A stretch of 64,000 bases of DNA from Diplonema japonicum (Eukaryota; Protista; Euglenozoa: Diplonemea): positions 434,001 to 498,000 of the forward strand of contig OZ025712.1 in assembly GCA_964019335.1 (NCBI GenBank), written 5' to 3'. Below are positions 1 to 64,000 of the stretch, in pieces. Both the position numbers and the translations under genes were made by a program. The notes below the pieces were generated by a model, which saw only the letters and a list, made by a program, of their open reading frames with translations, did not search any database and was not told the DNA's origin. The stretch's first letter is position 1; the number at the start of each line of letters is the position of its first letter.

Positions 1-387
1 CATTAGGGGCATGGTGCTGAAAGCAAGGAACCGATCTGTTTACACAGGTTGTATAAACATACCCTCCTCTTGTACATATTATTTATTATTTCCCCCCTTT
101 TCTATTACATCCAAATACAACATTTGATGTGGAAAGCAGAAACAACAGCTTGGCTTAGGTGTGCGAAAAAATGTGAGAAGACAAGAAAAAAAAGAAGGGA
201 AAAAAAAAAAGTAAACACATCATGTATGTCAAAAAAAAAATCAAGGATTTTTTTCTCTTTTTTTTTCCCCATTTTCCAAAGGGAAAAAAAAAAAAAAAGA
301 AAAAAAAAAAGTTGCAAAACTATCAAAAATAATGACAGTGTTGGGGAGAGTCCCATGAGTCCCATGAGTCCTTCCCTCTGTTCCCCT

Positions 388-1135
388 GGATTCCCTCAAA
401 TTCCCTCAAGGGAATGACCCAACACTGACACAGATGACCTATACCTCTTCTCTAGGATCTTGGAGAGGGTGGTCCAGAGTTCCATTCTCCTGCTGGACAG
501 CTCTGCCACCTGACAAACATGTCAGTACACCCAGGGAAAACTAAAGTTTTTAGCACCAAGAAGGGGTACAGAGGCAAGCTGGCAATGAGGGACACCATAT
601 TTGGGACAGTGAAAAGCATCACTATGCTGGGGTGCACAGTGTGCTTGCAGCCCACCAGAACGAAGAACACCAAGTTCACCACAGCGCTGGATGTGGTCGA
701 CAGGCTCGCAGTAACCCACATCACGAGATCGCGTAAGGCTCTACTGATAGAGGACTGCATCCTCCCAGCGGCACTCTATGGAGTGCTCTACACACCGCCC
801 ATGGACTCGCTTCTGGACTCCCTCAGGAAGAAGATTACCTCTTGCATATGGGGCCCACACAACCCAACTCGCTTGTCAGGAGCCCTCCTTGGGGTGGCTT
901 TCAAAGGTCACAGGCTGGACCCTTACTCAGCAGCCGCATACTGCAGAATCACGACGTTTGTGCGAATGATGCAAAGCGACAAAGGGTCTAGGGCACTCGT
1001 TAAGACGTGCAGGGACAAGTACAAGGAAGCTGCCCAGGGCGGGAACCCCCTCGGCCCTTGCAGGATGCTCGGACAGACCCACGAACTGCTGGGGGAACTG
1101 GGGTCCAGCTGGGCACAGTTTGCGCAGCAATGGGT
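388..1135 (+). mobile_element. Degenerate non-LTR retrotransposon reverse transcriptase fragment
   Basis: Across frameshifts the sequence reads a PQG-like motif, then TDDLYLFSR (YADD-like, ~430-456), then MSVHPGKTKVF...ITMLG (RT thumb-like) in ORF 519..1343. It degenerates into AT-rich sequence after ~1135. Boundaries are approximate. Confidence 0.6.
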
Positions 1136-1424
1136 AAAATCATTGTCCAAAAATATTCGGAAAAAAATTTTTTGCAGGTGTGTCAAAAATTGCAGAAAAT
1201 TTTCGAGTCTGGTCAGTCTGGTCAGTCTGGTAAAATGGGTACACCAGACCGGCGGTGGACATGGCAGACCTTGCCAACTGGTCTGGCAAATAATAGGGGC
1301 AGGGCAGTCCAAGAGGCTGAGTAGTTTCTATTTATCCCTTTAGCATTGCTTATCCACCTACTTCATATTTACCATTCTATTTATTTGCTTACAGCACCAA
1401 CAGGTTTCGCTATCTTTAAAATAT

Positions 1425-2285
1425 ATGTTGCGCTTCACGCTCCTTGCCACTGCGATCGCCATGGGCAGTGCCCAAACCCTGACTCAAGCTGAGACTGCCC
1501 AGGCCCTCATCGACAAGGTGTTGAATGGGACCGCCGACGACTGGACCTACCCTTGCAGACCCATCAGGCTCCCTATGAAGGATTCTGGTTATAAGCACAA
1601 GTGGTGGAAAGAGGGAGGTATGTCCCAGGAGGACTTCATGGAGGACCTGGCCCACGGGTTTGGGGGTGACGAGGGACGTGTGAATGTGACTGGCGATGTG
1701 CCTCCCGCACTTGTCTCCTGGGGCACAGACGGCAACGCCAACTTCACATGGCGTTTCCCCGACCGTGCCCTGAACAACTACTTCAAGAAGGTATTTTGGA
1801 ACATCAAATTCTGCATGTGGGAGTACGACTTCGATACTGAGTTCACGAAGTACGACCTGTTCCACGCACACGCTTTCTCGTTCGAGCATGACGGGATCAA
1901 GGACTTCGGGATGGTGTTCCACGCAAAGGAATACCCTAGCGACCTGTTCACGGGTGTCACTGGTGCCCCTTTCAACACATCGCACCCCTCCTACCCTGTG
2001 AGGAACATCTTGTGGGTGGCATCCCTCTCGCAGTCCTTCCTCATCGACTCTGACAACGTGGCGACGCATCCCCTCATGAAGCCCGACTGGCTTCAGCTCG
2101 GACAGGCTGACTGGATGGACGACTACTACTACGAGGTGTTGAAGGCCCGCACTGTGGACACCCTTCCCTTCATCGCGATGGGCTCCCGTCTTGGTGGGCT
2201 GAACTACTTCACAAGGCACACCATCGCCAACCTCACGGGGGACGCGGAGGCGGGGTGCAAATTTGACGAAGTCTTCTTCGCCTAA
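1425..2285 (+). CDS. Secreted 286-aa protein of unknown function, copy 1 (divergent copy)
   Basis: Signal peptide MLRFTLLATAIAMGSA; intact intronless ORF; paralog of the three downstream copies. Confidence 0.85.
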   Translation: MLRFTLLATAIAMGSAQTLTQAETAQALIDKVLNGTADDWTYPCRPIRLPMKDSGYKHKWWKEGGMSQEDFMEDLAHGFGGDEGRVNVTGDVPPALVSWGTDGNANFTWRFPDRALNNYFKKVFWNIKFCMWEYDFDTEFTKYDLFHAHAFSFEHDGIKDFGMVFHAKEYPSDLFTGVTGAPFNTSHPSYPVRNILWVASLSQSFLIDSDNVATHPLMKPDWLQLGQADWMDDYYYEVLKARTVDTLPFIAMGSRLGGLNYFTRHTIANLTGDAEAGCKFDEVFFA

Positions 2286-2979
2286 GCTTCTAAAGGCAGC
2301 GCGTTGTAGTGATTCGAGAGGAGAAGTTCGGACCATTCGCGTAACAAATAAATTTCTTTTCTCACTTTTTTGTTTGAGTGAGACATCATCGTCTCCTTAT
2401 CTTTTGCAATTGTCTGTTGCAAGCTAGTTAATTATTCGGTTGTTCTACCACCGCATGTTGATTACTAGTCTTCGCATTATCCCTCTCTGAGAAAGAATAA
2501 ACCTAAAAATGCGATCTATTTTCTTTTTATCTATTCTGTTATCTAACCTCTTTTTTCTTGAAGGAATCAGGAGAAATGCGGCTGCGACTGCCTTGCTACT
2601 ACAGCGGCACTCTTTAGCTTTCCTCTTTCTTTTTCAAGGCCTCATTGTGACTTCTTGAAGCTGGCTTACTCCATCGTCAGCTAAGCAGAGATTTGAATAT
2701 CCTTTTCTCTGTCCGTATTAACCAACCACCGCTTCCTCCCATCGCTACCCATTCAATCTCACACCCGAAAAAAAAGACAAAACATATTACATTTGACTCG
2801 TTGTTATTGGGTGTGAAAATACTATGAAGTCGCAGGCATAGTCACCAGCTATGCTCTCTTTCTATGTGCGAAGACCACTTTTTATATTGGCACAGCTTTG
2901 TATCTACCTATATACCTGTACCCCTTGCCAACCAGCTTTGCAGATCTATTTCAAAAAAAAAAAAAAAAAACCACTGACA

Positions 2980-3840
2980 ATGTTGCGCTTCACGCTCCTT
3001 GCCACTGCGATCGCCATGGGCAGTGCCCAAACCCTGACTCAAGCTGAGACTGCCCAGGCCCTCATCGACAAGGTGTTGAACGGTACCGCCGACGACTGGA
3101 CCTACCCCTGCAGACCCATCAGGCTCCCAAGGAAATACTCTGGGTTCCACCACAGGTGGTGGAGACATGGAGGTATGTCCCAGGAGGACTTCATGGAGGA
3201 CCTGGCCCACGGGTTTGGGGGTGACGAGGGACGTGTGAATGTGACTGGCGACGTGCCTCCCGCACTTGTCTCCTGGGGCACAGACGGCAACGCCAACTTC
3301 ACATGGCGTTTCCCCGACCGTGCCCTGAACAACTACTTCAGGAAGGCCTTCTGGAACATCAAGTTCTGCATGTGGGAGCACGGGCACAATGTGGAGTTCA
3401 CGAAGTACGACCTGTTCCACGCACACGCTTTCTCGTTCGAGCATGACGGGATCAAGGACTTCGGGATGGTGTTCCACGCAAAGGAATACCCTAGCGACCT
3501 GTTCACGGGTGTCACTGGTGCCCCTTTCAACACATCGCACCCCTCCTACCCTGTGAGGAACATCTTGTGGGTGGCATCCCTCTCGCAGTCCTTCCTCATC
3601 GACTCTGACAACGTGGCGACGCATCCCCTCATGAAGCCCGACTGGCTTCAGCTCGGACAGGCTGACTGGATGGACGACTACTACTACGAGGTGTTGAAGG
3701 CCCGCACTGTGGACACCCTTCCCTTCATCGCGATGGGCTCCCGTCTTGGTGGGCTGAACTACTTCACAAGGCCTACCATCGCCAACCTCACAGGGACCAC
3801 TCCCGACTGGTGTGACTTCGACGAGGTTTTCTTTGCTTAG
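2980..3840 (+). CDS. Secreted 286-aa protein, copy 2
   Basis: True start is ATG 2980 by identity with the other copies; the upstream extension of ORF 2851 runs through a poly-A tract. Confidence 0.85.
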   Translation: MLRFTLLATAIAMGSAQTLTQAETAQALIDKVLNGTADDWTYPCRPIRLPRKYSGFHHRWWRHGGMSQEDFMEDLAHGFGGDEGRVNVTGDVPPALVSWGTDGNANFTWRFPDRALNNYFRKAFWNIKFCMWEHGHNVEFTKYDLFHAHAFSFEHDGIKDFGMVFHAKEYPSDLFTGVTGAPFNTSHPSYPVRNILWVASLSQSFLIDSDNVATHPLMKPDWLQLGQADWMDDYYYEVLKARTVDTLPFIAMGSRLGGLNYFTRPTIANLTGTTPDWCDFDEVFFA

Positions 3841-4828
3841 AAAATCTTAGTTCCAACATCCCTACTTTCGTCCCCTCACAAGCATTTCCGTTTGATAGAA
3901 CTTGGGTAGTTTAGTATAAAGATCCTTCTCCTTCTATTGAGGGAGGCAATGGCACACCATAGAGGAAGGGGTGAGATTAAACCCCATGCCTCCTTGTTAC
4001 AGTTCCGTTGTCGAGGATCATGTCTGCCAATTACTCCGTTCTACGTAACAGCAAGGGGATCTTGTGGTTGAATGTCTACCCTCACATTTATCCAAGTCCC
4101 CTGCCTCCCCGTTTTATTTCTGACCCCCCCCCCCCCCCCTGGTTTCCCCCTCCTCTGTTATTCTCTCAAGTGCGATCCCCCTGCCCCCCATTTTATTTTT
4201 GTTTCCCCCTTCAAACGGAGAAGGGGGCAGTTGTAGCAGTATTTACTGGAGATATCCTCATTATTCATAAGAACTCTGTTTCTACGTAGTCTGTTACATC
4301 TGATGGAGAACCCGATGTCATGGAGGAGGTACCCTGTGATGTTGGCAAGTAAGGCTTGTTCCTTTACCCTGCAAATTTAAAAGCTCTCAAAAGTAAAATC
4401 CAACCCATCCTCACATTTCTCAGTGCTCTTCCCTCCTCCCCCCTTCTTTTTAATTGTTGTCGTCGTTTGCTTGATGCGGAAGGACGAAAGGCATTTCCCC
4501 GTTTTCTGTTTCCCACCTTTTTCCGCGCGATTTTTTTCTTTTTAGTCACAAGTTATTTTCAAAAAAAGAAAAATGATTATACCTTATGCAACTTATGCCG
4601 ACAACAAGGATAATATTTTTTGAGTTGGCCACCCTCTTCACCCACCCCAAGTTTTCCAGCCATGATGTTTTTCTGACACATCTGCGGTGCACTTGCTGTT
4701 CTGCTGTACGTCTCATGAAAACGGAATCTCTTTTTTCTTAAGAATGGCAAATCCCCCCTCTCCCCAATATCCACCTGCACACCTCACACACCACTGCAGG
4801 TTTTTAATTCCCTTAAATCATAAACACA

Positions 4829-5689
4829 ATGTTGCGCTTCACGCTCCTTGCCACTGCGATCGCCATGGGCAGTGCCCAAACCCTGACTCAAGCTGAGACT
4901 GCCCAGGCCCTCATCGACAAGGTGTTGAACGGTACCGCCGACGACTGGACCTACCCCTGCAGACCCATCAGGCTCCCAAGGAAATACTCTGGGTTCCACC
5001 ACAGGTGGTGGAGACATGGAGGTATGTCCCAGGAGGACTTCATGGAGGACCTGGCCCACGGGTTTGGGGGTGACGAGGGACGTGTGAATGTGACTGGCGA
5101 CGTGCCTCCCGCACTTGTCTCCTGGGGCACAGACGGCAACGCCAACTTCACATGGCGTTTCCCCGACCGTGCCCTGAACAACTACTTCAGGAAGGCCTTC
5201 TGGAACATCAAGTTCTGCATGTGGGAGCACGGGCACAATGTGGAGTTCACGAAGTACGACCTGTTCCACGCACACGCTTTCTCGTTCGAGCATGACGGGA
5301 TCAAGGACTTCGGGATGGTGTTCCACGCAAAGGAATACCCTAGCGACCTGTTCACGGGTGTCACTGGTGCCCCTTTCAACACATCGCACCCCTCCTACCC
5401 TGTGAGGAACATCTTGTGGGTGGCATCCCTCTCGCAGTCCTTCCTCATCGACTCTGACAACGTGGCGACGCATCCCCTCATGAAGCCCGACTGGCTTCAG
5501 CTCGGACAGGCTGACTGGATGGACGACTACTACTACGAGGTGTTGAAGGCCCGCACTGTGGACACCCTTCCCTTCATCGCGATGGGCTCCCGTCTTGGTG
5601 GGCTGAACTACTTCACAAGGCCTACCATCGCCAACCTCACAGGGACCACTCCCGACTGGTGTGACTTCGACGAGGTTTTCTTTGCTTAG
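4829..5689 (+). CDS. Secreted 286-aa protein, copy 3
   Basis: Protein identical to copies 2 and 4. Confidence 0.85.
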   Translation: MLRFTLLATAIAMGSAQTLTQAETAQALIDKVLNGTADDWTYPCRPIRLPRKYSGFHHRWWRHGGMSQEDFMEDLAHGFGGDEGRVNVTGDVPPALVSWGTDGNANFTWRFPDRALNNYFRKAFWNIKFCMWEHGHNVEFTKYDLFHAHAFSFEHDGIKDFGMVFHAKEYPSDLFTGVTGAPFNTSHPSYPVRNILWVASLSQSFLIDSDNVATHPLMKPDWLQLGQADWMDDYYYEVLKARTVDTLPFIAMGSRLGGLNYFTRPTIANLTGTTPDWCDFDEVFFA

Positions 5690-6677
5690 AAAATCTTAGT
5701 TCCAACATCCCTACTTTCGTCCCCTCACAAGCATTTCCGTTTGATAGAACTTGGGTAGTTTAGTATAAAGATCCTTCTCCTTCTATTGAGGGAGGCAATG
5801 GCACACCATAGAGGAAGGGGTGAGATTAAACCCCATGCCTCCTTGTTACAGTTCCGTTGTCGAGGATCATGTCTGCCAATTACTCCGTTCTACGTAACAG
5901 CAAGGGGATCTTGTGGTTGAATGTCTACCCTCACATTTATCCAAGTCCCCTGCCTCCCCGTTTTATTTCTGACCCCCCCCCCCCCCCCTGGTTTCCCCCT
6001 CCTCTGTTATTCTCTCAAGTGCGATCCCCCTGCCCCCCATTTTATTTTTGTTTCCCCCTTCAAACGGAGAAGGGGGCAGTTGTAGCAGTATTTACTGGAG
6101 ATATCCTCATTATTCATAAGAACTCTGTTTCTACGTAGTCTGTTACATCTGATGGAGAACCCGATGTCATGGAGGAGGTACCCTGTGATGTTGGCAAGTA
6201 AGGCTTGTTCCTTTACCCTGCAAATTTAAAAGCTCTCAAAAGTAAAATCCAACCCATCCTCACATTTCTCAGTGCTCTTCCCTCCTCCCCCCTTCTTTTT
6301 AATTGTTGTCGTCGTTTGCTTGATGCGGAAGGACGAAAGGCATTTCCCCGTTTTCTGTTTCCCACCTTTTTCCGCGCGATTTTTTTCTTTTTAGTCACAA
6401 GTTATTTTCAAAAAAAGAAAAATGATTATACCTTATGCAACTTATGCCGACAACAAGGATAATATTTTTTGAGTTGGCCACCCTCTTCACCCACCCCAAG
6501 TTTTCCAGCCATGATGTTTTTCTGACACATCTGCGGTGCACTTGCTGTTCTGCTGTACGTCTCATGAAAACGGAATCTCTTTTTTCTTAAGAATGGCAAA
6601 TCCCCCCTCTCCCCAATATCCACCTGCACACCTCACACACCACTGCAGGTTTTTAATTCCCTTAAATCATAAACACA

Positions 6678-7538
6678 ATGTTGCGCTTCACGCTCCTTGC
6701 CACTGCGATCGCCATGGGCAGTGCCCAAACCCTGACTCAAGCTGAGACTGCCCAGGCCCTCATCGACAAGGTGTTGAACGGTACCGCCGACGACTGGACC
6801 TACCCCTGCAGACCCATCAGGCTCCCAAGGAAATACTCTGGGTTCCACCACAGGTGGTGGAGACATGGAGGTATGTCCCAGGAGGACTTCATGGAGGACC
6901 TGGCCCACGGGTTTGGGGGTGACGAGGGACGTGTGAATGTGACTGGCGACGTGCCTCCCGCACTTGTCTCCTGGGGCACAGACGGCAACGCCAACTTCAC
7001 ATGGCGTTTCCCCGACCGTGCCCTGAACAACTACTTCAGGAAGGCCTTCTGGAACATCAAGTTCTGCATGTGGGAGCACGGGCACAATGTGGAGTTCACG
7101 AAGTACGACCTGTTCCACGCACACGCTTTCTCGTTCGAGCATGACGGGATCAAGGACTTCGGGATGGTGTTCCACGCAAAGGAATACCCTAGCGACCTGT
7201 TCACGGGTGTCACTGGTGCCCCTTTCAACACATCGCACCCCTCCTACCCTGTGAGGAACATCTTGTGGGTGGCATCCCTCTCGCAGTCCTTCCTCATCGA
7301 CTCTGACAACGTGGCGACGCATCCCCTCATGAAGCCCGACTGGCTTCAGCTCGGACAGGCTGACTGGATGGACGACTACTACTACGAGGTGTTGAAGGCC
7401 CGCACTGTGGACACCCTTCCCTTCATCGCGATGGGCTCCCGTCTTGGTGGGCTGAACTACTTCACAAGGCCTACCATCGCCAACCTCACAGGGACCACTC
7501 CCGACTGGTGTGACTTCGACGAGGTTTTCTTTGCTTAG
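6678..7538 (+). CDS. Secreted 286-aa protein, copy 4
   Basis: Protein identical to copies 2 and 3. Confidence 0.85.
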   Translation: MLRFTLLATAIAMGSAQTLTQAETAQALIDKVLNGTADDWTYPCRPIRLPRKYSGFHHRWWRHGGMSQEDFMEDLAHGFGGDEGRVNVTGDVPPALVSWGTDGNANFTWRFPDRALNNYFRKAFWNIKFCMWEHGHNVEFTKYDLFHAHAFSFEHDGIKDFGMVFHAKEYPSDLFTGVTGAPFNTSHPSYPVRNILWVASLSQSFLIDSDNVATHPLMKPDWLQLGQADWMDDYYYEVLKARTVDTLPFIAMGSRLGGLNYFTRPTIANLTGTTPDWCDFDEVFFA

Positions 7539-7690
7539 AATTTTCTTTTTCGGGCACACCAATGATGATAGTTGTTTCTGTTCTTTCCTCCCAATCCTAT
7601 CGTATGGCCATCATAATCCCGTGATGAAGAAAAGCAATGGTGCGAAGAGAAAATACTTTTTCTGAACGCTGGCCTTTTTCTTTTACCCAT

Positions 7691-7724
<34 letters not shown>

Positions 7725-8065
7725 CCGATGGGAGCTAGCACCCAACAAGCTATTTTTGTTTATTTTATTGTGATTTCGCTGTTACGATGCTCTGCAGCCT
7801 GCTGAGTATTCCTTCTCCCTCTTGCGGTGTCTGAGGAACGTATTAAATTTCTTGGATTCCGTGGGGTTAATGTAAGTAGCAGTGATCTTTTTTTTCTGTG
7901 CGAAGAAAGCTCCCTTTAATCCTCTACCCTATTGCGAGAAAAAAAAAAAGAAAAACATCTTCTATTTAACTATTTCAATTCTAAACCTGTGTGTTTCAAG
8001 TTCATCCAAACCTTTTGGTTACGCATTCAAAAAGAAAAATAAAAAAAGATAAAAAAGAAGTCCGC

Positions 8066-9456
8066 ATGTTGACAGCGTCTGAACACGTGGTTGTTTTTCA
8101 TCCCTTTGAAAATTGTCCCCCCTATTTCTGTTCCCCCCTTTCTTTCTTTTTTTTTTTTTGTTCTTCCTCCCACTATTCTTTCGTTTTTTTCCACCAATTC
8201 CCACCACCACCATATTGAAGTTTTTTATTTTCCATTTTTTTTGGTTCATTTATTGAATTTAGTTAACTCACCCAACACACCACCAGGGGGGGCGGGCTGC
8301 CAACAGCACCGTTGTGGATGGTGAACAGCCATTTGAGTATGTGCTCAGAAAAAGATTTTTACCCCTCACAGCTGCAACGGAATGGCAGACGGCACGTGTT
8401 GCATACTCGAAGGTGATGGGGGAGAAGCGATGGGTGGAGAGCAACTTCGAGCTGCAGGACATCTGCTCTGACATAGGGCTTCAGCCAGGCTCAGACGACG
8501 TGCGGAAGGCACTCGAGGAGAATGAAGGGCGGCTAGACTTTGAGGGAATCCTGCGGTTTGTGCAGTACATGAAAGCACGCCTTCTGATACCAGAGCCCCC
8601 CGACATCGACACCATCCGTGCCTTCGCCGCTGTCGGCGGTGATGCGGCAACCAAAGCCGACGTCGACCCCACCGCCCTGCTACGCACCTGCGAAGAGTTC
8701 GATCTCACAATACAGTTGCAGGGCCTGCTTGACACCGATTCTGTGCAAGGCTCTCTCAAATTCAACGACTTCCACAACATGTTCCACGGCAGTGACCAGC
8801 CCGCAACAAAGGTACGGCTCAAACTGGGCTACGACTACAACGCACTTCTCGAGAAGGAGATGACAACCAAGTCTCTACCCCTGCCAAGGTACCGCAGACC
8901 CACTGACTTGCTAAGGTCGCCCGCCACGCGAAGAGCTTCAACGGCCAAGTGCAAGGTTGCCAATGACAAGGTGAAGTATTACCTGGAGCTGAAGGAGAAG
9001 GGCGTCAACCCTGGGCTGTACAACGAGGGTGAAACATCGGGTGAGAATGTAGTCAATGCGACAAAAGAAGATGGAAAGGAGAAAACAGATGGCACCCAGA
9101 ACATGACAAAGAAGAAGCAGAAGAAGATGCAGGAACCCCCCAAGTCATCACCGCACACCATTCTGGGCAAGGGCACACGGGTCATCGGGCGCTCAGGGCT
9201 GTTTGTAGATGATCCCCCAAGACTGTACCCGCAGCACCTTGCAGCCACGAGTGTCCCGCCGCTACCGCCCATTAACCAGCATGGCAGAAAGAAACTGAAC
9301 CCCGTGAAGAGCACCCTGTCCAGTATTGAGAAACGTATGGCAGAGCTGACCAAAAGGAAGCTCGGAGCGAAGTATAGCAAAGTCCAGCCAAGGGTGAACC
9401 TCACAGGGTCAGTAGTAGCCCCAAAGCACGTAGAGAGTGTACTGGCAGCGCAGTAA
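8066..9456 (+). CDS. EF-hand/calmodulin-like protein resembling flagellar dynein 18-kDa Ca-binding light chain (LC4), with a long basic disordered tail
   Basis: DTIRAFAAVGG...LLRTCEEFDLTIQLQGLLDTD..GSLKFNDF resembles LC4-type EF-hand proteins. ORF 8314 starts at GTG and is open back to an acceptor at 8286. A possible first exon 8066-8089 (MLTASEHV) joins in phase, but its donor (GTTGT) is weak. Confidence 0.6.
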
Positions 9457-9660
9457 GTTAGTTTTTACAAACTAACATAAAAAGAAAAAAATGCCCATTC
9501 CCTCACCTTCCCTCTTTTGCTAGAGGGATCGGCTTGTACTGTATTCCGCATTGGCAGACACTGGAACTGCTGTAAGTTTCCGTCCCTTTTGAGATATCGT
9601 CATAAGTTTTCTTCAGAGCACTTGTCGCTGGCACGCTCCAGTCAGCTCAGCTCAGGATCT

Positions 9661-10414
9661 ATGTCACACAAAAATGGCTGCGACACGACCTATAAGAACA
9701 AGGACCGTGTGAGGGGTGGCGCGGGGGAGTTCTCATGGGACCAGCTGAGGGGTGACAGGAGTGCGGCTATTGGTGAGTTCTACCTGGGGAGATCTCAAGC
9801 GTGCGAGAACTTGTGGTACAGTGGTGCGGGAGCGAAGAGGGAGCGGGCAGGGAAAAACAATGTCAGTGACATCAAGCAGCAAGAGGAAGAGATGATGAGG
9901 GAGGCGCTCGGGCTCAAGGCGATAAAGGTATGCCACATGCGCACTTCCAACCATCACACAGAGGAAGAAGACAGAGCTCACGGAACGCGAAGAAGCAGAG
10001 CTCTTGAAGAGGGACACATCGGGGGCAGAGACACACTCTGTGGGGCTGGGACTGAACCATCGCGTTAAGAAAGCAACAACTCAGTACATTGAAAACACTG
10101 GGATCACCCCAGACGCACTGGGCAAGCGCGAGACTTACGAACAGTCACACCACTCGATCAAAGGGACAGTTGAGGAGGAGGCTGATGGGCAGAGGCAGAA
10201 GGAGCACGAGGTGCAGGACAGCATTGTAGATGGTATTAACTACTCGAAGCTGGCGAGGGGCAAGGTCCTTGCTGCTGAGAAGAAACGCCTGAAAAAACTG
10301 GAAAAGAAAGAGAAGAAGAAGAGGAAAAAGGAGAAAAAAAGGGAGAAAAAGGAAAAGAAGCACAAAAAGAGATCAAGGCGATCGAGCACTAGTACCAGTA
10401 GCAGCAGCAGCTGA
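9661..10414 (+). CDS. MMTAG2/C1orf35-like (multiple myeloma tumor-associated protein 2 family)
   Basis: VRGGAGEFSWDQL..FYLGRS..LWY..EEEMMREALGL motif and Lys-rich tail; intron 9928-9961 (34 nt, GTATG..CACAG) joins ORFs 9517 and 10004. Confidence 0.8.
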
Positions 10415-10705
10415 AGACGAACAAAAAAAATGAACAAGCAGAAGATAAAGAAGAAGAAAGAAAAAAAAAAAATGGTGATAACTGTGGGATCTTTTTATTC
10501 CTTTGTTTCTTTCGAAATAACCCCCGCCCCCTCCTTACAACACGCAGAGGAAAAAAAGGGGGGGGGAGTGAAACTTAAAATACAAGAAGAAAAAAAAGGG
10601 GAACAATGATATCCGCAAAGACATTGACACAGGTACAGAAAAAAAAAAGAACTAAAAAGAGAAAAAAAAACCCCTAATCCACAGGAGGACCTAGATAACC
10701 CCACA

Positions 10706-11443
10706 ATGACACCGGAGCAGGTCTTGAAATTTAACGGGCCGACAGATGGGTTCCTGTGCTCATTGGCAGCGAACAGGTTTGGGATAGAGTTCATGTCTTT
10801 CAAGATCAGGGATATCGAGAGCGGGCAGGTTCTGTTCCAGGTGGAGCGGGGAGAGGATGAGGTGCCGACGCCGTCTGCAACAGACGAAACAGCTGCACGG
10901 ACCATTCAGTATGATTTCCCAGCCGACTTTTTGAAGTTCCGGACTGTGGGCACGAAGCTTGTCTTCACAGTGGGTCCCAAACCCGTCCCCAACTTCAGGA
11001 TGATAGAGCGTCACTACTTCCGTGACAGGTTGGTTAAGTCCTTTGATTTCAATTTCGGGTTCTGCATTCCCAACTCCACCAACTCCTGGGAGGCAATATA
11101 CGATATGCCTAGGCTCACTGCAGGTTTGAGAATTGAAAAAAAAAACAAAAAAACAAAAAAAAAAAAAAAAAAACAGATGAGCAAGAAGATATAATGAAGC
11201 ATCCGTTCGAAACAAAATCTGACTCTTTCTATTTCGTCAACAATGAACTGATCATGCACAATAAGGTATTTCCCCCCGTTCCCCCTGTTTTCTTTCTCGC
11301 TTTTGGACGGGGGGGGGGGGGGGGGGGGTGGCACTAGTTGGCATTACCGTTATTGGTTTCTGCCGTCGGTTGTCATAAACTTCATTTCTCCACTAAAATC
11401 AAATCACATCCCTACACAGGCTGACTACTCCTACCAAGCATGA
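10706..11443 (+). CDS. UNC119: UNC119 (myristoyl-cargo carrier, PDE-delta fold)
   Basis: [37 protein letters not shown]; introns 11124-11176 and 11266-11419 restore the conserved end [29 protein letters not shown]. Confidence 0.93.
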
Positions 11444-12855
11444 TAGACAGATGCATGTGAACTAAAAAAGAAAAAAAAAAAAAACCAAAATCCACACTTT
11501 TTTTTTTTGAAAAGAACAAAAGAAGAAGTAAGGGGGTGGAGTCTTTGTAGACCGAGTCGCAAAAGGTGGTGGAAAAAAAAGAAGAGGAAGGTGTTGCCTT
11601 TCCGTAACCCCTCCTTTTTTCGTTTTTTTTTGCGAGGAAGTAAAAAAAAAGGCTTGTAATAAAGGGAATATAAATAGGGCGGGAAGGAAAAAAAAAAGAA
11701 AGAACCCACTTTTCTTTTCTGCTGCCCAGGATATTCCTGCCTGAGAATGTTCCCTTTACTGTTATCCTTTTTTAACCGAGAGGTAAGGGTAGGTAGTGTA
11801 AAAAAAAAGAGAGGTAATTAGAAAAAGAAAAAAAATACCCCCCACCAATCCCACTCGGTCCCTGCCCCTTAAAGGAATTACTTAAATCTACACCCTTTGA
11901 AATGTTTCTTTAACGACATAATTTTTTTTTAAGGTAAAGGAAATAATAAGAATGAAGACATGAACACCCCCCCCCCCCCCCTCCCTTATCTTTATTGTCC
12001 CTTTTGGCTTGATTATCGCAAAAGGGGGGCAAAAGAAAAGGATTCTTTAAATTAGATTTTTTTCTTTTTCTTTTCCCCCCACTATTTAGTTTTTATATTT
12101 TGCCCATCCCTTACTTTCATCCCCGTTCCATTAAACCCCCCCCCCCCTTTCTTATTATTCTTCCTTGCCACCCCTCTCACCTTCTACCCCACTGCCTGTT
12201 CAAAGAAACAGAGAAAGGACCAAAAAAAAGTGTAGAGGACTCTGGGGTGGAGGGACTACGACCTGGAGAAGGTGTTGTGTCATTCTCAAACATTCCTGAC
12301 TGGGTGTCTACATGATGCATAGGAGGGGGGGGGGGGGGGGGGGGGGCACAATGCTGGCAGCAACCTACCCCGCCATTTTCAATAGTTTTATAAATAAATA
12401 AAAGGGTTTTTTTTTAACTTATATTGCTGTGTTGCAATGCTGAGACCGAAGCGGACACAAAAAAAGAAATGCCTGTTGTGCATTGCTTTCAATACGGGGA
12501 AAAAAAAAGGATAGATCCAGCAGAGGAAACAAAGAAAGAGAGGGGGGCAGGGTGGGGATATTGACAGTTCTTTGATTTTTCTTCTTATTTTTTTGATGAC
12601 TTCTTTTTTTTTTTTTACCCCTTATTGTTTTTTTTCTCCTTTGTTTAACCCCCCCCAAAAAAAAGAAACGCACCCTCCTTCTCTTGTCACTGCTCTCAAC
12701 CATCCTCGGCTCAACAGTAAAAGGCTCCTCATTCTCTTGGTCACTGCCCCCCCCCCCACCAAAAGCTTCAACCCTTCTTATTAAAAAGCCCTGTTTTTCT
12801 TATCTTTTCTTTTCTTTTTCTCTTTTTTATTCTTTTCTTCTTCTTATTTATTTTC

Positions 12856-15024
12856 ATGTTTTGCAAAACAGCAAGGACGAAAGCCTTTCAGAGGGTGGGG
12901 TGGGGGATGGCACTTTTGGAAGGACCTTCGAAAGAAGGCGAGCCATGGGCAGAGAAGTTTCGAGATAAGGTGCGCTACGGGGACAGCCGTGAAGTGGGTG
13001 TGGAGGACTGTGTGTGGGAGTGCTTCCAGAGCACAACAGGGTTCAACGTAGGAGATGTGAAGCGTCTTGTGGAGGGAAAGATGTGCAGCAAGCAGGCTGT
13101 GGAGGAGGTCCCCCTGTCATATGGTGTCTTCGACCCGCAGAGGTTACTTGACTTCGCGAAGAGCATCAGCCACGAGACGCCCATGGCCCATGCCATTGCA
13201 GAGCTCAAGCGGCGGATGCACCACCACACTGAACTCTCCATCAGGGGCATAGACCTTGCAAGAATCACGTCAGAAGCCGACCTCGAGGCAGGCGTGCGCT
13301 CCCGTTCCAGCCGTGCTAAGATCACCGACCTCACTACTCAAAAAGAAATTATGAAACTCAAGCAATTCCTCACCACGCATACGGCCACCTCTGACGATAT
13401 CCCCTCTCTCTGGACGGACCCGAGCACCATCAGGGCTCTCCGCAAGGATCTTATTGACTACTCCAACACGCTCAGGAGCTACACCAAACTGCTCGAAGTG
13501 AGGAGCAGCTACCCACACGGCGTTCATGACGACAACGAAAACACGAAGTACAGACTGCTGCGGAGTGAAGAGGCCTCGCAACGGCTAGCCATTTCGCCTG
13601 CTGCCATCGAGTCACGCTTGGAACGGCTGCAGCTCAGCAAGCGGAGGATATCCAAAGTTGTGAACTCCACTGCAAGCAAGTACCCCAACCTCCTCGAGAT
13701 GTCCTTGTCGGGGAATCAGATCAAAGTGCTGGAGAACATGCCGCACAATCTGTCTGTGCTGCACATGTGTGGGAACCAGGTGAACCTCATCCACCCTACC
13801 GGCCTCCCGTCGAATCTCATCCATCTAGGGCTGGCGTACAACAAACTGACCAACGTGAAGGGTCTGCAGGACGCGGGGATCCTCCGCTCGCTTGACATTT
13901 CCCACAACCTCCTTTGCGACATCGATGAGATCCAAAGGCTGCTACACGTCCTCAAGCAGCTGCAAAAGGTCGTGCTGAAGGGCAACCCCTTCACTCTGCT
14001 GCCCTACTACAGACAGATGGTCATCAAGGACAGCTTGCTCGGGCTGAGCGTCCTCGACGACATACCCATCACACCTGAAGAGAGGAACTTTGTAGGAAGG
14101 ATGCAATTCACCGGTGAGGTGTTTGGAGAAGAGAAAAAAGAAGTAGTGGTAAAGGATGGGGCAGAAGTAGGGGAACAGGAGGAACGGAAGGGGGAGGAAG
14201 ACCAAGCAGATCGTGAGGTGGGCAAGGATGCTGAAAAGGAGACCCCTCCGATTCACATACGGATACACATTGAGAAGATAGAAGGACTCATCGAAAAGGA
14301 ACCCGATCAGAAAGAGGAAGCCCCGCCTGTGGCAGCACCTGCGAAAGGTAAAAAAGCACCCGTCCAAGCACAGCAGGTGCAGGAAGAGCCACAAAACCAG
14401 CGGTCTATCTATCTCTACAACAACTGTACATATGGGGGTTTTAAGACTGGGGCGATAGAGGTGAAGGGGACGACAGTCAGCGTCGGGGAGAGAATCGACA
14501 TGAAGGTGGTGTGCGATAAGGACCTGGCGACGTGGCTGCTTAAGGTGCACACCATTGAGGTACATGAGGTAGATGGGGAAACAGATCAATTGCTGGGTGT
14601 TGTAAACACAGAGTTCAGCCAGGCGCTGGTCTCTGCTAAGGCTGCAGATGACTGGTCAGGCCGCACGCAGAGCGTGTTCCAGCAGGAGCTCTCCCTCCAA
14701 CACAACACCCTCCTCTACCACGCAAAATACCTTGAAAAGTGTAAAGCACAAACTCTCATCACGGCAATAGCCGGTGCATGTGCTATCACTGCCATACCAA
14801 CCTCTCTGTCCCCCAAGCGCTCCTCGTCCATTAGGAAGAGCATCACAAACTCGGCCTCCAAACGCCCGTCAGTCCCAACCGCTCCACCCAAAGAGGAACC
14901 CCCCAAGCCCCCCCAGCATGCCGCCTTGCCCACCACCACTGTGTTCCTCCGGGTGGAGGTCAACCCCGAGGACAAGGAAGAGGATTCACCACCACCACCG
15001 ACACCGAAGAAGGGAAAGAAGTGA
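12856..15024 (+). CDS. Leucine-rich-repeat protein (SDS22-like LRRs + LRRcap; LRRC43-like)
   Basis: LxxLxLxxNxI repeats and GNPFTLLPYYRQMVI..L.VLDD cap; start may instead be ATG 12907. Confidence 0.75.
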   Translation: MFCKTARTKAFQRVGWGMALLEGPSKEGEPWAEKFRDKVRYGDSREVGVEDCVWECFQSTTGFNVGDVKRLVEGKMCSKQAVEEVPLSYGVFDPQRLLDFAKSISHETPMAHAIAELKRRMHHHTELSIRGIDLARITSEADLEAGVRSRSSRAKITDLTTQKEIMKLKQFLTTHTATSDDIPSLWTDPSTIRALRKDLIDYSNTLRSYTKLLEVRSSYPHGVHDDNENTKYRLLRSEEASQRLAISPAAIESRLERLQLSKRRISKVVNSTASKYPNLLEMSLSGNQIKVLENMPHNLSVLHMCGNQVNLIHPTGLPSNLIHLGLAYNKLTNVKGLQDAGILRSLDISHNLLCDIDEIQRLLHVLKQLQKVVLKGNPFTLLPYYRQMVIKDSLLGLSVLDDIPITPEERNFVGRMQFTGEVFGEEKKEVVVKDGAEVGEQEERKGEEDQADREVGKDAEKETPPIHIRIHIEKIEGLIEKEPDQKEEAPPVAAPAKGKKAPVQAQQVQEEPQNQRSIYLYNNCTYGGFKTGAIEVKGTTVSVGERIDMKVVCDKDLATWLLKVHTIEVHEVDGETDQLLGVVNTEFSQALVSAKAADDWSGRTQSVFQQELSLQHNTLLYHAKYLEKCKAQTLITAIAGACAITAIPTSLSPKRSSSIRKSITNSASKRPSVPTAPPKEEPPKPPQHAALPTTTVFLRVEVNPEDKEEDSPPPPTPKKGKK

Positions 15025-15133
15025 GAAAACAGAACGACAGTAGTTATACCTTGTATTTATCTAGTACATTTCTCCCCCCCTCTCCCCCCTACTTCATTTT
15101 TACGCCCATCTTTATTCCAAGCACCTCAGTCTT

Positions 15134-16048
15134 ATGTCGTTTCCCTTGGGTGGTGACGCGCTGCTCTTCACGAGCAAGAACAAATGGGAGACGTGTACAA
15201 TCGAGGAGCGCACTGGCAGGAGCACCTACAATGTGACTGTAGATGGATCCAGGGTTGAGGCAAGCCAGAAGGATATGAAGCAAGTGGTGACAAAGACGCT
15301 GCGAAATGACGGAATCCATGCAAGCGATGGGAAGCTGGTGGCACCAGGCACCAAGTATGACGGGTGGCGTGTGTACAGCATGGGGCAGGACAAGGTGGTG
15401 GCGTATCCGAGTGGAGAGGAGGGGGACTTGTACTGGCTGGTGGCGCACCTGCAGGGATTCTACGACACTGTGCAGAGCGAGGAGGATGCGTACCAGGCAG
15501 GCATGCTGTTCGCAGGGCAGCACAGCAACCTGTACAAAGCGTTAAGCACGAAGTACCCCAACAACAAGGAGGCTCTGCAGTGGCTTGACAAGTTCACCAC
15601 GACCTTCCTCGAGGAGGCTATGAGGGGTATCACAAGCATGTACCCCATGTCAAAGATAGAGGCAGCCTGGAAGAAGAACGGAAACATACACACAAGGACA
15701 CGGAATGACATGCACTTCCAGTTCGATGATAATCAAAAACTGCTCTCAGTGTGGACAACTCCCATCTGCTGCTGCTTCTGCTCATGCATGGCAAGGAAGC
15801 GCACGTACCCCTACTCCCAGATCAAGAACCTCTCTCAAAGACACCACAACACCTATGGATGCCTTGCTGAACATAACGGCAGAACGCAGTACTTCTATTA
15901 CATCCAGCTGACCGGCAGCGACGATGTGCTTCTGGACCAGGGCTGCTTCTCGAAGGGTCCACCGATGAACACCTGGCTTAACCAGAGAATAGGGAAATCT
16001 GCAGAGTTGCACACTGAAGGGCCTTACTTGGGTTCTCATCATTATTGA
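15134..16048 (+). CDS. Hypothetical protein (304 aa, CCCFCSC cluster)
   Basis: Long ORF with coding-like composition; ATG 4 nt after a CTCAG acceptor-like site; no family recognised. Confidence 0.7.
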   Translation: MSFPLGGDALLFTSKNKWETCTIEERTGRSTYNVTVDGSRVEASQKDMKQVVTKTLRNDGIHASDGKLVAPGTKYDGWRVYSMGQDKVVAYPSGEEGDLYWLVAHLQGFYDTVQSEEDAYQAGMLFAGQHSNLYKALSTKYPNNKEALQWLDKFTTTFLEEAMRGITSMYPMSKIEAAWKKNGNIHTRTRNDMHFQFDDNQKLLSVWTTPICCCFCSCMARKRTYPYSQIKNLSQRHHNTYGCLAEHNGRTQYFYYIQLTGSDDVLLDQGCFSKGPPMNTWLNQRIGKSAELHTEGPYLGSHHY

Positions 16049-16816
16049 ATTTTCTCTGTGCTTTTTTTCTTTCTTTTTCACAACCCCTCTTTCTTGCTAT
16101 GGGGGGAAAGGGGGAAAAAAAAAGAGAAAAAAAGGGGGGAAACCGATATTTATTCCATCCCCAACGTTGTTTTTCACTAATAAAAAGTGGTTCTTTTATG
16201 ACTTAGGTATTTGTTGTTCGTTTTAAAAAAAAGTTTCAAACTCTTTTATGAACGATAAATATATGGGAAAAAACGGGGGGGGCAAGACATTTATTATCTA
16301 AAACACTGGGACCTCCTTGTTCTCGCGGGCTTTCATTTTTTTAATGAAATACTGGAGCCTCAGCGTGGAAATATAAATGAAAAAAGAAGAAAAAGTCGTC
16401 CAGCGTCAGGTGATTTTCTGGCTGGAAACAAGAAAAAAAAAAGTCCTTAGTTAGTTGTTGGAAATAATATCGGATATCGCCTCCTTTTTTAAATGTGAAT
16501 GTCTCTCTCTCTCTCTCTTTTTTTTCTTTTTTTTTTTCTTTCTTTTTTTTTTCTTTTTTTAATTTTTGCTCGCAAACACTCGAGGAAAGCACGAAAAAAG
16601 ATGCGACCTATAAAAAAAAAAAGAAGAAGAAACACACGCGTCCTCTGCACTCATGCACCTCGATTATATCTTTCTCTAAATTGTAACCGCCAACCAGTTA
16701 CGTGTTTGTCTTTGTCGTTGTGTGGCGGTCTTTCTCATATCACCTCCCCCAGTTCTCCCATACTGTTCTTCCTATTCTCCTTTCTGACTACTGAATGCCA
16801 CTCAGGAAGGGCCAAT

Positions 16817-17051
16817 ATGCGAGCAGTACTAGAAGAGACTATGAACAGCAGCCCCAAAGGGGGGAAGGTATGCTGTGTCTTTTACTCTCTTTTTACGTAA
16901 ATTGCAGAACACTGTTTGTAAATTCCAGTCCATAGTAGTTGGGTGTGGGCTGCTGGTATGCGATGTGCTTGTTCATACTTCATATACTTATACACAACAG
17001 TTGCTGCTGCTCTCGATGATTTACAAAACCATCCAACCGGGTAGGAAATAA
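16817..17051 (+). CDS. Putative spliced single-TM microprotein (~49 aa), absent from the ORF track
   Basis: Exons 16817-16867, 16908-16955 and 17001-17051 joined by two GTATG..CAG introns (40, 45 nt) give MRAVLEETMNSSPKGGKNTVCKFQSIVVGCGLLLLLLSMIYKTIQPGRK*. Further 3' exons are possible. Confidence 0.45.
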
Positions 17052-17334
17052 GTGGGCCGTTTAACTGGTGTACGAGGCCATACCATGCTGAGGCACAGCC
17101 TGCACCCTTGAGTATGGCAGGCCGAAGGTGCAGACAGCTCTGCAAAAAGGATAGGATGTGTTAATGAAAGAGGAAGCCAACGGCGTTCCTGTTGCACTTT
17201 TCATTTCCCCCTCCCCCTGTTCATATTTGTTCTTTCTTCGTTCCTTTTCCCATATGACCTTTCTACACCCTCTGCAGTGCATGGTTGCCTTCGCCACATG
17301 ATACCACTCAGGATGCCGTGCTAGAGACACAGTA

Positions 17335-20300
17335 ATGCCTATAATATGCATCGAGCACAATCGTGAAAGTGCCATCACGGATGCGAGTGACTTCAAGAGT
17401 CTAGAGAACGAAGCGAAGCAGACCTTCGGTGTTGTTGGGGGGCGGTTCTGGGCGGTGGTGGACGGGAAGAAGATCGAAGTGAAGGGTGACGAGGGCCTCT
17501 CCAGGCTGAGCACGTTGGTGGAGGACTGCCGCGTGGCTGTGAGCGACGGGTTCCCAATCGTCTTGGTAGAGGGGCGCTCCAGCAGAGCCTCAACGGGCTC
17601 CGTCAGCAAACAAATGATGAGCACCCCAGACCCCCCCGCACGCAGCAGAGAGAACATTGTGTCTAGCCATGTGGCACCCCCAACGATGACAACGGCGGAG
17701 GATGTCGTGCAGCCCCAATCCTCACAGCCACGCACCATCACATCCATCACCCTCAAGATCCTCTCTGCACAGGGACTCCCCGACAAGGATGGCATCGGGC
17801 TCTCCGACCCCTTCTGCATTATCGACTTCCCCTCGCAGCCACAGCAGAAAACGCCCGTCATCGACGGGAACCTGAACCCCGTGTGGGACTACACAGCAAC
17901 ATACAACATGCCAGCAGGCACCACTGCAGCATCTCCAATCACAGTAAAGCTGACAGTGAAAGATGACGATACCGTCGGCAGCGACCTGCTTGGCATCACT
18001 GATATAGTGCTGACGGATGCGCTGTTTCAAGAAAGCAGTACGAATGCAAAACAAATAACTCAAGGACTGAAGGATAACAAAGGCAAGTCGACAGGGAGCA
18101 TCATGGTTGAGGTAAAGACGGTGTTGGCACCTTTGCCCAAAGCACCTGTCAAGCAAGCTGTTCCGCAGCATACAGAGCCTGCTACGCCAGTTCCGACTGC
18201 GGCCCCCGCGGCACCATCTACGGGTGCGAGCGCAGCTCCCGCAAACCCTTCAGCTCCTTCGGGAGCTCCTGCACAGGCAGCCACACCTCCCGCAGTAATC
18301 GACTCTATCGACTTCTGCGTCCTCTCTGCCCAAGGGCTGCTCGACAGGGACGGCATAGGGCTCTCCGACCCATACTGCATCATTGACTTCCCCTCGCAGC
18401 CTCAGCAGCAGACGCCTGTCATCGACGGGAACCTGAACCCCGTGTGGGACTACACAGCAACATACGACGTCAAGAGCCTGCTGCAAGGAGGTAGTAAAAA
18501 ACCTATAGTGGTGAAGCTGACTGTCAATGACTCTGATCCTGTAGGGAGCGACCTTCTAGGTGTGTGCGAGGTCTTGCTAACACCGACTCTGTTGCAGTCT
18601 GCTGTGGGGAAACAGAAGAAGATATCGATCCAGCTGAAAGACGAAGAAGGGCGGATAGGCAAGGCTGGTGTGATACAAGTGGGTGTGGAATGTCTCCAAG
18701 CGGTACCTGAAAAACCTGCAGCAGCAGCTAAAGCGAAGCCACCAGTGGACTTCAAATGCCCTGAAATCATGGAAGTGACGATCGCCAAAGCCATCGACCT
18801 TGTAGACGCTGACAGCATAGGGACCAGCGACCCTTTCGTGACTGTGGAGATGGACGGGCACCCCATGCACACCACAGCTGTCGTCGATAACACGCTTCGC
18901 CCTGTGTGGGATCACAAGCTTGCTTACGAGCTGAAGGGCAACGTGAACCCCCTACTGAAGCTCACTGTTTACGACTCCGACCCAATTGGGAAGGACTTCT
19001 TAGGCTATGCTGAGGTACAGCTTACACCGGACATACTGCATAAGTCTCTTGATGCACCTCAGAAGGTCACATCCTTCCTCATAGGGCGACCGGGCAATGC
19101 AGAGGATGCGAAGTGGATTGAACAGAATGGCGGGAAGCACCATCAGGGGAAGATCTACGTAACTGCGACATGCATGCGGAGCCTACCCACTTCAGAGAAG
19201 ATCGCAGCAGTGAAGAAGAAGGATGTTGGACCCCTTCCCGACGTGCTGAACCTCGTAGTTATCAAGGCGTCCGGCCTCAAAGACATGGACACTTTGGGGG
19301 GCAGCGATCCCTACGCTGTGGTGGCTTGCAATGGCTTCGATCCGCAGCAGACCACTGTTATTGACGGTACCTCGGACCCTGTCTGGAACCAGCACATGGT
19401 GTACAACCTCAGCGAAGGTCGCACGCAGTACGACTTCGGTGTGACACTGTATGACTCGGACCCTGTGGGGAAGGACCTTCTCGGGGTAGTGCAGCTTAAG
19501 GTTGGTGAATCGCTGCTTTACAGCACGTTAGGAAAGTCCTCGCAGTACGTGCTGCCCGTCAAGAACGAGGACGGCAGCGACGGAGAAGGGAAGCTGTTCG
19601 TCAGCATTAGCACAATGAGAAGCGCATCAGGGAAGGCAGACACAGGCCCCGTGAAGGGCCCGTGCCCAGACGTGATGGAGGTGGTCATCAAGAACGCCGT
19701 TGGCCTCGTGGATCGTGACTCGTTTGGGGAGAGCGACCCTTTCGTGAGGATCGAGCTGCCTGGTCATCCTAACCACCAGACACCGGTCATCGACGGGACA
19801 CTGACACCCACTTGGGGTCACAAGGTAATGTACCAGCTAAAGGGAAAAGACGAGCACAAGCTGAAGCTTACTGTCCTTGACTCCGACCCTGTAGGTGAGG
19901 ATTTTCTGGGTTTTTGCGAGTTCCAGGTTACGCCACAAATCCTGCGCAGGGCCCTGAAGAGCGAGCAGAGCATGGTAGGGAAGCTGACTGTGAGGCCCTC
20001 GAATGCAGATGACAAGAAATGGGCTGACAAACTGAAAAACCCAAAAGAGCTAGGGAGAATCTTTATCGGGTTGAATGCGATACCCAAAGCACCCAGCTTG
20101 AAGACGGGCAAGCCCAAGTGGTTATATGTGAATATCATAAAGGCAACGGGTCTTGCGGACCGGGACATGGTGGGAGGCTCCTCTGATCCACTCGTTGTGT
20201 TGGATGTTGAGGGCCAAACACCGCAGCAAACTGAGGTAGCTTCTGGGGAGGCCCCGGAGTGGAACCAGGAGCTTGCCGTAGAGATACAGCAGGGCGACAC

Positions 20301-21225
20301 ACTGCACTTCACAGTGTTCGATGACGACGTGACAGGTAAGGACTTCCTGGGATACGCCAGTGTGCAGGTCGTGGCAGATCACTTTTCTTCAGAGAACACG
20401 AAATTGTCGTGCGACCTGCAACCGCGGGCGGGGAACAAATCAGATGCAAAGTTTGCAAAGAAGCAAAATGGCAGGCTAGGGAGACTATTCGTCGAGCTGA
20501 GCCCGGGCATGGCGCAGAAGCGAGTCATCGTCGAAGAGAAGACAAAGCCGAAGCCCGTGCCCGAGCCCATCAAGCCCAAACCGCAGCCGGTAGCAAGGCC
20601 AGAGCCCAAACCAGCCCCAAAGCCGAAGCCAGAGCCCAAACCGGTCCCAAAGCCGAAGCCGAAGCCGACACCCGCACCGCCAGCACCTGCACCCGTACCT
20701 GTGCCGGTGCCCAACCCTGTCCCCGTTCCCCAGAACGGGAAGCTTGACGATGACGACGAGTTCCCTCTGAATGACGCTGCTGAGGCGGAAGCACTGAAGG
20801 AGCTGCTAAGTATCAGCCCTGTGACACGGAGTAAGGCAGCGCTTTATGTTGGTAAAGAGTGGAAGAACTGGTCGTGGCAACAGCGCATAACAGTAGCAAG
20901 ACAGGTGGCCGCTGGTGCCACCATCGATCATACAAGCATGCATGCATCTCCCTCTGCTGTGCTGAAGCCTTCAGATGAAGAGCGAGTACTGCAGAAGAAA
21001 TTCGACAGATTGTGGGGAGCAGGCACAGTACCACGACCACCGAGCCCTACACGGATCGATAAAATTGTGGAAGAGAGAAGAACCCAAGCACTGCGGGACT
21101 TAGAGGAAGAAAGGGCACGGAGAGAACTGCTTGAGGTGTGCAAGAATACACACAACAACACAACACAGGTGACAACGCGCAAGACGAATGGGCCGCAAGT
21201 ACCAAAACGCAAGACAGCATGGTGA
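17335..21225 (+). CDS. Protein with six tandem C2 domains and a Pro/Lys-rich linker
   Basis: Six repeats of (A.GL.D.D..G.SDP[FY]..T.VI..L.PVW..V.D.D.VG.D.LG) with Ca-binding Asp residues retained; probable in-frame 33-nt intron 21136-21168. Confidence 0.9.
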   Translation: MPIICIEHNRESAITDASDFKSLENEAKQTFGVVGGRFWAVVDGKKIEVKGDEGLSRLSTLVEDCRVAVSDGFPIVLVEGRSSRASTGSVSKQMMSTPDPPARSRENIVSSHVAPPTMTTAEDVVQPQSSQPRTITSITLKILSAQGLPDKDGIGLSDPFCIIDFPSQPQQKTPVIDGNLNPVWDYTATYNMPAGTTAASPITVKLTVKDDDTVGSDLLGITDIVLTDALFQESSTNAKQITQGLKDNKGKSTGSIMVEVKTVLAPLPKAPVKQAVPQHTEPATPVPTAAPAAPSTGASAAPANPSAPSGAPAQAATPPAVIDSIDFCVLSAQGLLDRDGIGLSDPYCIIDFPSQPQQQTPVIDGNLNPVWDYTATYDVKSLLQGGSKKPIVVKLTVNDSDPVGSDLLGVCEVLLTPTLLQSAVGKQKKISIQLKDEEGRIGKAGVIQVGVECLQAVPEKPAAAAKAKPPVDFKCPEIMEVTIAKAIDLVDADSIGTSDPFVTVEMDGHPMHTTAVVDNTLRPVWDHKLAYELKGNVNPLLKLTVYDSDPIGKDFLGYAEVQLTPDILHKSLDAPQKVTSFLIGRPGNAEDAKWIEQNGGKHHQGKIYVTATCMRSLPTSEKIAAVKKKDVGPLPDVLNLVVIKASGLKDMDTLGGSDPYAVVACNGFDPQQTTVIDGTSDPVWNQHMVYNLSEGRTQYDFGVTLYDSDPVGKDLLGVVQLKVGESLLYSTLGKSSQYVLPVKNEDGSDGEGKLFVSISTMRSASGKADTGPVKGPCPDVMEVVIKNAVGLVDRDSFGESDPFVRIELPGHPNHQTPVIDGTLTPTWGHKVMYQLKGKDEHKLKLTVLDSDPVGEDFLGFCEFQVTPQILRRALKSEQSMVGKLTVRPSNADDKKWADKLKNPKELGRIFIGLNAIPKAPSLKTGKPKWLYVNIIKATGLADRDMVGGSSDPLVVLDVEGQTPQQTEVASGEAPEWNQELAVEIQQGDTLHFTVFDDDVTGKDFLGYASVQVVADHFSSENTKLSCDLQPRAGNKSDAKFAKKQNGRLGRLFVELSPGMAQKRVIVEEKTKPKPVPEPIKPKPQPVARPEPKPAPKPKPEPKPVPKPKPKPTPAPPAPAPVPVPVPNPVPVPQNGKLDDDDEFPLNDAAEAEALKELLSISPVTRSKAALYVGKEWKNWSWQQRITVARQVAAGATIDHTSMHASPSAVLKPSDEERVLQKKFDRLWGAGTVPRPPSPTRIDKIVEERRTQALRDLEEERARRELLEVCKNTHNNTTQVTTRKTNGPQVPKRKTAW

Positions 21226-21334
21226 TTTTATTTGTTTATGTCTAGTTAGTAAATTTGTACGATTGCGTACTTTGTAATATTTATTTTACCGTTGCCCGCA
21301 TGGTGGCTGCTACTGTTTTAGGGAACATAGTAAG

Positions 21335-21598
21335 ATGGTCCGGATTGCGCCAAAGGCACCACCCAAAAGGGGTTTGGTGATGGGGACGCTGTGGTTTTTG
21401 CTGAAGATGGTGGCGCTCTTTGTACTTCTCGCTTTCGTCATTTCGTTCGTGAAGGTTGGCTTCTGTTCCATGTATGTTGCCTATTTTTCTTTTCACGTTG
21501 TATGACACCACAGAACCGCCGCCGAGACATCGCTGTTCCCCGATCCCAGCAAGGAAGAGTCGCCGTACCAGGTCTTCGTCGACTGTGTCATGAACTAG
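21335..21598 (+). CDS. Putative spliced small membrane protein (73 aa), absent from the ORF track
   Basis: Exons 21335-21471 and 21514-21598 with a 42-nt GTATG..CACAG intron that contains an in-frame stop. Product: MVRIAPKAPPKRGLVMGTLWFLLKMVALFVLLAFVISFVKVGFCSITAAETSLFPDPSKEESPYQVFVDCVMN*. Confidence 0.6.
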
Positions 21599-21712
21599 GG
21601 GTTAAGGCCAGCAGTTAGTGTAATGAGACCTCTAGCCCCCCTTATGAGAAGGGATGTTACAGTGTTTGTGCTCGTGCATCACACAGCCACACAGCACTCA
21701 GGAGGGGTCGAT

Positions 21713-22975
21713 ATGTCGGAACCAACAAAAAAGAGGAAGACAGATGATGGGAAGAAGAAGAAAGAAGTACCAAGCGTGAATCCCAGTGGAGGGTGCGACG
21801 TGTGGCTGCCGAAGAAGAACAGGTTCTGCAGATTCGAGAAGAGCACCGGACGGTACTGCGGGCACCACATCGAGGAGCGAGTGCCTTGTCCTGTGAACCC
21901 GAACCACACAATCAAGCGCGACCAGTTAGATGAGCACGTCATCGTGTGCAGCGACAGGCACATGCTGCCCCCGGAAGACGAACCCTACTATGAAAAGGGT
22001 GTCAATGAAGGCATCAAAGGAGAAAACCCCCCAAAGAGGCCCCAGTCCACTGTTACCCTTACACCCGATTTGCTCGAGCAGCAGGTGATTGAGATCATTG
22101 AAAGTTTCACTTTGCCGTCTGACATCGAAAACTGCCGTTACACGTGGCCGCCTGGCGGAGCGGTGGAAGAAAAGGACGAGACAGCCGGCAATGATGACAA
22201 TCTCAAACACGACGAGAAGCACGAGCACCAGATAGGATCTCTGTTGGGCCACTTACACGCTGAAGGAGTTCTCCCAAGCAGGAGTGTGTCTGTAAAATTG
22301 AAAGGCCCTGTTGACTGTGAGAAGGCCGAGGCAGAGGGCGAAAACGAGGGTGAGAGTGAGAAGTACAGGTACATGGAGTTCGGGGCAGGGAAAGGTGCCC
22401 TGTCTGTTTCGATCGCGCGAGTGCTGTACGGCGAGGGAACAGAGGGTGGCAAGATAGTCCTGATCGATCGGTCCAATTTCCGGAGGAAGTGCATCCACCC
22501 TAATCTAGACAGGGTTTTCATTGATCTGCGTGACCTAAAGCTTCAGACACTCATGGGCACCGCCAAGCCCGTGGTGGGCTTCTCCAAACATCTGTGTGGC
22601 GTAGCAACAGACTACACTCTATCCTGCTTCTTAAACTCCCCCGATGTTCCCTTAGCGTGCTTGTCGATCGCCCTCTGTTGCCACCATCGGTGCATCTACA
22701 AAGACTACATCAACAGACCCTTCCTCACAGCGCTGGGGATCTACGACGAGCACTTCAAAATGCTCACTAAGATCTCGTCTTGGGCCGTTGACGGCGGCGG
22801 GAGAACTGAGGTCGAGTCGCATAAGACAAAGCTCGGGAGGAAGGCAAAACGGTTGCTAGACTTCGGCAGAATGCAGAAGATGACTGAACAAGGCTACAAG
22901 TGCAAGCTGCTGCACTACATCGACACCCGCCATACACCTGAAAACTGCCTCATGCTTATCAGTAAGACGTCTTAG
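21713..22975 (+). CDS. TRM13: tRNA:m(4)X 2'-O-methyltransferase Trm13
   Basis: N-terminal C..KKNRFC..YCGHH and CPVNPNH..HVIVC zinc fingers; EFGAGKG, KHLCGVATD, ALCCHHRC and TPEN motifs. Confidence 0.92.
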   Translation: MSEPTKKRKTDDGKKKKEVPSVNPSGGCDVWLPKKNRFCRFEKSTGRYCGHHIEERVPCPVNPNHTIKRDQLDEHVIVCSDRHMLPPEDEPYYEKGVNEGIKGENPPKRPQSTVTLTPDLLEQQVIEIIESFTLPSDIENCRYTWPPGGAVEEKDETAGNDDNLKHDEKHEHQIGSLLGHLHAEGVLPSRSVSVKLKGPVDCEKAEAEGENEGESEKYRYMEFGAGKGALSVSIARVLYGEGTEGGKIVLIDRSNFRRKCIHPNLDRVFIDLRDLKLQTLMGTAKPVVGFSKHLCGVATDYTLSCFLNSPDVPLACLSIALCCHHRCIYKDYINRPFLTALGIYDEHFKMLTKISSWAVDGGGRTEVESHKTKLGRKAKRLLDFGRMQKMTEQGYKCKLLHYIDTRHTPENCLMLISKTS

Positions 22976-23046
22976 TGAATCATCATAGATAGCAGTGCCA
23001 CTACTTAACTCATACAGGAAATGAAAAAAAGTCAAGACCAGGCACC

Positions 23047-24774
23047 ATGACACGTTTAGTGAAGCTGCTGATGGTGATCGTGGCGACATCGCTGATGGTC
23101 ACGGTGCTGACCATGCCGAAGGGGGTGCGCGAGGGGCCAGGCACTCAGCGACACGAAATAATTCAAAGTACACGAAGAAGCGTCATAGCGGTACCAATTA
23201 CGGAAGTAGGGGGATCAAGCGACATACCTAATAATTTCCAAGCACTCGGTTTCAAATCGGAGAAGTGCGCGGACGACGACAGCGAGGCGCTGAGGACAGT
23301 AACAACAGAAGGTGTGGAGGAATGTCTGGAACTCTGCAAGGAAAGAAGGAAATGCAAGTGGGTTGTTTGGAAAGATAAAGAATCTGCCTGCATCATGCTT
23401 GCTCGATGCAGTGCCGGGATGGCCTTCAGAAAGGAAACCAAAGGACCACAGGGCCCTTCTCTTACGATAAAGAGCCACAGCGATTTGAAGACCGCAGTCT
23501 GGGTCACGATACAGAACATAAAACACAAGAACTATGTCTCGCTGCCGTACGACACCAACCCAGCAGGTAGGGCAATCAAACTTGTGCCGCACGAGACACA
23601 TGCTGTTGCAGGGTGGGCGTTCCAGACAGTCCTGGGCACGTACGTGTCAGCAGAAGGCAACGGGTTCCTGTCGGCAGACAGACGCAAACCGCGCTCAATG
23701 GAACACTTCACGATAGAGTTCATTGGGAAACCCACCGACACAGGAGATGTAGCCATCATCAGGTGTACAAAGTCCAGAAAGCTAGTATTAGGCAACAAGA
23801 ACATGAAAATGCAGTCCCGTGTGGCCACCCAGGACGATTCTGCAACCCACTTTGTCATCAAGAGGACGGACCCGCCCGGACCAGATACGGTTTTGAAACA
23901 AAACAGGGACCATAACGTGTGCAAACACATCGAAACACTGGCAGGGGACCCACTACTACTCTTCACATCGCCCAAACCTGTGCAAGACGCCTACAGCGAG
24001 AGACACGCAATGGTACTCTCCAACTGGAAGCGCCTTCCTTGCTTTACGCCACTCATCATCAGCGACCACACAAACACACTTGCCGTCTCTGCAGAGCACA
24101 ACGTGGAGACAGACAACAGGCTTGAAATACAGGACAAGTATTCCCAGCCTACTTACAGGGGGCTCTTCGCAACTGCTTTCAAGCACTCGGAAGCTCGTTA
24201 CGCCATGTACTCCAACAGCGACATCATGTACTCCACGAACCTGGCAGAGACCGTTGAGGCAGTCCTGAAGTTCAAAGCAGCAGGGACCTACAAGGATGCA
24301 CCGCTGCTACTTGTTGGTCAGCGCACCAACGTGGCGGTCGACGATGACTGGGAGATGCGTGGTGACAACTGGTACGAAGCTGTAGAAGAGCTCGAGAAGA
24401 AGGGGAAGCTGTTCCAGCCAGATGCGGAGGACTTCTTCTTCGCCTCGAAGGACCTTGCCAAGTGGAAGGACATGCCTGACTTCGTTGTGGGCGGCGCTGC
24501 TTTCGACAACTGGTTTGTTGCGAAGTCCGTGAAAACGAGCAACGCCCTCACCGTCGATGTGACGAGGACCGTCACAGCAGTACACATGGATCACGAAACA
24601 CATAGAGCTTGCGGCTCCAAGTGCTCGTTGTCAACACCAAAATCAGCTTATAACACGAAGCTTGCAAACAGCCACGGAGGGACAGCCAGGGGGACAACAG
24701 GCGACTGTGAATATGCCACAGTGCGAACGCTGAAAGGGATACAAATTTTAAAAAGAGACCAATTCTACATCTAG
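23047..24774 (+). CDS. Type II membrane glycosyltransferase-like protein with PAN/apple-like and fascin-like (beta-trefoil) modules
   Basis: N-terminal anchor; ECLELCKERRKCKWVVW..CIM (PAN-like); YVSAEGNGFLSADR..EHF (fascin-like); C-terminal YSNSDI, DFFF, FVVG..FDNW typical of GT-A-like protist proteins. Confidence 0.6.
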   Translation: MTRLVKLLMVIVATSLMVTVLTMPKGVREGPGTQRHEIIQSTRRSVIAVPITEVGGSSDIPNNFQALGFKSEKCADDDSEALRTVTTEGVEECLELCKERRKCKWVVWKDKESACIMLARCSAGMAFRKETKGPQGPSLTIKSHSDLKTAVWVTIQNIKHKNYVSLPYDTNPAGRAIKLVPHETHAVAGWAFQTVLGTYVSAEGNGFLSADRRKPRSMEHFTIEFIGKPTDTGDVAIIRCTKSRKLVLGNKNMKMQSRVATQDDSATHFVIKRTDPPGPDTVLKQNRDHNVCKHIETLAGDPLLLFTSPKPVQDAYSERHAMVLSNWKRLPCFTPLIISDHTNTLAVSAEHNVETDNRLEIQDKYSQPTYRGLFATAFKHSEARYAMYSNSDIMYSTNLAETVEAVLKFKAAGTYKDAPLLLVGQRTNVAVDDDWEMRGDNWYEAVEELEKKGKLFQPDAEDFFFASKDLAKWKDMPDFVVGGAAFDNWFVAKSVKTSNALTVDVTRTVTAVHMDHETHRACGSKCSLSTPKSAYNTKLANSHGGTARGTTGDCEYATVRTLKGIQILKRDQFYI

Positions 24775-24827
24775 GATCCCTCGTTAGTCTTTATTTACAG
24801 CCCCTTATACGGCCTCAGAAGGTGTTA

Positions 24828-25952
24828 ATGAAATGCCCACGCTCAGCCAGGCTGCGTGTGAAATACCAACAAGGACAAGTGAGCATCCTCCCTGCACTCA
24901 TACAGGAGCTCGATCGTGAAGGAAACAGAAGAGGCATAGCACAGCTAAAAGCAAAATTCAAAGGGAAGGGGAATGTGGACTTGCTTGTTGCCTTTTGCAA
25001 GGTGAGGCTGGTGCCCGAGAGTCTTGCAAAGGAGGTGCACCAGCAGGTACGACACGATGTTTACGAAGATGTGGTGAAGGTGGCTATGTGTGTAAACAAG
25101 GCGCGAGTAGAGATGGCACACTTCTCTAAATTTATGGACAGGGCAGCCCGGGTGTGGACCATCGACATCAGGGCACCGTGGGACTTTGCTGTTGTGGCGC
25201 AGGCATGCGTCAATCTCCGGGTGCCGTTGCCCGTGCTGCTACCCGTAGATTACGACCTTCTAGTCTCGACAGCATGTGAATCCCCCCCCTCATCTTTGGT
25301 TTCAGCCGCGTTGGTTGGCGTGGACCACGGTCTCCCGCCTGACCTCATGCACACAGTTACTACAGAACTTGCAGCACGCAAGTCTATTTCCTTCTCTCAG
25401 TACGAAACATCTCTTGTATCATGGTTTGCATCTCAATATAAGCACCCTGAAGCGCTGTCGGTGCTGAACGCGTGTTTTAGAGCAGCTTCACAGTGGACTG
25501 TAGACTCACGTGACAGTCGTGTGGGTTATAAATACTCCACTATTCTGTTTGCTGGCCATGCCATGGGTGTCATCACTGCCCCCATCCTGGACAGAATCCT
25601 CGTTCATGCCTTACAGGACGGACTACGGTTCTGGAAACCGCAGCATCTCTTGAGCATTGTCATGGCATGTTCTCTACATCTCAAGCAGTCAGGGGACAGG
25701 CACCCTTTGCTTCAGCACCTTGCCACTCATATCACGCCCACTATGGTTCCACTCTTCGTTGCTAATATTATGCTCCAATACTGGCCGTGTCCACCCCCAC
25801 CTGCTCTGGCTGAAGGCATCATTCTCCGCAAATCCTGCCTCCCCCCACTTGACCGCAGGAATGCTTCACTGCTTAAGCGCCACGGCAAGCCGCGTGAAAA
25901 CCCGCACCCCTTGAAGCAATACGAGAAAAACCGCGACTGGAGGTGGGAGTAG
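24828..25952 (+). CDS. Hypothetical helical-repeat-like protein
   Basis: 374-aa ORF in the gene-dense array; no family recognised. Confidence 0.6.
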   Translation: MKCPRSARLRVKYQQGQVSILPALIQELDREGNRRGIAQLKAKFKGKGNVDLLVAFCKVRLVPESLAKEVHQQVRHDVYEDVVKVAMCVNKARVEMAHFSKFMDRAARVWTIDIRAPWDFAVVAQACVNLRVPLPVLLPVDYDLLVSTACESPPSSLVSAALVGVDHGLPPDLMHTVTTELAARKSISFSQYETSLVSWFASQYKHPEALSVLNACFRAASQWTVDSRDSRVGYKYSTILFAGHAMGVITAPILDRILVHALQDGLRFWKPQHLLSIVMACSLHLKQSGDRHPLLQHLATHITPTMVPLFVANIMLQYWPCPPPPALAEGIILRKSCLPPLDRRNASLLKRHGKPRENPHPLKQYEKNRDWRWE

Positions 25953-25997
25953 TTATTGACATGGAATTCATACTTACTTACTTGCAACAGGATACAC

Positions 25998-28100
25998 ATG
26001 GGGTTGACGCAGACTAAGGAGGTCGCAAGGGACGTGGTATCGCCGTTGGAGATAACAGAAGAGAAGAATGGCAAATGCATCTGGCAAGGGTGGGACGTGG
26101 GAAGCGGCGGATGCAGGGTGACTGTGGTCGACGGCTGCCGCAACTTGTACATGGACTGGAAGGAGAGGGTAAGGTGTGACAGCTGCTGGGATGGTGAAGG
26201 TCTGCTGCTGATAACGTCTGATGGTACGGAGGTGGCTTTCGACAACACTGAGGAGTGGGAAGAACCATCAAGCGCCTCTTGCAGCGACAACTATTGTGTG
26301 CACACGGCTGTTCTAGCAGGTGCCATGGGTATCCTCACTGTCGCGGGAGAACACGAGGCTCGCGTGTGTGACGATAGGCTCAGCGAAGTGACTTCCCAGC
26401 CGCCTGAGCTACACAACATCGAACCCCCAATAGCTGCAGAGGGCGAGTGGGTCAACGTTGTGGGGAATCTGTTCGGCGGCTGCTCTGCTAAGCACGTACA
26501 TGTCTTGTGTGGTCTCGACTCTTCTGGCACCGGGCCCTGTTTGGCCACCGATGTCATCAGGGTCAATCACAAGGTGGTCAGATTTAAGGTGCCTTCTGGG
26601 GTACAGTCTGTCTGCCCTATTATCATTGCATGCCCTTTCGGGAGGTCTCGCAACAAATCAGTGCTGGAGGTTCGACAACCGGAATTGCAGGCATCACTGG
26701 TTTTGAAGTCAATCGAGGCGCCCTATGATGATATGGGGTGCTACACCATCTGCGGTGCTGGCTTCACGGAGGACATCACCGTGTCTGTCAACGGCCATGT
26801 CTTACCAAAGGAGAGCTGGGAGCTGAGAAGCGATGAGCACATCACAGCAGAAGCAGACCTCTCCGACCTCGACGGGGTGCTGACAGCGGCAGTGTGGAAC
26901 GATTCGCAAACAGCTTCTGTGGTATCTACGGTGGCACCTTCGCAGTCGGCATGCACCGCCGCGCTGCCATGCACACTGCAAACGTGGTGCCTGGCCCCCG
27001 ACAAGGTGACGTGTAACGGTGTCCCCATGCGACACTTTGTCAGGTGCCTGTACCGCATTGGCGCGTTGGCTAGGTACAAGATGCACCTCGGCACCCCGAG
27101 TTGTGAGTCTGTGATACCAGAAAGCATCAAACTAACTCTTGAGGACTACCGCGCCTTGTGCAAAGCGCAGGAACTGACAGAACAGTACTACTTCTGCAAG
27201 ACGCAACGTGGGGGTACAGGTGTTGCTGTGCTTTTTAAATCCCTGGGCAACATGCTCTGGAAAGCTGCTGAAAGTTTCGGACTGCCTGAGCTCGTGCAGG
27301 GCGGCTACAAAGAAGGCGATGTGCTGTTCTACGACTTGCAGAGCAGGACGGCTTTGGGTGATGTTGAGCTGCGCGACGCCTCTGCATCTGCCTTCTTCAG
27401 GTTGCAAAAGACATATGACAGGTTCTCGCACTCGGGGGTCTTCATCCGCAAAAAATCGCGGCCAGCCATCTTCCACGGGCTTCGGACCCGCGTGAAGGAC
27501 CTGACCGTGCCCGCTGCATTCGCATATATGCCTAAACGCGAAGTTGACTTGAGAAAGGTGTTCTTCAGGTTTAGGTACCTCCCGGAGACAATGCAAGAAA
27601 AGATGGACATGTGGTACAGGGAAGCGGTGTGCAGGAGAGCGAAGCAAGGACAGCTAATACTAAACGACTGTGCAGATCTATGGGACATTATAAAAGTTGT
27701 GCGATCCATTCCAGGTAGGCAAAGCCAAGCCCTGTCCGTGGTGGGCGACCCAGGTGTGCTCGGCAGGGGCGACACCGTGCGCATCATGTGTTCAGCCTTC
27801 ACAGCGTCCATTTTACTAGAGTCCTTCCTTGAGATGGAGACCAAACTGCACTCTATTGCAGCACAAGAGGAAGATCTCTCTACAAGGAACCTGTACCTGT
27901 CCGTGACCGTGCACCCGTCGCTGGTCATCGACACGCTGTCGCTCCCGCCCAAGCTACTGCACAAGTGGAATGTGTGGCGCGATACCCTGTCATCTCCGCC
28001 GCTGCTCCTTGCCATCTCCGCCAGTGATGTGCACAGCTCCTTCCGCGCCCTTCGAGCGCTGCAGTTATGTGATGACGACCTCATCAAGAATCTATCCTAA
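25998..28100 (+). CDS. Myristoylation-motif protein with IPT/TIG-like repeats and a permuted papain-like (NlpC/P60, YiiX/YebB-type) domain
   Basis: MGLTQTK start after a CAG; GEWVNVVGNLF and TICGAGF (IPT-like); GDVLF..FSHSGVFI...IMCSAFTA (His-before-Cys order). Confidence 0.6.
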   Translation: MGLTQTKEVARDVVSPLEITEEKNGKCIWQGWDVGSGGCRVTVVDGCRNLYMDWKERVRCDSCWDGEGLLLITSDGTEVAFDNTEEWEEPSSASCSDNYCVHTAVLAGAMGILTVAGEHEARVCDDRLSEVTSQPPELHNIEPPIAAEGEWVNVVGNLFGGCSAKHVHVLCGLDSSGTGPCLATDVIRVNHKVVRFKVPSGVQSVCPIIIACPFGRSRNKSVLEVRQPELQASLVLKSIEAPYDDMGCYTICGAGFTEDITVSVNGHVLPKESWELRSDEHITAEADLSDLDGVLTAAVWNDSQTASVVSTVAPSQSACTAALPCTLQTWCLAPDKVTCNGVPMRHFVRCLYRIGALARYKMHLGTPSCESVIPESIKLTLEDYRALCKAQELTEQYYFCKTQRGGTGVAVLFKSLGNMLWKAAESFGLPELVQGGYKEGDVLFYDLQSRTALGDVELRDASASAFFRLQKTYDRFSHSGVFIRKKSRPAIFHGLRTRVKDLTVPAAFAYMPKREVDLRKVFFRFRYLPETMQEKMDMWYREAVCRRAKQGQLILNDCADLWDIIKVVRSIPGRQSQALSVVGDPGVLGRGDTVRIMCSAFTASILLESFLEMETKLHSIAAQEEDLSTRNLYLSVTVHPSLVIDTLSLPPKLLHKWNVWRDTLSSPPLLLAISASDVHSSFRALRALQLCDDDLIKNLS

Positions 28101-28217
28101 ATATTTTAATAGTACGTTTGGCAACGCAAGCCGCTGTGGGAGTCTGTTGGGTTTTCTACTTGTCACGTAACCCCCCTGCATAAACATCATAGCGTTTAAT
28201 AAACAAAAGAAATAAAA

Positions 28218-28649
28218 ATGGTTAACGCGTGGACCGAGCTGAAGAAGAACCGTACCGTGGTATGTTAGACAGAAAAAAGGGGGGGTCCACAAACAATAAC
28301 AGACCCCTGCCACGGGTGCCGGTGTCCGTGTTGGTCTCAAGAAGGGTTACGCTACCACCAAGACTTCGCGTTCGGTGAACCCCGCCAAGAGGCAGGCCCT
28401 CCACAAGAAGAAGCTTGAGGCCTGCAGGGAGATCATCCTGGAGGTATGAAACACATATAAGTAAACACATACTTGCAGGTTGCTGGTCTCTCCCCCTACG
28501 AGAGGCGTATGACCGAACTTCTCAAGGTTCAGCGTGAGAAGCGTGCCCTGCGATTCGCCAAGAGGAGGCTTGGATCGTACATCCGTGGTAAGAAGAAGAG
28601 GGAGCTTGTCTCCACCATGATGCGCAAGCAGGCCGCCAAGAAGAAGTAA
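28218..28649 (+). CDS. RPL36: 60S ribosomal protein L36 (eL36)
   Basis: Not in the ORF track. Exons 28218-28259, 28303-28443 and 28479-28649 give [46 protein letters not shown]. Confidence 0.95.
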
Positions 28650-28722
28650 GCACATAGTACATCATTGAGCCATTTTTATTTTGCGATGCACTTTACCCCC
28701 ACTCACTCACACACAGGTTGGG

Positions 28723-30562
28723 ATGTCGTTCCAACAGACACCAGGGCGCTTCAACGCCAATGACTTTAAATCAATGCTTAGCAAGAAGACAGGGCAAACG
28801 GATTTGGAGAAGCAAAAGGTGATCAAAAGCGCACCGAAGCGACAAGAGCCTAAGATAAAGAAGCAAGCAGTGAACAAGAAATCTAGCAGTGGTGGTGGCA
28901 TGCTGCCGCCCGGTAAGCCGGCCAATCGGTCAGCAACGAGGTACCAAAACACGCCGTACAAGGACAGGGCAGCGGAAAGGCAGGCAGGTGGTAGTTCTGA
29001 ATACGCTGATGACGAGAAGCTGCTAAACAGAGTGGGTCTTACCCCGATGGGGCGCAGCAGCAGTACCCCCATGGGCATGGGTATGGGGTCGCAGTTCCTA
29101 ATGACCCCGGCAGGCAGAGTTGCGATAGACGACATAGAGAAATTAGGTATTAAAAGCAAGTCTGGTTCGTTCGAGAACCCAGAGGCGCAGGAGACGGAAC
29201 AGAATTCTGAAGAGCGCCAGAACCTGATCAATGAGGAGATCGAGAAATCGAAACTGCTGGGCGGCGATGATAAGCACACGCATCTTGTGAAAGGAGTGGA
29301 CTTTGCCATGCTTGCGAAGGAGAGAGCAAGAATCCAAGAGCAGGAGGTGAAGCGCAAGGAAGAGGAAGCAGTCCAAAAAGCCTCGCAGCAAGAGCTTCTT
29401 GACACTATTAAGAAGAGTGTTAAGAAGGTTGTAGGTCAAAAGGTACCACGGACAAAGAGCCTCGCGGAAGCAGCAGTATTCAAAACTACGTTAGGGAGGG
29501 ACGTCTTCAACATGATTGCAGACGGGGTGGGTGTGAGGTCCCTCCCACGCCTCGCCGGGCGGTCCTTCGTGTTCGACCTCTCGGCAGACGCCATTTCTGA
29601 CGTGCCGCGTACGTCGATCACCAGCTCACTGCTCGGCTCGAAGGGGCCTGTCATGTGCAAGTCATCTGCACCCGAAGGCGTGCTGCAGAACATCTCATAC
29701 ATCATTGACCAGAGGTCCGCGGGGGCCTACGGCACTGCACGGACGCGGCAAAAGGAACGCGAGGCTAAACGCCGCGAAGAGCTCGTGAGGCGTGAGAAAG
29801 AAAAGTTGGAAGCAAAATCCGAGAAGTTGGAAATGAGTTTAGTGGGAGAGATGAAGGCAAAAGCACCACAGAAGGAGGAGAAGAAGGAATCGGAACAAAA
29901 ACCACAAGACGACGAAAGCGAAGGAGGGATCTTCTCAGACGAAGGGGGCATGTCGGGGCTAGAGTCCAGCGACACCGACAGCGACAGCGAAGAGGAGAAC
30001 GAAGCGGAGGAAGGCGCAAAGGAAGGCGATGTGAAAACAGGTGGTTTCTTCGGTGACAAAACTGTGTCTGTACTGCCGGTGGCTGCAGATGACGACACAG
30101 CAGCGCTGATGGCGGACTTGGAACCTGTAACACAGAAGCCACCCCCACAGCAGCCCAAACAAACGCTGGAGAGGCTACCACAGGCTTCCTCTGCATATGG
30201 TGAGTGTTTCCCCGACACCTATGGCGGGCCTGATCTGGAGGGCTTTGCAGCAGGGCTGAATGAGGTGGATGAAGTTGACATCGAGAGAGAGGAACTGGAC
30301 GACACGCGGCTCGACAAGGAGGCTAGCACGAAGTATGCAATGAAAATGAAGGGCCACAACAAACCACAGAGAAATGAACCGGAAGAAGCAGTCACGTGAG
30401 AACCAAATTCAGCTGGAGCTGAAGAGGATGGAGATGTATGCCTTTACCACTTCAAGCAACAAAACACACGACAGGGATAGCAGCAAAAAGAGGACGAGCA
30501 CCCCGCCACAAAACGAGCCTAAGAGGCAAAAGCTTGACGCACGCGGGGATCCCTTGCTTTGA
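28723..30562 (+). CDS. IK: Spliceosomal protein RED/IK
   Basis: [31 protein letters not shown] and AYGECFP motifs; introns 30333-30369 and 30436-30474 extend the CDS to TGA 30562. Confidence 0.85.
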
Positions 30563-30620
30563 TTTTTTATCTCTTATATCTTATAATCATTATCTCTTTC
30601 ACCTTATTCAACAGGAAAGG

Positions 30621-30925
30621 ATGATTATCCCTATTAGATGCTTTACATGCGCGAAGGTCATTGGCAATAAGAGAGATCAGTTTTTGAACCTAGTGAAAAA
30701 TGACCACCCAGAAGGAGAGGCTCTGGATGCCATTGGGCTCACCAGGTAATTGCACACACGTAACATCACGACCACAGGTATTGCTGCAGGCGTATGATGC
30801 TCACGCACGTCGATCTGGTGCCTATTTTGTTGAAGTACAGTGGTGACAGAAAGGATGTTCCGGAGAACTTGGTGCAGAACCCGACGGCTTACGGTACTGG
30901 GTACGACTTGCAGGCCGTGCGGTAG
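30621..30925 (+). CDS. RPB10: RNA polymerase I/II/III subunit RPABC5
   Basis: [17 protein letters not shown]...[16 protein letters not shown]; 32-nt intron 30746-30777; C-terminal extension. Confidence 0.95.
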
Positions 30926-31074
30926 TGTTAAGTAATGTAGTTACTGTTTGCATTGTAGTATTCACGCCAGCTGTGCTAGTTGGCATGTTGGGACGACTTT
31001 ATTTACCTTGTTGAAGATAACCCCACCCTCCATAACTTTTGACTTCACGATTACAACAGGAACAAAGACAAACA

Positions 31075-32727
31075 ATGGCAGTGTTGGCTCTTAGTTGTCT
31101 TGCACTGAGCTTGGGAGCGACTCAGCATGACTACACCCAGACGGTGTCAGGCACGGGGACCATCTTGCTGGGCACCGGAAGATACGTGAAGGTGAACACG
31201 TGGACATCAGGGTCAGCCTGTGCTACAATGAAGGTCCAGTACACTGAAGTAAATGGGACAACCATCTTTGAATCCGACAACCTCTCGGCAGCCAGCATCT
31301 CCGCAACGACTCCTTACTACTTCAAGTCGCACGGCACTCCCGATCGCACGGTATGCATTGTGGGCATTGTAGTCACCACCACAACAGTTCTCGATGGCAT
31401 ACACTGTGACTAGCGTGGGCACCTGCAGCTTGGCATTCAACGCAAGGTATGCACATGAAACACAACAAGCATCCACGCAGGGTGAAGAGACCCGAGGACC
31501 TGCACTGTATCAACGACGCTGACCTTCTGCAAGAAATGCAGGGCGGCGGCCACATCCCGGGACAGAGCGACGAAGGGTTCCCCAGGCACCACCAAAGGCT
31601 GTACAGCAGGGAGACCACGACCGTCCCCAGCAACTCCAGCTCCTCTAGCCTTGTCGCTGAGGTATGACTCATGTGAATCCGCATCACATCACAGGACGCC
31701 GACACGAGCATCGTGTACTTCGGCCTTGGCATTGGCCCCATGCTGGAGATGAGCTGCCTCCACGCTTTCACGACCCCCTCCCAGTACTACGCTGCTGGTG
31801 TCAACGACGTGTGCAGGGCGCAGATGACCGGCACCGACGCGGTATGACACACACAACAAGCACCCGTGCACAGGTGCACGCCTCAGTGCAGCACAACGTG
31901 TACATCAAGGAGGGCTACGACTGCAACGCCTTCACTGACGCCACCCGAGGCAACACCCTTGCTGTGGGCCTCTTCGGTAATGACGAGACAGAGCGTGCCG
32001 TCTACGGTACGTGCTGCTCGATGACAAACGCGTCTACCTGCAACTCCGTGTGGACCCTTGTGTCTGGTACCAACACCAGGGCATGCTTCTGGGTGGAGGC
32101 CGAGGGGACCTGCTACCCTGAGTACAGCTCGACCTTAGTCGACATGCAGGGCCTGGTGGGGCTCAATGACACTTTGAACATTGCCTCCTCAGAGGTGCAT
32201 AAGCCCAAGTCTACCTACGTGACCGACCCGGACCTTCTTGCTGACGCATACCAGGGCGTGACTGCCAGGAGGTGGTGGCTGGTGGTGCAGAACACCGTGG
32301 CCGTTGCAGCACCTCTTGAGTGCGGTACCACCGTGACCGTGTCGTACATCTCGACCACCACTGGCGGGCAGTGCGAGCCCTCTAGCAGGGTATGCCTTCA
32401 TACACACAACACAAACAACAGAACCTGTGCGACAACACGATGGCCACGTGCATGGCACTGCCCACCGTGGAGACCACCACCCCTGTCTACTGGGAGGCCG
32501 CCATCCCTGCAGCTGATGCCATCAGGAACGACAAGTTCCACACATGCAACTGCCTGAAGCAGAAGGAAGTGTGCTACCGCAAGGGCGGTTGCATCAGCAC
32601 AAAGAAGTACCAGCTGATCCTCCAGAACTGCCTTGACCAGGGCTGTGGGGACTACTGCAACAGCGGTGCGGGGCTGGTGGCGTCGCTTGCGATGACCATC
32701 TTCGCTGTCCTGGCAGTGATGCTGTGA
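31075..32727 (+). CDS. Cys/Thr-rich predicted GPI-anchored surface protein, paralog A
   Basis: Signal peptide. Five introns (31351-31387, 31447-31480, 31662-31694, 31842-31873, 32390-32421) give one open frame ending in CNSGAGLVASLAMTIFAVLAVML (GPI-signal-like). Confidence 0.8.
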
Positions 32728-34318
32728 TGAGGAAAACGGTTGATAACTTTTCAAGAGCAAAGGGGAAAAAAAAAAATCATGAAAAATTATTTTTGTGGGG
32801 GTCTGTGCCCCTCTTTTAATGGGTAGATAACGTTTTATGCAACCTTTTTTAGGGTGTTTGGCAATGTTCCAGTTACTCAGGATTAGAAACCCATTTTCAT
32901 TTCTTTTTTTTACAAACCCCAAGGGCTTCATACTGCAAACGACCAAACACCCAAAAGAGGTTACAGAAAACGTTGTTTTACCCTTTTTATAGAAGTATTC
33001 GGCAAGTGAATGCCTAGCTGGGGGGGGGGGGGGGGGGGGTAAGTTATTAAGGTTTGTAGCTAGTGATGGTAGCTCTTTTCTTTCCCCCCCCCCTTTTCAT
33101 ATCTCCGTAACAAGGAAAAAAAAAAAAAAAAAAGAAGAACAGAGAAATGCCCCTCCCTTTCGGAGCAGTGTTTCCCCCTTTTCCTCCCTGTCATGTGGCC
33201 ACGCTTGGTCTGCCCCTCCGGTTCCTTTTCCCCCCATTTTTTTTTTTTTTTTTTTTTTTTTCATGTATAACAAACCCCGTAGCCCTTCCCGTACCCGATG
33301 TGCCAATAGATCAGAGGACAACAGGCCCACTCTTCCCTCGCTTCAGGGCCTGGCAGGAGAAGACTTTTTCTTCCTGCCTTGTTTGCGTTGGGTTCTGTTT
33401 CCCTCCCTCCCACCTTCTCCTCCCCTTCCTTCCCAACCATAACTTATGACTCCGAACCCCCCCCCTTTTTTTTAAGATAAGTGGATATGAGCTCACTGGC
33501 AGAGGCTCCTTTCCTGTTAAGTTGTGAAGGTGTCGGAGACGTGTTATTTTTCTTTCTTTTTCTCGAGGAGGGGCACAGGGGAGTTGAACAGGGAGGGAAG
33601 AGGGGGAAAAAAAAAAAACAAGAAAAAAAAAAGAAAAAAAAAAGCTGCTCCTCTTCTTTTTTCTTTATTCGTAGTGTTTAGGGTGGAAACTTCTGTTCCA
33701 TCAGGGGAAATTTAACTGTATCCGATAGGAGGGTTCGAAAAAAAAAAAAAATGGACCGTGGAAAAAAAAAAAAAGAAATAGGGGTGATGACCCCTGTGCC
33801 CTGCCCTCACGTTCTCTCATGTGTATGCAACTACTCTCATTGTATTGGTGCTTAATAAAGCGTTTCCACTTATTTGCCTTTTGTCTGTTTGGCTTAAGGT
33901 AGATCTTATAGAGGAACGTGGTTGAAGGGCCAAGAATCCCAACCTTTCCCCTCCCTTTTTTTTTCTTTTTTTTTCTTCTTCCCCTCCCCGTTCCCCCAAC
34001 CCGTCTGCCCAAACCCACCAGTTGTGTTCGTCCCTCCCCCCCCCCTTTTTTTTCCTTTCTTACGTCAAATGCATCATGTCGGTGTAGGTTGTGTATACCC
34101 CTCTTTTTTTTATCCTTCTTTTACCCCCTCCCCCCACCACCCTTTCAGCTATGTCCTATTTTCCTTTTTTTTTTTTGTAAGTCGCTTTTATTTATTTATT
34201 TTTGAATTTTTTTTTTATTTTTATTCCCCATTTTTTTCTATTCCATACGCTTTTTTTTTTTTTTCCCCACTCCACTGAACTTTTTTTTTCCCGTTACAGG
34301 TAACAAAGAGCTGGCGAC

Positions 34319-34666
34319 ATGGCCCCCCAAGCTGACGCAAGAAGCATCTTTGTAGCGTTCAAGAAAAGCTATGACGAAAAGACTTCCCCTAGGTTGAAAA
34401 TCTGTGATGCCTTTATCACGTTCTTCTTGCTGAATGCACTCCTGTTGTTCGCGTACTGTGTTTTGGTGGGATCCTTCCCTTTCAACGCCTACCTCGGTGG
34501 CCTCTTTGCCAACCTTGGAATGCTCATCTTCACCGTGTCTCTCCGTATGCAGGCAGCACCCGCCAACACCCCCCAGTTCCAAGGCATCAGCATCGAGAAC
34601 TCCTTCTGCGACTACTCTCTCTGTGCTGTTCTCCTCCTTTTCACCTCCGTCCACTTCATGGGTTGA
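34319..34666 (+). CDS. DAD1: Oligosaccharyltransferase subunit DAD1/OST2
   Basis: RLKICDAF..YCVLVGSFPFNAYLGG..VSLRMQ..F.GIS.E..F.D..VHFMG. Confidence 0.93.
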   Translation: MAPQADARSIFVAFKKSYDEKTSPRLKICDAFITFFLLNALLLFAYCVLVGSFPFNAYLGGLFANLGMLIFTVSLRMQAAPANTPQFQGISIENSFCDYSLCAVLLLFTSVHFMG

Positions 34667-35032
34667 TCTCGCCGCGCGAATAATAAAAAAGAAAAAGAAA
34701 AAAAAAAAAAAAAAAAAAGAGTGTTTCCTTCTTCTCACTGTACGGTTTATTTTCTTTTAAATTTTTTTTCTTCCTTTGTTTCCACACGTTATTATAACCC
34801 CTCTTATTTTATTTTATTTTTTTTGGATTTTTTCTTTGGAGTGATTCTTTTGATTTTGAAAAAGAAAACAAATGAGAAGAATAAATAAAACACCCCCCGC
34901 CACCGCCCTCTTTTTATTTTTACCCCCCCCTTTCTCCCTGTCTTTAGGGAGTTAAGTAAGTGTTTCTTTTTTTTTTATATATTATTTCTTCTCGTTCTCC
35001 CTTATCATACACACGCAGGGGGTGCTGGGAAG

Positions 35033-36779
35033 ATGAAGAGCTTAGCATTGCTGATTGCCATTTCCGGGCTTGTTGCGGGCAACGCGCCCCAGCCCCACCG
35101 TAGTAGCCGCTACACGTACACGGCCACTCACACTGCAGATGCGACCTTGTACCATTACATGGGCGCAGGCAGGCAGGGCGATGTGAACCTTGTCACGGTC
35201 ACGACTGGCTGTGCCACGGTCGCTGTGCGCATGGCGTACGCCGAGGTGGGCAACGCGACGTTGTGCGCCGACACGACCAACAGCCGCTGCACCTGCCTGA
35301 CCCCGACCACTGGCACATGTCAGAACGTGGTGACCGGCACCCTCGTGTCGAGTGCCAACCTTGTCGCTGGCACGCACATGCAATTCAACTCGCACGGCAA
35401 GTCCGAGTACGGGTTCTTCATGGTGGTCGCCGTCTCCGGTTTCACCACCACCTGTACCACTGCTGCTGTCACTGTCACCGCCGATGCTGGTGTGCGGGCT
35501 ATCGACAGGGCATACTGCGTGAGGGAGATCGACAGCATGCACGAGAAGCAGAGCGGGGGCGCACTGTCCTACTTCAACCAGGACGCGGCCATGCCCTTCC
35601 ACACCGGGAAGAGGTACGAGATTTCCACCAGGACTGCGTCGTCTGCATCCAGCGAGGTATGCTCCACACAGTACACCACACCACACACAGACTACCGTCA
35701 CTGCCGTCCCCAACGTGATCTATTACAACCTTGGAGCGTCCCCTCAGGTCGAGGTGGAGTGCCTTCACGTGCACATCACCCCCACCCAGTCTACTATTCC
35801 TGCTGGCTGTGAGGGCACGCAGCTGCTCCCCGTCAACACTCAGGTACAACACACAACACACAACACGCCCACAGCCTTCTACTGACTCCGTCACCGTGTC
35901 TCTTGTGGGCCTCGCTGACTGCAATGCGTTCAGCAGGCAGGTCCCTGCGCCCTCTGACACTTGCTGCGGCTCGAACATGACTACCTGCCTTGCGGGGGTC
36001 CAGCTTGGGGTATGCAAAGAAAACGGTCATAATACTTGTATAGAACTGCATTTGGGTTGACGAGGACGAACTCTGCTTCCCCACCTGGAGCATGCACAGC
36101 ACTAGCTTGGACGCTGCTGTCGGTGCTGACGGCACCTATGTCTTTGCCTCAAACCAGGTATGCGGATGATGGTGGCCACAACACGATGCAGGTGCACGGC
36201 CCGCAGTCGTCCTACGTGAACAACGACAACTCCCTTTCGTCATGGACGATGGGCAACTGGAACAGGAGGTGGTACCTCACCATTACTAACCAGTATGCAG
36301 CACATCGCACACACACACACACACAGGCTGACTGCCACGTCATCCGCAACAACATGTGACCTGACTGTCTCGACGTCCTTCCAGAGCACCACGACAGGTG
36401 GGCAGTGCGAGCCCTCCAGCAGGGTATGAAACTAAGTGCAGCACATCACCACTTTTCACAGTTGCAGTGCGACAACACGATGAACGACTGCATGGCAGGG
36501 CAGATTGAGACTACCCCTAGGTACTGGAAGCAGTACGAGGCCACCAGCACTGACAACTTCACTACGACCGTTGGTGGCAATGACCAGTACAAGACCTGCA
36601 ACTGCCTGAAGCAGAAGGAAGTGTGCTACCGCAAGGGCGGTTGCATCAGCACCAAGAGGTACCAGCTGGTCCTCCAGAACTGCCTTGACCAGGGCTGTGG
36701 GGACTACTGCAACAGCGGTGCGGGGCTGGTGGCGTCGCTTGCGATGACCATCTTCGCTGTCCTGGCAGTGATGCTGTGA
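35033..36779 (+). CDS. Cys/Thr-rich predicted GPI-anchored surface protein, paralog B
   Basis: Signal peptide; six short introns (first 35657-35690, last after CEPSSR as in paralog A); same C-terminus as paralog A. Confidence 0.8.
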
Positions 36780-36809
36780 TAGCATGCATGAATGTTTAAA
36801 AATAGTTAA

Positions 36810-37447
36810 CCATCTACCAACGAGCGTCTTTATAGAGACGATTTGAAAAAAAATCTTTTGCGCAAAGGGCTTTCAATGCAATACAGCCCGGACACTTCTC
36901 GCATCCGGGGTCCTGCGCGGAAAATATAAAAAATATAAACTAAATGCTGCCCTAACTTTGCAAGAAAATGAAAAAATATAAAAAAACACCAGCCCAAATT
37001 TACCCTTAAAAATCACTTCAAAAAAGGGCACCCAGAAAGAGGCCGGAAGAGGACATTATGAGTGATGATAACACTGATGGCTCATCCCTATTATGCAATT
37101 TTGATACGAACAGTGATTCTGATTCGAATTCGACCGATTCCGAGTCACAGCAGGGTGATTAGACGGCAAAGCCGGAGCAGTTGGAAGGCATCCGCAAACC
37201 CGACTATTCTGGGAAATCTGTGTTTCCACAGCGAAACAAACAAGCGTGCTGACTTCTACCTATCGCAAAGGCCTCCCGGAGATCACGGATGCCCCAAAGA
37301 AGCGAGGCCGCAAGCCCAAGGATGCGCACCTTGTGGAGACACCCAGTTCCACCAGCACGTAACCCCCGGCGTTGCGCTAGAATAGTTTTTTTTGAAGTTT
37401 TGAAAATTTACCCCCCTGGTGGGCAAAAATGGTCCGTTGGTAGATGG
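36810..37447. mobile_element. Non-autonomous piggyBac-type element (638 bp)
   Basis: TTAA(36806-09)-CCATCTACCAACG ... CGTTGGTAGATGG-TTAA(37448-51): 13-bp TIR with TTAA TSD. Contains an acidic MSDDNTD..SDSDS remnant like piggyBac transposase N-termini. Confidence 0.85.
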
Positions 37448-38921
37448 TTAAAAAGTGAAAATAAAAAGGAGACGATCTGTGTTGCGGTCGCCATATAGGG
37501 ATAGATTTTGGTGAGTGTGCTTTATAGTATGGCTTGCTACGGTTGGTGAGGTAACAAGCAATCATCATTAGTGAGGACGCAGGAAGACGGAGGAAGGAAA
37601 AAAAAGGAAAGTGGTTTTTTTTTCTTTCTTTTTTTTTTTTTTTTTTTTTTGATATGGTGCCCCCACCCCATCCCGCATTCCCCGCCTCATCCCCTTTGTA
37701 ACTAGTGTGGAAAAAGTACATAAAAAGTGAAGAAGAAAAAAAAAAAAGAAAACCGATGAAGAAAAAAAGAGTTGTTAAATCCCAAGAGGGTTTTTCTCCC
37801 CACCAGCACCTACCCTTTTTCCACACTCCCCCCCTTTTTTTCCCCGAAAAAAAAAAAAAGAAAAAAAAAAAAAAAAAGACATAGAAAGACTGAATACTCG
37901 CAGGGCCTTACCTGCGAATATTCGTGTCTTACCCACCCTCTGTTCCCTTCTTCCCTTTTCTCTTTTCCCTTTTTTGGGCGCTGAACGCGCATACGGCATC
38001 GGGCAGAGGCAGAGCCGTCCCGTGGTCCCTGATCCCTTCCTGTAAGATTATTATATTCTAGGCCCCCCTAGATGTACCACTTCCCCCCCCCCTTTTTTTT
38101 ACTTTCCGGTAGCTTAACAACTTTAATTTTTTGTCCTCTTTTTCATTTTTTTTTCCTTCTGATTTTACGACCCAACCCGTTTCCGCCTTTTTGGAGGGGC
38201 GGAAAAAAAAAAAGAGAACTCTTCCTTCCGCCTCCCTTTTCCCCCCTGTGACTCATTTTTTTTGTTTCCTTTTTCTTTTCCCATTTCTGTCAGTTTTTCT
38301 CATGCACTTTTTTCCCTGTGCTTTTCTTCAAAAGTTTCTTTTTTTTTTTTCTCTTCTCTCTCTTCTTTTTTTCTTTTCTTTTTTTCTCGGAAGGAACCCC
38401 CCTTTTTTTTACAATTTAAAATGAACAGGAAGAACAAGAAATCAATTAATAAAGCAGGCCCTCCTTGCTGCAAATGTTGGCATGTTCTACCCCCTTTTAT
38501 TTTCTTATTTCATTGCCGTGCACGTTGCTCTTTTTTTTTTCCTTTCCCCCTCCATTATTTTATCCGACACCTCAAAACCCAACCCAGCAACAGACGGCAA
38601 AAAGGAGAAAAGAGGAAAAGAAGGGACGGGAAAGGAACATGATCACAGTGTAAGGAACACAACTTAAAATTTTTATTCCCTAAGAAAAGTGCCCACACCA
38701 ACCCCCATAACTGTTCTTCCTTCTGGGCAGCCCTACATGCCCTACGCACTCATCACAACTTGTGCACTGCTTATTTACTAATATACGTACATTTCCCCCA
38801 CCCTTTGTTCTCTTTATTTCTTGTTTTTTTTTTCTTCTTTTGTCTTCTGTGCTTCTTACTTTATATGCCTGTATTACCTTGCTGTTTCTGTCCCTGTTTA
38901 ACTTACACACTCCAGTGCAGC

Positions 38922-39170
38922 ATGGAGGGTGCGGGCAGCATCACCGACATGCTCGCCACGCACACCACACTGCTAGCAGAGGCACACAAGATTGCCGCCT
39001 ATGACGATAGTTCCGAGGAGGACCTCAGCGGGAGGGGTCAGCGGTTGGTAGTAGAGCTTAGTAGAGAGCTGGAGAAAGTCACATCCGAGGACAGAGCGAA
39101 GGCCCTTGACGCGTACGCTTCACTGCAGAACAAAATAGACTCCATATCTAGAAAACATGGAGTGCTCTAG
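38922..39170 (+). CDS. Hypothetical small coiled-coil protein (82 aa)
   Basis: ATG directly after a TGCAG acceptor-like site; coding-like composition. Confidence 0.55.
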   Translation: MEGAGSITDMLATHTTLLAEAHKIAAYDDSSEEDLSGRGQRLVVELSRELEKVTSEDRAKALDAYASLQNKIDSISRKHGVL

Positions 39171-39243
39171 TTACACAGTGTTCCCACTGCCTTAGTATAC
39201 ATACCGTTACACCCGTCTTTATAGTCACCCCACAGGCATAACT

Positions 39244-40488
39244 ATGTTGCGTGTTGCTCTTCTATCTGCTCTCGTGGGGCTGGGTGCTGCTCAGCAGCCA
39301 TACTCGACATACATGACACACTTCGGACACTCAATCAAGAACGGTCAGATCAAGGGTGGTGAGGTTATCACTGTCTTTGAGCACACCTGTGTCAAGGCAC
39401 CCTGTGCAGTGACGCAGATTCACGTGCCCTCCATTTACCCCGGGTCGGGGCAGCCGTGGAACTGGGAGAATGGTATCCTCACTTTCACGATCGACGGTGA
39501 AGTTCTTAAATTGACGCTGCTTGAGCTGGCGATGGAGGGTTCCGACGGTGCTAAGGGCAGGAACGCTGCCGATGGTTCGCCTTGGGGCATCTCCATGTTC
39601 GGGAAAACCGCGAAGTCCGGTGCTGTGTACTCCACCCTGAGGATCCCCTTCCAGAAGACCCTGAAGGTTACGATCGAGATGGCGCCCGAGGCCCAGGGTA
39701 ACGGTGTGTTCTGGATCATCATCAGAGGTGTCGAGGCTTACAGGGTCACCTTGGGTGACATCGTCCTGCCGGCCTCCACTAGGCTGAGGATCTCGAAGTT
39801 CGGACCGCAGAAGGTTACTCCGTACCAGCTTATCAATCTCGCGAACTTCACTTCCAGCGGCGCCCTCCTCACCGTAGTGTTCAGTGCCGAGAGCAGTGAC
39901 TACACGTACTTGGAGGCATGCATGAGGCTGGTCGACCCGGCAGGGGGCGTCAGCTTCTTGTCGAGTGGTGCTGAGGATTACTTTTTATCTGCCTCGTACT
40001 TCGATGAGGGCATGTTCAAAACTGAGAACAGTGGGCTGACTTTCTTCGACGGCAGGGGGTCTGTATCTGCTTACAAGGTGCACACCAGGGACTTCGTGCC
40101 TGTGCAGGGAGGTGGAAGCCTGGTATTCAGGGTAGGTGAACTTACATCAGGGTGCGGGAACATGACTTCGTGCCCCAATGTGTTCTGTCCCAAGGGTGAG
40201 CAAGTCACACTCGAGGAGCCTAAAACCAACGTCAAGATGTCCAACAACATCACCTACACCACAATGGTGCTGTACTACGAGTGGGATGTGGACGGCGATG
40301 TGGAGACTCCTCTTGAGACCCTCTTCCTCAGTGTGGATAATGGCTACCTCACTGCTAAGCAGGCCCATGCCGTTAGCTCGAAGCCCGAGGCCGTTAAGAC
40401 CATTTTGGACGTGTGCGGGAAGGCTTGCTTCCAGCAGAAAGATGACAAGAAGTCACACCTTGCAGCACTCATGCTGAAGGACCTTTGA
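39244..40488 (+). CDS. Secreted DUF2961 / GH172-like protein
   Basis: Signal peptide; LEACM..SSGAEDYFLSASYF..SAYKVHTRD resembles the DUF2961 E..GTEDYF..AY.FH..D pattern. Confidence 0.65.
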   Translation: MLRVALLSALVGLGAAQQPYSTYMTHFGHSIKNGQIKGGEVITVFEHTCVKAPCAVTQIHVPSIYPGSGQPWNWENGILTFTIDGEVLKLTLLELAMEGSDGAKGRNAADGSPWGISMFGKTAKSGAVYSTLRIPFQKTLKVTIEMAPEAQGNGVFWIIIRGVEAYRVTLGDIVLPASTRLRISKFGPQKVTPYQLINLANFTSSGALLTVVFSAESSDYTYLEACMRLVDPAGGVSFLSSGAEDYFLSASYFDEGMFKTENSGLTFFDGRGSVSAYKVHTRDFVPVQGGGSLVFRVGELTSGCGNMTSCPNVFCPKGEQVTLEEPKTNVKMSNNITYTTMVLYYEWDVDGDVETPLETLFLSVDNGYLTAKQAHAVSSKPEAVKTILDVCGKACFQQKDDKKSHLAALMLKDL

Positions 40489-40841
40489 GCTGCTTCTTGT
40501 AGCAAGTAGTTAAGGCTGACTAGTGCTCGTAATGTCTTTTTTATGCGTTGACTTCTTGCCCCTCTGAACACATCGCCCGTTGCGAAATTATAAAGCACTA
40601 ATCTTTTGTGAAACACAACCCCTTCGCTAAGTTATGCTTTAAGTTCAGACCACGAACCCCTCCTCCGCATGGCTTCACGAAGAATCGGGACGGCGACTAC
40701 GCGGCACATCGGTGTCAGCACTGTCCCTTCTGATCCTACTTGTGATGGTCATGCCTCTCCCCCCTAGCTAACGTGCTCCAATGTTTCGTATTATTTTTTT
40801 CGTTGTTTCTATTTCAAGCAATACCACACCAGCCACGCGAC

Positions 40842-41765
40842 ATGTCTACCCGCATGAATAACGCAGTCCCTGCTGTGGACTCTACTGCTGTATTCAGGGA
40901 TGATCTAATGAAGGGCAAGGTTCTGCTTGTCACTGGTGGCGGGAGCGGCATTGGGCTGGGCATCTGCAAAACCTTCGCCAAGCACGGTGCAATGGTAGCC
41001 ATCAGCGGCAGGACAGAAAGCAAGCTTGTGAAGGCTGCCAACGAGATCCGCGCGGCTGGTGCTGAAGACGTGCTGTACGTGAGAGGTGACGTGAGGGACA
41101 GCGCCATGTGCGACGAGGTGTGCAAAGCTGTGGGTGACAAGTGGGGCCGCATTGATGTTCTTGTGAACTGTGCTGCTGGGAACTTCATGTCCCTCGCTGA
41201 GGACCTCTCGGCGAAGGCATTCCAGACTGTGATCGACATCGACCTCAGAGGGACCTTCAACATGAGCAAGGCGGCTCTCCCATGGCTGTCTCAAGCCAAG
41301 AATGGCAGCTGCGTCATCAACATCTCGGCCACGCTGCAGTACACGGCCATGCCCTTCCAGGCACACGCTGCCTCCGCAAAGGCGGGTATCGATGTGCTCA
41401 CCAACACATTCGGGACTGAGTGGGCAGAGTACGGTGTTCGCTGTGTGGGCATTGCGCCAGGCCCCGTGTCCGGCACAGAAGGGGGACCCACTGGGCGTGT
41501 CTTCAGCACGCTTGGCCTCACTTCCTCAAACAACGTCCGCTCCGTGTGCCCTGTGGGACGCTTTGGGGAAGTTCGCGATATTGCTAATGCCGCGCTCTTC
41601 CTTGCCTCCCCTGCGGCCTCTTGGATCACCTCTGAAACGCTTGTTGTGGACGGTGCCAATTGGCATTGCACCAGCGCAGCACCCATGGTTGTAAACAAGG
41701 GTGCTATCCGTACAGAGCTTCTGAAACAGAAAGAAGCACACAAGTCCAAGAAGGCGAAACTGTAA
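40842..41765 (+). CDS. DECR2: Peroxisomal 2,4-dienoyl-CoA reductase (SDR)
   Basis: TGGGSGIG, NCAAGNF, INISATL..QAHAASAKAG, IAPGP; C-terminal PTS1 -AKL. Confidence 0.9.
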   Translation: MSTRMNNAVPAVDSTAVFRDDLMKGKVLLVTGGGSGIGLGICKTFAKHGAMVAISGRTESKLVKAANEIRAAGAEDVLYVRGDVRDSAMCDEVCKAVGDKWGRIDVLVNCAAGNFMSLAEDLSAKAFQTVIDIDLRGTFNMSKAALPWLSQAKNGSCVINISATLQYTAMPFQAHAASAKAGIDVLTNTFGTEWAEYGVRCVGIAPGPVSGTEGGPTGRVFSTLGLTSSNNVRSVCPVGRFGEVRDIANAALFLASPAASWITSETLVVDGANWHCTSAAPMVVNKGAIRTELLKQKEAHKSKKAKL

Positions 41766-41947
41766 GACAGCCGTTGCATCTTTGTTCATGAGCGTGGCGT
41801 TGAAAATTTTGATTGTCTCTTTTGTTTCACCTCTACCTACATATATACTTGTCTTTTTTCCAACCTTTTTCTTCTTTTTTTTTTTCGGCCAATACCTTCG
41901 GTTTATTGATATTTTCGCTGCGACATTTTGATGCCATGCAGGTCCTC

Positions 41948-42721
41948 ATGGAAGATGTGCCCGGGAATTTGGAGATTCCAAGTGGGCTTGCAAAAACCAA
42001 GAAAAGTACGGTCTCCTTCCATGGTATAGAAGAGGACACAAGTGATGTGGTGCCTGAAAACGTATTGAGCGAACTGCTGAAGAAATCCGTATTTAATAGT
42101 GACCCAGATGAAAAGGCGAAGGGTAAGAAAAGGAAAAATAAGAACATGAAGGAGTTGCTGCCCGACTTAGCAAGACAGAAAACGGCGAAGTGGGACTACG
42201 ACCTGCGACTCCCCACATCACTTGGCTCGTTGCCGTGCGGCGACCACTTCTATGAGTTCGGGGATGTCACCCACAACTGGTTCCTGAACGTCTCCCTCAG
42301 CGATGACAAGCACTACGTGGGAGTATACCTCCACAGCAACAACGAGCGGCTGGCTACGTGCGTTTTCAAAGTCGGCAATTATACAGCCTCGCTCCACCCC
42401 GATGGGAGGACCATTTCGTCCCATCCAGACAAGGGGTGGGGCATTCTCTTCCCTTTCCGCAAAGTACAAGATGTCTTTCGAATCTTCCTCACACCCACTG
42501 ACATAACCGAAGAGCTCCTTTCCAGGACAAACAAACGTACCAGTGTGTGGTCCACGACTGATATACAACTGAAAGACACACCCAGTACTTCAAGAAAATC
42601 AAGCTTCAACCCTGGAGCAAAACAACTGAAAGACACACCCGGTAGTTCAAGAAAGTCAAGTTTCAACCCCGGAGCAAGGAGTCGTAACTCCTCCCGCCAC
42701 TCAGCACTGATCCCGTTGTGA
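41948..42721 (+). CDS. Hypothetical protein with possible MATH/TRAF-like domain and a 19-aa C-terminal repeat
   Basis: WFLNV...YVGVYL...GWG pattern; 57-bp direct repeat starting at 42566 and 42623. Confidence 0.55.
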   Translation: MEDVPGNLEIPSGLAKTKKSTVSFHGIEEDTSDVVPENVLSELLKKSVFNSDPDEKAKGKKRKNKNMKELLPDLARQKTAKWDYDLRLPTSLGSLPCGDHFYEFGDVTHNWFLNVSLSDDKHYVGVYLHSNNERLATCVFKVGNYTASLHPDGRTISSHPDKGWGILFPFRKVQDVFRIFLTPTDITEELLSRTNKRTSVWSTTDIQLKDTPSTSRKSSFNPGAKQLKDTPGSSRKSSFNPGARSRNSSRHSALIPL

Positions 42722-42795
42722 AATCAACTATCTTAGTTACACTTCCGAATTACAGAACCCTTCGTTTTTTCCTTGCTCTTCAACATGCACCACAG

Positions 42796-44103
42796 ATGGG
42801 AAGCACCCTCAGCAGCGAGACATGGCCACCTACAGACTGCCCGCCCCCCACCGCCGCCCAGGAGGATCTTAAATGTGAAATACTGTCACTTCAAAGCGAT
42901 GTCCTGAAAGCAGAGCAGGACCTAGGGGCACTGCGCATCGAGGAGGCGAAATATGCAAAATTTGTAGCAATAATGGAAAACAAGGGGCGCAGTGCAGACG
43001 ATGGGGTTCAAACGGCCGAAGATACAGAGCCCCCTTCCGAAGGCGGGGAAGAGCAACAACAACAAGAGCAGGTGCAAGATGAAGTGGAGGGGTCATCAGT
43101 TGCGGATGACCAAGAAGCCGGGTCTGCAAAAGGCACGGAGCCAGTGGAAGAAGACGAAGAGACGCAGACAGAGGAGGAGGAGGAGGACCTGTCCAGTTGG
43201 CTGCAGGACCAGATCAACTCGCAACTCGTAGTCGCCATGACGAAGTCTATGTGCCCTTTCTGTGCCGAAGTAAGGAAGATTTTACAATCTTCACAAATCG
43301 AATGGCTCGACATCAATGTCGACACCTTGGCTGATGAGAAGGCGGATGCTCTGCAAGCGATCGTAGAGAGCACGACAAAGAGGTACGGGGTACCTGTGGT
43401 GTGGGTGTCTGGGGATGTTGCCGATATTGCTGATTTGAAAGAAATGCAAGTGTCAGGTGAGCTTAATAAGTTGTACAACTTGCATGTGCTGAGAAACACA
43501 TCGCAGCCTTACCATGATGAGGAGGAAGTCAAGCCCCCCACTGAGAGCACCGTACCAACATCTGAAAGTAGTGAAGAAGAAGCAGTGGAAGAAAGAATTG
43601 AAGTACCGGAAGAGCTCCTGTCTCTTGACCCTAGACACCCATTCTGCCTTACCCTGTACGGGGACACCAGCTCATTAGCTGTAGACAGAACGAATGTATT
43701 CTCTGTACTTGGGGCAGAAACTGTGCTGAAGCTCTGCATGAAATTCGTATCTCTTCTCGTGAAGAAAGATGTGTTTAGACTTTACGAGGCAAGGGGCATT
43801 TCTCATCGGGACCTGGTAACAAAGCTTTCTGGTTTTTTATGTGAACGGTTGGGAGGACCGCAGGGCGTGACCCCCTACGCACCCTTTAGGAGCTCGCCGT
43901 CTATCCTGTGCTGTCCTTACATGCTCCATATGACACATTGTAACATTGGCCTCACGCCAGAGCATGCCAACGAATGGCTTGTGACCATGAGACAGGCCAT
44001 TTCAAGCACGGATCTCCCACCAGTCATACGACCCCTTCTTGATGAATACTTCGCTGCAACCGTAGCCGACCTTGTGAAGAATGTAGACATGAGAAGTAAG
44101 TAA
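42796..44103 (+). CDS. N-myristoylated glutaredoxin - group II truncated globin fusion
   Basis: MGSTLS start; TKSMCPFC..VPVVWVSG (Grx); LGAETV..F..FLCERLGGP..H...EWLVTMRQA (2/2 globin). Confidence 0.7.
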   Translation: MGSTLSSETWPPTDCPPPTAAQEDLKCEILSLQSDVLKAEQDLGALRIEEAKYAKFVAIMENKGRSADDGVQTAEDTEPPSEGGEEQQQQEQVQDEVEGSSVADDQEAGSAKGTEPVEEDEETQTEEEEEDLSSWLQDQINSQLVVAMTKSMCPFCAEVRKILQSSQIEWLDINVDTLADEKADALQAIVESTTKRYGVPVVWVSGDVADIADLKEMQVSGELNKLYNLHVLRNTSQPYHDEEEVKPPTESTVPTSESSEEEAVEERIEVPEELLSLDPRHPFCLTLYGDTSSLAVDRTNVFSVLGAETVLKLCMKFVSLLVKKDVFRLYEARGISHRDLVTKLSGFLCERLGGPQGVTPYAPFRSSPSILCCPYMLHMTHCNIGLTPEHANEWLVTMRQAISSTDLPPVIRPLLDEYFAATVADLVKNVDMRSK

Positions 44104-44165
44104 AGTAACTTTTAACAATGACGAGTTTGTTTCTGCATTCACTAACTAGCTCTACAGGAGCCCAG

Positions 44166-45584
44166 ATGGCGAAGGGTGCACGTGTTGGGGACTGCAGTGC
44201 CTTGGGACCCGCTTTTCTCATTGCATGTTTGGTGCTGTTACAGCAATGCGGAAAGGCCCTTTGGGAGGAGAAACTCCGGGAGCCCGCGGAGATCGAGGAT
44301 GTAACAGTGGCAGTAGTTGTAGGAAAAGAAGATGTGAAGAACTTAACTCGATTGTTACGGAGCATGGAGCAATCAGCTGTAAAACCTGCAGCAGTGCAAG
44401 TGTACTACGAAGGGGATGTCAACATGAGTGAGTGGAAGCAGGTGCAGACGGTGGCCATCGGTGAGGTGAGCGAACCAAACCCTAACAGGAACTGGCGTGC
44501 TATCGTGAACCATGCCCTGAAGCATGCCACCACCAACACAGTGCTGTATGTGTCGCCGAGATACGTGTTCAGATCAGACAACTTACGAAGGCTTCCCACT
44601 TTACTGAAGGAACCTGGCTACTTGTGTTTTACTTTTGGCAATGTATGCACCTCGCGTGCACAGGCCTTTCTTAAAGGTCATGAGCAAACAGCGAGGATGT
44701 TGTCATATGCGAACAAAGTGTCTGACTTGAGCAGTGTCTTCAGCGAGCGTGGGTATCGAATAGGGTTGTATCCGGGGGTTCAAGAGGATGTGCGGCCTAT
44801 TTTGAATGTTACAAAGGTGCTCGCTAGATTGAATCGGGCGCCCAGTGCGAAAGAAAAACCATCAAGCACAGCAAGAATTGTGATTGTGACAGTGCTTCCG
44901 CACTCAATGTCACATCAGCCAGAACTTTGCAAGTACTGGGCCAAGCAGGGTGTAAAACGAGTTTGCCTGTCGAGGGACATACTTGGTGCCTTTGCAAAAA
45001 GCATGAACGGAGCTGGGTTGCCATACCAGCCATTGCTGATGGTGGGCATCTACACTGATAATCAAGCGGAGCGTGCAGGTTGGCAGGTCATATGTGACGA
45101 CATAGGCGTGCAGCCTGTATTCCTCCATACTTATTTTGACAACAAGCCTTCGTCATGGGCCATCAACACTATCGCCAACAGTGCATCACAGTTCCTGGGC
45201 CACGACCCAGATGGCGTGTGCTACCTTCCTCCATCGGCAGTGCTACCCACCTCCAGCATCGATGCCTGGTCTGCTCTGCCACTCAGTCTCATGACCTACC
45301 CAATCATCGCACCGACTGACCCCTTAGTCTCGAGCATTTGTGTATCTAATAGGCAGCTTAAAACAACAAAATGGCTATTGCCACTAGGGTTAAACCACAC
45401 GGCCGGCATTGCTGTTATTAAAAATACAATCAAAGGAAGCCAGGCCAAGCACACGCCTTCTGTAGAACATGTAACTGGCACAACAGCTGCAAAGATTTTG
45501 TCAGAAAGTATCAACCATAACAAAAGCATAATTGTTTCGAGAGTGTACTTAGCGCACGTGTTTGCAGAGTATCTTAGAGGGTGA
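44166..45584 (+). CDS. Type II membrane protein, possibly glycosyltransferase-like
   Basis: N-terminal hydrophobic anchor; long ORF; family uncertain. Confidence 0.55.
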   Translation: MAKGARVGDCSALGPAFLIACLVLLQQCGKALWEEKLREPAEIEDVTVAVVVGKEDVKNLTRLLRSMEQSAVKPAAVQVYYEGDVNMSEWKQVQTVAIGEVSEPNPNRNWRAIVNHALKHATTNTVLYVSPRYVFRSDNLRRLPTLLKEPGYLCFTFGNVCTSRAQAFLKGHEQTARMLSYANKVSDLSSVFSERGYRIGLYPGVQEDVRPILNVTKVLARLNRAPSAKEKPSSTARIVIVTVLPHSMSHQPELCKYWAKQGVKRVCLSRDILGAFAKSMNGAGLPYQPLLMVGIYTDNQAERAGWQVICDDIGVQPVFLHTYFDNKPSSWAINTIANSASQFLGHDPDGVCYLPPSAVLPTSSIDAWSALPLSLMTYPIIAPTDPLVSSICVSNRQLKTTKWLLPLGLNHTAGIAVIKNTIKGSQAKHTPSVEHVTGTTAAKILSESINHNKSIIVSRVYLAHVFAEYLRG

Positions 45585-45636
45585 GTGACGACAGTTATTT
45601 ACATTACCTTCTTGACAAAACAGCCCCACAGGAAAC

Positions 45637-46633
45637 ATGGCTGACGAGGAGACGACCATTCGCCCGAGGGGGGAGTCGAGGATCAAGGGGCAGACAGGGA
45701 GGGGAGCATGTGGTAGGAACTGGGGACAGGTCTTGCGTCTCATGGGATGCATCTCGATGTTGTCGCTTGGCGTTATATGCGTGGTGGACATCTTCGATGT
45801 GATCAGCTCCTTCAAGCTGAACGTGATGTGCCTGGACGTCTTCATGATCATCTTTGCTATTGTGGGTCTCTTCGCGGAGCTGCGCAACACCGAGTGTCTT
45901 GCTGGCATGGGCTACTCCATAGTTAGGAACATGTACTTCATCACCACCTACCCGGGCCGTGCCGGGTGGTACATTTTCATGGGGACATGCAACCTCGATC
46001 CTGACTTTAAGTGGTACCGTCTTGTGAGCGGCGGCTTTACAACTGGTACAGGGCTCCTTATCATGTTGCTGCTAATGTGCATTCGGGACCTTCCTAGATA
46101 TGAAGATGAGGAGAAAGTCAAGAAGGGTGCCAAGCCTAAACCAAAGGGCAGAGGTGCCAAGGGGGGCAAAGGAAGCAAACAGAAGAACGACGATCGGGAG
46201 ATGAGCGATACTGACTCGTATGAAGAAGATAAAAGAAGGAACGAAGACCTCGAGGCGATGTACTATGGTGGACAGAAGAACCAGGAAAGGAAACAGGAGA
46301 AACCGCAAGACTACCGACTAGCCAACCCGTTTGAACAAGGGAGGCCCACGGCAGGGTCAGTGGCGACAACTGTTTATAAGAACGGTGATGCACCTGCAGT
46401 GGCTTCTGCTGTCGCACGTGGAGACAACGCCTCTGCCGCAGCCACAGTGACCAGGTCGGTGGTGATGGGACCTGCGGGCACTGCACCCCCACAGTCGCAT
46501 GCCTTGTACGCAGAGTATGAGGATGATCAAGACGACAAGAAGGATGCTAACGACGATAGCGAGGTATGCATTGCAGCCAAAGGCACAACACCCACAGCTT
46601 GAAAAGATGTACGCTCAGATGAAGGGGAACTAG
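45637..46633 (+). CDS. COPI-associated / TVP15-like multi-pass membrane protein
   Basis: Hydrophobic segments with FAEL...MYFITTYPGRAGWYIFMG; intron 46564-46597, then LEKMYAQMKGN*. Confidence 0.7.
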
Positions 46634-46962
46634 TCAGCTCACACCTCACTCAATACCTTGCCTACAAGTAGGGGTGTCAATAGCACCCACCGGGCAAGGG
46701 AATAACTAGATAAAACACGTCCTTTCTTCTTTCTTTCTTCCCCATGATAAGTATAAGTTAGCTTTCGACCATGCCATGTTTCATATTACGTGCTTCATTT
46801 CTTTTCAATTAGCACGCGGTAGTGGAACCTGTAAGTAGTCTCATTGTCGTTCCACTATTTTCTGCTCAGTGTGCGCCAGTGGGCATTTAACGCGACTTGT
46901 TCATCCGTCTTTCCAAATGAGCACACGGTTATTATTTCTGTGCAACTAGTGCTTTAATACCT

Positions 46963-48564
46963 ATGCTGCACAGGTTACACATGCCTGAGAGAAAGGATCA
47001 GTACTGCGCATTGAAGCTAGATGTAGATATCAGCAGCATGCTGCGTGAAATGGTGGGATCAGACAGGTTGCGGAAGGAACAGATACGAGAGATTTTCTCG
47101 AGTATCCCTAGTAGGCATGACAATAGAGCAAAAGTACTCGTTCCTGTACCACCCAGTCGTCCGATCTGTTTCGATCCAAAAGGCAGAGCATGGTGGCACT
47201 CTAGGTGGCCAGCAAGAAGATGGCCACTTACAAGAGACGCTCCAACCCCGGTAAGCAACCAGTCTGACGAAGTGAGCAACATTCCCATCAAAGAGAAGAC
47301 GAGGAAAGCTGCGCAAGTCTCAAGGCGAGAAGGTGTCTCTGTCATAGTCAAGCCTGCCGTCAATATGGAAGATGAGATGGAGAAGCAGCGCAAAGCAGAG
47401 CTGATGATGCTGTTAAAGTTGATCCAAGCTACCCCCGAGACTATAAACAAGACACTAGCAACAAAAACGAAGGAAGGCAGAACTTACGTAGTTGATACAA
47501 CCAAGTACTTCCCGCTCGTGCCGCTTGCAGGGCTGTGCAGAACAGACGTTAGGTTCTCAGTGTGTAGGTACCACAGCATGCTGAGGAGGTGCCCCAGAGG
47601 CCTGATGTGCCATTTCATGCACTCCACCACGAGAATGAAGGAAAATTTTCGACGAATGACACTGAAAGTTCTAGCCAGAATTGAATGGATGCGAACGGGG
47701 AAGGAACCTACATGGCCACCTGTCGAGCACGACCCTTCGCCCACTACACACCATAAAAAATGGGAATGGAATGACATACAAGCATCGTATCTGCCTTTCT
47801 GGATCCTCACCAAGCCAGACAGCATTGATGCTCCGTTATACATCAGCAGCCTGTGTGACGAACTTCTGCGGAACGGCACCAGAATACGGAGATTCGAGCT
47901 GCGGAAGTGCCCGCTGACACCCAAGCTGGTGGAAAGGCTGTGTTATGCGCTGCAGATGTGTGGGGCGTTGTCGGAGGTGGTGTTCGCCTACACTGACCTC
48001 ACTGACAGGGAGGCACCTGTGTTGGGTGAGTTCATGGATGCGAATCAGACCGTCACAACGTTGGAGCTGCCCTACAACAACTTGGGTCCCTCTGGGGTTT
48101 CCATCCTGGCAGGGACAGCAAGTGCTCGACTGCGACACCTGTCCTTTCACTCGAACCCTGTCGGGAACGACGGTGCTGCAGCTCTTTCCAGGATGCTGCA
48201 AGGCTTATCGCACATCATCTCGCTGCGCCTCTCGTCGACCATGATAGGAGACCATGGCTGGACCTTCATCTCCCGAGCATTGCAGAACAACTCGAACCTT
48301 GCAAGCCTGTTCCTCGATGCTACACATCCTACCATGACAGGGTGCTTGTATTTTTACCACGCATTGAAGAGCAACATGACCTTGGTAGAGTGCGGCATGC
48401 GGTACATTAAAGCAATCACGCCGTGCTATCAGGAGAACATCATAAAGTTACTGCAAAGAAACCATTCGGCCAGACGAGAGAGACGTAAAAAGGTTATGAA
48501 ACGTGCTTTGATCACCCCTTTCATGGCGCAAAGAAGCAACCCACCAGAGACAACAAACAAGTAG
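46963..48564 (+). CDS. CCCH zinc finger + RNI-like LRR protein
   Basis: CRYHSMLRRCPRGLMCHFMH; L.L..N.LG..G...L..AL repeats; start may be ATG 46981. Confidence 0.75.
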   Translation: MLHRLHMPERKDQYCALKLDVDISSMLREMVGSDRLRKEQIREIFSSIPSRHDNRAKVLVPVPPSRPICFDPKGRAWWHSRWPARRWPLTRDAPTPVSNQSDEVSNIPIKEKTRKAAQVSRREGVSVIVKPAVNMEDEMEKQRKAELMMLLKLIQATPETINKTLATKTKEGRTYVVDTTKYFPLVPLAGLCRTDVRFSVCRYHSMLRRCPRGLMCHFMHSTTRMKENFRRMTLKVLARIEWMRTGKEPTWPPVEHDPSPTTHHKKWEWNDIQASYLPFWILTKPDSIDAPLYISSLCDELLRNGTRIRRFELRKCPLTPKLVERLCYALQMCGALSEVVFAYTDLTDREAPVLGEFMDANQTVTTLELPYNNLGPSGVSILAGTASARLRHLSFHSNPVGNDGAAALSRMLQGLSHIISLRLSSTMIGDHGWTFISRALQNNSNLASLFLDATHPTMTGCLYFYHALKSNMTLVECGMRYIKAITPCYQENIIKLLQRNHSARRERRKKVMKRALITPFMAQRSNPPETTNK

Positions 48565-49045
48565 TGGTCACCATTCTTCCAAATCCAGTAGTGGTTCTAT
48601 TAGAACGAGAACGTCAACACAGACACTGTTCTCTCCCCTTCACAGGCGGCTTCCTGTATGTATTTGGTTAATGTTATTTTTGCCCTTATGCAGCAGGGGT
48701 CAATGGGAGAATCCATTTTTTTCACATGTAGGGGCCCTCGGAAAAGCAGGGGTCGGGGCACCAGAAATGTAATGTAAAAAAGACATTCCATGGTGTGTGA
48801 ATGCTCCACCTGACCAGGCGAGGCCTGACTTGGAAGCGTACTTTCTCTGCCCACTTTAGCCCCTTTGAAAGGAGATACAATTTCAAGGAACGCAACTGTT
48901 GAGTGATTTCAATGAAAATTTTCGCATTTGGTCTTGTGCCTTTAAAGAAAAGGAACAACGGAAAAAAGAGGGGGGGGGGGGGGGGGGGGCATTTGCTGAT
49001 TTATCAACTCACGCCCCTTAAGAATTAAAGGATATACACAACGAA

Positions 49046-50125
49046 ATGTCTGCGAACGGGAAGCTTCGGGGGGAGGACATTGCAGCATGGGCTATGAACG
49101 TGACTAGCTGTGTAGCGATCATCATGATCAATAAGCAGCTGATGGCAGCCTCCGGTTACGGCTTCAATTATGCAACAACGCTGTGCGGATTCCACTTCAT
49201 GGTAACAGGCGCTGCCAGTAAATTGTACAAAATGTGGACTGAAGTACCGCCTCCCACTGCGGAAGAGGACATCGATGGAAAGGAGAAACCAAGATCGCTG
49301 CCTATTGTGGATCTCGTGACCTTCGTTATCATCGCAAACGTCAGCATAGTTAGCTTGAACACGTCACTCATGATCAATCACGTGTCCATGTACCAGATAG
49401 CTAAGCTGGGCATCCCACCTCTCTCTGCCTGCATTGAGAGGGCTTGGTTTGGCAACACATACTCAACACATCAGATCGGCGCCATGATAGTGACACTTAT
49501 AGGCGTGTCCCTTGTCACTGTCGCGGAGTTCAGTATCCAGGGCGACACGCTAGGTGTGACGGTTGCCGGGATCAGCATTGTGGCGTCTTCATTGCAGCAA
49601 ATCCTGTGCGGGTACTACCAGAAAAAGAACCGAATGTCTTCAAATGATTTCTTGAGTGCGGTCAGCACGTGGCAGGGTATCTGCTGCCTCATCTGCGGTC
49701 CTTTCATCGACTATGGCTTTACTAAGTCCTGGGTGACAAGCTACGAGTTCAATTCAGGATCCATGACCTTTTTGGTCCTTTCCTGCTTGGCATCTGTCAT
49801 TGTGAATGCCTCGCACTTCATGTATGCCCTGCACACACGACTGCAACCCATCCCACAGATGTCTAGGACGTTTCTCTGCAGTGTCGTACCAGATCCTGGG
49901 CCACACCAAAACAGTGATGGTGCTGGTTCTGGGGTACTATTTTTTCGGGGGTGTTGTGAGGTCCAACCAAGTCGTTGGTGGCATTCTCGCCATCATGGGT
50001 ATGCGCATACACATCACACCAGCACCCATGCAGGGATGGCCGCTTACGGTTATTATACGCAGAAGCTGAAGGCTAAACCCCCTGCGTCGCCGCGATCGCC
50101 AAGGTCGCCTAGAACCGAGCTGTAG
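49046..50125 (+). CDS. Nucleotide-sugar transporter (TPT/SLC35E, UXT/URGT-like)
   Basis: [27 protein letters not shown]. Introns 49822-49858 and 49999-50033 restore [20 protein letters not shown]; the ORF track reads the wrong frame between them. Confidence 0.9.
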
Positions 50126-50585
50126 GCAGAACTGAAATTGTACGCACAAGGTCACGGTGCGATGCTCAAGCATACACAAGAAGGAAAGAACCCGCAAACC
50201 CGACTCTTCTTTTTTATAAGCACAAAAATGCAGAAGGGTTAAGTAGTTTTTTTTTTGACTCATTTTTAATTTGTTCCCTCCAGTCCCTAGTACCCTTAAT
50301 GGTGCGTGGCCGTAGACCGAGTGTCTACCCAACCCACCTATTGCCTGTCTGGCGCTTGCAGTAGTGGCAAAGGAGTGCATTAAGTACTTTACGTATTCAG
50401 CGTCCACTGTCGCGCGAGGCCTTCTAGGAACCTACCAATACACACTAACATGACTTGTTCCCTTGGAAATAGCACTGAATTCATGAATGGAAGGTGTAGA
50501 AATGTGTTGGTATATGAGTGGAACGGAGTGAGAAATAGTCGTTTACTATCTGCACAGTCATCTTACATCACACAGGACCATCAAA

Positions 50586-51552
50586 ATGGACAGCGAGACA
50601 TTCTACAAGAACGTGGCAGGTGACAAGGAGTCGGTGTCGAAGGCTGACGTGAGAAAGTACCTGATTGATGCAGCGGAGGAGCTTGAGAAGGTGTTGAAGG
50701 GTGAGGGGTTGTCTATCTTCAAGCAGGCCATGGAAGGCGAAGGTGAAGTTGACAAGGACTTGCTGATGACTTTCTTCGAGAAGGGCAAAGATCTCAGCGA
50801 AATGGACAGTAAAAAGGAGCCGCCCACCAGCGAGAAATTTCCTGCCGCCTATGACGAGTGCATCCCAGGTGATGCTTCTTTCAAGTTCCAGCTCGGGCAT
50901 CAGGAGATGTCGCGTGTCATGAAGGAGCTTGAGACCATTTTCCGTTCGCAGCCCTGCGACTGGCTTCCCGTGGAAGCCATGGGCAACCTGCTTGCTATTG
51001 AGCTTGGCTACGAAGATGTTGCGGAGTTCGAAGACGCGCTTGAGGGAGAGTTCAGCGATTTCGTGAAGGGTCTTCCCAACGCAGAGCTGAGCACCAACGA
51101 GCGTGGCACGCCTGTGTTGAAACTTCGTCAGGATGTGGAAGGACCACCCAGGAAAATGACGCTGCAAGTCACAGACAGGAAGCACCTGTGGCATGTTCTG
51201 ATGCAGGCGCCCGATGCGAGGATCACAATTGTGGAGTTGGAGTTCGAGATCCAGCCTATGGGCGAAAGGAGGATCGATACGGTATGTACAAGCACAAGCA
51301 CAAAATCAATAATCGCAGCTTTACAACCACATCGGTGCTGCAGTGTGGAACCTTGGCCAGTACGTCAGGGACGCCAACCTGTCGCAGGACGTTGAGAATA
51401 AGATTCTGGACACTATCCACTGCCTGAACGCCGCTCTGGATGTGGAGAACCCTTTCACCATCATCGTGGAGGACCCCACCAGCAGGAGCTTGTGGCAACC
51501 CATCGACGACGTCAAGATCGAGGCCACGGGTATCCAGGCGCAGGCTGCGTGA
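50586..51552 (+). CDS. ZPR1-domain-like protein without zinc finger
   Basis: L..VL..PDARITIVELEFEI and PFTIIVEDPTSRS match the ZPR1 A/B domain; intron 51282-51318. Confidence 0.65.
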
Positions 51553-51810
51553 GACCCCCCTTGCAGCTTCCTATGAAACTGTCATCCAGCGTCAGCAAAC
51601 CACTAACCCGTACACTAGGAAGCGCAGGACAAAGTCATACGCAGTACACCCCTTTCCCATGGATTCTTTTTTACTTACAGCATAGTTTAGTTTCTCATTC
51701 TTCCCCCTCCCCCCCTCCCTTCTTTTTATTCCGTTTCATGTTCTTGCCCAACCCCAGCATCAGTTACATCATTAGTCTCCCTTTGTTCTGCTCTTACATA
51801 CATAGGCACC

Positions 51811-52005
51811 ATGGTGTTCAGCATGATATCTTCCGTGCACGGTCTGGGGCAGTACTGCAGGGAGGCGAAGACGTTAGGGGTGTCGCCTGCAAAGCACTGG
51901 TCGATAGGAAGCTGCAAGGCAGCAGGGTTTACAAACATTGTGGGGTACGTGGCACCCCCCGACAAGGATGTAATTTACACGAGAAGAGTGGTGAACAAGC
52001 AGTAA
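51811..52005 (+). CDS. Putative 64-aa microprotein
   Basis: Pyrimidine tract + ATAG acceptor + GCACC-ATG; coding-like island between two low-complexity spacers. Confidence 0.5.
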   Translation: MVFSMISSVHGLGQYCREAKTLGVSPAKHWSIGSCKAAGFTNIVGYVAPPDKDVIYTRRVVNKQ

Positions 52006-52340
52006 CGTATATTTACACACAAAGTGGTGGTCATAGTTTAGTGGTCTTGTTTTTTTATTTTAGTTCGTTCTCCTCTCTTTTTCTTTCTTTTGTTTTCGAG
52101 AGACAGGCTGAGTGGGACTGAAGGACCGACTTCATATTTTCGTTTGTGCCTTGTCTGTGTTCATTCGTGCCTTTGGTGGCTCGGGTCGGTTCAGCCCGCT
52201 CCGTTTTAGTCTCGCGACTTGTCTTTTTCCCTGGTGTAGAAAACAAAGAAAAATATAAATAGAAAAAAAGGGGCAATAGAAGAGGGAAGAATAAAAAAAA
52301 AAAAAAAAGGGATACAGGTCTTTGTTATTGTCCGGTCAAT

Positions 52341-53063
52341 ATGCTTAAATCAACGTTGCTCCTTTCTTCTGCTGTGTGCACCATCCTTGCTCAAGAAGAT
52401 GCGGCCTCTATAGTTAACGACGCGGCCGCTGCTGCGAAGAACGTGGATCTGGCAGCCGCGACCGAAGCAGGTGAAATGCTGCAAACATTTGAGCCAATCC
52501 CCACGATCGCTATTCCCGAGCAGTTCCAAGCGGTCTTCGAAACGGACATTCTTATGGACGGCAAGATGCAAAACTTCGTCGTGAATGTCACGAGTGCTTT
52601 TGCTCCGATGGGCGCGGAGCAGTTCTACAAGTTGATGAAAGACGAGTTCTATAATGGTGCGTGCTTCTTCCGTGTGGTGCCTGACTTTGTCATCCAGTTC
52701 GGGATCGGTGCTGACCCCGAGATGACAAAGAAGTGGTCGGTCCCCATCCTGGACGACCCTGTCGAGGTGTCTAACGAGGAGGGCACCATCGCCTTTGCCA
52801 CAGCAGGCCCCGATACCCGCACCACACAACTCTTCGTCAACTACGCTGATAACAAGGCGCTTGATGCACAAGGCTTTGCACCCATCGGTCAGGTGGTGCA
52901 CGGTCTCGACGCGCTACGCCTGGCTTACAACCCCACCCCTGGTAAGCCTGGTGGCGCGGACCAGCAACAGTACGAAATGAAAGGCAACGCCTGGCTGAAG
53001 CCTAAGGTGCCCAAGATCAACCAAATCGTCCGTGCTTACATAAGTTGGGAGTCAGCGGTATAA
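52341..53063 (+). CDS. Secreted cyclophilin-type peptidyl-prolyl isomerase
   Basis: Signal peptide; FFRVVPDFVIQFG, GTIAFATAGPDTRTTQLFVN, LD.QGFAPIG.V. Confidence 0.9.
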   Translation: MLKSTLLLSSAVCTILAQEDAASIVNDAAAAAKNVDLAAATEAGEMLQTFEPIPTIAIPEQFQAVFETDILMDGKMQNFVVNVTSAFAPMGAEQFYKLMKDEFYNGACFFRVVPDFVIQFGIGADPEMTKKWSVPILDDPVEVSNEEGTIAFATAGPDTRTTQLFVNYADNKALDAQGFAPIGQVVHGLDALRLAYNPTPGKPGGADQQQYEMKGNAWLKPKVPKINQIVRAYISWESAV

Positions 53064-53290
53064 TCGCGCTTTTCGTTTCATTAGTGTACATAGTGTGCTA
53101 TACAAAACTGTGCTCAGCCGACCCGACGTTGCCCTTGTATGGTGGCGTTGCTTATTAGAATAAAGCATACTGGTTCTTGCCTGGCTGAGTATATCGCCAA
53201 TACAGAGATACTCTTGGCCATACTTATTACTTTACCTTCTTTAATATAATCAATATCATTCGTGTTAATCCAAACCTTCAGAAAGGGGAA

Positions 53291-54526
53291 ATGAAATGGT
53301 TCTCTTTCGAGAGACCGAAGGATAGTCTGACGGACCTTACTGAGGTTTGCACACGGCTTGATGGGCTGGAGCTTGTTTTGAACGAGCTGAAGGACAAAGT
53401 AAGTGAGCTGAGACACACCTGCAAGTCTCCGGAAGAGATGATTGGGGAGAAAATGGAAGTCCTACACCGATGGGAAGAGATCGAGGAACCGATAATGAGA
53501 TGTGCAAGGGAACTACAATGCATCGTGTCGGGGGATAAAACAGTTGTTGATTTGGCACAAATGCAGATGAGGAGGGTTGAAACTGTCCTGAACGAGGGGA
53601 GCGATCTTACAGCACTGCTTTCTGCCGCCAGGTGGGCTGTGCAAGACATCACATCCATCACCCCTGCATACCTTAAGACTGACTTGTGGCTGGAAAGTGT
53701 CTCTGCTCTCGAGCAGGAAGAAACACGCTGTCGCTTCGAGTACCAAAGGGGTGAAGAGATCGTCTTCTCCGACCTCGTCAAAGCTTTTAAGCCGAAGAAA
53801 TACCAACCATCCTCTAAGAGCAGCAGTGCCATCCCAGCACACTGGACGGGAACCTCGTTCATGACTCCGCGGTTACACGATGTCACCAAAGAGATGGCCG
53901 ATTCAGTGTCTGCCATCTTCGAGGGTAGCGGCACTGTGTGCAGCATTTACCGACTAGAGAGTCTCGCCATGTGGTCAGCCTACATAGGAGCAAAAGAAGC
54001 ACTGCAGCAAAAAGGGCGTCAAGGGAAACCTTACCTTGGGATTGTGACGGCGACTGACTTGATGCTGGATGGGGTGGAGATGCTTGAAGGAGATCTGTCT
54101 GAAGAGCTGAACGAGAAGTGGTTACTCCTCCCATGCAGAAACGAGTCTGATGTTGAGCAAGTGCTGCAGTGTGGCGTGCAACATTTAAGGAAGAACAGCG
54201 GGTTATTTGGTGCGGGATTATACCTTGCAGAGACTCCTGCCAGGGCCAACAAGGTGTGTGGAGGTGCGACCCCCACTATCGTCCTTGTTCGTGCACTCCT
54301 CACTGCCACACCCCACGTAACCGCAAACCCTATCTCAGCACCACCCGAGCCGGTCACTGTTGCCACGTGTAAGATGAGCCATTCTAAACTGCAACCCCCG
54401 TCACGCCCAGATTCCTGGTTGGATGAACACCGCGAGTTCATAGTTTCTGACAGTACACTGTGCTATCCTGCATATGTCATTAGGTACACAAAAGGGCATG
54501 ACACTCTAGCTTTCCATACATATTAG
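53291..54526 (+). CDS. Coiled-coil + PARP catalytic-like domain protein (probably inactive)
   Basis: NEKWLL, GLFGAGLYLAE, REFIV...CYPAYVIRY; the FHG His is absent. Confidence 0.65.
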   Translation: MKWFSFERPKDSLTDLTEVCTRLDGLELVLNELKDKVSELRHTCKSPEEMIGEKMEVLHRWEEIEEPIMRCARELQCIVSGDKTVVDLAQMQMRRVETVLNEGSDLTALLSAARWAVQDITSITPAYLKTDLWLESVSALEQEETRCRFEYQRGEEIVFSDLVKAFKPKKYQPSSKSSSAIPAHWTGTSFMTPRLHDVTKEMADSVSAIFEGSGTVCSIYRLESLAMWSAYIGAKEALQQKGRQGKPYLGIVTATDLMLDGVEMLEGDLSEELNEKWLLLPCRNESDVEQVLQCGVQHLRKNSGLFGAGLYLAETPARANKVCGGATPTIVLVRALLTATPHVTANPISAPPEPVTVATCKMSHSKLQPPSRPDSWLDEHREFIVSDSTLCYPAYVIRYTKGHDTLAFHTY

Positions 54527-54594
54527 TTATCGACGCACTAACCTCTACCTTTATTCTACTTTCATTTATTTATGAGAAAATTGCTAACTTGACT

Positions 54595-54681
54595 CTAAGT
54601 TCGGATATGCTCAAAAGCAACCCCCTTTAGTTTGAGCAGTTTGGAACTAAGGGGCTGATTTTGAGCGTTTCGAAAACTTAG
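54595..54681. repeat. Imperfect ~87-bp inverted repeat (hairpin)
   Basis: CTAAGTTCGGATATGCTCAAAAGCAACCCCCTTTAGTT pairs imperfectly with AACTAAGGGGCTGATTTTGAGCGTTTCGAAAACTTAG. Confidence 0.7.
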
Positions 54682-54718
54682 GTTACTTTGTGCAACCCTT
54701 CAGGAACTGGGCATCAAA

Positions 54719-56345
54719 ATGTCTGCCACACGCAACGTTATCGTGCGTGGGCTTAGGTACCACCAGAAGGGCAGCCCGTCGGCTGTGCTGAAAAAAGAAG
54801 AGTGGGTGACACCGTTCAACAAAACTTCTAGCGATGTTGTTGTGAAGATGGAAGCAAGCCCTGTGCACCACCACGACAAGTGGATGATTCAGGGGAGATG
54901 CGGGGGTTTGGAGCACCAGGGCAGCCCGAAGGTGGGGGGAAGCGAAGGTGTTGGCATCGTAAGTGAAGCAGGTGCAGGATGCAAATTTCTCAAAAAAGGC
55001 GACCGTGTGATTTTCAACAATCAGACTGTGGGGACCTGGGCTGACAAAGTTGTCACAGGCGAGAACAACCTGGATAGGGTGCCACTGGACATGCAGCCAG
55101 AGGACATGGCCATGATGAACGTTTATGGCACTGCGTGGAGAATGGTGAATGACTACGGGAAGATCAAACCTGACGATGTGTGCTGGGTGATTGGTGGTGG
55201 TGCTGTTGCACAAGCGACAGCGTGCCTGCTGCAGCAGAAGGGTGCCAAAGTGTTCATGATCATGAGGGCTGGCAGACCTAACGAAGGTGCTGTGCACCAG
55301 TCGATACGTAAGCACCTCCCTACCACCACCACCATCAAGGCTTCGCTACTCACGCAAAAAGTGATGAGGACCATCACGTCCGATATCCCGAAGCCCTCTT
55401 TCATCTTCAATGGCTCAGGTGGCGACACACTACGCGAGTCCCTTCGCTACGCAGGTGACTCGTGCAAAGTGATTTCCTTCGGGAATATGTCCCGTCAACC
55501 GCTCTCGGTCTCAGTGGGGAGACACATCTATCAAGACATCCAGCTGCTGACCTTTTGGTACTCGCGATACCTTGCAACCTCGTCGAGGGAGGACAGGGAG
55601 GCCATGTACAGCAGCATCGCAGAAATGATGAGAACAGGTGCCCATGGTAACACTTACGGTTCGGAGTGGCAGCTTGCAAGCAGGCTGGTATGAAAGTCAA
55701 GAGGGAAATAAAAAACTGCAGTTTGTGCGTGCCGAGCGATACAACTTTGACACGCAGCACGAAGACGCTTTGACCAACTCTACGCTGCTTTTCACCAACA
55801 GAAAGGTCTGTTTTCATAATTTGAACACTAACCATTTGACAGCCCGTTTTGAGATTTGGCGAGGAGTACACGTACACGCACAGTGGCGAGTGGTTCAAGG
55901 AACACGAGTTCTTCCTTCCTGAGGACTCCCAGTATGTGAAAAACATGGAGCACGCCACTGCTGAGAGACTGAAAGGTGAACACAAATCTGTGGTATGCGT
56001 GATGTGCAAAGGAAACGTTTACAACTACACAGGAGAATGGGGGCCCAGTGCTGCTGGATCAGTTCAATGCCTTGTGGGACAGCAAAGAGGCAACAGAGAT
56101 CCGAAAGGGAATGAAGGCCTGGAACCAGAGGCTTGATAACACGGAGCTGCTTGAGGTATGCTGTGGTGGCTCCATTTCATGTTGACACACAGGACACGTA
56201 TGAGCGATACCTTGAGACACAGGCTGCGAAATACAACATCAACTTGAACGTTGAAACGAGGAAGAAGGGACAACTCAGTCACAATCCTCACATGGAATGC
56301 TTCTTCCCTGATGATGACGCTCTTGTTTCAAAGACTCTCAACTAG
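54719..56345 (+). CDS. Mitochondrial trans-2-enoyl-thioester reductase (MECR/Etr1)-like MDR protein with C-terminal extension
   Basis: V.VKMEASPV..D..MIQG, GGSEGVG.V, GDRV, GTW, N..TAWRM; introns 55688-55721, 55806-55842, 55993-56032 and 56156-56192 give a continuous frame to TAG 56345. Confidence 0.8.
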
Positions 56346-56733
56346 AATCAGCTTTTTTCTTCTTTGTTTTATTCCCTACAACCACGCTTGGCATCATGCA
56401 TGCAGAAATAAACTCTGGGTTTGTGCCCTCCTTTGTTTTTTATTTTCAGTGTCTGGGAAGGGGTGTTATTAGGAAACCAACAGGGACCCCCACTCTTTTT
56501 TCACAGGAGCGAAATGTAACATTAAACCTGTCCCCTTTTCTTTTATTTTGGCGTATTTTTGTTCACCCCTTTTCTTTTCCTGTTTCCTCTTTATTTCATT
56601 TCTTTGAAGTGTCACCTCTGCCCCAGTGTGCCCCCTGGTTATGTAACTATCTTTCTTTCTTGTTATTGTTTTTTGGTTGTATTCAACCGTCTCATGCATC
56701 GACCCGCCATTTACTCGGTTGGCCCCGGCGTGA

Positions 56734-56807
56734 GTTCCCATGGTCTAGTTGGTTATGACGTCGCCTTAACACGGCGAAGGTCTCCGGTTCGAACCCGGAT
56801 GGGAATA
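56734..56807 (+). tRNA. tRNA-Val(AAC)
   Basis: Cloverleaf GTTCCCA/TGGGAAT; anticodon arm TCGCC-TTAACAC-GGCGA; GTTCGAA T-loop; T-run terminator. Confidence 0.95.
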
Positions 56808-57106
56808 TTTTTTGAAAGATGCTAGAAGAATGCGAAAAACTCTTACAGAGCACGTGGGAGTGTGCCCCTGCGAGACAAGCGCAGCAGGAAAGTGTGTACG
56901 CGGGCACCAACCAGCACACCGATTGACGCCGGAGCTCCACTGCGCCTCTCGCCTTGGCGAGGTTGAGAGATCGTGCCTCCTCACAGGCTCCTCTCCATGA
57001 CAACCAGCGCACCGCAAAAAAATAGATCAAGTTGCCTCTAGGCAACCAGTTAGAACCGTCCCAGGGTTTCCGATACAAGTGCACTTATAGCAAAAAAAAA
57101 CCGTAA

Positions 57107-57179
57107 GGGGGTGTAGCTCAAATGGTAGAGCGCTCGCTCAGCATGCGAGAGGTAGAGGGATCGATGCCCTCCATCTCCA
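57107..57179 (+). tRNA. tRNA-Ala(AGC), C at position 33
   Basis: GGGGGTG/CATCTCC with G3:U70; arm CTCGC-TCAGCAT-GCGAG; ATCGATG T-loop typical of eukaryotic Ala; T5 terminator. Confidence 0.93.
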
Positions 57180-57256
57180 CTCTTTTTCTGGTGTCTTCTT
57201 GCATCTAAGGCCTTGTGTTTCATCACAAACAATGGATTCTCGCAAACAAAATTCGT

Positions 57257-60200
57257 AAAGGAGGGCATTGATGTCGTGATGTACGCAGACAACATTGCGG
57301 TGGTGCTGCACGAAAAAGACCTGGACAGCTTGAATGGAAAACTGATGAAGATCCTGAGGGTTGTGGAGAGCTGGTGCTCGAGAAACTCGATGGTGATCTC
57401 CAAGGGAAAGACAGAGTTCCTTCCCGTTGCTGGCATCTCCTATCCACAGAGAACACTGAAGGGGAAGATCGGAGCAACTTTCAGGACCAGTCTTCAGATA
57501 CTGCTTGGGCGTGTACGGGTCATTTCTCCTGAGCGGGAGGAACACGCCCCACGAAGGCATCAAGAAGCTTCAATACAGGGCAGCGGTGAAGATCACAGGC
57601 TGCATCGAGTCATCAGAGACATTCGCGACACTGAACGAAGCGGGGCTGTGGACCCTGGATGCGCTGATCGAGCACGACAGCCTGTTGCTCTACGAGTCAC
57701 TGATGAGAAAAGTGCCGCATATCAGGCGACTCAGCCTCTGGAGGATCTGACCAGGTACGAGAAGCTCCTACCAAGGGGACTTGGTCTGACAAACAGAGAG
57801 AGGCATCGAAAGCCTACAAACTCCCAGAGAGGACGGGCACCACCTCACTCGGGCGCCGTCTTCATGAGGAGACTCGCGGTTGCACCCTGGCAAAGATTCG
57901 AGGGGCAACTCGTGCTCTCCCCCTTCCTCGACACGCAGGTGAAAAGGACGGACCCAAAAGAGGTCAGGAAAGAGAACAACGAACACCCTGAACAGGTTAT
58001 GCGAGAAGCACGGCCTGTGCAGTCGGTGATACGGAAGATGTGCCAGGGACACATGTCGGCAGCCTCCAAAGATGACTACGAGCTCTGGCGGGAGGTCGCG
58101 AGCTTGACAGACAGAGGCCACAAGCTAATCGTTCAATACGTCCCGAGTCACTGCGGGTACAAGTGGAACGAGAAGGCGGACCAGAAGGCAAAAGAGGCGA
58201 GCGAAAGATGGCCCACACCCGTGAGACAGACATTGAGGTGGTTAAAACTCTGGTCAGGAAACATGTCATCAGAAGCCACCTCCGCCTATGGAAGGATACT
58301 AAGACGTACAGGGAGCTGTTTGCCGGAAGTTTCGAGAAGTTCGAGGAGCTGGACAGAAAAAAAGAAGTGGCGATCATGAGGGAAGAGCCACTCACTTGCG
58401 GATACCTACTCATACCCCCAGTCGAGGAGGTCCCGTGCCATCTATGTTCGCATCCTCAGACTCTAAGCCACCTCCTACGGGAATGCCAAGACGAAAAGAG
58501 GATCGACCAAAGGAGTCAGATCTTCGGTAGACACCCACAGCAATTGTTTCTAACTCAATCTCTCGACTCTGGCTTCACTCCTATCCTTTCTTTTCACCTC
58601 CCTCCCCAATGTCTTCCCTTATTTTCCATTACCAGGCCCCTGTCCCCCGCCCCCAGTGTTATTCAAATTTTTCTCTCACCTTTCATATAGAAAGAAAAAA
58701 GAGTCGGTTGATTGTTGTTTGTGCACAGCCGGGATTAACCTGTAGAAGGATAAGCCCAACAATGCTACCACTACTCTTTTTAGCAATAACAATTCATTAT
58801 CAATATATTGTTTTTCTTGTTCATGCAAAAAAGAAAAAAAAAAGAAGAAAAAAGAAGGACAGATGATTCAAGCTTCGGTAGGTGAATTCCTTTATTCTGA
58901 GAAAAAAAAAGAAGAAGAAAAAAAAAATTGAAGAACGAAACTTAATTGAACTTTTGGCTCCCGAAGCCCAACAAGTCCAGCAGATGGTGGAGTTTCACAG
59001 TCAGCTGGTTAATTTTTCACAATTGAAACTCCTCCAAAGTTCTTAAAATCTGGGAGGTCGTCTCTTGTTACTAGAGGCGGCTAATGCCTCGAGACCCAGG
59101 TGCTGCCTGGTGGTGGGATCGGTTTTATTTTAACCCATAACACTCCAAGGCGCAAATATTTGTCGTTTTGAAAAATCGGGGGGGCTTGGGGTCTACTGTC
59201 CTCTCAAGCGTAAGAGATATGGCATAAAAATATACTGCCTAAACTGCGTGAGCACGGGTTATCTTTCGCGTTTTCACATCCACGCCACCAAAAACGAGGG
59301 GCACGCACTTGAAGATTTCAATGTCGTGGAAAAGGTGGTGCTGGGGTTAACGGGGAATTTTCGGGGAACGACAACACGGTAGTTTGCAATAACTACTTTT
59401 CGACTGTGGGTCTGGCCGAAGCCCTGTGAAAAAACTGTGAGGGGGCTTGCATTTCGTTGGAGTGTTGCGGACTCTTCTGGTGGGCCCTAGAAGTGACAAT
59501 AGTTAACTGCCTTGCACTTTAAATAAAATATGGTTAAGGTTCAGCCAAAGAGATACAAAACCCTGGCTGCTTTTAAAGAGCGCTTTCGAGAGAGCCTAAT
59601 TGATGGGTCCAGCGTTGCAAAAACACCACTCCCGGCACCCAACTAGTGGAGCACACACCCGACACCCCAGATTACACCAAACGTGACCACCAACCACTCA
59701 AAGGGGGCAACTCCAGGGTCTGCAGGTTGAAAGGATGCACAAAACGCACAATCTACAAATGCTACACCTGTAACCAACACCTCTGTCCAAATAAGTGCTT
59801 TTTTCGTACCACTCTTCCATCACCCCAAAAAGGCTTCTTGACGATTTCGAGGCCGATATTCCACCCGCAAATAGGCACTTCTCTCGGTCTGAGACATCTG
59901 AGGGGTCCTGATGCTCAATTTACACCCCCCCGTGCACAACCCATTTTGACATGGTCGTTTTTGAGCACCCTACGGCCATTCAACTCTTCATCCCCTTTGT
60001 ATTTTTATTAATTTTTGAGCTTTTTTTTAAATTTTCCTGGTCCAAAAAACCCGTTTTACCTGCAAACGTAAATGCTGCCATTTTACCCGTCAAATTATGA
60101 AAAGGAGCAAAAAAGGGACCCCTATGTAGATAGGCCCCGGAGTGTTATGGGTTAAAATGAAAAGAGCGTGGTGAGGGGGTCCAAGTAATTTACTACAGGG

Positions 60201-60360
60201 AGCAGCGGACCAGGACCCCTCGACCAATGGCTCAGCAACAGAGACTGCTTTTCACGAATCACTTTCATACACTTCTAGTGATGTCCCTTTCCCCTTTCCC
60301 TTGAATTGTTTTCTCTACTCCCCTTCGATCCTCCCGCCTGGTAGTGGAATATTTATTATT
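57257..60360 (+). mobile_element. 5'-truncated, decayed Ingi/I-like non-LTR retrotransposon, copy 1 (with nested piggyBac)
   Basis: MYADNI..W...N.MVISKGKTE (RT), partial RNase H, C2HC knuckle, frameshifts and deletions relative to copy 2; ends ...GGAATATTT(ATT)2; degenerate TSD 57243-57256 / 60361-60375. Confidence 0.85.
59134..60151 (+). mobile_element. Internally deleted piggyBac transposon (1018 bp)
   Basis: TTAA-CCCATAACACTCC ... GGAGTGTTATGGG-TTAA; remnants KRYGIKIYCLNCVSTGYLSRF and VVCNNYFST..LAEAL plus Cys-rich CRLKGC..KCYTCNQHLCPNKCF; absent from the homologous site at ~62510. Confidence 0.93.
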
Positions 60361-60376
60361 CGAACAGAATCTCGTC

Positions 60377-60449
60377 GCCTCCCTAGCTCAGTCGGTAGAG
60401 CGCAAGGCCCTTAACCTTGTGGTCGCGGGTTCGAGCCCCGCGGGAGGTG
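60377..60449 (+). tRNA. tRNA-Lys(CTT), C at position 33
   Basis: GCCTCCC/GGGAGGT; arm CAAGG-CCCTTAA-CCTTG; GCGGG-TTCGAGC-CCCGC; T5 terminator. Confidence 0.93.
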
Positions 60450-60797
60450 TTTTTAATCTATTGTGATGTGGGATATTTCGGTCATCTTGGTTATGTAAGG
60501 GGTGTCCTTTCCCGTGAAATTTTTGGAATTTTTGACATGAGGTTTGTCCGGTTCGACCTCACCCTCGACTTCGACGGGTTTGCATGGCCAGATCTGGAAG
60601 GCTGGAAGGCGAAGGGGGACGTCGAGGGGACATCCTCTTCTCAACCCGGCGGACGGAAGCAAGCGAAGGCCCTTCGGTGCCAGTCGCTTGATCAGTGTTG
60701 GGAAGTCCCATACAGGAGGGTTCAATTCAAAATCAAGAATTGTTGTTCCATTTTATTAAGTTTTATTATGTGATAGTGTATCAGACCTACCTCATAC

Positions 60798-62737
60798 CGC
60801 CATGCCGCATACCAGGCGACTCAGCCTCTGGAGGATCTGACCAGGTACGAGAAGCTCCTACCAAGGAGGACTTGGTCTGACAAACAGAGAGAGGCATCGA
60901 AAGCCTACAAACTCCCAGAGAGGACGGGCACACCTCACTCGGGCGCCGTCTTCATGAGGAGACTCGCGGTTGCACCCTGGCAAAGATTCGAGGGGCAACT
61001 CGTGCTCTCCCCCTTCCTAGACACGCAGGTGAAAAGGACGGACCCAAAAGAGGTCAGGAAAGAGGCAACAACGAACACCCTGAACAGGTTATGCGAGAAA
61101 CACGGCCGGGCTTTCTGCATGGTGTTCACAGACGGGTCCGTAAAGGATGGGAAAAACGGAGGCTCGGCCGCCATCCTGCTGCACAACGGGTCCGATGCTG
61201 CCTACGGGATCAGCGGTGGACTGTATTCGACATCCTACAAATGCGAACTCAGGGCCCTGAGGCTAGGGATCCGACTGGCGACAAGACTCTCAGAGAGGAA
61301 GCTTGCAAGCCAAGGGATGGTTCTGATATGCACAGATTCGCAGTCGGTGATACGGAAGATGTGCCAGGGACACATGTCGGCAGCCTCCAAAGATGACTTC
61401 GAACTCTGGCAGGAGGTCGCGAGCTTGACAGGCAGAGGCCACAAGCTAATCGTTCAATACGTCCCGAGTCACTGCGGGTACAAGTGGAACGAGAAGGCGG
61501 ACCAGAAGGCAAAAGAGGCGAGCGAAAGACTGGCCCACACCCGTGAGACAGACATTGAGGTGGTTAAAACTCTGGTGAGGAAGCATGTCATCAGAAGCCA
61601 CCTCCGCCTATGGAAGGATACTGGCGTCACAAAGACGTACAGGGAGCTGTTTGCCGGAAGTTACGAGAAGTTCGAGGAGCTGGACAGAAAGAAAGAAGTG
61701 GCGATCATGAGGCTGAGGGTGGGGAAGAGCCCACTCACTTGCGGATACCTACTCATACCCCCAGTCGAGGAGGTCCCGTGCCATCTATGTTCGCAACCCC
61801 AGACTCTAAGCCACCTCCTACGGGAATGCCAAGACGGAAAGAGGATCGACCAAAGGAGTCAGATCTTCGGTAGCTCCCTTCCTTCCCTCAAAGTCCTCCT
61901 GTCGACCGACGCCTGTAAGACCGCCCAGCTCTTGGAGCGGCAGGGAACATTGTGAAAAAACTTATAAATTATAATATGTTATACTCTCCAAACATTGAGG
62001 TCTGAAGTTGTTAAACGACTTCAGACAGCAATTGTTTCTAACTCAATCTCTCGACTCTGGCTTCACTCCTATCCTTTCTTTTCACCTCCCTCCCCAGTGT
62101 CTTCCCTTATTTTCCATTACCAGGCCCCTGTCCCCCGCCCCCAGTGTTATTCAAATTTTTCACTCACCTTTCATATAGAAAGAAAAAAGAAAAAAAAAAA
62201 AAAAGAAAAAAAAGAAGGACAGATGATTCAAGCTTCGGTGTACACAATCGAGCTTGATTTGAATTCCTTTATTTTGAGAAAAAAAAAAAAAAAAAAAAAA
62301 CTGAAGAACGAAACTTAATTGAATTGAATTTATTGGCTCCCGAAAGCCCAACAAGTCCAGCAGACGGTGGAGTTTCACAGTCAGCTGGTTAATTTTTCAC
62401 AATTGAAACTCCTCCAAAGTTCTTAAAATCTGGGAGGTCGTCTCTTGTTACTAGAGGCGGCTAATGCCTCGAGACCCAGGTGCTGCCTGGTGGGTGGGAT
62501 CGGTTTTATTTTATTATGAAAAGAGCGTGGTGAGGGGGTCCAAGTAATTTACTACAGGGAGCAGCGGACCAGGACCCCTCGACCAATGGCTCAGTAACAG
62601 AGACTGCTTTTCACGAATCACTTTCAAACACCTCTCTTGGTTTGAAGTGATGTCCCTTTCCCTTTCCCTTGAATGGTTTTCTCTACTCCCCTTCGATCCT
62701 CCCGCCTGGTAGTGGAATATTTATTATTATTATTATT
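60798..62737 (+). mobile_element. 5'-truncated Ingi/I-like non-LTR retrotransposon, copy 2 (RNase H + C2HC, ~780-nt 3' UTR, (ATT)n tail)
   Basis: ORF 60954..61955: FTDGS, ELRAL, TDSQS, YVPSHCG..NEKAD (RNase H) and CHLC..TLSHLLREC; TSD ACCTACCTCA(T/A)AC at 60785-60797 and 62738-62750. Confidence 0.92.
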
Positions 62738-62752
62738 ACCTACCTCAAACAT

Positions 62753-63090
62753 TATTTTCACACTCACCAATGATTCGCTCAATAGGAGCAATACCTCCCT
62801 GGGGGGCTTTCCGCCGGAGGTTCCAGCCAAAGAAGGACATCCAGCTGGAAGGTAGGCCCCCGTTTTTCTCTCACTTGACTGAGGGAATAATGTAATTCAG
62901 CCCTCTTCGGCTGTCCCAAAGCAGAGCACGGGTTGGTGGGGGACCAGGGCTCCTCCTGCTTGCAGAAGCCTGGTCCATTGCCCTCCCTATTTCCCCATGG
63001 TTTCCCTTCACCTTTTTTTCCCCTTTTCTCAGGTGTTGCTCTCCATGGCGGCCCTGCATTGGTATTTTGAAAAAAAAAAAAAAAAAAAAA
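62753..63090 (+). mobile_element. SINE-like or 5'-truncated retroposon (~340 bp, poly-A tail)
   Basis: Flanked by a perfect 12-bp direct repeat TACCTCAAACAT (62741-62752, 63091-63102); ends in A21. Confidence 0.8.
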
Positions 63091-63102
63091 TACCTCAAAC
63101 AT

Positions 63103-63174
63103 GTCCGTGTGGCTCAATGGAAGAGCGCCTGACTACGAATCAGGCGGTTGCAGGTTCGAGTCCTGCCTCGGATG
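63103..63174 (+). tRNA. tRNA-Arg(ACG)
   Basis: GTCCGTG/CTCGGAT (one T:T mismatch at 6:67); arm CCTGA-CTACGAA-TCAGG; GCAGG-TTCGAGT-CCTGC; T7 terminator. Confidence 0.93.
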
Positions 63175-63221
63175 TTTTTTTCAATCATTCACCACCACAG
63201 TTATTTAACAAAGTTATCAAA

Positions 63222-64000
63222 ATGTCTTACGACGGAGCCATCGGTATCGATTTGGGAACGACCTACTCGTGCGTGGGTGTGTGGCAGAATGAGCGTGTGG
63301 AGATCATCGCGAACGACCAGGGGAACAGGACCACCCCCTCGTACGTGGCCTTCACTGACAGCGAGCGTCTGATCGGTGACGCCGCGAAGAACCAGGTGGC
63401 GATGAACCCCACGAACACCGTGTTCGACGCGAAGAGGTTGATCGGGAGGAAGCTCCAGGACTCGTCGGTGCAGAGCGACATGAAGCACTGGCCCTTCAAG
63501 GTGGTGGCCAAGGCTGACGGGAAGCCCCTGATCCAGGTGCAGTACATGGGTGAGGAGAAGCAGTTCATGCCTGAGGAGATCTCCGCCATGATCCTCGTCA
63601 AGATGAAGGAGACCGCTGAGGCCTTCCTCGGAAAGGAGATCAAGAAGTCCGTCGTGACTGTCCCCGCCTACTTCAACGACTCGCAGCGTCAGGCCACCAA
63701 GGACGCCGGTACCATCTCCGGGATGGAGGTTCTCCGTATCATCAACGAGCCCACGGCGGCTGCCATCGCCTACGGTCTTGACAAGGCGGACGAGGCGGAG
63801 CAGAACATCCTCATCTTCGACCTTGGTGGTGGTACCTTCGATGTGACCCTCCTCACCATCGACGGTGGGATCTTCGAGGTGAAGGCGACCGCTGGTGACA
63901 CCCACTTGGGTGGAGAGGACTTCGACAACAGGATGGTGAACCACTTCGTTGAGGAGTTCAAGAGGAAGAACAAGAAGGACCTTACCGTGAACCAGAGGGC
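63222..64000 (+). CDS. HSP70: Cytosolic HSP70 (runs off the window end)
   Basis: [44 protein letters not shown]...[29 protein letters not shown]; missing from the ORF track because it has no stop in the window. Confidence 0.98.

Follow-up and report, generated by a model that had tools for sequence, protein, structure and literature searches.

Intact tRNA genes with C33 in place of U33 in the diplonemid Diplonema japonicum and in probable dinoflagellate loci

Uridine at position 33 is taught as a near-invariant base of elongator tRNAs. The window analyzed here, a stretch of 64,000 nucleotides of contig OZ025712.1 of the marine diplonemid Diplonema japonicum, holds two tRNA genes with a cytidine at this position, which raises the question of whether C33 is converted to U33 after transcription or the tRNAs work as they are encoded. 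U33 contacts phosphate 36 through its N3 and base 35 through its 2'-OH (PMC5041475), and U is found at position 33 in 97% of tRNAs (PMC11096365). Based on the latter figure, a hand calculation gives a probability of about 0.005 for C33 in two of the four tRNA genes of the window by chance.

Four tRNA genes, all on the + strand, were identified in the window by ARAGORN, namely Val-AAC, Ala-AGC, Lys-CTT, and Arg-ACG (Table 1). Every stem of the Ala-AGC and Lys-CTT genes is paired and a run of five T lies directly 3' of each, so the original prediction of C33 within intact cloverleafs, with G3:U70 in Ala, terminators in place, and a normal U33 in the neighboring Val-AAC and Arg-ACG, agrees with what is found. 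The Rfam RF00005 scores are 64.8 bits for Arg, 63.4 for Lys, and 53 for Ala against a cut-off of 29 bits; Val-AAC is absent from the RF00005 list at the gathering score. The scores of 53 and 63.4 bits against this cut-off, the paired stems, and a compensated change in the metagenome locus L229 (see below) do not fit a tRNA pseudogene or tRNA-derived repeat. In the minimum-energy fold of Lys-CTT (z -2.4), the stems of the acceptor, anticodon, and T arms are preserved, with a 7-nt loop. The T loop of Ala-AGC has A54 as its first base, the usual start of this loop in eukaryotic tRNA-Ala. Among the viral Lys-CTT-type matches listed, 119 of 120 have T33. A G1:U72 wobble pair is present in three of the four window tRNAs (those starting at 56734, 60377, and 63103) and in the dinoflagellate Lys family (L121-L241), unlike two viral Lys-CTT genes with G1-C72.

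Table 1 tRNA genes of the window and the repeat next to the Lys gene (positions counted from the first letter of the window).
Feature	Position	Strand	Base 33	Remarks
tRNA-Ala(AGC)	57107..57179	+	C (57139)	intact; G3:U70; T32; base from assembly only
tRNA-Lys(CTT)	60377..60449	+	C (60409)	intact; C32; likely one of ~10 identical copies
tRNA-Val(AAC)	56734..56807	+	T (56767)	internal control
tRNA-Arg(ACG)	63103..63174	+	T (63134)	internal control
High-copy repeat, likely 3' end of a non-LTR element	60157..60360	+		ATT tail ends 16 nt before the Lys gene

Four public runs (X2, X3, X11, and X13) were aligned to positions 59950-60780 of the window. The Lys gene is covered in three of the four, which come from three studies, and X13 has no cover of it. 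Run X2 may be the source of the assembly itself, and X11 bears another organism label; X11 and X13 may be RNA runs, a mere guess. X11 also spans spacer repeats and its 690-nt contig is not a mature tRNA, and this run was left out of the evidence on editing. A 79-nt contig of X3 corresponds to 60377-60454 with zero differences, and its depth of 214, against 11.5, 16, and 17.6 for three adjacent contigs, suggests roughly ten or more identical Lys-CTT copies, contig depth being a poor copy count. Ten identical Lys-CUU genes are described in D. papillatum (PMC10161547). No variant lies within the Lys gene, hence no T33 Lys variant, among those listed for X2, X3, and X11, and near-identical U33 copies of Lys-CTT are likewise missing from this list. 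X2 has three C>T places and X11 two, each of them located outside 60409; X3 has four, of which three are listed. The alignment over 59950-60780 yielded no Lys-TTT gene, and diverged isodecoders may thus be missed by it. On the 3' side of the Lys gene, 60482-60509 and 60678-60780 are without cover in all four runs, and no listed contig bridges the Lys locus of the window. Contigs of three studies, the exact match at high depth, and the lack of a listed T33 together indicate that the Lys C33 is neither a sequencing error nor a single decayed copy; random decay had been considered unlikely for both genes, which holds here for Lys. Collectively, C33 is the true genomic base of Lys-CTT, and in Ala it is the base of the assembly. 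This diplonemid has lost U33 heritably, and a wider pattern in the probable dinoflagellates parallels the loss. The Lys codons of 16 unspliced window ORFs comprise 374 AAG and 197 AAA.

A metagenome scan for Lys-CTT genes with C33 found at least 125 stretches in at least 121 loci. Of the loci listed, 94 hold one eukaryotic Lys family, with C33 in 97 of its 98 genes, a proportion biased by the C33 query. Six listed loci have a pair of Lys genes, and in five of these C33 is found in the second gene as well. The Lys gene of L229 differs from that of the window solely by a compensated T-stem pair (50:64) and keeps C33, and this locus may belong to another diplonemid. The other 93 listed loci were sorted by their spacers into 74 groups that share no related spacer DNA; this spacer-based grouping replaced a first clustering that had merged 20 loci, probably via unmasked 5S and snRNA genes. 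In the 20 loci scanned, those of the dinoflagellate type are dense clusters of tRNA, 5S, snRNA, and SRP genes. Five dinoflagellate-type loci (L164, L165, L170, L171, and L135) hold a near-complete tRNA set in 8-14 kb, and also pack genes for 5S, U1, U2, U4, U5, U6, SRP, tRNA-Sec, and the spliced leader. A common 21-mer, obtained by an unbiased k-mer count and present in 6 of the 94 loci listed, matches the dinoflagellate spliced leader (PMC7245778). By this marker, the second lineage with C33 is likely the dinoflagellates, and the loci without a spliced leader were assigned to the same group, by inference, via shared tRNA families. Rfam reported no spliced-leader family in the cluster loci scanned, and their long ORFs gave no usable marker. 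A scan of 185,579 prokaryotic genomes, a loose control with no T33 denominator, returned 11 matches, 6 of them in loci without a tRNA call. Two loci in bacterial genome bins look like eukaryotic contaminants: L242 (181-259) has a dinoflagellate-type Lys gene with C33, and L248 an array of animal-like Lys genes.

The dinoflagellate-type loci enabled us to follow position 33 across other isoacceptors. From 411 non-Lys genes in the loci listed, to which all counts in this paragraph refer, 328 with three fully paired stems were kept and reduced to 160 distinct sequences, with Sec left out and the L229 neighbors included. Position 33 is C in 37 of the 160 and A or G in none, and other conserved U sites have C in 1 of 160 (U8), 6 of 156 (U54), and 0 of 156 (U55). 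Among tRNAs with A34, 21 of 41 distinct sequences have C33, compared with 16 of 119 others. Loop families with T32-T33 have C at 33 in 22 distinct sequences and C at 32 in 1. The C33 copies are distributed unevenly, with Leu-AAG (12/13), Thr-AGT (6/6), Pro-AGG (7/10), and Ala-AGC (4/7) followed by Glu-CTC (7/20), Arg-ACG (4/12), Ile-AAT (3/11), and Val-AAC (1/10); zero copies were found for Asp (14 genes), Cys-GCA (15), Gly (26), Trp (9), Leu-CAA (16), Pro-CGG (15), and Ser-AGA (12). For Met, C33 occurs in four elongator copies, and T33 is kept in the dinoflagellate initiator. One lineage (L164, L165, and L185) carries C33 across nine isoacceptors. CpG decay as the reason for the few C33-G34 genes was not significant (3/27 versus 34/133, p 0.13), p-values on tRNA sequences being too small here since relatives are treated as independent, and five ARAGORN calls of Leu-TAG with G33 were dropped as misread intron-bearing Tyr-GTA genes. 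In two protist groups, then, the constraint on position 33 is loosened so that either pyrimidine occurs there. The change is lineage-wide and position-specific, in line with the expectation that T-to-C at 33 is unlikely to be random decay.

On balance, we lean towards the explanation that the genes are intact, that their C33 is genomic, and that the tRNAs are likely used with the base unchanged, and functional unedited C33 elongators are ranked above C33-to-U editing. Such tRNAs would be made by Pol III, aminoacylated, and employed in translation with C33 retained, and the enzymes acting on them would tolerate the base. U33 was reportedly dispensable for amber suppression in yeast in 1983. An experimental precedent for unedited use is yeast tRNA-Leu(GAG), which carries C33 natively and in which C33U alters function little (PMC13492127). 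With a cytidine, the N3-H bond to phosphate 36 would be lost, presumably at small cost, whereas pyrimidine stacking and the contact through the ribose 2'-OH would be retained. Much of the need for U33 is probably due to modifying enzymes of the kind of yeast-type KEOPS and Elongator. KEOPS of human and nematode modifies C33 tRNAs while that of yeast and E. coli rejects them (PMC8887486), and tests on human and yeast Elongator have shown a dependence on U33 (PMC11096365). Lys-CUU, with C34, and Ala-AGC, with an A34 that would be deaminated by ADAT2/3 independently of the loop sequence (PMC9643335), would not need Elongator, so that, given a C33-tolerant KEOPS, the change from U33 to C33 would be nearly neutral in both. 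Homogenization of the multi-copy gene families would then fix C33, which may have arisen independently or from a tolerance common to diplonemids and dinoflagellates.

Several observations were counted for the use of C33 unchanged, namely the exact X3 Lys contig, AAG as the commoner Lys codon, C33 kept in L229, and the patchy occurrence of C33 (37/160 in the loci listed), unlike the 30 of 34 genes with C8 in Methanopyrus. Position 20 likewise shows frequent T-to-C (C in 76 of 283 distinct dinoflagellate sequences, loci listed), and the change is present at 54, which points to a general T-to-C push on weakly held sites. However, U34 tRNAs, in which Elongator should need U33, have no deficit of C33 (4/22 versus 12/97 for C34 and G34 together in the loci listed, p 0.49), and the rejection of C33 by yeast and E. 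coli KEOPS and the T33 of the dinoflagellate initiator, while t6A-type elongators have C33, also argue against unedited use. The excess in A34 tRNAs and the change of 33 over 32 are unexplained by tolerance alone and fit a deaminase, and the 22 to 1 ratio (loci listed) of changes at 33 to changes at 32, a position that normally varies, is contrary to blind T-to-C pressure.

A tentative alternative is a post-transcriptional deamination of C33 to U33, for which ADAT2/3 together with a partner, or a CDA-family enzyme, might be responsible and which would mask the gene mutations; masked T33-to-C mutations could then conceivably have spread over isoacceptors. T33 is replaced by C only (37 versus 0 A or G of 160, loci listed) while U8 and U55 hold, and families with T32-T33 change 33 and hardly 32. 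C33 is enriched in A34 tRNAs, the substrates of ADAT2/3, but Lys-CUU and Glu-CUC carry C33 and are not A34 substrates, and the A34 families Ser-AGA (0/12) and Val-AAC (1/10) keep T33 in the loci listed. Intact U34 genes with C33 exist despite the need of Elongator for U33 (PMC11096365), which favors editing; the function of unedited C33 in yeast (PMC13492127) counts against it. ADAT2/3 of T. brucei edits C32 (PMC11802342) and splays U33 beside its active site (PMC9643335), and diplonemids already have C-to-U editing in their mitochondria (PMC12699882); in their available text, however, two reviews of tRNA editing (PMC6382703, PMC11802342) do not name position 33 among the edited sites, which are 8, 32, 34, and 35 together with several in stems. 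Expanded deaminases of the ADAT or CDA type, which the original prediction had led us to look for, did not appear in one table of orthogroups gained or expanded in Diplonema, where none of eight matches to the word "deaminase" is an ADAT or cytidine deaminase. The literature searched, with most subscription papers outside it, yielded no report of C33-to-U editing, nor of C33 elongator tRNAs in diplonemids or dinoflagellates. A 1992 paper is said to have claimed editing at 32/33 of rat tRNA-Asp, in the opposite direction. We consider it possible, though doubtful, that in diplonemids and dinoflagellates the cytosolic tRNAs encoded in the nucleus undergo C33-to-U33 editing by a new or repurposed deaminase. 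If so, the U-turn base would be restored and dozens of tRNA genes would be freed to drift to C33, and the system would be a eukaryotic counterpart of the C8 editing of Methanopyrus, at a position without an editing report in the literature searched.

It is highly improbable that selection keeps C33 unedited as a means by which these tRNAs escape an anticodon nuclease, whether viral or produced by a symbiont or competitor. Such evasion by anticodon-loop changes was proposed for phage tRNAs (PMC10264068), in a paper whose main text, as available, does not mention C33, U33, or position 33. Lys and Glu are classic nuclease targets and Lys-CTT looks near-fixed for C33 (also in the second copy in 5/6 of the listed loci with two Lys genes), but U33C was without effect on cleavage by the K. 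lactis gamma-toxin (PMC2275089), and the T/C flicker across many isoacceptors looks more like relaxed constraint. We give equally little credence to silent or weak copies, or an assembly error in Ala, with U33 isodecoders elsewhere supplying the tRNA, for which the assembly-only Ala base, the lack of Lys-TTT in the runs, the X3 C>T places listed for three of four, and the many broken retroelement pieces in the region can be cited, but against which stand the Lys C33 in an exact high-depth contig and under a second organism label, the intact and covarying stems, and the C33 of Ala-AGC in four of seven dinoflagellate copies (loci listed).

Unedited, working C33 tRNAs would closely resemble tL(GAG) of S. 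cerevisiae, a cytosolic elongator with a genomic C33 whose performance is about equal to that of its U33 mutant (PMC13492127). That gene is a non-essential single copy with G34, whereas the diplonemid has a likely multi-copy Lys-CUU for the major codon together with Ala-AGC, and in dinoflagellates C33 spans many isoacceptors. The initiator tRNA-Met of multicellular eukaryotes is another likeness, with a fixed C33 and a tolerant KEOPS (PMC8887486, PMC9023262); there, C33 is confined to the initiator, while here the elongators have C33 and the dinoflagellate initiator has T33. Among the editing systems, the C8-to-U8 change by CDAT8 in Methanopyrus kandleri likewise concerns a genomic C at a near-invariant U in several isoacceptors (PMC6382703, PMC11802342), but it acts at position 8, in 30 of 34 genes and by a known enzyme (PMC6382703), compared with C33 in 2 of 4 window genes and in 37 of 160 distinct dinoflagellate sequences (loci listed). 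The C32-to-m3U32 pathway of T. brucei ADAT2/3-TRM140 is also a euglenozoan anticodon-loop C-to-U change beside the wobble base; it differs in its position, its restriction to tRNA-Thr, and its start from a canonical C32 (PMC11802342). The two genes of the window are not targets of this type, as their odd base is at 33 and in Ala and Lys. In dinoflagellate Thr-AGT, T32 is already genomic in all six copies of the loci listed (L139, L157, L164, L165, L170, and L185), whereas T. brucei makes U32 by editing. Mitochondrial tRNA hyperediting in Isoetes engelmannii restores unpaired conserved uridines by C-to-U changes, but it is organellar and affects many sites per tRNA, including stems (PMC2731911). 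Phage tRNAs with altered anticodon loops are similarly intact genes with loop changes (PMC10264068), although they are viral genes facing host enzymes and the present ones belong to the host's own cytosolic set.

A C33 elongator is thus known from yeast, and what appears new is C33 in these two groups or, if the base is edited, a new editing site. An apparently whole Lys-CUU family in a diplonemid and many dinoflagellate isoacceptors without U33 offer natural material on the role of this base, and open the question of whether U33 is needed for the ribosome or for enzymes such as KEOPS and Elongator. Neither a new cytosolic editing site nor a lineage-wide tolerance would have a precedent in these two plankton groups, both of them abundant, and tRNA finders may score genuine C33 genes in their genomes too low. 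The tRNAs of dinoflagellate genomes have never been systematically studied, according to PMC7245778.

The tRNA genes of the window lie among mobile elements. A second copy of the high-copy repeat (Table 1) occupies 62516-62728, and element tails stop 6, 16, and 12 nt upstream of the Ala, Lys, and Arg genes, respectively. If these elements home to active Pol III genes, the tails would lend weak and indirect support to the use of both C33 genes. A 12-nt target-site duplication (62741-62752 and 63091-63102) frames a poly(A)-tailed element just upstream of the Arg gene. Two broken non-LTR retroelement copies with RT and RNase H remnants (57230-58540 and 60777-61955) belong to a segmental duplication of 57713-60360 versus 60803-62728. 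A piggyBac-like element of about 1 kb (59130-60155), which has terminal inverted repeats and lies between a pair of TTAA sites, is missing from the duplicated segment 60803-62728; it is of high copy by contig depth and has a weak match to Transp_Tc5_C below the cut-off (E 0.0007). The long window ORFs with recognizable products lie on the + strand. A reductase ORF (54719-55690) has one fully identical counterpart in EukProt and shares 65% identity with a protein of Diplonema papillatum, which by itself indicates a diplonemid other than D. papillatum. A gene for the tRNA methyltransferase TRM13 is located at 21599-22975 (Pfam PF05206, E 7e-54), and four tandem genes at 1425-7540 encode a protein of about 290 aa that lacks a Pfam match and begins like a signal peptide.
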